Shown here one piece after another: positions 1 through 28,882 of a stretch of DNA of 28,882 bases; the first letter of the stretch is position 1; every line of letters begins with the position of its first letter. Under the pieces are notes generated by a model. That model worked only from the letters and a program-made list of their open reading frames with translations, was not told the origin of the DNA and ran no database searches. The stretch comes from a virus (Duplodnaviria; Caudoviricetes), in IMG/VR virus record IMGVR_UViG_3300047402_000037, positions 1 through 28,882 of that record, one strand, 5' to 3'. Both the position numbers and the translations under genes were made by a program.

Positions 1-183
1 CCCATCGATCCCCGTCCCATGCCGGCACCCATGCCCCCGAGCGTCCCGCCGAATTCGGCTCTGATGCCCGTGGTCCACCACACGAAGGAATATGTTGTCG
101 ACCCTCGACTTGAGAAGTGGCTGCAGACCCCGGAATACCGCAACCTCTTCCCGGAAGCCCGTAGCCTCAATGGTGCAGCCTAA
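1..183 (+). CDS. hypothetical protein, 5'-truncated (…PIDPRPMPAPMPP…RSLNGAA*)
   Basis: Frame 1 is open from the window edge to TAA at 181-183, 9 nt before terS; Pro-rich. Not in the ORF track. Confidence 0.55.
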   Translation, partial: PIDPRPMPAPMPPSVPPNSALMPVVHHTKEYVVDPRLEKWLQTPEYRNLFPEARSLNGAA

Positions 184-192
184 AGGTCTCAC

Positions 193-636
193 GTGAAGCA
201 AGGGGTAGAATACTCACTAGAGGTCGCCGAAGAGGTCTGCAAGCGGGTGGCTACTGGTCGCTCGCTCAACTCCGTGTGTGATGACCCTGATATGCCGAGC
301 AAAAACAGCTTCTGGCGATGGGTCAATGAATACACTTGGCTGCGTGACCGATACGCGCGTGCGCGCGAAGAACGCGCCGAGTTTTTGGCCGAAGAGATCA
401 TCGACATTTCGGACACGGAAACGGACGCGGCCAAGGCTCGGAACCGGATCGACGCCCGCAAATGGGCCGCTTCGAAGCTCGACCCCAAGCGCTACGGTGA
501 CAAGCTCACCCTCGACGGCGATCTCAACGTGAAGATGCCCGATGACCAGCTTGAATCTCGCATCGCTTTCCTCCTCGGAAAAGCGGGAGTTGCTGTCCCT
601 GCTGGAGGAAAAGGATCGCCGGAAGAGGCGGCGTAA
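193..636 (+). CDS. terS: terminase small subunit (Sf6/P22-like)
   Basis: HTH-like 'ATGRSLNSVCDDPDMPS..FWRW', then 'YARARE…LAEEIIDISD…RIDARKWAASKLDPKRYGDK', typical of Sf6 gp1-like TerS; lies directly before TerL. Confidence 0.9.
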   Translation: MKQGVEYSLEVAEEVCKRVATGRSLNSVCDDPDMPSKNSFWRWVNEYTWLRDRYARAREERAEFLAEEIIDISDTETDAAKARNRIDARKWAASKLDPKRYGDKLTLDGDLNVKMPDDQLESRIAFLLGKAGVAVPAGGKGSPEEAA

Positions 637-1291
637 GCTCTTCGACCTGTACCCCGACGACGGGCCGCTTGCTCGCCACCTCTACCCGAAGCACTTGGAG
701 TTCTTCGCGGGCGGCAAGGACCACATGGAACGCTGCATGATGGCAGCCAACCGCGTGGGCAAGACGTGGGGCGTCGGCGGATACGAGACGGCGCTGCATC
801 TGACGGGGCTCTACCCGGATTGGTGGCCAGGACGCAGGTGGGACAGACCGATCTCGGCATGGGCAGCCGGCGACACACGGGCGACGACACGAGACATCAT
901 CCAGCAGGCGATGCTCGGGATCGGCGCTGAGGGCAAAAGTGGAGAACTGGGAACGGGATTGATCCCCGGCGAGTGCATCATCGGAGAGCCGAGTTCGATG
1001 CAGGGCACGCCGGGCGGCGTCGAGACGGTCACGGTTCAGCACACGAGCGGCGGGCGTTCGATCCTGCAGTTCAAGAGCTACGACCAGGGCCGCCGGACGT
1101 TCCAGGGCACGAAGAAAGACCTTGGCTGGTTCGACGAGGAACCGCCGATCGACGTTTACGAGGAAATGTTGCTGCGCCTGACGGCGACCGTGCCCGGAGA
1201 AGACAGCGGCTCGATGATCAACACGTTCACACCGCTGCTTGGACTGTCTAAGGTGGCGCTAAAATTCCTCCCGCATTTGGCGCCGCAATAG
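542..1291 (+). CDS. terL: terminase large subunit, N-terminal ATPase half (P22 gp2-like)
   Basis: Walker A 'AANRVGKT', 'ALHLTGLYPDWW', Walker B 'GWFDEEPP' and coupling motif 'TFTP'; stops at TAG 1289-1291 right after the ATPase domain. Confidence 0.92.
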   Translation: MTSLNLASLSSSEKRELLSLLEEKDRRKRRRKLFDLYPDDGPLARHLYPKHLEFFAGGKDHMERCMMAANRVGKTWGVGGYETALHLTGLYPDWWPGRRWDRPISAWAAGDTRATTRDIIQQAMLGIGAEGKSGELGTGLIPGECIIGEPSSMQGTPGGVETVTVQHTSGGRSILQFKSYDQGRRTFQGTKKDLGWFDEEPPIDVYEEMLLRLTATVPGEDSGSMINTFTPLLGLSKVALKFLPHLAPQ

Positions 1292-1292
1292 A

Positions 1293-1349
1293 ATGACGTT
1301 TCGTAGAGTGTCGGGTTTCCCCGGCAAAACACCAGACCACGAGGAATAA
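1293..1349 (+). CDS. 18-aa mini-ORF bridging the two terL halves (MTFRRVSGFPGKTPDHEE)
   Basis: ATG 1293 lies 1 nt after the ATPase stop; TAA 1347-1349 lies 1 nt before the ATT that opens the nuclease homology. Translation is unproven. Confidence 0.35.
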   Translation: MTFRRVSGFPGKTPDHEE

Positions 1350-1350
1350 A
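1309..1350 (+). promoter_or_regulatory. hairpin plus ribosome-binding site inside split terL
   Basis: Stem TGTCGGG/CCCGGCA (7 bp, one G-U) with a TTTC loop at 1309-1326; SD GAGGA at 1341-1345, 5 nt before ATT 1351. Confidence 0.55.
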
Positions 1351-2082
1351 ATTTCACGCCTCTGCGTCCAGGCCACATGGGATGATGTCCCTCACCTCTC
1401 GGCCAAGACCAAGCAGGAACTCCTCGACGGCATGGAACCCCACATGCGGGACGCCCGCACGAAGGGCATCCCCGTCATGGGCGCTGGCGTCATCTATCCG
1501 GTTCCCGAGGGCGCGATCACGGTTGAGCCGTTCGACCTGCCGGAGTTCTGGCCGCGCGCTTACGGCCTCGACGTTGGCTGGAACCGCACGGCTTGCATTT
1601 GGGGCGCATGGGATCGGACGGCAGACTGCATCTACCTCTACCGCGAGCACTACATGGGGCAGGCGGCTCCCGCGGTGCACGCATCCTCGATCAACGCGGT
1701 CGAGCCCTGGCTGATGGGCGCGATTGATCCGGCCTCAGCCGGCGCGAGCCAAGTGGACGGCAAGTCGCTGCGGCGGGAATACGAAAAGCTGGGCCTACAT
1801 CTGATCGACGCCGAGAACGCGGTAGAGGCGGGAATCCACGCGATCTACCAGCGCCTCGTGTCCGGCCGCTTGAAGGTGTTCCGAACGCTCCGCAACTGGC
1901 TGAGCGAGTTTCGCATTTATCGCCGTGACGAAAACGGCAAGATCGTCAAGGAGAACGACCATCTTATGGACGCCAGCCGGTATCTGGTCATGAGCGGAAT
2001 GCGGGTCGCGCGCACGGCGCCGTCGTTTGACGATGAGGAAGATGCGCGCCGCAGCATCGGCAACAGGACGACCGGCTACTGA
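1351..2082 (+). CDS. terL: terminase large subunit, C-terminal RNase H-like nuclease half; probable ATT start
   Basis: Frame 1 reads ISRLCVQATWDDVPHLSAKTKQELLDGMEPHMRDARTKGIP…GLDVG…AIDP…YRRDENGKIVKENDHLMDASRY. The conserved 'ATWDDVPHL' lies upstream of the first ATG (1432), so the gene must start earlier; ATT 1351 follows an SD. Confidence 0.88.
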   Translation: MSRLCVQATWDDVPHLSAKTKQELLDGMEPHMRDARTKGIPVMGAGVIYPVPEGAITVEPFDLPEFWPRAYGLDVGWNRTACIWGAWDRTADCIYLYREHYMGQAAPAVHASSINAVEPWLMGAIDPASAGASQVDGKSLRREYEKLGLHLIDAENAVEAGIHAIYQRLVSGRLKVFRTLRNWLSEFRIYRRDENGKIVKENDHLMDASRYLVMSGMRVARTAPSFDDEEDARRSIGNRTTGY

Positions 2083-4286
2083 TGAGCCCCTTCGGGATGT
2101 CTCCCCTGGCCTCCTACGGCCAACCGATGATGGATGAGCCAGAGCCCGCCGGCTACGAGCACGGGCCGATGGGTGAGATGGGCGAGGCGCCGCATTACGG
2201 CGAGGTGATCCCGTTCCCGCTGGCGCCACCGGAGCCCGAGAGCGTCACCAAGCTCAAGCAGCAGGCGATGCTGCTCATGAAGCTCGCCAAGATGCCGAAC
2301 GTCGCCGACGCGGTGACGGATGAGGAGTTGGGCAAACTCGGCTCGATCGTCGTGCGCGAGTTCAGGATCGACGAAGACAGCCGCGCGGATTGGGAGAAGT
2401 CCGCACGCCGGGCCATGGACATTGCCCGGCAGAAGGTCGAATCAAAGTCCTACCCGTGGGACGGCGCGTCGAACGTCAAGTTTCCGATGCTCACGACCGC
2501 GGCGCTGCAGTTCGCGGCTCGCGCCTATCCCGCGATCGTCGATGGCCCGCGCATCGTCAAGTGTCAGGTGATGGGCCGCGATCCTGCTGGGCTCAAGGCA
2601 GCGATGGCCGATCGCGTTTCGCAGCACATGAGCTACCAGCTCCTCTACGAGATTCCCCATTGGGAATCCGACATGGACACGGCGCTGCATCAAATCCCGA
2701 TCGTCGGGTGCGCCTTCAAGAAAGTCTACCCCGACGACGCGAGCGAGGCTGGCGTCACGTCCGATCTGGCGAGCGCGTTCGATGTGGTCGTGAACCAGGG
2801 CGCCAAGTCGCTGAGTCGCGTGCCCCGTATCACGCACGTGTTCAAGCTCTACCCGCACGAGATCGAGGAACGCATTCGGGAAGGCAAGTTCCGCGAAATC
2901 GAACTCACGACCGGCAGCGACGACAGCACCGACTCCGACAGCCCGCACACGTTCCTGGAGCAGCATCGTTACTGGGACGTGGACAGCGACGGCGTGAAAG
3001 AGCCGTGGGTTGTCACGGTTCACAAGGAAACGCAGAAGGTCGTTCGCATCAAGCCGTGCTTCGACGTTGACAAGATCGTTGTCGATCAGGAGCGCGGCAA
3101 AATCCTGCGCATCCCGCGGCGTGACTATTGGGTGAAGATACCGTTCATCCCGGACCCAGAAGGCGGTTTCTACGATATCGGCTTCGGCAAGCTGCTGGAG
3201 GCTATCTCGGACGTGATCGACACCACGATCAATCAGATGATGGACGCCGGCACGCTGCAGAACTCGGGCGGCGGGTTCGCGGCATCGGGCCTGCAGCTCG
3301 GCAAGTCCACGCTCAAGATGAAGCCGGGGCAGTATCCGACCGTGCCCGGCACCGGCGACGATATCCGCAAGGCGCTCGTGCATCTGGAGCACCCTGGCCC
3401 GGCTCCGGTGCTCATGCAGTTGCTGGAGTTCCTGATCAACGCAGGCAAGGACATTGCCTCGGTCAAGGACATCCTGACGGGCGAGACGCCGACGAACCAG
3501 ACGGCTACGTCAACCATGGCCGCGATCGAACAGGGGCTCAAGGTCTTTACCGCGATCTACAAGCGCATCTTCCGGGCTCTCAAGGAAGAATACAGGCTCA
3601 TCTTCGACATCAACAAAGAGACGCTGAACCAGGCGAAGTATGTCGCCCTGCTCGATGAGCCAATCGAGGTTGTGGCGCAGGACTACCACGATGACATCGA
3701 CGTGCTGCCGGTGGCCGACCCGAACACGGTCACGGAGATGCAGCGCATGGCGAAAGCGCAGTTCGTGATGGAACAGGTTGAAAAGGGAAACCCGTTCATC
3801 GACGGCCTCGCGGCGACAAAGCGCGCGCTCGAGGCCGCTCGGATCGAGAAGCCGGAAGAACTGCTGAAGCCGCCGCCGCCTGGGCCGCCGCCAGAGGCCG
3901 AAGTCGCGTTGCAAGATGGAATTGCCGGCGTTGAACTGAAGCGCGCGCAAGCTGCGAAAACGGCGATTGAAGGCGTGGTGGCCGCGGCAACGTCAGGGAT
4001 GGCGGTTCCGATCCCGCTGCAGCCGGAGATGTTGGTCACGCAGTCTGGCCCGCCGATGGGGCAGCCGCCGCCGCCTGGGCCGATGGGACCGCAAGGAATG
4101 CCGCCCCAAGGCATAGGGGGCATAGGGGGCATGGGTGGCCCGCCGCCGTTCGACCCGATGATGGAAGGTGGCGGCGCGGCGATTCCGCCCGACGACATGG
4201 CGCTGATGGCGCAACAGCTCGGCGGCAATATGGGGCCGAGGCCCGAGGCCGCGCCCGTGCCGCCCGGCCTTGAGGGCCTGCAGTGA
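2082..4286 (+). CDS. portal protein with Pro/Gly/Met-rich termini
   Basis: 734 aa directly after TerL (TGATG overlap); 'KSYPWDGASNVKFP', 'GCAFKKVY', 'GFYDIGFG…INQMMDAGTLQN' are typical of podovirus-type portals. Confidence 0.88.
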   Translation: MSPFGMSPLASYGQPMMDEPEPAGYEHGPMGEMGEAPHYGEVIPFPLAPPEPESVTKLKQQAMLLMKLAKMPNVADAVTDEELGKLGSIVVREFRIDEDSRADWEKSARRAMDIARQKVESKSYPWDGASNVKFPMLTTAALQFAARAYPAIVDGPRIVKCQVMGRDPAGLKAAMADRVSQHMSYQLLYEIPHWESDMDTALHQIPIVGCAFKKVYPDDASEAGVTSDLASAFDVVVNQGAKSLSRVPRITHVFKLYPHEIEERIREGKFREIELTTGSDDSTDSDSPHTFLEQHRYWDVDSDGVKEPWVVTVHKETQKVVRIKPCFDVDKIVVDQERGKILRIPRRDYWVKIPFIPDPEGGFYDIGFGKLLEAISDVIDTTINQMMDAGTLQNSGGGFAASGLQLGKSTLKMKPGQYPTVPGTGDDIRKALVHLEHPGPAPVLMQLLEFLINAGKDIASVKDILTGETPTNQTATSTMAAIEQGLKVFTAIYKRIFRALKEEYRLIFDINKETLNQAKYVALLDEPIEVVAQDYHDDIDVLPVADPNTVTEMQRMAKAQFVMEQVEKGNPFIDGLAATKRALEAARIEKPEELLKPPPPGPPPEAEVALQDGIAGVELKRAQAAKTAIEGVVAAATSGMAVPIPLQPEMLVTQSGPPMGQPPPPGPMGPQGMPPQGIGGIGGMGGPPPFDPMMEGGGAAIPPDDMALMAQQLGGNMGPRPEAAPVPPGLEGLQ

Positions 4287-4513
4287 GAATCGACGCTGAC
4301 GATTGGGAGGAGTGGCTGGCCCATCCCCTCACGGAAGCGGTGATGCGTGTGTGCAAGGTCGCGGCAGGCCGTTCCCGAGAGGAATGGACCGCGATGTCAT
4401 TCGACCGAGGAAGCTGTGATCCGCTGGAACTCGTGAAGATGCGAGCCCGCGCGGCTGCGTTTGAGGAAATCACGAACCTGACACCACAGAAAATCGAGGA
4501 AGTTCTGGAATGA
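4283..4513 (+). CDS. hypothetical protein (WEEWLAHPLT motif)
   Basis: GTGA overlap with portal and ATGA overlap with the next gene. Confidence 0.75.
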   Translation: MRIDADDWEEWLAHPLTEAVMRVCKVAAGRSREEWTAMSFDRGSCDPLELVKMRARAAAFEEITNLTPQKIEEVLE

Positions 4514-4890
4514 AGACCAAAGGCAAGGTCACACCACTACCCCGCATGATCTTCAACAAGACCGGGATCGAGCCGACGCAATTCCAGGTTTTGATCCGGC
4601 CGAGGAAGGACAGCGGCGAGATTGAACTGAAGGGCGGCTTCAAGCTCTACAAGCCCGACGAGACGCGCGAGCGCGACGAGCATGCCTCGATGGAGGGGGA
4701 AATGATCGATCTTTCGCCGCTCGCATTCACGTACGAGGAGTGGCCAGCGACCGCGCGGAAACCCCGTCCCGGCGATACCGTGATTTTTGCCCGCTACGCC
4801 GGGATCACCGTCAAGGGCAACGACGGCGCCGATTACCGGCTGATGAACGACAAGGACATCGTGGCCATCCGGGAGGCCGCGCATGTCTGA
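4510..4890 (+). CDS. GroES-like co-chaperonin
   Basis: 'IEPTQFQVLIRP', mobile-loop 'LKGGFKLY', 'PGDTVIFARYAG' and 'YRLMNDKDIVAI' match the GroES/Cpn10 pattern. Confidence 0.85.
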   Translation: MKTKGKVTPLPRMIFNKTGIEPTQFQVLIRPRKDSGEIELKGGFKLYKPDETRERDEHASMEGEMIDLSPLAFTYEEWPATARKPRPGDTVIFARYAGITVKGNDGADYRLMNDKDIVAIREAAHV

Positions 4891-5776
4891 CACCGAAGTC
4901 CTGGAACAGCCGAAGGCCGAAGCCAACGCTGGCGTCGCGATCCCCGGCGAAGCCGCACCGACGCCGCAAGCGCAAGAGGGCGGCCACGACGACATCGAGT
5001 CTCGTGCCCGGTCCATGGGCTGGCGCCCGAAAGAAGAGTTCCGCGGGCCAGAAGAGAAGTGGGTAGATCCGGCAGAATTCGTCCGCCGCGGCGAGAACGA
5101 ATTGCCTGTCCTCCGCGAGCGCCTTCGCGACCAGACGCGCAAGCTGGCGCAGATCGAAGCCGAGTCCCATGCCAAGCTCGATCGCGTGGCCAAGATGGCG
5201 GAAGTGGCTGTGCAGCGCCAACGCCAGGAGCTGATCAGCCAGTATGAGAGCCTCATGCGCCACGCGGCCGAGAGCGCCGACGTTGGCCGCTACGACCAGT
5301 TGCGCCGCGACCAGGCGCAGGCCGTGCGCCAGTTCGATGAGCACATTGCCGAGACGACGCAGCAGAGCGGTCCGCCGCAGATGAGCCCGCAAATTCAGGC
5401 TCAGGTGACGGCATGGGTGCAGGAGAATCCATGGTTCGACCGTGATCCGATGTTGCAGGCCGTCGCTAGGCAGCACTCGGTCGAACTCGATCGCTCGATG
5501 CCGGGCCTGTCCCTGCAAGAAAACCTGGAGCGCACGCGCAGCTACGTGGCCGAGAAGTTCCCGGAGAAGTTCGGGCGGCAGCCTCGCGCGTCCGGCGGCG
5601 GCGCACAGCCCGGCATGGTCGAAGGCGGTAGCCGCGTCTCGGCTTCGTCTGGGCCTCGCTCCAAGGGAGCCAGCGATCTGCCCGCCGACGTGAGGAAGGC
5701 CGGCGAGCGTTTCGTGTCGCAGGGTCTCTACAAGAACCTCAGCGAGTACGCTCGCGACTACTACGAACAAGGCTGA
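4883..5776 (+). CDS. capsid scaffolding protein (putative)
   Basis: Helical, E/Q/R-rich; 'ARSMGWRPKEEF..WVDPAEFV' and 'WVQENPWF'; located between portal and capsid genes. Confidence 0.7.
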   Translation: MSDTEVLEQPKAEANAGVAIPGEAAPTPQAQEGGHDDIESRARSMGWRPKEEFRGPEEKWVDPAEFVRRGENELPVLRERLRDQTRKLAQIEAESHAKLDRVAKMAEVAVQRQRQELISQYESLMRHAAESADVGRYDQLRRDQAQAVRQFDEHIAETTQQSGPPQMSPQIQAQVTAWVQENPWFDRDPMLQAVARQHSVELDRSMPGLSLQENLERTRSYVAEKFPEKFGRQPRASGGGAQPGMVEGGSRVSASSGPRSKGASDLPADVRKAGERFVSQGLYKNLSEYARDYYEQG

Positions 5777-5783
5777 CACCAGA

Positions 5784-6311
5784 ATGAGCACCGCACAGGT
5801 CAACGGCATTTCCCGGCCACAGCAGCAACAGGCCGGGACATCGGCGCGCGTTCAAGAGCAACGGGCGCAGCGCCGCAGACGGGACGATCAGGGACCGGGC
5901 CGCCTCAGAAACTTGGCGATCCAGGGCAACATCGACCCCAACTACGAGTATCGGTTCGTCAACGACGATCCCGGCCGCTTGTACCAGCTCACAAAACAAG
6001 ACGATTGGGACGTGGTGAACGGTTCCGATCTAGAGCCCGATTCCAAGGATCGCGGTATCGGCTCGAAAGTGGAGCGTGTGGTGGACAAGCGGACGGGCAA
6101 AAAGGCAGTGCTTGTTCGCAAGCTCAAGGAATACTACGCGGCCGACAAACGCAAGGAACAGGCGGCGATCGACGCGACGGAAGCAGTTCTGAGGCGAGGC
6201 GCGACGCCAGGGGCCAAGGGCCTTTCGGCAGAGGAAGGCGCCAGTGCCTACGTGCCAATGGGGGGTATCCAGATCGGAACTCCGGCCGGCGGCAAGCCCT
6301 ACACACCCTGA
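5784..6311 (+). CDS. conserved head-module hypothetical protein
   Basis: 175-aa ORF with 'YEYRFVNDDPGRL…DWDVV'; compact spacing within the head operon. Confidence 0.75.
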   Translation: MSTAQVNGISRPQQQQAGTSARVQEQRAQRRRRDDQGPGRLRNLAIQGNIDPNYEYRFVNDDPGRLYQLTKQDDWDVVNGSDLEPDSKDRGIGSKVERVVDKRTGKKAVLVRKLKEYYAADKRKEQAAIDATEAVLRRGATPGAKGLSAEEGASAYVPMGGIQIGTPAGGKPYTP

Positions 6312-6323
6312 GGATAACCCCAC

Positions 6324-6896
6324 ATGCCAAACGCGAATACGCCGTACGGGCTGCGCCCGGTTCGGCACCGCAACGGCGCCCCCTACAACGGTGCCGCGAC
6401 TCGTTACGCCGTTCCTGCCAGCGATGGCACGGCGCTCTACCTCGGTGATCCCGTCATTCTTGCGGGTTCGGCCGATGCCGATGGTATCGCAACCGTGACC
6501 AAGGCAACGGCCGGTTCGGGCGCCTACATGCTCGGCCCCGTCGTCGGCGTGGAGCCGGTGACGCGCGACTCGACCACGTACCGCGCGGCCTCCGAACTTC
6601 GTTACGTTTACGTGGCCGACGATCCCGACCTCATTTTCGAGGTGCAGGAGGATGCCGTTGGCGGCGCGCTCGCGGCGGTCGACGTCGGCCTCAACGCTGA
6701 CTGGATCGATGGTTCGGGCTCGACTGTGACCGGCCTGTCCGGCGTCCAGCTCGACACGTCGACCAAGGCGACCACGAACACGCTGCAGCTTCGCATTCTC
6801 GGCTTCTCTCAGAAGGTCGATAACGCGATCGGCGCGAACGCGAAGGTGCTGGTTGCGATCAACCTGCATTCGCTCCGCAACCAGACCGGCGTCTAA
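6324..6896 (+). CDS. capsid decoration/cement-type structural protein (putative)
   Basis: Strong SD (GAGGA); A/G/T/V-rich beta-type sequence 'PYGLRPVR…YVADDPDLIFEVQ'; immediately before the capsid gene. Confidence 0.65.
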   Translation: MPNANTPYGLRPVRHRNGAPYNGAATRYAVPASDGTALYLGDPVILAGSADADGIATVTKATAGSGAYMLGPVVGVEPVTRDSTTYRAASELRYVYVADDPDLIFEVQEDAVGGALAAVDVGLNADWIDGSGSTVTGLSGVQLDTSTKATTNTLQLRILGFSQKVDNAIGANAKVLVAINLHSLRNQTGV

Positions 6897-6910
6897 GGAG
6901 AACCCGAGAT

Positions 6911-7822
6911 ATGGCTGGCGTCATAACGACTGGCAATCATCCCAAGGCCCTGTGGCTGGGGGTCAACAAGTGGTTCGGCCGCTCCTACGACGAGCACCCC
7001 GTCGAGTGGAAGATGATCTTCGACGAGGAGACTTCCGACAAGAACTACGAGGAGGACGTGCAGACGACGGGCTTCGGCCTCGCGCCGGTCAAGGCGCAGG
7101 CTGGCTCGGTGTCTTACGATTCCGAGTCGCAGGGCTACACCAAGCGATACACCCATGTCGTCTACGGCCTGGGCTACATCGTCACCGAGGAGGAGCTGGA
7201 GGACAACCTCTACGAGGAGGTTTCCAAGAAGCGTTCCAAGGCGCTGGCGTTCTCGATGCGCCAGACGGAAGAGATCGTGGCTGCCAACGTGCTGAACCGC
7301 GCGTTCAACACGAGCTATACCGGCGGCGACGGCAAGGCAATGATCGTCTCAGATCATCCGACGTTGACGGGCAACCAGTCGAACGTGCTGACCACGGCGG
7401 CGGACTTGTCGGAAGCCTCGATTGAAGACCTCTGCATCCAGATCATGAACGCCACCAACTCGCGTGGCCTCAAGATCAGCGTGATGCCGCGGAAGCTGAT
7501 CGTGGCGCCGAACGAGGCCTTCAACGCCGAGCGCATCGTCAAGTCATCGCTGCAGGCGGGCACCGCCAACAACGACCTGAACGCCATCAAGAACATGGGC
7601 ATCTTCCCGGATGGCGTGACCGTGAACCACTACCTGACCGACACCGACGCTTGGTTCATCAAGACCAACGTGCCGAACGGCCTGACCCGGTTCACGCGGC
7701 GCGCGCTCAAGTTCGCGCAGGACAACGACTTCGACTCGGCGAACGCCAAGGCGAAGGCGACGGTTCGTTTCTCGGTCGGCTGGACGGACTGGCTGGGTGT
7801 CTATGGCACGCCTGGCGCGTGA
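6911..7822 (+). CDS. major capsid protein (Mu gpT-like family)
   Basis: SD AAGGAG and strongly biased codons; 'SDKNYEEDV..TGFGLAPVK', 'AANVLNRAF', 'NHYLTDTDAWFIKT', 'FSVGWTDWLGVYGTPGA'. Confidence 0.88.
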   Translation: MAGVITTGNHPKALWLGVNKWFGRSYDEHPVEWKMIFDEETSDKNYEEDVQTTGFGLAPVKAQAGSVSYDSESQGYTKRYTHVVYGLGYIVTEEELEDNLYEEVSKKRSKALAFSMRQTEEIVAANVLNRAFNTSYTGGDGKAMIVSDHPTLTGNQSNVLTTAADLSEASIEDLCIQIMNATNSRGLKISVMPRKLIVAPNEAFNAERIVKSSLQAGTANNDLNAIKNMGIFPDGVTVNHYLTDTDAWFIKTNVPNGLTRFTRRALKFAQDNDFDSANAKAKATVRFSVGWTDWLGVYGTPGA

Positions 7823-7831
7823 GGTGAGCCC

Positions 7832-8248
7832 ATGGCAACCAGACTGACCAACTTCCCGAACGGGATCACGTGCGGCGGCGGCAACCAGCGACACTCGCTT
7901 GCGGGCGTCGAACTCAAGCTGATTGCCACGTTCGACCCGACGAGCAGCACGCAGGTGTTGCTTGGCACGCTGCCGATCGGTGCCATCCCAATGGACGTGG
8001 TGTCGTTCGGCGGCGGCACCGGCGGCACCAACCCGACTGTCGATATCGGCACGTCGGGAACCACGGACCTGTTCGCCAACGAGTTGCGGGCCGACGTGAC
8101 GCGGAGCGCGATTGCTTCGACCACGGCGGGCACCGGGCTCGGCACGCAGTTGACGGCCGCGACGCCAGTTTACGGCAAGGTCGGCGGTTCGGCGGCGACC
8201 GGCGGCACGGTGAAAGTGGCCATCCGCTTCGTCGTTCTGCCCGTGTGA
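7832..8248 (+). CDS. virion structural protein (putative capsid spike base/decoration)
   Basis: SD GAGGTG; G/T-rich 138 aa right after the capsid gene. Confidence 0.65.
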   Translation: MATRLTNFPNGITCGGGNQRHSLAGVELKLIATFDPTSSTQVLLGTLPIGAIPMDVVSFGGGTGGTNPTVDIGTSGTTDLFANELRADVTRSAIASTTAGTGLGTQLTAATPVYGKVGGSAATGGTVKVAIRFVVLPV

Positions 8249-8254
8249 CCATGA

Positions 8255-8291
8255 CCGGCGGCGGGTGATCTGCCGCCGGCAACTGACGAGG
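8255..8291 (+). repeat. GC-rich hairpin element, copy 1 (copy 2 at 27263-27299, - strand)
   Basis: CCGGCGGCGG-GTGAT-CTGCCGCCGG stem-loop followed by CAACTGACGAGG; 30/37 nt identical to the copy after cro. Confidence 0.7.
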
Positions 8292-8296
8292 GTCCG

Positions 8297-8572
8297 ATGG
8301 ATCGCAGGTTTCTACCGAAGAATATCACCAGCGCTACGACAACCGCCGTCAAGGCGACGCCCGGAATTCTCATCCGAGTGACCGTCAACAAGCCTGTCTC
8401 GGGCTCGACGATCACGATTTACAACAACACGGCGGCCAGCGGCACGAAGGTGGCGACGATCACCAACTCGACCGATACCAAGCCCTACTATCTCGACTTC
8501 GGGTGCTGGTGCGACACGGGTATTACCGTGGTCACATCCGGCGCTGATGACGTGACGATCACTTACGCATGA
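8297..8572 (+). CDS. small virion structural protein (putative)
   Basis: Thr-rich beta-type 91 aa; SD GAGG; ATGA overlap with the next gene. Confidence 0.7.
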   Translation: MDRRFLPKNITSATTTAVKATPGILIRVTVNKPVSGSTITIYNNTAASGTKVATITNSTDTKPYYLDFGCWCDTGITVVTSGADDVTITYA

Positions 8573-8811
8573 GCAACCTTTACCGCCGCGGCGATTTCTA
8601 TCGCATCTGCGACGAATGCGGGTTCAAGGTGCGGGCTTCCGACACGCGCCGCCGGTGGGACAACAAGATCGTTTGCCGCGCGGATTGGGAGCCCCGGCAC
8701 AGCCAGGACTTCGTGCGCGGCCGGAAAGACAAGATTACCGTGCCGTCCCCGCGCCCTGAGGCGCCAGATACGTTTCTCGAACCCAACGACGTGACAGCGA
8801 GCGATCTGTGA
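8569..8811 (+). CDS. small Cys-motif protein (ICDECG…VCRADWEPRH)
   Basis: 80 aa, overlapping both neighbours; CxxC plus a distal C/D/H may bind metal. Confidence 0.75.
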   Translation: MSNLYRRGDFYRICDECGFKVRASDTRRRWDNKIVCRADWEPRHSQDFVRGRKDKITVPSPRPEAPDTFLEPNDVTASDL

Positions 8812-9491
8812 CCACATCGGGATCGACGGACTTCACGCTCAATGCTGCCGACGTGGTGCGGTTCGCGCTGAAGAAATTGCGCGTGACGCGCTCGCCATCG
8901 GCCGCCGACATGAGCGACGGCATTCAGTCCCTCAATCTGATGCTCAAGACGTGGCAGATGACCGGGCCGAACCTTTGGCGGGCGACGGAGGGCAGCGTCA
9001 ATCTGGTAGCGAACCAAGCCGCCTACACGACGGGCGACGTGGCCAAGGCGTTCCGCATCATCTCGGCGCGGTTCACGCAAAGCGGGCGCGATCTTCCGAT
9101 GGAAGTGATGACCCGCGAGGAATACCGCGATCTGCCCTACAAGACGACCACGGGCATCCCGACGCAATACTACTTCGACCCGCAACGCGACGGCGGCACG
9201 CTCTACGTCTGGCCAGTGATCGCGGCTATCCCGAACGCGGAAACCATCAGCTTCACGTATCAGCGCCGGTTCGAGGATATCGACGCGATCGGCAACAGCC
9301 TCGACATCCCGCAAGAGTGGCTGGAGACGGTCGGATATTCGCTTGCGGCGCGTCTGGTGGGTGACTACTCGCCCGCGGCGGACGCGGTGTCTCACGTCAT
9401 GGGCATGTCGCAAGTGTTGCTCCAAGCCGCACACTCGGCCGATCGCGAGCCCGTGGTGCGGATCGAGCCGGAGCGGAGGTGGGGCCGGTGA
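8808..9491 (+). CDS. head-tail adaptor protein (putative)
   Basis: 'DVVRFALKKLRV…DGIQSLNLMLKTW', 'GIPTQYYFD…LYVWP', 'DIPQEWLETVGYSLAARL'; located before the gp10-like gene. Confidence 0.72.
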   Translation: MTTSGSTDFTLNAADVVRFALKKLRVTRSPSAADMSDGIQSLNLMLKTWQMTGPNLWRATEGSVNLVANQAAYTTGDVAKAFRIISARFTQSGRDLPMEVMTREEYRDLPYKTTTGIPTQYYFDPQRDGGTLYVWPVIAAIPNAETISFTYQRRFEDIDAIGNSLDIPQEWLETVGYSLAARLVGDYSPAADAVSHVMGMSQVLLQAAHSADREPVVRIEPERRWGR

Positions 9492-10990
9492 GCGATCCGA
9501 TCCCGATCTCTCTCGGCACCGGCAGCAATCGTGCGCGGTTTGGGCTTGCGGGCGCCGAGCGGCATATCAACTGCTACGTCGAGCAATTGGGCGATGAAGC
9601 GGCGGACCCGAGCGTGATCGTGGCGCACGATGGGCTGTCCGACTTTGCGACGATGGCAAGCGCTGGCGTGCGCGGGATGATCGAGGTTGGCGCCTATCTC
9701 TACGTCGTGTCGGGCCGGCAGGTGTATCGGGTGGACGCGGGCGGCGGCGTAACGACGATTGGCGGCATTCCGACCGATGGGCCAGTCTACATGGCGCGGA
9801 ATCGGCGCGCTGTCCCGCAGATTGGCATTTTGTCCTCCGGCCTTTTTTACGTGATCGACACGGGTGCCAATACGCTCCAATTGGTGACAGGCGCGACGAG
9901 CACGAGCGCCACGCTAACGGACCCCACGCTAACGGACCCCACGCTAACGGACCCGTCATTAGGGTCGTCGTCCAGCGCCTGGACCCTGCCGCCGGGATCG
10001 TCGCTCACCGTGCTCGACGGGTACGGCATCATTCCAGTTAGCAACGGGCGGTGGTTCACGACCGGCATCGATGATTTTACGACGATCGATGAACTCGATT
10101 TCGGCACGGCCGACAGCAACCCGGATGAGATCGTGCGCGCCGAGACGCGCGAGGGCGAGGTGGTGCTGTTCGGCACGCGATCGACCGAATGGTGGAAAGA
10201 CACCGGCGACGTTGATTTCCCCTTCAAGGATGGCCGCGTGGCGATCGCCGAACTCGGCTGCCTCGCTGCTGGCAGTGTCGCCAAGATCGACCGCACGCTT
10301 GCATGGATCGCGCATGACGGCACGGTGCGGCTTATGTCAGGCTACGACGGGCAGCGCATCTCGACGCATGCGGTGGAACGGGACATCGCGTCGGCTGTGC
10401 CGGAGCAGATCACGTCTACGTCATGGGCCGCGCGCGGGCACAGCTTCTACCAGATCAGTTCGCCTGATTGGACGTGGTGTTGGAACCGCACGACGAACAC
10501 TTGGAGCGAGCGTCAGAGCTACGGTAACACGCGCTGGCGGTGCTCGACGGTCTCCAAGTTCGGCACGAAATGGATTGCGGGCGATGCGACGTTGGGCAAG
10601 CTCTACACCATGAGCCCTGACGTGGCTGTGGAAGGCAACGCGCCGCTGGTCATGACCGTGCGCACGCCTCCAGTGCATTCGTTCCCGAACCGTCTCGACG
10701 CCTCGGCACTCTACGTGCGGCCGGTGATGGGCGTCGGCACGAACACCGGGGTCACGCAAGACGACAACCCGGAACTGATGATGCGGCTGTCATTCGACGG
10801 CGGCGAAGTCTGGAACGGGGAGGACCGCGCTTCGCTTGGGCGGCAGGGTGAACGCATCGAACGGGTCAAGTTCACGCGCCTTGGCCACATCCCTGCTCAG
10901 GGCTGCACTTTCGAGTTCTCGATCAGCGCTGCTGTGATCAAGGGCCTGATCGGTCCTGCGTACCTCGACGCAAAGAAGCTGGCGCCCTGA
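9488..10990 (+). CDS. P22 gp10-like packaged-DNA stabilisation / tail hub protein
   Basis: GTG start in a GTGA overlap with SD GGAGG; beta-propeller-like; 'ADSNPDEIV', 'LFGTRSTEWW.DTG..DFPF', 'RISTHAVE', 'LSFDGGEVW..SLGRQGE'. Confidence 0.85.
   Translation: MSDPIPISLGTGSNRARFGLAGAERHINCYVEQLGDEAADPSVIVAHDGLSDFATMASAGVRGMIEVGAYLYVVSGRQVYRVDAGGGVTTIGGIPTDGPVYMARNRRAVPQIGILSSGLFYVIDTGANTLQLVTGATSTSATLTDPTLTDPTLTDPSLGSSSSAWTLPPGSSLTVLDGYGIIPVSNGRWFTTGIDDFTTIDELDFGTADSNPDEIVRAETREGEVVLFGTRSTEWWKDTGDVDFPFKDGRVAIAELGCLAAGSVAKIDRTLAWIAHDGTVRLMSGYDGQRISTHAVERDIASAVPEQITSTSWAARGHSFYQISSPDWTWCWNRTTNTWSERQSYGNTRWRCSTVSKFGTKWIAGDATLGKLYTMSPDVAVEGNAPLVMTVRTPPVHSFPNRLDASALYVRPVMGVGTNTGVTQDDNPELMMRLSFDGGEVWNGEDRASLGRQGERIERVKFTRLGHIPAQGCTFEFSISAAVIKGLIGPAYLDAKKLAP
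9910..9954 (+). repeat. perfect 15-bp tandem repeat x3 (CACGCTAACGGACCC), encoding TLTDP x3
   Basis: Read directly from the sequence. Confidence 0.97.
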
Positions 10991-11118
10991 TGGCGATACC
11001 GAACCTCCCGCAGCTGCCAGCCGCATCGACGCCGGTGCTCAACGCTGACGGAACGATGAACAAGGTGTGGCTGCAGTTCTTCGCGGCCCTGTTGCTCGCA
11101 CTGAAGAGGGCTCCATGA
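10990..11118 (+). CDS. 42-aa tail-associated microprotein (MAIPNLPQLPAASTPVLNADGTMNKVWLQFFAALLLALKRAP)
   Basis: TGATG overlap with the gp10-like gene and ATGA overlap with the next gene; fills the gap exactly. Missed by the ORF track. Confidence 0.8.
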   Translation: MAIPNLPQLPAASTPVLNADGTMNKVWLQFFAALLLALKRAP

Positions 11119-11891
11119 GCGCGTTCGGCGGTTTCATCGACAAGCTGACTGGCAAGAGCCAGCAGCAGGACATGGACAAGGCCTACGGGCAGTCCAAGGA
11201 CTACCTGACCAACGGGTATCAGGACGCCGCGACCCAGTACACCAACTACGCGAACAAGGCGGCAGGCTACTACGAGCCATGGGCGGCGAGCGGGCGGCGC
11301 GCTCAGTCGGCCTATGACGACTCGATCGGTCTCAATGGTGCCGAGGGCGGCAAGAACGCTCTCACGATGTACCAGAACGCCCGAAATCCCTACCTCGATT
11401 GGGAGCAGAACCACGCTCAGACGGCGATGGACCGGGCCGCGAACGCCCGCGGCGGCGTCAACACCGGATACAATGCGCTTGCCGTCGCCAGGGCACGGCA
11501 GGGCATGGGGTATCAGGACTACGCCAACTGGCAGAACCGTCTCCAGGGCGCGGGCCAGATGGGGATGCAGGCCGCAGGCCAGCAAGCCGGGATCGCTCAG
11601 AACGCAGGCCAGTGGCTCGGCGACGCGCGCATGGGCTACGGGCAACAGATGGCTGGCAACGCGATCAACTACGGCAACGCGACGGCTGCGAACAAGACCA
11701 ACAGCGTCAACGCGATCATGAAGGGGCTCGGCGGGCTCGGCGGATCGGTGATCTCCGGCTTCGCGCCGGGGGCCGGTGGCGCGAGCGCATTCGGCAACAT
11801 GGGCAACGCGCTGTCGGGCTGGGGCAAGTCCGCTGCTGGCATCTGGAAGGGCAACTCCGGCAGCTACGTCGATCCTGGATACATGCCGTGA
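11115..11891 (+). CDS. putative DNA ejection/pilot protein (P22 gp7-like)
   Basis: ATG 11115 (MSAFGGFIDK…) with SD GAGGG; G/A/Q/N/Y-rich with a Gly-rich hydrophobic C-terminus; first gene after the tail hub. Confidence 0.7.
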   Translation: MSAFGGFIDKLTGKSQQQDMDKAYGQSKDYLTNGYQDAATQYTNYANKAAGYYEPWAASGRRAQSAYDDSIGLNGAEGGKNALTMYQNARNPYLDWEQNHAQTAMDRAANARGGVNTGYNALAVARARQGMGYQDYANWQNRLQGAGQMGMQAAGQQAGIAQNAGQWLGDARMGYGQQMAGNAINYGNATAANKTNSVNAIMKGLGGLGGSVISGFAPGAGGASAFGNMGNALSGWGKSAAGIWKGNSGSYVDPGYMP

Positions 11892-11905
11892 TGGAGGGCT
11901 GACGC

Positions 11906-13216
11906 ATGCCGCCACTGATGCAGCTCCCGGCCTATCAGGCCACTCAGGTCGATCCGGGGAACTTCTTCGAGCCGATCACCAACGCGCTTGTCCAGTACCG
12001 GCGCGGGATGGATGAGCAGGCGAAACACCAACTGGCGCGGGACCAGTTCGGATTGCACGCGCGAGAGGTGAATGCACGACTCGACGATCGGGCCGAAGCA
12101 AAGCAGCGCTACCAGACGTTCATGAGCAATCCGGCCAACATGGCAGACCTTCCCGCTGGGGTTCGGCCGTTCGTCGGCGCGCTCGGCCCGGAAGGGCTGC
12201 ACTACGGCCTAACCGCTCTAATGCAGACGCGGAACGACGATATCGAGCGGCGCAAGGCTGAGGCGGCGATCGATGCGTCTCGCGCAAGCACGGCTACGTC
12301 GATGGCCCAACTGGACCAGATCAAGATGCAGACGCCGGAATGGCGCATGGCGAATGCCCACCGGTTCGGCATCGACGCGAGCACGCCGGAGGGCAAGCAG
12401 TTTGTCATCACGGGGAACTACGCGCCGCCGAGCGAGACTGTGGGGCATGCGCCGGAAGGATCAATACTCTATCGGAACAACCCGAGGACAGGCCAGACGA
12501 CGTTCCTGACTCCTCCCGGCGGCGGACAACAAGGCCAGTTCGACAAAGCCTACGCCACGCACAACGCCCCGAAGAACTACGACGAAGCCGGGAAGGCGTT
12601 TAGCGAGGCCCGCGGAACAATCTATACGATCGGCGACCTTGAGCGCGTGTCGCAGTATGCGACGACTGGATGGGGCGCTAGTCAAATCCTCGAAATGCGG
12701 CGCATGGGCGCGCAAGCTGGCATTCCGAACGCCGACAAAATCCAGCCGGCGGAATTGCTGCAGGCACTCACGCAAAAGTTCGTTCTGCAAGAGGGCCAGA
12801 AGCTCAAACCGATGTCGAATTCTGACGTTGAATTCGTCCAAAAGGGCTTGGCGACTATCGTCAGTGACCCATCGACATTGCCGGTTTTGCTGCCGGCACT
12901 GAAGCGCGAGGCCGAGCGAACGGCGTTGGCTCACTACCTGGCCCAACAAGCATACAGAACGGGGCGCCCGCCAAACACTGAAGCAATCGCTCAAGAAGTC
13001 GAGCAGAAGCTCCCCTCGATTATTCGGAATGTATTTCCTGCGAAGCCCGGCACTGAGCCGCCAGTCGAAGGCTCAGTCAGGGCGCCGGATGGCGCATGGG
13101 ATATTCCAGACAAAGCACGCCCCGGAACATTCATCCGCGGCAAGTACGACCCAAAATCAGGGAAGTGGATACACAAAGGGTCTGACGGAAAATCCTATGA
13201 AATCGGTGGTTTCTGA
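11906..13216 (+). CDS. putative DNA ejection protein (gp20 position)
   Basis: SD GGAGG; 436 aa, helical; assignment rests on synteny. Confidence 0.6.
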   Translation: MPPLMQLPAYQATQVDPGNFFEPITNALVQYRRGMDEQAKHQLARDQFGLHAREVNARLDDRAEAKQRYQTFMSNPANMADLPAGVRPFVGALGPEGLHYGLTALMQTRNDDIERRKAEAAIDASRASTATSMAQLDQIKMQTPEWRMANAHRFGIDASTPEGKQFVITGNYAPPSETVGHAPEGSILYRNNPRTGQTTFLTPPGGGQQGQFDKAYATHNAPKNYDEAGKAFSEARGTIYTIGDLERVSQYATTGWGASQILEMRRMGAQAGIPNADKIQPAELLQALTQKFVLQEGQKLKPMSNSDVEFVQKGLATIVSDPSTLPVLLPALKREAERTALAHYLAQQAYRTGRPPNTEAIAQEVEQKLPSIIRNVFPAKPGTEPPVEGSVRAPDGAWDIPDKARPGTFIRGKYDPKSGKWIHKGSDGKSYEIGGF

Positions 13217-15408
13217 TGGCTGGGCCAGGGTTGTTTCTGATCCCACTTGATGCAGACCCATTCGTCGAGCAGGCGCAAGCGCCGGTTCAGCGGCCCGGGC
13301 CGATCGTGCGGCCGGGGGAGGAACGCGCCGCACCCCGCGCGCAAGCACCGCCTCCGCAAATGCGCCAGCCCGTGGCGCCTCCGCCTGCTGTGAACACTCA
13401 AGAGCCGTCTTCGGCCGTAGTCGCAGAGCCCGCCGCTGACAGCCGGCTTAGCCCCTCCGATGCGACAAAAGCATGGGTAACCCTCATGCAAAAGCATGGG
13501 GTACCCAATGAGCGTTGGGGCGATCTGGTCGACGAATACTACAAGATTGACCGCAATCAGGGGCAGCCATCCGGGCTTCCGCCTGCCCTTGATGCTGATT
13601 TGCGCGCGTTTGCCCAGGCATATCCGTCTCTTGGGCGGCAACCTGCGCAACAGGCGGCGCCCGCCGAGCGACCGGCACAACCAGCGCGCCCCGCGCCAAA
13701 GGAGCTGCAGCCGCCGTTCGATCCGCGCCGGTTTGCCGCGCCTGGCATTGCCGGATCGACAATCCCGCAACCGCCCGCGGTTCAGCCAGCGGCGCAGCCG
13801 GCCGCTCAAGCGCCAGTCGCTCAGCCCCCGGCATTAGTCGCAGCCGCGCCACAAACGGCACCGCAGCAACAGCCGGCCGCGGCGCCGGCCCCAACGGCCA
13901 AGCCATCCAGCGGCCTCACGCTCAAGCCCGTCGAAGGCGACCCATTCGACCCGTCATGGTCGGACGTGCCGGGGCAAGCGATTTCCAACCTCCCGTCGAG
14001 TGCGGCCAAGTTCGCGAAAGACTTGGTGCAGCCGATCCTGCACCCGATCGACACGGCGAACGCAGTCGCCGACCTCGGCAAGGGACTGGCGTCCAAGGCG
14101 GCTGGCGCACTCGGTGTGGAGCAAGACCCTGCCGAAAAGCAGAAGCGCGAAGCCGTCGTCGAAGCGCTCGCGGCGCACCTCAAGGAAAGGTACGGGTCTG
14201 CGGCCGGTGTCCGCAAGGCTCTGGCAACCGATCCCGTGGGGGTCATGGCCGATTTTGCCATGGTCCTGACCGGCGGCGGCGCCGTCGCCGTGCGCGGTCC
14301 TGGCGTCGTCGGTAAGGTGGGACAGATAGCCCAGACGGCAGGCTCTATTATCGATCCTCTGACCAACGTCGCCCGCGCCGGACGCGCGGCTGGCAGTACG
14401 GTCTCGAATGTGCTTTCAGCGACGACGGGCGCGGGCGCGCGGTCGTTTGACGAGGCTGTCAAGGCAGGCCGCACCGGCAATCAGGTGTTCGTCGAGAACA
14501 TGCGCGGCAACGCTCCGCTCGAGCGGGTCGTCGACATGGCCGAGGGCGCCGTCAACCAGATGGGGAAGGACCGATCGGCCGCCTACAAGGCTGGCATGTC
14601 GGCGGTGGGCGCAAACTCGACGCCGGTCAACTTCGACCCGATCCGGCAAGCGCTCGATCGCGCCCAGAATATGGTGCAATACAAGGGTATTCAGAAGTCC
14701 GACGAAGCGGCGAGCGTGGTCAACCAGATGACCACGAAATACAACGAATTCCTGGCAATCCCGAAAGCGGAGCGCAACGCGGAAGCTCTCGACGCGCTCA
14801 AGCAGGCGCTCGGCGATATCTGGAAAGACACCAAACAGGGCACGACGGCGCGCACCGTCGCCAGCGAGGTCTATACGGCGGCCAAGGCTGAGATCACCAA
14901 GCAGGTACCGTCCTACGCCCAGACGATGAAAGACTACTCGGCGGCGTCGGATGCCATAGGAGAGATGCGTCGCACGCTCTCGATCAACGACAAGGCATCG
15001 ACGGACACGACGCTACGCAAGCTCCAGTCCGTGATGCGCAATAACGTCAACACAAGCTGGGGCTACCGCGAGAAGCTGCTTGACGACCTTGCGCGTCATG
15101 CGCCTGACCTCCCGGCGGCGCTCGCGGGACAATCGTTGAACACGGCCATGCCGCGCGGGCTTGCTCGGCTCGGGCCCATCAGCGCATTCGGAGCCGCGTG
15201 GATGAACCCCGCCATGCTTGCCGTGCTGCCGTTCCAGTCGCCGCGGCTAATGGGCGAGGCAGCCTATGGCGCCGGGCGGGCGCTCGGCGTCGGCAGCAAT
15301 GCCTTGGCGTCGGTTGGTCTGTCGCCGGCGCGCGCCTCGAACGCGCTCCGGGCGTCCTATCTCGCGAACTACGCGAACAAGCGCGACGACGACAAGCAGC
15401 GGAAATAG
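13216..15408 (+). CDS. putative DNA ejection/transfer protein (gp16 position)
   Basis: 730 aa, Ala-rich, with a long P/Q/A linker; 'LRKLQSVMRNNVNT', 'PFQSPRLMGEAAY'; synteny. Confidence 0.65.
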   Translation: MAGPGLFLIPLDADPFVEQAQAPVQRPGPIVRPGEERAAPRAQAPPPQMRQPVAPPPAVNTQEPSSAVVAEPAADSRLSPSDATKAWVTLMQKHGVPNERWGDLVDEYYKIDRNQGQPSGLPPALDADLRAFAQAYPSLGRQPAQQAAPAERPAQPARPAPKELQPPFDPRRFAAPGIAGSTIPQPPAVQPAAQPAAQAPVAQPPALVAAAPQTAPQQQPAAAPAPTAKPSSGLTLKPVEGDPFDPSWSDVPGQAISNLPSSAAKFAKDLVQPILHPIDTANAVADLGKGLASKAAGALGVEQDPAEKQKREAVVEALAAHLKERYGSAAGVRKALATDPVGVMADFAMVLTGGGAVAVRGPGVVGKVGQIAQTAGSIIDPLTNVARAGRAAGSTVSNVLSATTGAGARSFDEAVKAGRTGNQVFVENMRGNAPLERVVDMAEGAVNQMGKDRSAAYKAGMSAVGANSTPVNFDPIRQALDRAQNMVQYKGIQKSDEAASVVNQMTTKYNEFLAIPKAERNAEALDALKQALGDIWKDTKQGTTARTVASEVYTAAKAEITKQVPSYAQTMKDYSAASDAIGEMRRTLSINDKASTDTTLRKLQSVMRNNVNTSWGYREKLLDDLARHAPDLPAALAGQSLNTAMPRGLARLGPISAFGAAWMNPAMLAVLPFQSPRLMGEAAYGAGRALGVGSNALASVGLSPARASNALRASYLANYANKRDDDKQRK

Positions 15409-15409
15409 C

Positions 15410-16141
15410 ATGGCCAACGAGAACGCCCTGATGGGCTGGAGCCCCACCGTCGTTGCAGAAAGCGCGGAAGACGAGGGATCGCCGTTCCGTCGCCGTCCTC
15501 AGTCTGCGATGAACGCGCTCTCAGACGGCTATCTGGCGATGATGACGGGTGGACTCGGGCGGGCGGCGTTTTCAAAGCCGACTCCAGGGATGGAATTATA
15601 TGCGTTCATCGGGCCGTCCGGGGCTCGCCGATTGCAGGAGGCGGGGCGGATCGCCCCTGGTGCGCCCGGCTCGAAAGAAGCATTGCAAGTCGCGCAAGAT
15701 ATCTGGCGCAAGCACGGGATGGGCTCGCCGGAGCTTCAAGACCGCGTGTGGAAAGCAACCGGGTGGGGACACCCGGAGACATTCGGCGGTGTCGCTCCGG
15801 GGTCGAAACCGATGACATGGGTCGACACGTCGACAACCACGCTAAAGCCGGAAATCTGGCAGGCACTAGACCCGGCTCTTGCGAGCGGCAAGTCTGGAGC
15901 GAAAACGGGCCGCCTTGGCGATCTTGTTGAACTTCCGGCGGACTTGCGAACAGCGCAACCTGCGCTTGCCTCAAAGACAGCGAGTGCCGAGGCGAACAAC
16001 GGTGGGCATGGTCAAGTCGCATCCCGTAATGACGGAACCATGTCCGAATACGTCATAGAAATCCTCCGTCGCTATGGCTTGGCCGGTCTGATGGCCGGCG
16101 GCGCTGCGGCTAGTGCGCGTCCGTCTCAGGACACCCAATAG
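15410..16141 (+). CDS. LPD23-like protein, apparently an internally shortened large polyvalent-type virion protein
   Basis: ATG 15410 lies 1 nt after the upstream stop; 'FIGPSGA…VWKATGW…WVDTS…RLGDLV…LRTAQPAL' resembles LPD23; ends 'IEILRRYGLAGLMAGG'. Confidence 0.55.
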   Translation: MANENALMGWSPTVVAESAEDEGSPFRRRPQSAMNALSDGYLAMMTGGLGRAAFSKPTPGMELYAFIGPSGARRLQEAGRIAPGAPGSKEALQVAQDIWRKHGMGSPELQDRVWKATGWGHPETFGGVAPGSKPMTWVDTSTTTLKPEIWQALDPALASGKSGAKTGRLGDLVELPADLRTAQPALASKTASAEANNGGHGQVASRNDGTMSEYVIEILRRYGLAGLMAGGAAASARPSQDTQ

Positions 16142-16143
16142 AC

Positions 16144-19100
16144 ATGACCGATTCCGTTGCCGTCTTTCCTCCGGGCTGGCGGCTGACCGATGCGAACGAC
16201 AACCCGGTGTCGGGTGGGTCGATCGAGTTCTATGACGCTGGCACCTCGACGCCCAAGACGGTCTATTCCGACTCGGGGCTGACGAGCTCGCTCGGCGTCT
16301 CGATCACGACCGACGCGAGCGGCTATCCCTCCTCCGGCGGCAACAAGGTGCTGATCTACACCGGCACGGCTGCCTACAAGGTGACGCTGAAGGATGCGCT
16401 CGGGGTTACGCTCGCGAGCCACGACAACGTGAAGGGCGCTGCTGTTGGTGGCAGCACGGGTGACGGGCTCTGGAATGTGTCGATCGCGGCCGTAGCGTCC
16501 ACGACCTACACCGTGGTCCCGGCTGATTACGGGACGGCGAAGGAATTCGACACCGCGGGCGGCAATATCAGCGTCGTGATCCCGACCGCACTCGCTGCCG
16601 GCAACGGGAAAACGTTCACCGCGATCCGCAAGGGCAGCTCGAACAACCTTACCCTGATCGGCACCGGCGGCGATCTGCTCAACGGCGCCGCGTCGGTCGC
16701 GCTGACGGCGACCGGCGACGCGATCACGCTGGCAAGCAACGGCGCCAACGCGTGGAAGTCTGTCGCGTTCTCGCGCACGGGCTACGCTTCCGGCCTGATC
16801 ACGTCCAGTATGCTCGATAGCCGGATTACCGGCGGCCTGATGCGTCTCGGGCAGATCATTGAGTGTCCGTCTGAGACGCCATGGGCTGGCACGTGGACGT
16901 GCGACGGCTCGGCGAAATCGCGCACGACCTATGCCGATCTGTTCTCGGTCATCGGCACGACCTACGGCGCGGGCGACGGCGCGACCACGTTCAACATTCC
17001 GGACCGTCGCGGCTACGTCCCGCGAGGTTGGAACAACGGCGCGGGCGTCGATCCCGACGCGACGACGACGCTGGCGGTGACCAACGTCACGAACAACGGG
17101 GCGGGCGTCTGCCGCATCACGGTGGCCAGCACAGCAAAACTCGAAAGCGGAAACCGCGTTACCATTTCTGGCGTCGTCGGCGCGACCGCGGCCAACGGCA
17201 ACTGGACCATAACCGTCCAGAGTTCGACGACGTTCGACCTCAACGGCTCGGTTTTCGCCGGCACCTATACCTCGGGCGGCACGGTCAACCTCCGCTATGC
17301 GCTCAAGACTGGTGGCGCGGTCGGCGATCATGTCGGCTCGTTCCAGAACGACGCCGTGAAGTCGCACGCGCATAACATTCAGAACTTTCCAAGCTCGACG
17401 ACAACGGCAGCTACCGGTAGCGCCTTTAACTCCTTCATCTCGCCGCCTGGACTGTACTACACCGACGCCAGCTCTCCGACGATCACCGAGAACCGCGTCA
17501 AGAACGTTTACGTGCATTATGTCATCATCTACGACCTGGCTCTGTTCGCGGGCGCGTCGTCGAGCGTGAAGACGATCCTAACGACCAGCGGGGCGCCGTC
17601 CAGCGGCACGGGGATCGATGGCGATTATGCGTATGATCCGGCGGCTAAGATCATGTACGGTCCGAAGGCGGCCGGGGCATGGCCTGCGGGCGTGTCGCTG
17701 CAAGGGCCGACCGGCGCGACGGGTGCGACGGGTGCGACTGGCGCAACGGGTGCGACGGGTGCGACGGGCGCGACCGGATCGGCCGGGTCTGACGGCGGCA
17801 TCAAATACACCTATGACTCGACCACGACGATGGCCGCGCCGTCCGCGGGCGGGTTGCGTTTCAACACCGCGGCGATCGGCAGCGCGACGCAGATCGCAAT
17901 TGCCCCGACGACGGCCGAGGCCGGCAACCCCAACGTTTCGGGATGGGTCAACACGTGGGACGATTCGACGACCTCGGCCCACCGCGGCCAGCTCGTCATC
18001 CGCAAGCAAACGACGGGCGTCACCGTCGCCGTGTTCGACGTGACGAGCGCCGTTACCGACAATACGACCTGGCTGACGTTCAACGTCACCAACATCACGG
18101 CGCCGACAGCGCTCAACAACGGCGATCAGCTGCTGGTGTCGTTTTATCGCACGGGCGATCAAGGTGCGACCGGCGCAACGGGTGCGACGGGTGCGACCGG
18201 CGCGACCGGATCGACTGGCTCGACCGGCGCTGCGGGGCCTGTAGCTATCGACTATACGTGGGACACCGGCACGACGGCGGCCGATCCTGGCAGCGGCAAA
18301 ATTCGCGCGAACAACGCCAGCCTCGCCAGCGCAACGGCGCTGTACGTCAACGAGACGGATCGGCTCGGGACAAACCTGGCGACGTTCCTGCAAACGTTCG
18401 ACGACAGCACGTCGGCCACAAAGGGCGTGCTCGAACTCATCGACCTGACGACGCCGGCAAACCGTGTCTATTTTTCGGTCACGGGCACAGTCGTCGATAA
18501 TGGCGCATATGATACGATCAGCGTCACGTATCGCTCCGGTGTCACGTCGTTTTCGGCGGTGAACGTCGGAATCCTGTTTTTCCCAGCCGGCGACAAGGGC
18601 GCCGACGGCGCAGGAGGCATCACGAGCATAACAGCCGGCGCGGGCCTGTCATCGGCGGGCGTTGGCGCCACTGGCGGCGCAATCACGACCTCGGGCACGC
18701 TGACCAACGTGCGCGCCATAAACGCGCAGATCGGGACGACGTACACGATTGCGGCGAGCGACAATGCCAAGTTGGTTACGCTCTCGAACGCAGCGGCGAT
18801 TGCCGTTACCGTTCCGCAGGCCACGACCAATTTTGCGGCCGGGTTTTTTGTCGATCTTTGGAACGCGGGCAACAGCGTCGCGACGTTGACGCCGACGACC
18901 TCGACGATCAACGGCGCAGCCTCCTACGTGCTATCGCCGCGTGAGGGCGCGCGGATCGTCTCGGACGGCACCAATTGGTCCGCGCTGCCGTTGCGGAGCC
19001 TCGCCGGCGCCGTGACGACAGTCGCAAGCGCGGCAACTGCGAATATCGGCGCCACGGCAACGGATCGCGTATCGATCACGGGCACGACGACAATCACCAG

Positions 19101-20232
19101 TTTCGGCAGCGTGCCGAATCAAATCCGGTTTGGATCGTTTGCCGGCGCGTTGACGCTTACGCACAACGCCACAGCGCTCATTCTGCCGGGTGCGGCGAAC
19201 ATCACGACGGCGGCCGGAGACACGTTTGTCGCGTCGTCGGACAGCGCGGGCAACTGGACGGTGATTGCCTACCAGAAGGCCAGCGGACAAGCTGTTGTGT
19301 CATCTGGTGGCGGTGGCTCGCCGTCGCAGCCGCAGGGCCGGATCACACTGACGACCGCGACGCCAGTGCTAACGTCGACCGTGAGCGGGGCGGCGACGGT
19401 GTATTACACGCCGCATATCGGCCAATACGTCCCGCTGTACAATGGGTCGACGTGGACCATGACAGATATCGGCGGCGAGCTGAGCCAGGCCACGACAGAT
19501 GCCACTAAATCACCGGCCGCGTGCGCGACGAACAGCAATTATGACTTGTTCGTGTGGTTGGACGGCAGCACGTACCGGTGCACGCGTGGTCCCGCGTGGA
19601 CGTCGGACACGGCGCGCGGCGCGGGTGCCGGCACGACCGAGCTTCAGATGCTCAATGGAATCTGGACCAACAAAAACGCAGTAACGAACGGGCCGGCGGC
19701 CAATCGCGGTACGTACGTCGGGACGATCCGCACAAACGGATCAAGTCTAGTTGATTGCATTATGCCGACCGCGAGCGCGAACGGCGGCACTGCGGGCGTA
19801 ATCGGTATTTGGAACGCCTATAGCCGCTCCGGTTGGACGGCAATGAATTTGGATTCCACGGACTCTTGGAGTTACACGACCGGCTCGTGGCGGCAATCCA
19901 ACAACTCCGCCAACATGCAAACGTCATGGATCACAGGCATCGCGGGCGACACGACGCTTGCTGTCGGCAACTGTTGGTGTACTGGGTCGGGCAACGGTCG
20001 TCTTGGAATTGGGTTTGACACGGTATCTGCCCCGAGCGGCATCACCACTGCCGCAGTCGGACAAACCGGGAGCATCGTCGGCTCGACGACACTGCCAATG
20101 CGCGCGCCGATCGGCTGGCATTACTTCGCCTTGCTGGAATATGGCACCACGTCGCTGGTCTTCTACGGCGACAACGGGACGTTCGCATCGTCCGCCGTTC
20201 AATCTGGGCTCATCGTCAGCGGGACGTTCTAA
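16144..20232 (+). CDS. mosaic tail fibre / receptor-binding protein
   Basis: N-terminal virion-anchor domain ('DANDNPVSGGSIEFYDAGTSTPKTVYSD'), tail-collar motif ('CDGSAKSRTTYADLFSVIGTTYGAGDGATTFNIPDRRG'), HxH motif, collagen-like Gly-X-Y runs and a duplicated module. Confidence 0.9.
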   Translation: MTDSVAVFPPGWRLTDANDNPVSGGSIEFYDAGTSTPKTVYSDSGLTSSLGVSITTDASGYPSSGGNKVLIYTGTAAYKVTLKDALGVTLASHDNVKGAAVGGSTGDGLWNVSIAAVASTTYTVVPADYGTAKEFDTAGGNISVVIPTALAAGNGKTFTAIRKGSSNNLTLIGTGGDLLNGAASVALTATGDAITLASNGANAWKSVAFSRTGYASGLITSSMLDSRITGGLMRLGQIIECPSETPWAGTWTCDGSAKSRTTYADLFSVIGTTYGAGDGATTFNIPDRRGYVPRGWNNGAGVDPDATTTLAVTNVTNNGAGVCRITVASTAKLESGNRVTISGVVGATAANGNWTITVQSSTTFDLNGSVFAGTYTSGGTVNLRYALKTGGAVGDHVGSFQNDAVKSHAHNIQNFPSSTTTAATGSAFNSFISPPGLYYTDASSPTITENRVKNVYVHYVIIYDLALFAGASSSVKTILTTSGAPSSGTGIDGDYAYDPAAKIMYGPKAAGAWPAGVSLQGPTGATGATGATGATGATGATGATGSAGSDGGIKYTYDSTTTMAAPSAGGLRFNTAAIGSATQIAIAPTTAEAGNPNVSGWVNTWDDSTTSAHRGQLVIRKQTTGVTVAVFDVTSAVTDNTTWLTFNVTNITAPTALNNGDQLLVSFYRTGDQGATGATGATGATGATGSTGSTGAAGPVAIDYTWDTGTTAADPGSGKIRANNASLASATALYVNETDRLGTNLATFLQTFDDSTSATKGVLELIDLTTPANRVYFSVTGTVVDNGAYDTISVTYRSGVTSFSAVNVGILFFPAGDKGADGAGGITSITAGAGLSSAGVGATGGAITTSGTLTNVRAINAQIGTTYTIAASDNAKLVTLSNAAAIAVTVPQATTNFAAGFFVDLWNAGNSVATLTPTTSTINGAASYVLSPREGARIVSDGTNWSALPLRSLAGAVTTVASAATANIGATATDRVSITGTTTITSFGSVPNQIRFGSFAGALTLTHNATALILPGAANITTAAGDTFVASSDSAGNWTVIAYQKASGQAVVSSGGGGSPSQPQGRITLTTATPVLTSTVSGAATVYYTPHIGQYVPLYNGSTWTMTDIGGELSQATTDATKSPAACATNSNYDLFVWLDGSTYRCTRGPAWTSDTARGAGAGTTELQMLNGIWTNKNAVTNGPAANRGTYVGTIRTNGSSLVDCIMPTASANGGTAGVIGIWNAYSRSGWTAMNLDSTDSWSYTTGSWRQSNNSANMQTSWITGIAGDTTLAVGNCWCTGSGNGRLGIGFDTVSAPSGITTAAVGQTGSIVGSTTLPMRAPIGWHYFALLEYGTTSLVFYGDNGTFASSAVQSGLIVSGTF
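17704..17796 (+). repeat. collagen-like Gly-Ala-Thr repeat 1 (9-bp period)
   Basis: GPT-(GAT)7-GSA-GSD-G. Confidence 0.9.
18154..18243 (+). repeat. collagen-like Gly-X-Y repeat 2
   Basis: GDQ-(GAT)5-(GST)2-GAA-GPV. Confidence 0.9.
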
Positions 20233-20756
20233 TGGCTCTCACAGAAGCGATTGAAATTGTATGCCCCATTCACGGCGTTGCGATCGGCAGTCGCAACGAC
20301 AGAAGGACGTGGCGCATCGACTACAAGCCGGAAGCGACGGAACAGCAAAAAGCCGCTGCGCAAGCGGTCTTGCTTGCGTTCGACATCGACGCCCCGACTG
20401 CGGCCATGGTCGATGCCGAACGCGACCGGCGGCTGAATGCGTTTGCGTTCGGCGGTCGCCGATATGATTTTGACCCGGACAGTCAAACCAACATGACGGG
20501 AGCCGGCACGCTGGCGCTGGCCGCGATCATCTCGGGCAAACAGCCGGGTGATCTCAGATGGGCGGACCCAGATCGCGACTTCGGCTGGATCGCTGCCGAC
20601 AACACTTTGGTGGCCATGGATGCGCAAACGACGATGGCGTTTGCGCAGGCGGCCGCGCACTGGAAATCGTCGCACATCATGATCGGGCGCGCGCTCAAAG
20701 ACGCAACCCCAATTCCTGCGGATTTTGCAAATGACGCACATTGGCCTGCACCGTGA
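20232..20756 (+). CDS. tail-fibre-associated protein (DUF4376-like, possible assembly chaperone)
   Basis: TAATG overlap with the fibre gene; 'VDAERDRRL…WIAADNTLVAMDAQT…ARALKD…IPADFANDAHWP'-type sequence. Confidence 0.72.
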   Translation: MALTEAIEIVCPIHGVAIGSRNDRRTWRIDYKPEATEQQKAAAQAVLLAFDIDAPTAAMVDAERDRRLNAFAFGGRRYDFDPDSQTNMTGAGTLALAAIISGKQPGDLRWADPDRDFGWIAADNTLVAMDAQTTMAFAQAAAHWKSSHIMIGRALKDATPIPADFANDAHWPAP

Positions 20757-20955
20757 CGTCAAGGCCGCCGCGTTTGTCGATGACCTATCCCGAACCGCCG
20801 AGGAAATGCGGCGCAAGCAGCAGGCGGCCGAGGACGTGTCCGGCGACGTGCGGGAGCAGGTCAACATGCAGGGACGCGCGCTCGTTGCCATGGGGGATGA
20901 GATCATCAAGCTCAAGGCTGCGCTCGGCGCGCTGGCGCGGGAGGCGTCGAAATGA
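20731..20955 (+). CDS. small coiled-coil hypothetical protein
   Basis: ATG 20731 (start uncertain); ATGA overlap with the endolysin; helical amphipathic sequence. Confidence 0.6.
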   Translation: MTHIGLHRDVKAAAFVDDLSRTAEEMRRKQQAAEDVSGDVREQVNMQGRALVAMGDEIIKLKAALGALAREASK

Positions 20956-21716
20956 AAATTTCATCTCGTGGCCTCGACATGATCAAAGAATTCGAGGGCT
21001 ATCACCGCGCGCTGCCGGACGGCTCGTGCATCCCATACCGTTGCCCGGCTGGCGTCCTGACGATCGGCTACGGCTGCACCGAAAGCGTGCGGGAAGGCAT
21101 GCGCTGGACCAAGGCGGACGCCGAGGCGCGCTTGCTCGGCGAACTGGAGAAGCACGAGGCCGCCGTCCAGCGCTACTCGACGACGGACCTCAACCAGAAC
21201 CAGTTCGATGCGCTGGTGTCGTTTTCCTACAACCTCGGCACCGAGGCGTTGCGGCAATCGACGCTGCTCAAGAAGGTCAACGCGGGTCAGTGGGAGGCGG
21301 CGGGCCAGGAGTTCGGGCGCTGGACCAAGGCTGCTGGCAAGGTGCTCCCCGGCCTCGTGGCGCGTCGCGGCAAAGAGGCGGCGCTGTTCCTAGAGCCGAT
21401 TTCGGCGGCGATCGAGCCTGAGATGCCGCAGAAGCTGGACCAGCCGGCGGACACCACACCGAACCCTCTCCACAAGTCCGGAACGATCTGGGGGGCGATC
21501 ACGGCGGCCTTCGCCACGCTCATCCACTACCTCGACGAAGGCACGAAAGCCGTCATTGAGTGGGTCGGCGCGATCGGCGATCTGGAGCCAGTTCGCGAAA
21601 CCGCGATGAAGATCGGCGGCAACGCCAAGGCGATCGGCCTTGGGCTCACGGTTGCCGGGATTGGCATCGTCGTGTCCCGCCGCGTGAAGGCCCACAATGA
21701 GGGTAAGGCAGGCTGA
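20952..21716 (+). CDS. GH24 lysozyme (endolysin) with C-terminal hydrophobic extension
   Basis: 'IKEFEG…YRCPAGVLTIGYG', 'NQNQFDALVSFSYNLG', 'STLLKKVN', 'LPGLVARRGKEAALF'. Confidence 0.93.
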   Translation: MKISSRGLDMIKEFEGYHRALPDGSCIPYRCPAGVLTIGYGCTESVREGMRWTKADAEARLLGELEKHEAAVQRYSTTDLNQNQFDALVSFSYNLGTEALRQSTLLKKVNAGQWEAAGQEFGRWTKAAGKVLPGLVARRGKEAALFLEPISAAIEPEMPQKLDQPADTTPNPLHKSGTIWGAITAAFATLIHYLDEGTKAVIEWVGAIGDLEPVRETAMKIGGNAKAIGLGLTVAGIGIVVSRRVKAHNEGKAG

Positions 21717-21718
21717 TC

Positions 21719-21979
21719 ATGGGATTTCTGCTGGCCGGTCTCGGTCAATACGGGCTCATCGCGGCATTGATCGCGGGGCTTCTGGTGACTGTTGCAACGT
21801 GGCGTACCGTGGACGTGTCCAAACAACGGGCCATCGGCGCACAAGCGGCTGTGGCCAAGATCGAGGCGAAAACCAATGAAGCTCTCAACGCTGGCCGCGC
21901 GGCTGCCGAAAAGTCTCGCGCTGCTCCCGTGCCTGTTCCTCGGCGCATGTCAAAGCCCGCCCCAGGCTACGCCGATTGA
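21719..21979 (+). CDS. Rz-like inner-membrane spanin
   Basis: N-terminal TM helix followed by an Ala-rich helical segment; after the endolysin and overlapped by a lipoprotein gene. Confidence 0.72.
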   Translation: MGFLLAGLGQYGLIAALIAGLLVTVATWRTVDVSKQRAIGAQAAVAKIEAKTNEALNAGRAAAEKSRAAPVPVPRRMSKPAPGYAD

Positions 21980-22166
21980 CCAGATGAAGTTGATCCGGGA
22001 ATTGCCACGGGTGAAGAATAGCGCGGCGGCCCCGTGCCGGCTGCAGAAGGAAATTGCGGAACAGCAGAGCTACCTCGCCGCCGTCGAGGCCGCGGCCGCG
22101 GGCAAGAGCAAGCCTCCCGTCATCGTCGCGCAATGCGGAGCCGATAAGCCGAAGGCGACCTCATGA
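21876..22166 (+). CDS. Rz1-like outer-membrane lipoprotein spanin
   Basis: ATG 21876 with SD GAGG: MKLSTLAARLPKSLALLPCLF-LGAC lipobox; starts inside the Rz-like gene in another frame. Confidence 0.78.
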   Translation: MKLSTLAARLPKSLALLPCLFLGACQSPPQATPIDQMKLIRELPRVKNSAAAPCRLQKEIAEQQSYLAAVEAAAAGKSKPPVIVAQCGADKPKATS

Positions 22167-22427
22167 ATGCCTCAACGCCCACACGAATTGCTGATGGAAT
22201 CGTTCTCGCTCGAAACCGATCGGCGCTTGACGCGGATCGAGGTGCACCAGGAGCACCGGGAGGAGAGCAACGAGACCTACAAGGAGCGGGCCGACAAGCG
22301 CCTCGACGCAATCGAGAAGCGCATGTCGCTTCACGAGCGGGCTATCCTGGCCATCGCGGGCATCCTTCAAGTGATCTTGCAAGACAAGTATCCCAAGCTC
22401 GCCGCGATCTTGAAGGGGCTGCTGTGA
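22167..22427 (+). CDS. coiled-coil plus C-terminal hydrophobic helix protein (holin/XhlA-like candidate)
   Basis: 'DRRLTRIE…DKRLDAIEKR…AILAIAGILQVIL'; abuts the o-spanin stop. Confidence 0.6.
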   Translation: MPQRPHELLMESFSLETDRRLTRIEVHQEHREESNETYKERADKRLDAIEKRMSLHERAILAIAGILQVILQDKYPKLAAILKGLL

Positions 22428-22504
22428 GCCCGCAATTCAATGTCGGCTTGGCGGTGATTGCGGCGATGGCACTCGGCTCGCTGCTGTATCATCTGGTGTT
22501 TTGA
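22424..22504 (+). CDS. 26-aa single-TM microprotein (MSPQFNVGLAVIAAMALGSLLYHLVF)
   Basis: GTGA overlap with the previous stop, SD-like GAAGGGG, wholly hydrophobic. Confidence 0.55.
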   Translation: MSPQFNVGLAVIAAMALGSLLYHLVF

Positions 22505-22710
22505 AGCGGCGACTTTCGCGGCTCACTCATGCGGATGGTCGCCGCGATTGTCTTGACCAGCAGGTCACGCGCCTCAATAATCGACCCCGCCTTGTTCGGG
22601 CCGGTCCAGTACAATGAAGGAGGCTCTGGCCATGGTAGCGTCGACAAGTATTTATCAAGCGCTCTGACCACGCACTCGGCTGTCATTGCTGCATCGTCGT
22701 CTTTCATCAC
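22489..22710 (-). CDS. hypothetical protein
   Basis: Start overlaps the stop of the NusG-like gene; SD GGAGG; last gene of the leftward operon. Confidence 0.6.
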   Translation of the reverse strand: MMKDDDAAMTAECVVRALDKYLSTLPWPEPPSLYWTGPNKAGSIIEARDLLVKTIAATIRMSEPRKSPLQNTR

Positions 22711-23183
22711 GCCGCCTCCACCATTGCCTCGTCTACGCGCTGTTCGAAAGTCCTACCGAACATCTCCACGTCGATTACCACCTTGCCGGCCTCCAGCCGC
22801 TTGAACAAGACTGAGAGTTCGGCGCGCGCCCCGCGCTTCATGCGCAAGGCTTGCCCCGGCGTGAACCGCTCCGGTTCGGCCTCGACTTCCGCCAGCACCC
22901 GCATGGCGTGAAGCTCTGCTGATGTGACGGTGGCATATCGATCACCGATGCGCATCACGCCGACGACAGCGGGCATCAACTCCCTGACGTAGTCCCATTG
23001 GTCGAAAATCTTGGCGTCGGCGAAGGCGTAGCAGGGGAGAACGGCGCGCGTCTCCTTGGATTTCTTGCCATTCCGCACCACGCGCACAGTCTGCTCAGGC
23101 GCTCGCGCATCGATGCCGAGGCGCACAAGCGCCTCCCGTACTACGATCTCGGATCGATACCGCACGCGGAGGGCGTACCACAT
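22707..23183 (-). CDS. NusG/RfaH-family transcription elongation/antitermination factor
   Basis: True start at ATG 23183: 'MWYALRV…PEQ…AVLPCYAFA' NGN domain and 'FTPGQALRM…VVIDVEMFGR' KOW-like domain. Confidence 0.85.
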   Translation of the reverse strand: MWYALRVRYRSEIVVREALVRLGIDARAPEQTVRVVRNGKKSKETRAVLPCYAFADAKIFDQWDYVRELMPAVVGVMRIGDRYATVTSAELHAMRVLAEVEAEPERFTPGQALRMKRGARAELSVLFKRLEAGKVVIDVEMFGRTFEQRVDEAMVEAA

Positions 23184-23518
23184 CAAGCACCGCCTTTCTG
23201 AGCCATTGCGCGTTGCCACGGGAACAACACGGCCTGCTCTTTCCCGTAGAACGCCTCCAGCATCATCTTTTCTTGATGCTTGCGGAGGTTGGCGGCGGCC
23301 TTGCGCATCATCGCGTCCGTTTCGGCCTCCAGCGCCTGGCGCCAATCGGCGTCGGACATCTGCGTGATGATGCCCGTGCCGGTATCCACACTGTACATCG
23401 GCGGCTTTGCCTGACACGCGACGAACGTCGCGATCTCCTCATCGAGTGAGGAGGCGTGTATTGCCTGATCCCGCTCGATGCGGGCCATGATGCGGTCTCT
23501 GAATTGGTCGGGGCTCAT
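23183..23518 (-). CDS. hypothetical protein (MSPDQFRDRIM…)
   Basis: SD AGGAGG before ATG 23518; TGATG overlap with the NusG-like gene. Confidence 0.7.
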   Translation of the reverse strand: MSPDQFRDRIMARIERDQAIHASSLDEEIATFVACQAKPPMYSVDTGTGIITQMSDADWRQALEAETDAMMRKAAANLRKHQEKMMLEAFYGKEQAVLFPWQRAMAQKGGA

Positions 23519-23519
23519 G

Positions 23520-23675
23520 TCATCCCTCCTGTTGCAGCAGCCAGCACCCGACGGCGACCATTCCAACCGGCCCCATCATGTGCGTAAACGATATCCACCC
23601 GGCGCCCGCCGTCAGGAAGATGAGCACGGCGCCGACGATGACCTCAGCCGCGCCTATGGCTTCGGTCCAGGTCAT
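23520..23675 (-). CDS. 51-aa membrane microprotein (MTWTEAIGAAEVIVGAVLIFLTAGAGWISFTHMMGPVGMVAVGCWLLQQEG)
   Basis: ATGA overlap upstream and stop 1 nt before the next ATG; two hydrophobic stretches. Not in the ORF track. Confidence 0.7.
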   Translation of the reverse strand: MTWTEAIGAAEVIVGAVLIFLTAGAGWISFTHMMGPVGMVAVGCWLLQQEG

Positions 23676-23830
23676 GCTGTCCTGTTCTTCCGGTATCCGG
23701 CTTCCTTGCGGTCGGCCGCTTTCTTCGCTCCGATGCGCTTAGACACGTCGCGGTAAGCCTTCGCAGGCTCGACGCGAGTCCTGCCGCCTTTGGTGGCGAG
23801 CTTTGCTTTGCCGATGGATTTGGTTGCCAT
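23672..23830 (-). CDS. 52-aa highly basic protein (MATKSIGKAKLATKGGRTRVEPAKAYRDVSKRIGAKKAADRKEAGYRKNRTA)
   Basis: SD AAGGGA; fills the operon gap exactly; K/R-rich. Not in the ORF track. Confidence 0.7.
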   Translation of the reverse strand: MATKSIGKAKLATKGGRTRVEPAKAYRDVSKRIGAKKAADRKEAGYRKNRTA

Positions 23831-23834
23831 GTGC

Positions 23835-24128
23835 TTATCCCTTGCGCTTGAGCCGTTGATAGATTGACTCGGCTTCTTTTATCAGTTGCGACTCTGATTT
23901 AGACCTGTCCGATACGACGTGCATTCCGCGCTCGCTGATTTCCAAAATCGGCGGACTGTCAGGGTACTGGCGTTCTTCCAGCAGTCCCAAATCAAGCAGC
24001 GTAGCGATGTCGCTATCACTGGCTTGCGCCATGACCAGGCCACGCCCAACGGCGGTGATGCCGTCTTCCGTCAATCTTCCAAAAAGCGCATAGGCACTAG
24101 CTAAATCTGTCTCTGCCATTTCAGCCAC
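23835..24128 (-). CDS. hypothetical protein (lower GC than neighbours)
   Basis: 97-aa ORF overlapping the Nmad1-like gene; 'LLDLGLLEE….LEISERG' resembles a winged-helix wing. Confidence 0.6.
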   Translation of the reverse strand: MAEMAETDLASAYALFGRLTEDGITAVGRGLVMAQASDSDIATLLDLGLLEERQYPDSPPILEISERGMHVVSDRSKSESQLIKEAESIYQRLKRKG

Positions 24129-24426
24129 CTTTCTTCGCGATCTTGAGGAGAACGAGGTATCCGATCAGGTCTGTGATCGTGTCTTCGCCCGCGTCTCGCC
24201 CGCGCATAAGCCGAGACAACTTGTCGTCGATGCGGACCTTGATTTGCTCGACCGCATCGGCCTTGGAGAAGCATCGCAGCGGGTCGAGCGCGCTGTTGCC
24301 GTAGGCGAGGTTTTTCGAGATCAGCATCGAGGCGATCTCGCCGCAGACTATCTCAACCTGCTGCGCAAATGCGCTCACAGCGTCGCCTGGAGCGGTTGTC
24401 TGCTGGAGTGTTAATGTAGCGGCCAT
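24121..24426 (-). CDS. nucleotide-modification-associated domain 1 (Nmad1/DUF1599-like) protein
   Basis: 'KNLAYGNS…VRIDDKLSRL…EDTITDLIGYLVL' signature. Confidence 0.8.
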   Translation of the reverse strand: MAATLTLQQTTAPGDAVSAFAQQVEIVCGEIASMLISKNLAYGNSALDPLRCFSKADAVEQIKVRIDDKLSRLMRGRDAGEDTITDLIGYLVLLKIAKKGG

Positions 24427-24439
24427 CCCTCAAATCCTC

Positions 24440-24655
24440 TTAGAAGCCTGTGGGAACAAGGTTCGCGGGGCATTTGAAAGTCTCACACGGGGCGCTGATC
24501 GCCTTGATGCGCACGAACTGGCGGTTTGCCGTGCAATCGAGCAGGTCGCGCAGGTCGGAAACCTCAATCAGCACTTTCGTGTCATGCCGCTGCGCTTTCG
24601 CATGAGCGGCAACTACGGCTCGGTAGTAGTCCAGGCGTTCCGGCGTCACGATCAC
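24440..24655 (-). CDS. hypothetical protein
   Basis: Likely GTG start at or just after the methyltransferase stop (SD GGAGG); exact start uncertain. Confidence 0.6.
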
Positions 24656-25386
24656 CCTCCGATCAAATCCGATATTCCCCATGGCGCTCCGATCTCAAGG
24701 GCAAGTTGCTTGGGCATTGCGGGCTGTTCCACGAACAAGTCCGGCTGGCGGTAAGCCTCCTCGATGCGCCGACAGGCGATGTCGAAGTACCGCTCTTCGA
24801 TCTCGATCCCGATGAACTTCCGGCCGAGCTTCACACAGGCAACGCCTGTCGTGCCGGAGCCCATGAAAGGGTCGAGAATGGTGTGGCCTCGCGTTTTCTC
24901 AATGCACCACGCCATGAGCGGAACCGGCTTTTGCGTCGGGTGCTCGCGGGTCTTTGCCTCCGCCATCATTGACATATCGCGAAAGCAGTAGACGCCGTGA
25001 CCTCGTGAAAACCAGGCCGTCTCGGCGTCCGATAGAAATGATCCGAATGCTGCGTCAAGGCGCTTAATCCAAATCAGACATGCGCCTTTAGGTAAGCGGT
25101 CCGGGAAGTTGTTCCAGCCCCAAATGATTTGCTCTCCACCCAGAAGAAATGGGCTTGGATCAAAATCCCGATCGTCCTCGTGTATCGGCGCCCCGTAGTC
25201 TTTGCCTGTCCCGCGGCGGGCACGGCTGGCTTGTTCTCCCCCGCTAAACCTTGTGCCATTCGTATTAAGCGAAATCCCATAGGGCGGGTCTGTCACCACG
25301 GCATCGACCTTCCCGACAGTCGGCAAAATTTCCCTGCAATCCCCCAGATAGAGCGTGCAGGCACCGATTGTCTCAATCCGGCTCAT
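24652..25386 (-). CDS. orphan N6-adenine/N4-cytosine DNA methyltransferase (beta class)
   Basis: 'GDCRE…VTDPPYG' (motif IV) precedes 'HPTQKP' and '[11 protein letters not shown]' (motif I), then 'GIEIE'. Confidence 0.93.
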
Positions 25387-25616
25387 ATCTCGCTCTCCAA
25401 AATCGAAACCTTCGGCAGTGTGATCGGCTGGCCCCGGGAGTCCGTGAGAGGCTTGCGGGGAGGGATTTCTCGCTCGGGAGGGGAAAAGCGCCGGGCAAGC
25501 AGCGCGCGGCGTTCCTCGGTCTCGATCCGCGCCTTCGAGCGCTTGACAGCTTTCCGCCAGTCCAGGCCTTGGCCGCGCTTGGTCAATTTTTGCCCCCGGA
25601 CGCTACTTGCCCCCAA
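25383..25616 (-). CDS. basic hypothetical protein
   Basis: ATGA overlap with the methyltransferase; ends '[11 protein letters not shown]'. Confidence 0.6.
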
Positions 25617-26029
25617 TTGCGATCCAGGCGCCGACTACGCGCGAGCGCAGCATCCACGCTGCCGTGCTCGCGCGCGGCCGTCTCGCGCCACTCCGCGGCT
25701 AGGCGGTAGCGCTCATTCTGGGTCGACCAGTGGTCCATAAGGCTGCGATCCGGCATCAGATCGGAAACGTTCGAGTAGTTGGCCCCGGCCATGATCCGAC
25801 GCTTGGCTGCATGGATGCAGTGCGTGCGCAGAATCGAGGAAAACCCCTCGGTCTCGGCCCGCTTCACCCAAGGGTGGCTATGGAAGTGTGCCGACCATTG
25901 CCCGCTGGCGATGATGCGCTTGCCGTGCAGTGGGTGTCCCGGCTTGACCTCGGCATCGCGTAGCCCGCACACGAACACCCTCGCCATGAAATCCGCCTTG
26001 TCCGGCGTCATCTGATCGATTTGCATCAC
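25583..26029 (-). CDS. hypothetical protein downstream of the replication initiator
   Basis: 148 aa; overlaps the rep stop; occupies the usual helicase-loader slot. Confidence 0.7.
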
Positions 26030-26949
26030 GAGAGCCCCATTTCACGGGCGATCTGTTCGAGGTATTCCGAGCTGCCGGGGGCCGGGCCACGGCGCTGCGG
26101 GATCGTGATCGGCTTCGGGGTCGTGTGCCGGCCGTTGCCGTAGCCGCCATCGTGGACCTTCGCGAAGCTCGATGGCTGGAGCAGGAATTCGAGATCGGCC
26201 CGCCAGCCGCGATCGTTCGTGCCGGTCAGGAAGCTCGATCGCTCGATGTTGGCCAGGGCCTTCGACCAGCCGTCCGAGCCGTAGTCGCGCAGCCTGGCGA
26301 CGATCTTGCGTTTCCGGTCGGGGGTGAACTTTGCCGCCTGGGGCAAACCGCAGCGAAGGGCGGTTGCGTTGTAGGCCTCGAAAGCCGTCAAAGCTTCGAA
26401 ATGGGTCGGACCCCCGCTAGGGGGTAAGGGGGTATCTTCTTTTTCTTTTAGTCCTAAATCATAGTCCTTAGTCGCGCGTAGAAAACATTGAGTTTTTTCG
26501 ACGCGACTGGGGGGGTAACTAGGGGGGGTATCTTGGGTAGTTGCTGGGGTAGCAACTTGGTGGGTTACCCCTACGGGAACCTCATTATCTTCCCGCTCGC
26601 ATCCCGGATCGGCTTCCCGATCGGGGCGTTCTTCGGCCTGGGCGGAATGCTTGGAATTGGCTTGCGCGGCTTTCTTACGCTCGATTTCGATCCGGTCGTT
26701 GCCGTAGCCGTTTTCATGGCGCTTGATCTTCCCCGACATCAAGAGTTGGCCCAAAACCTTGCGATATTGGTTGACGTTCATTCCGCCGAGCATCTTGGCG
26801 GCTTGACTGTCATCGAGCGGCACGCGCCGACCGGTCTCGCCGATGAACATGCATATGCGGATGTAAAGCCCTTCCTGCTCAATCGAGAGCCCGAGGCAGC
26901 CAGAGCGCCAAGCGGAAGGGTACATGCGGACGAATGCAGGGCCGCTCAT
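26026..26949 (-). CDS. phage replication initiator (DUF1376/YdaU-like N-terminus)
   Basis: 'FVRMYPSAW…LSIEQEGLYIRI…PLDD' N-terminus, low-complexity linker, and 'FLTGTNDRGWRADLEFLL..SFAKVHDGGY' C-terminus; downstream of cro. Confidence 0.82.
   Translation of the reverse strand: MSGPAFVRMYPSAWRSGCLGLSIEQEGLYIRICMFIGETGRRVPLDDSQAAKMLGGMNVNQYRKVLGQLLMSGKIKRHENGYGNDRIEIERKKAAQANSKHSAQAEERPDREADPGCEREDNEVPVGVTHQVATPATTQDTPPSYPPSRVEKTQCFLRATKDYDLGLKEKEDTPLPPSGGPTHFEALTAFEAYNATALRCGLPQAAKFTPDRKRKIVARLRDYGSDGWSKALANIERSSFLTGTNDRGWRADLEFLLQPSSFAKVHDGGYGNGRHTTPKPITIPQRRGPAPGSSEYLEQIAREMGLS
26410..26578. promoter_or_regulatory. putative replication origin within the rep gene
   Basis: Clustered GGGTA motifs (26422, 26430, 26513, 26526, 26535, 26547) flank an AT-rich tract (26434-26470) and an imperfect inverted repeat (26471-26507); lambda O-like position. 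Confidence 0.65.
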
Positions 26950-27023
26950 GCCACGGCCTCCTGACGACGACGGAACGGGGAAAATCTCGCGCTTGCCTTG
27001 TTTCGGCCTCGTGTCGCTGGCAT
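26946..27023 (-). CDS. 25-aa Arg-rich leader peptide coupled to rep (MPATRGRNKASARFSPFRRRQEAVA)
   Basis: SD GGAGG 4 nt before ATG 27023; ATGA overlap with the rep start; the same frame is open upstream to about 27173. Confidence 0.5.
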   Translation of the reverse strand: MPATRGRNKASARFSPFRRRQEAVA

Positions 27024-27057
27024 AGTGCCTCCGTTACCCTGAAGTCCGACCTTGTTT

Positions 27058-27299
27058 CGAACCCCGCTGGCATGCCGCCCGGCGGGGTTCGCCGTTTCAC
27101 AGCCACATGGCAGGAGGCGTGGTACCGAATCGGCTGAAATCGCGCTGGAGAGTTGTCGCGACATCGCCACCACGCCTCCGGCGATGGGGCCGGAGCACGC
27201 ACATGGGACGCAACGGGGACAAAGAGACCGGGCGAGCTGGTCTCGCTTTCAGGCGACGCCCGCCCGGTCAGGTTCCGGCGGCAGATGAGACGCCGCCGG
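27058..27299 (-). other. array of four long stem-loops between cro and rep
   Basis: Inverted repeats at 27275-27299 (8 bp), 27226-27269 (12 bp), 27113-27179 (11 bp, perfect) and 27058-27091 (13 bp). Confidence 0.75.
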
Positions 27300-27310
27300 G
27301 TCTGGGAAAC

Positions 27311-27589
27311 TTACGCAGCAGGACGCGAGCAAGAGCGACGACGGCGATTTGCATCCGGGAACAATAGTTCCCAATCGCCTTGATCTATCCCGAGCACGTC
27401 AGGCTTGATCGTCTTGCCCAAGCGCTTCATGAGCAACGCAACCTGCATGTGCCGAGACGGCGGGATCGCTCCACGCAATCGCCAGTTGCAGATCGCTTGC
27501 GGGCTCAGTTCTTTGAATCGTGCCGCCGCCCCTTCCGGGCCATCGAGACATTCGATTAGGTCGGCAACCGTGTTGATGTCGTACTTCAT
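27311..27589 (-). CDS. cro: Cro-like HTH regulator
   Basis: 'LIECLDGPEGAAARF.ELSPQAICNWRLRGAIPP' is a YdaS/Cro-type HTH; divergent from the repressor. Confidence 0.85.
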   Translation of the reverse strand: MKYDINTVADLIECLDGPEGAAARFKELSPQAICNWRLRGAIPPSRHMQVALLMKRLGKTIKPDVLGIDQGDWELLFPDANRRRRSCSRPAA

Positions 27590-27596
27590 GAGGGGG

Positions 27597-27625
27597 ACAA
27601 TACTTCACCGATGGTGTATGGTCAA
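27597..27625 (-). promoter_or_regulatory. PR-like sigma70 promoter with operator in the spacer
   Basis: TTGACC-17 nt-TATTGT, 7 nt before the cro ATG; operator TTCACC-GAT-GGTGTA at 27604-27618. Confidence 0.8.
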
Positions 27626-27633
27626 CGGCGCTG

Positions 27634-27669
27634 TGGATCAATGGTGTGCAAAACTTAACGGACGGTGTA
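27634..27669. promoter_or_regulatory. two additional degenerate operators (OR2/OR3-like)
   Basis: TGGATC-AAT-GGTGTG (27634-27648) and TTAACG-GAC-GGTGTA (27655-27669) share the GGTGT half-site. Confidence 0.55.
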
Positions 27670-27681
27670 CTACGTCCGGAC

Positions 27682-28008
27682 ATGGCCGCCACCCGTCGAT
27701 CGCCCGATGCAAAAGAAGCCAACGCCGCCTTGCGAAAGGCCGTAGGAGAGCACTTGCGCGCCGTTAGGGAGGTGCTCGGGCTCGCGCAAGGCGAGTTTGG
27801 CCGCCGCGCAGGGTTGGCGACGAACACCTACAACATGATTGAAAACGGGACGAAATTGCCGTCCGTGCTAACTGCAATCGCCATTTGCGACGCGCATGGG
27901 CTGACGCTGGATTACGTCTTCCGGGGCGATCCGTCCGATCTCGCTCCGACGATTCGGCGGGCACTCGACGCGCTCCACACTGCGCGCCATCAATCTCCGA
28001 CAGGCTGA
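27682..28008 (+). CDS. cI: CI-like XRE-family repressor, HTH only (no S24 peptidase domain)
   Basis: 'HLRAVREVLGLAQGEFGRRAGLATNTYNMIENG..LPS…GLTLDYVFRG'; 108 aa from ATG 27682. Confidence 0.88.
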   Translation: MAATRRSPDAKEANAALRKAVGEHLRAVREVLGLAQGEFGRRAGLATNTYNMIENGTKLPSVLTAIAICDAHGLTLDYVFRGDPSDLAPTIRRALDALHTARHQSPTG

Positions 28009-28101
28009 CGGTCGCTCTGCGACATTTTGTCAGCAATGCGTAAGATAAGCCATTCGAAACACGGCCTTACGTAAGCACACACAAAAACTTGTGCACATCC
28101 G

Positions 28102-28155
28102 TTCACTGGCGGTGTATTTTCGTGTTTGACATGTACACCAATAGTGAATTATTGT
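28102..28155 (+). promoter_or_regulatory. PL-like sigma70 promoter with two operators
   Basis: TTGACA(28126-31)-18 nt-TATTGT(28150-55); operators TTCACT-GGC-GGTGTA (28102-16) and TACACC-AAT-AGTGAA (28134-48). Confidence 0.82.
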
Positions 28156-28161
28156 CCCTAC

Positions 28162-28234
28162 ATCACCGGGGCGCTGCCGTCCCACCAATGCCGGGTTTGC
28201 CCACCCGGTTTCGCTCTAGCGGCGCTCCGGTGAT
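28162..28234 (+). ncRNA. putative 73-nt structured leader RNA / sRNA
   Basis: 16-bp closing stem (28162-77/28219-34, with two G-U pairs valid on the + strand only) encloses hairpin CCGGGT/ACCCGG; starts at the predicted TSS. Confidence 0.6.
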
Positions 28235-28257
28235 CGGACAACAAGAGGCGGCATCAA

Positions 28258-28557
28258 ATGGCAAAAGCACCGACACCACCCAAAGGCAGACCCGTCCTGG
28301 TCACTACCGAATATCGCGGCGTGTTTTTCGGTTACGCCGACGACACGTCAGGCGACACGATCAAGCTCAATCGGGCCCGTAATATCCCGTATTGGGATGC
28401 GTCGGTGAAAGGTTTCCTCGGCCTTGCTGAGAGGGGGCCAAGCAAAGCGTGCCGCGTCGGCCCCGCAGCGGACATCGAGCTTCGCAAAATCACTTGCGTT
28501 GCGGAATGCACGAAAGTCGCTGTCGAGGCATGGGAGTCGGCACCATGGCGGTCGTGA
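28258..28557 (+). CDS. DUF6948-like protein (possible Sm-like fold)
   Basis: SD GAGG; 'VLVTTEYRGVFFG…IKLNRARNIPYW…GFLGLAERGP'. Confidence 0.75.
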   Translation: MAKAPTPPKGRPVLVTTEYRGVFFGYADDTSGDTIKLNRARNIPYWDASVKGFLGLAERGPSKACRVGPAADIELRKITCVAECTKVAVEAWESAPWRS

Positions 28558-28882
28558 TCCTGCGCGGTCAGATGCCGAGCCTCGCCGACGGCTACGGCTA
28601 CGGCTACGGCTACGGCTACGGCTTCGGCGACGGCTACGGCTTCGGCTATGGCGACGGCCTCGGCTACGGCTCCAACTACGGCGACGGCTCCGGCGACGGC
28701 TACGGCTCCGGCTTCGGCTACGGCGTTGGCCGCTACGGCTACAGCTACAGCGACGGCTATGGCGACGGCTATGGCGACGGCGACGGCGACGGCTCCGGCC
28801 TCGGCTACGGCTTCGGCACCGACGACGGCTCCGACGACGGCTCCGACGACGGCTCCGGCCTCGGCCTCGGCCTCGGCTATGG
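28545..28882 (+). CDS. Gly-X (GY/GD/GS/GF/GL) dipeptide-repeat protein, 3'-truncated
   Basis: SD GGGAG, ATG 28545: MAVVILRGQMPSLADGYGYGYGYGYGFGDGYGFGYGDGLGYGSNYGDGSGDG…; open to the window end; 6-bp GGCNNC periodicity from 28590. Confidence 0.85.
   Translation, partial: MAVVILRGQMPSLADGYGYGYGYGYGFGDGYGFGYGDGLGYGSNYGDGSGDGYGSGFGYGVGRYGYSYSDGYGDGYGDGDGDGSGLGYGFGTDDGSDDGSDDGSGLGLGLGY

Follow-up and report, generated by a model that had tools for sequence, protein, structure and literature searches.

A predicted Sm-fold protein and a glycine dipeptide-repeat protein encoded by a tightly linked, apparently optional phage gene pair

Two overlapping genes at the right end of a 28,882-nucleotide phage contig, analyzed whole (positions 1 to 28,882; here called the window), raise the question of why a phage would pair a small Pfam DUF6948 protein with an almost monotonous glycine-rich repeat. 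A preliminary description of this DNA proposed a three-part system, in which a structured leader RNA, an RNA-binding Sm-like ring, and a self-assembling partner act together under direct CI control. Which of these parts belong together, and what the pair might do, is addressed here. The features of the region are as follows.

27311 to 27589, minus strand: Cro-like gene, divergent from the repressor gene, with a weak PHROG repressor match (E 0.002); context, outside the cassette
27604 to 27618 and 27655 to 27669, no strand: two operator-like repeats, members of the same four-copy set as the two below
27646 to 28008, plus strand: CI-like helix-turn-helix (HTH) repressor gene (Pfam HTH_3, E 2e-10); context
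28102 to 28116 and 28134 to 28148, no strand: two operator-like repeats, putatively bound by the repressor
28126 to 28155, plus strand: sigma70-like early promoter (PL equivalent), 10/12 consensus positions, overlapping one operator-like repeat
28162 to 28234, plus strand: leader RNA, with a 16-bp outer stem and an inner hairpin at 28190 to 28209
28244 to 28253, plus strand: ribosome-binding site, which is also the left 10-nt direct repeat of the cassette; the right copy follows the ORF2 stop in locus L001, at position 4706
28258 to 28557, plus strand: ORF1, DUF6948 protein of 99 aa, a predicted Sm/LSm-like five-strand barrel
28532 to 28547, plus strand: coupling signal, with a Shine-Dalgarno-like GGGAG in the W92-E93 codons and the ORF2 start in the P96-W97 codons
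28545 to 28882, plus strand: ORF2, Gly-X repeat protein, X mostly Y, D, or S, with the repeat from 28590; cut by the contig end
28554 to 28577, plus strand: short pre-repeat motif (hydrophobic-hydrophobic-R-G-x-x-P), a candidate docking strand

ORF1 is a member of Pfam DUF6948 (PF22253; E 5e-21, 75 bits against a cut-off of 27, covering profile positions 2 to 85 of 85). ORF2 starts at ATG 28545, inside ORF1, which confirms the 13-nt overlap described earlier, and stays open for 112 codons to the window end. Its residues 16 to 112 comprise 42 G, 18 Y, 15 D, 9 S, 5 L, and 4 F and include 15 [G/S]Y[G/S] motifs; this copy is repeat alone, without a folded domain. The preliminary description called the tract nearly pure Gly-X over about 98 codons. 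A 97-aa tract does reach the window end, but the wording was slightly generous, since the tract is 43% Gly with several register breaks. The IMG/VR locus L001 is identical to window positions 28258 to 28882 (625/625 nt) and encodes a full-length ORF2 product of 139 aa with 56 G, 23 Y, 20 D, and 12 S (pI 4.05, versus 9.15 for ORF1). FUS-type domains carry [G/S]Y[G/S] motifs, and the resemblance claimed for ORF2 holds at the level of motif content, with 21 such motifs in the 139 aa. Because one public run contains both the window's upstream sequence and the downstream gene of L001 at matching depths, ORF2 of the window likely ends as it does in L001. In one run, a contig skips 162 nt in frame inside the repeat (L001, 4496 to 4659), which is either a length variant or an assembly collapse. 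Behind the pair, L001 continues with small ORFs, an ERF-family annealing protein, and a YqaJ exonuclease, to judge by its genes a typical early recombination operon.

The linkage of the two genes, which the preliminary description put forward as a check on the proposed module, extends well beyond this phage. A (G-X)5 run lies within 1 kb behind DUF6948 in 108 of 117 close loci (80 viral and 37 from prokaryote genomes), compared with 18 of 424 control 1-kb windows taken from upstream flanks. Of the nine misses, five have 32 nt or less of downstream DNA and a sixth runs out within an N-terminal domain of the partner type; in one more the Gly-rich partner is irregular, and the remaining two are partial DUF6948 matches lacking a repeat. 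A second, distant subfamily, about 25 to 30% identical to the window's DUF6948, has the pair in 87 of 90 loci, the exceptions being two loci without a repeat and one whose tract is degenerate and lies at the end of its contig. Overall, the pair co-occurs in about 95% of related phage loci; because the loci are related, p-values given here overstate independence. The DUF6948 family itself is very large and phage-borne (at least 8000 protein clusters at E ≤ 0.001), and the ESM Atlas returned only DUF6948 clusters and nothing once these were skipped. Among 400 sampled prokaryote genomes (two draws of largely the same genomes, treated as one sample), one new match besides the centre genome exceeded the cut-off, compared with 0 of 14 controls. 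By this distribution, the cassette appears to be phage-restricted and optional. In the cultured Iodobacter phage PhiPLPE, the DUF6948 homologue (phiPLPE_84) is annotated and the repeat ORF behind it is not, an example of the repeat gene being missed by annotators; repeat arrays also break assemblies, and 27 of 108 contigs end inside one.

A search for fusions of the two proteins returned 12 longer proteins of 218 to 2000 aa. In P0124 to P0126 an upstream Gly-rich ORF is read through into DUF6948, and P0133 has a truncated DUF6948 in frame with the repeat and a DUF7666-like domain. As all of the longer proteins could be products of gene calling or assembly, no Rosetta-stone fusion was counted.

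The junction between the two genes is itself constrained. Among relatives, the partner start codon usually lies inside the terminal Pro-Trp codons of DUF6948, and the preceding Trp-Glu codons supply a Shine-Dalgarno-like sequence. The terminal Pro codon is CCA or CCG in 81 of 89 genes, compared with 220 of 338 elsewhere, and CCC in 3 of 89 compared with 73 of 338 elsewhere (p = 1.6e-5, uncorrected for relatedness). Codon choice thus points to selection on the partner start codon at synonymous sites within the last Pro-Trp codons of DUF6948. The conserved start codon and the Shine-Dalgarno-like sequence indicate coupled translation of two separate proteins. A −1 frameshift fusion of the two ORFs was considered and rejected, as ATG/GTG is selected at the junction.

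The surroundings of the pair are less constant. In the window, the structured leader ahead of ORF1 is real, as first described: it folds at −44.8 kcal/mol (z −2.85), with 1 of 200 shuffles equally good. Operator-like repeats upstream of the pair give 4 matches against 0.16 expected, and the anatomy suggests that, in the window phage, the pair is the first item on a repressor-controlled early transcript. No peptidase domain was found in the CI-like repressor at 27646 to 28008, which consists of the HTH only. Among 108 relatives with enough upstream DNA, a repressor-like HTH gene ends 900 nt or less upstream in at least 11, a lower bound because the HTH profile was home-made. Strong upstream folding was seen in 12 of 112 relatives and is enriched beside HTH genes, being present in 5 of the 12 relatives with an adjacent HTH gene and in 7 of the 100 without one (p = 0.003). 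An exact scan for the inner hairpin identified two viral contigs, that of L001 and L336, and found nothing in metagenomes. The sister phage L336 has a third immunity region and the same leader (89% identical to the window), yet no pair; its leader runs straight into the gene that follows the pair in L001. The leader therefore belongs to the early transcript and not to the cassette. With repressor-like genes just upstream in only 11 of 108 relatives, CI control likewise drops out of the module, so the three-part system of leader, ring, and partner under CI is not supported.

This clean empty site in L336 also defines what moves. The 10-nt repeat is present twice in L001, ahead of ORF1 and behind ORF2, and once in L336, at the empty site. 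Two runs from two studies also contain a contig in which the leader is joined to the next gene in this way. Since the L336 site lies at the 10-nt repeat and the leader is retained, the pair is a block of roughly 720 bp that is gained or lost whole, the leader staying behind. Direct repeats of 8 nt or longer at the cassette ends are not a general feature (4 of 61 loci, versus 1.7% in controls), and the clean boundary is therefore shown for the L001/L336 lineage alone.

Several further observations concern the leader. Comparison of window positions 27311 to 28155 with L001 and L336 shows that the leader and flanking genes are common to all three, but that repressors, operators, and promoters are unrelated, a pattern that points to immunity-region swapping among the three sister phages with a boundary at the first base of the leader. 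Several temperate phages (window 28162 to 28234, L001, L002, L081, L096, L098, L099, L102, L158, and L336) have, right behind the early promoter, a long 5'-terminal stem that starts close to the predicted transcription start and encloses one or two inner hairpins. Their immunity regions and stem sequences differ, and the stems have no Rfam family. The recurring stem might be cut by RNase III, or it might serve as an antiterminator in cis, with the lambda N leader and HK022 put as parallels. The window's leader matched no Rfam family beyond a chance match, and an alignment of three leader sequences shows 2 one-sided changes and none that is compensatory. A pattern scan for its outer stem returned mostly chance hits, with promoter plus stem in 5 of 120.

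To assess the fold of DUF6948, we generated an AlphaFold2 model (pLDDT 90.9). It has five strands and a C-terminal helix, with a conserved helical insert of about 28 residues between strands 3 and 4 (loop L4). In VIA-align, Sm/LSm-type chains occupy ranks 1 to 36 among the matches listed, and MazF folds follow below at Z ≤ 3.6. The best match is the marine Sm-like protein 3by7 (Z 6.8, rmsd 3.0, 72 aligned; middling), which we take to be a putative cyanophage protein described as a pentamer. The Foldseek list consists of Sm/LSm chains (best E 0.012, probability 1.0; none at E ≤ 0.001). The LSm domains of Edc3 and LSM14 appear in the match lists at Z 3.8 to 4.7, below ring-forming LSm chains, and Hfq is absent among the structural matches listed. 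Sequence searches returned no PDB match at E ≤ 10 and no PHROG match. Gly G25 of strand 2 is invariant in 21/21 sequences from both subfamilies, and a conserved strand-2 Gly is described as an Sm feature (PMC3710371). The by-eye Sm-like call of the preliminary description thus held up at moderate strength: the models support an Sm/LSm-like fold for DUF6948.

This fold does not give function, as peptide-docking and ring-forming members are both known. Arg41 and Trp46 of DUF6948 are conserved in both subfamilies. The Sm uridine pocket is presumably formed by an Asn/aromatic pair in loop L3 and an Arg in loop L5; by-eye mapping, without superposition, places these at positions 33 and 34, which are D/T in one subfamily and K/E in the other, and at position 76, which is Arg in one and Thr in the other. 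The median net charge is +2, with values of 0 or less in 19% and 32% of the two subfamilies (113/119 and 115/120 proteins scored). Variable pocket-mapped positions and low net charge weaken RNA binding as a reading of DUF6948. A ring is plausible, because the best match, 3by7, is reportedly pentameric with the same helix arrangement; in the putative cyanophage Sm-like pentamer, as in DUF6948, the helix is C-terminal instead of N-terminal (PMC3710371). The LSm domains of Edc3 and LSM14, by comparison, are reported to form no ring and bind no RNA and to dock peptide motifs (PMC3877753).

Across loci, the X residues of the repeat are Y (1328), S (1037), D (809), and T (100), with few others, over lengths of 12 to 160 residues (median 72). 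Asp makes up a median of 12%, and Arg and Lys do not occur. One Gly codon accounts for at least 90% of the array in 95% of 118 loci, the style being GGC in 97, GGG in 18, and GGT in 3; Ser is nearly always TCC/TCT, with AGC in L253. Arrays are homogenised per phage, with rapid turnover of length. Because different codon styles yield the same residues, we favor slippage-driven turnover under protein-level selection, and a function of the repeat as DNA is largely rejected. Composition may in part reflect slippage history, since the Y, S, and D codons are single-step neighbours of TAC. GGA is almost absent from repeat Gly codons, and GGC dominates even in low-GC loci, unlike in the neighbouring DUF6948 gene. 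The Gly-X ORF of PhiPLPE (L238, 1164 to 1409) uses only GGC and C-ending codons, although its flanks are AT-rich. Matches of the repeat to Pfam TrAA12, KRTAP, and SGP were dismissed as compositional; nearly all fall under the cut-off.

Partners consist of the repeat alone, of the repeat with a C-terminal domain of 100 to 125 aa (34 loci), or of the repeat with N-terminal domains. The pre-repeat motif occurs in 69 of 106 close partners, versus 1.6% of control windows, for a pattern drawn from the same sequences; it is missing from the other 37 and was not seen by eye in 17 distant-subfamily partners. With this motif absent from distant partners and the flanking domains variable, the repeat itself is the constant element. 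Another exchangeable domain, which has no Pfam family and is marked by a Gly-Ala-Cys or Ala-Cys motif, is attached N-terminally in L006, L008, L018, L027, L045, L083, L085, L089, L104, L106, and L108 to L112 and C-terminally in L052, L055, and L067.

The domain that follows the repeat in 34 loci is DUF7666-like and precedes the repeat in L072, L082, and L090. The C-terminal alignment (33 sequences, one duplicate dropped) matches the N-terminal domains in HHalign at 94%, with Pfam DUF7666 itself below its cut-off. The fused-domain model (pLDDT 92) weakly matches the rifampicin ADP-ribosyltransferase Arr (Z 6.2, rmsd 3.1, 73 aligned). Among the best 50 matches listed, 36 are, judging from their titles, chains of PARP, Tpt1, Arr, or ADP-ribosylating toxins, the class of some of these ADP-ribosyltransferase (ART)-type chains being our presumption. 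Arr is also first in Foldseek, insignificantly (E 0.62, probability 0.33). By eye, the core strands carry W36-R37-S38, an invariant H75 on the second core strand, and an invariant K103; no canonical H-Y-E or R-S-E triad is evident, the last strand having Lys, not Glu. An ADP-ribosyltransferase-like fold for this domain is thus a weak, model-based lead rather than a result, and the fold would be common to Arr, Tpt1/KptA, PARP, and AcrIF11, from which the domain differs in its weak scores, its non-canonical catalytic positions, and its absence from the window's own partner. If the lead is real, it would link low-complexity repeats to NAD-centred phage-host conflict. Reported ADP-ribose acceptors include Ser, Thr, Tyr, and Asp (PMC10789625).

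The reading that we prefer, at a probability of roughly 0.4, is that the pair forms an optional cassette for conflict with the host: the Sm-fold protein would dock and cluster the multivalent Gly-X tract as a decoy or scaffold able to carry cargo. Both proteins would be made early, in a fixed ratio. DUF6948 would bind the tract or the pre-repeat motif through a free edge strand, as in the LSm domains of Edc3 and LSM14. The tract would offer dozens of Tyr, Ser, and Asp side chains, known ADP-ribose acceptors, and would carry the cargo domains, the window copy being the cargo-free form. The assembly might then soak up or misdirect a host defence or modifying enzyme. PADLOC returned no match at E ≤ 0.1 for either window protein or for the fused domain.

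Four other explanations compete with this one. A possible, though less probable, alternative is an RNA chaperone with a detached tail, in which DUF6948 would assemble into an Sm-type ring that binds and shields RNA, either early phage RNA or that of the host, and the acidic Gly-X protein would work in trans in the way of the acidic C-terminal tail of Hfq or of a FUS-like condensate former. The Sm/LSm fold, the contrast between a basic ORF1 and an acidic ORF2, conserved Arg41 and Trp46, and the 21 [G/S]Y[G/S] motifs of the full ORF2 protein are consistent with it, as are reports of autoregulation by the Hfq tail (PMC5606850) and of RNA stabilisation by the D25Y mutant of GoF, a T4 LSm-like protein (PMC12152347). 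The leader RNA, however, is independent of the pair, the positions mapped to the Sm RNA pocket are not conserved across subfamilies, 19 to 32% of members have a net charge of 0 or less, the repeat lacks Arg and Lys, the fused domains look unrelated to RNA chaperoning, and wild-type GoF is described as having little effect (PMC12152347). Another reading places the fused domains at the centre. We consider it unlikely that the ancestral partner was a small ART-like enzyme or NAD/ADP-ribose binder joined to a Tyr/Ser/Asp acceptor tract, with DUF6948 as its reader or regulator and cargo-free copies such as that in the window serving as acceptor decoys only. The presence of the DUF7666-like domain on either side of the repeat, the dominance of ART-type chains in the match list with Arr first in both searches, and the invariant His75 would fit; the middling Z, the lack of a significant Foldseek match and of a catalytic Glu, and the absence of the domain from most partners in close loci speak against it. 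A broader version, also improbable, would make the pair a widespread phage counter-defence: the Sm-fold protein would read a Gly-(Tyr/Ser/Asp) polymer that is a mass ADP-ribose acceptor, loaded by the fused ART-like domain or by host defence transferases, giving an NAD/ADP-ribose sink or a modification-controlled condensate. Such a sink would be the phage counterpart of PARP automodification.

Strict alternation of Gly with Tyr recalls silk- or amyloid-like polymers, which DUF6948 could keep soluble or nucleate. If the two depended on each other in the manner of a toxin and its antitoxin, their tight linkage would follow, and DUF6948 hardly ever occurs alone (2 of the 90 distant loci, and 2 partial matches in 117). 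The median of 12% Asp and lengths of 12 to 160 residues argue against a fixed fibre register, and we regard this explanation as rather doubtful. Least probable is that the repeat amounts to a hexanucleotide microsatellite that sits behind DUF6948, is mostly neutral, and has a translation product of no importance. One-codon Gly arrays in 95% of 118 loci, the near-uniform TCC/TCT Ser codons, and the 27 of 108 contigs ending inside arrays would fit it. Against it stand the start codon conserved at synonymous sites, the same amino acids being encoded in different styles (L253, for example, uses AGC for Ser), the in-frame fusion of the repeat to conserved domains, and its retention across distant subfamilies.

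Known systems place the host-conflict cassette between several precedents. Sm, LSm, and Hfq rings, 3by7 included, have the five-strand bent barrel, strand-2 Gly, and variable loop L4 that are predicted for DUF6948, which differs from them in its L4 insert of about 28 residues, in the lack of conservation at the positions mapped by eye to the RNA pocket, and in its obligate repeat partner. Our working analogy is Edc3 and LSM14 (Scd6), reported to have an LSm fold without an N-terminal helix, as in DUF6948, which could likewise dock linear motifs of a low-complexity partner; these are eukaryotic proteins described as binding helical leucine-rich motifs, whereas the DUF6948 partner is a Gly-X tract and not an amphipathic helix (PMC3877753). 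T4 GoF and MotB.1 as well as Frd.2 are, like DUF6948, early phage proteins with a predicted LSm-like fold, described as non-essential, and the portion of the report that treats them mentions no repeat partner (PMC12152347). The acidic C-terminal tail of Hfq is similar to ORF2 in lying next to an Sm core and in being acidic, rich in Tyr and Gly, and probably disordered (PMC5606850). Unlike that tail and FUS-type domains, ORF2 is a separate, coupled gene with a strict dipeptide period and exchangeable domains. Literature searches found no published function or partner for DUF6948, and searches for DUF7666, GYGDG phage repeats, and phage Gly-Tyr or dipeptide repeats with an Sm-like protein returned no relevant paper. 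The terms "Sm-like," "low complexity," and "decoy" are absent from the main text of PMC9503650, whose supplements might list an ART-like family. What appears to be new is the architecture of the gene pair, as both folds are already known; its role we infer. If DUF6948 binds a dipeptide-repeat polymer, the Sm fold would have a novel role in viruses of prokaryotes. Natural sister phages with and without the pair (L001 and L336), together with a cultured phage that carries it, make the module directly testable.

Two loci groups depart from the simple pair in minor ways. In L010 (4258 to 4566), the repeat ORF ends with a copy of the last residues of DUF6948 itself, a local junction duplication. 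In L239 (2301 to 2819) and L256, the pair is followed by additional ORFs of Gly-rich repeats, arranged in tandem.
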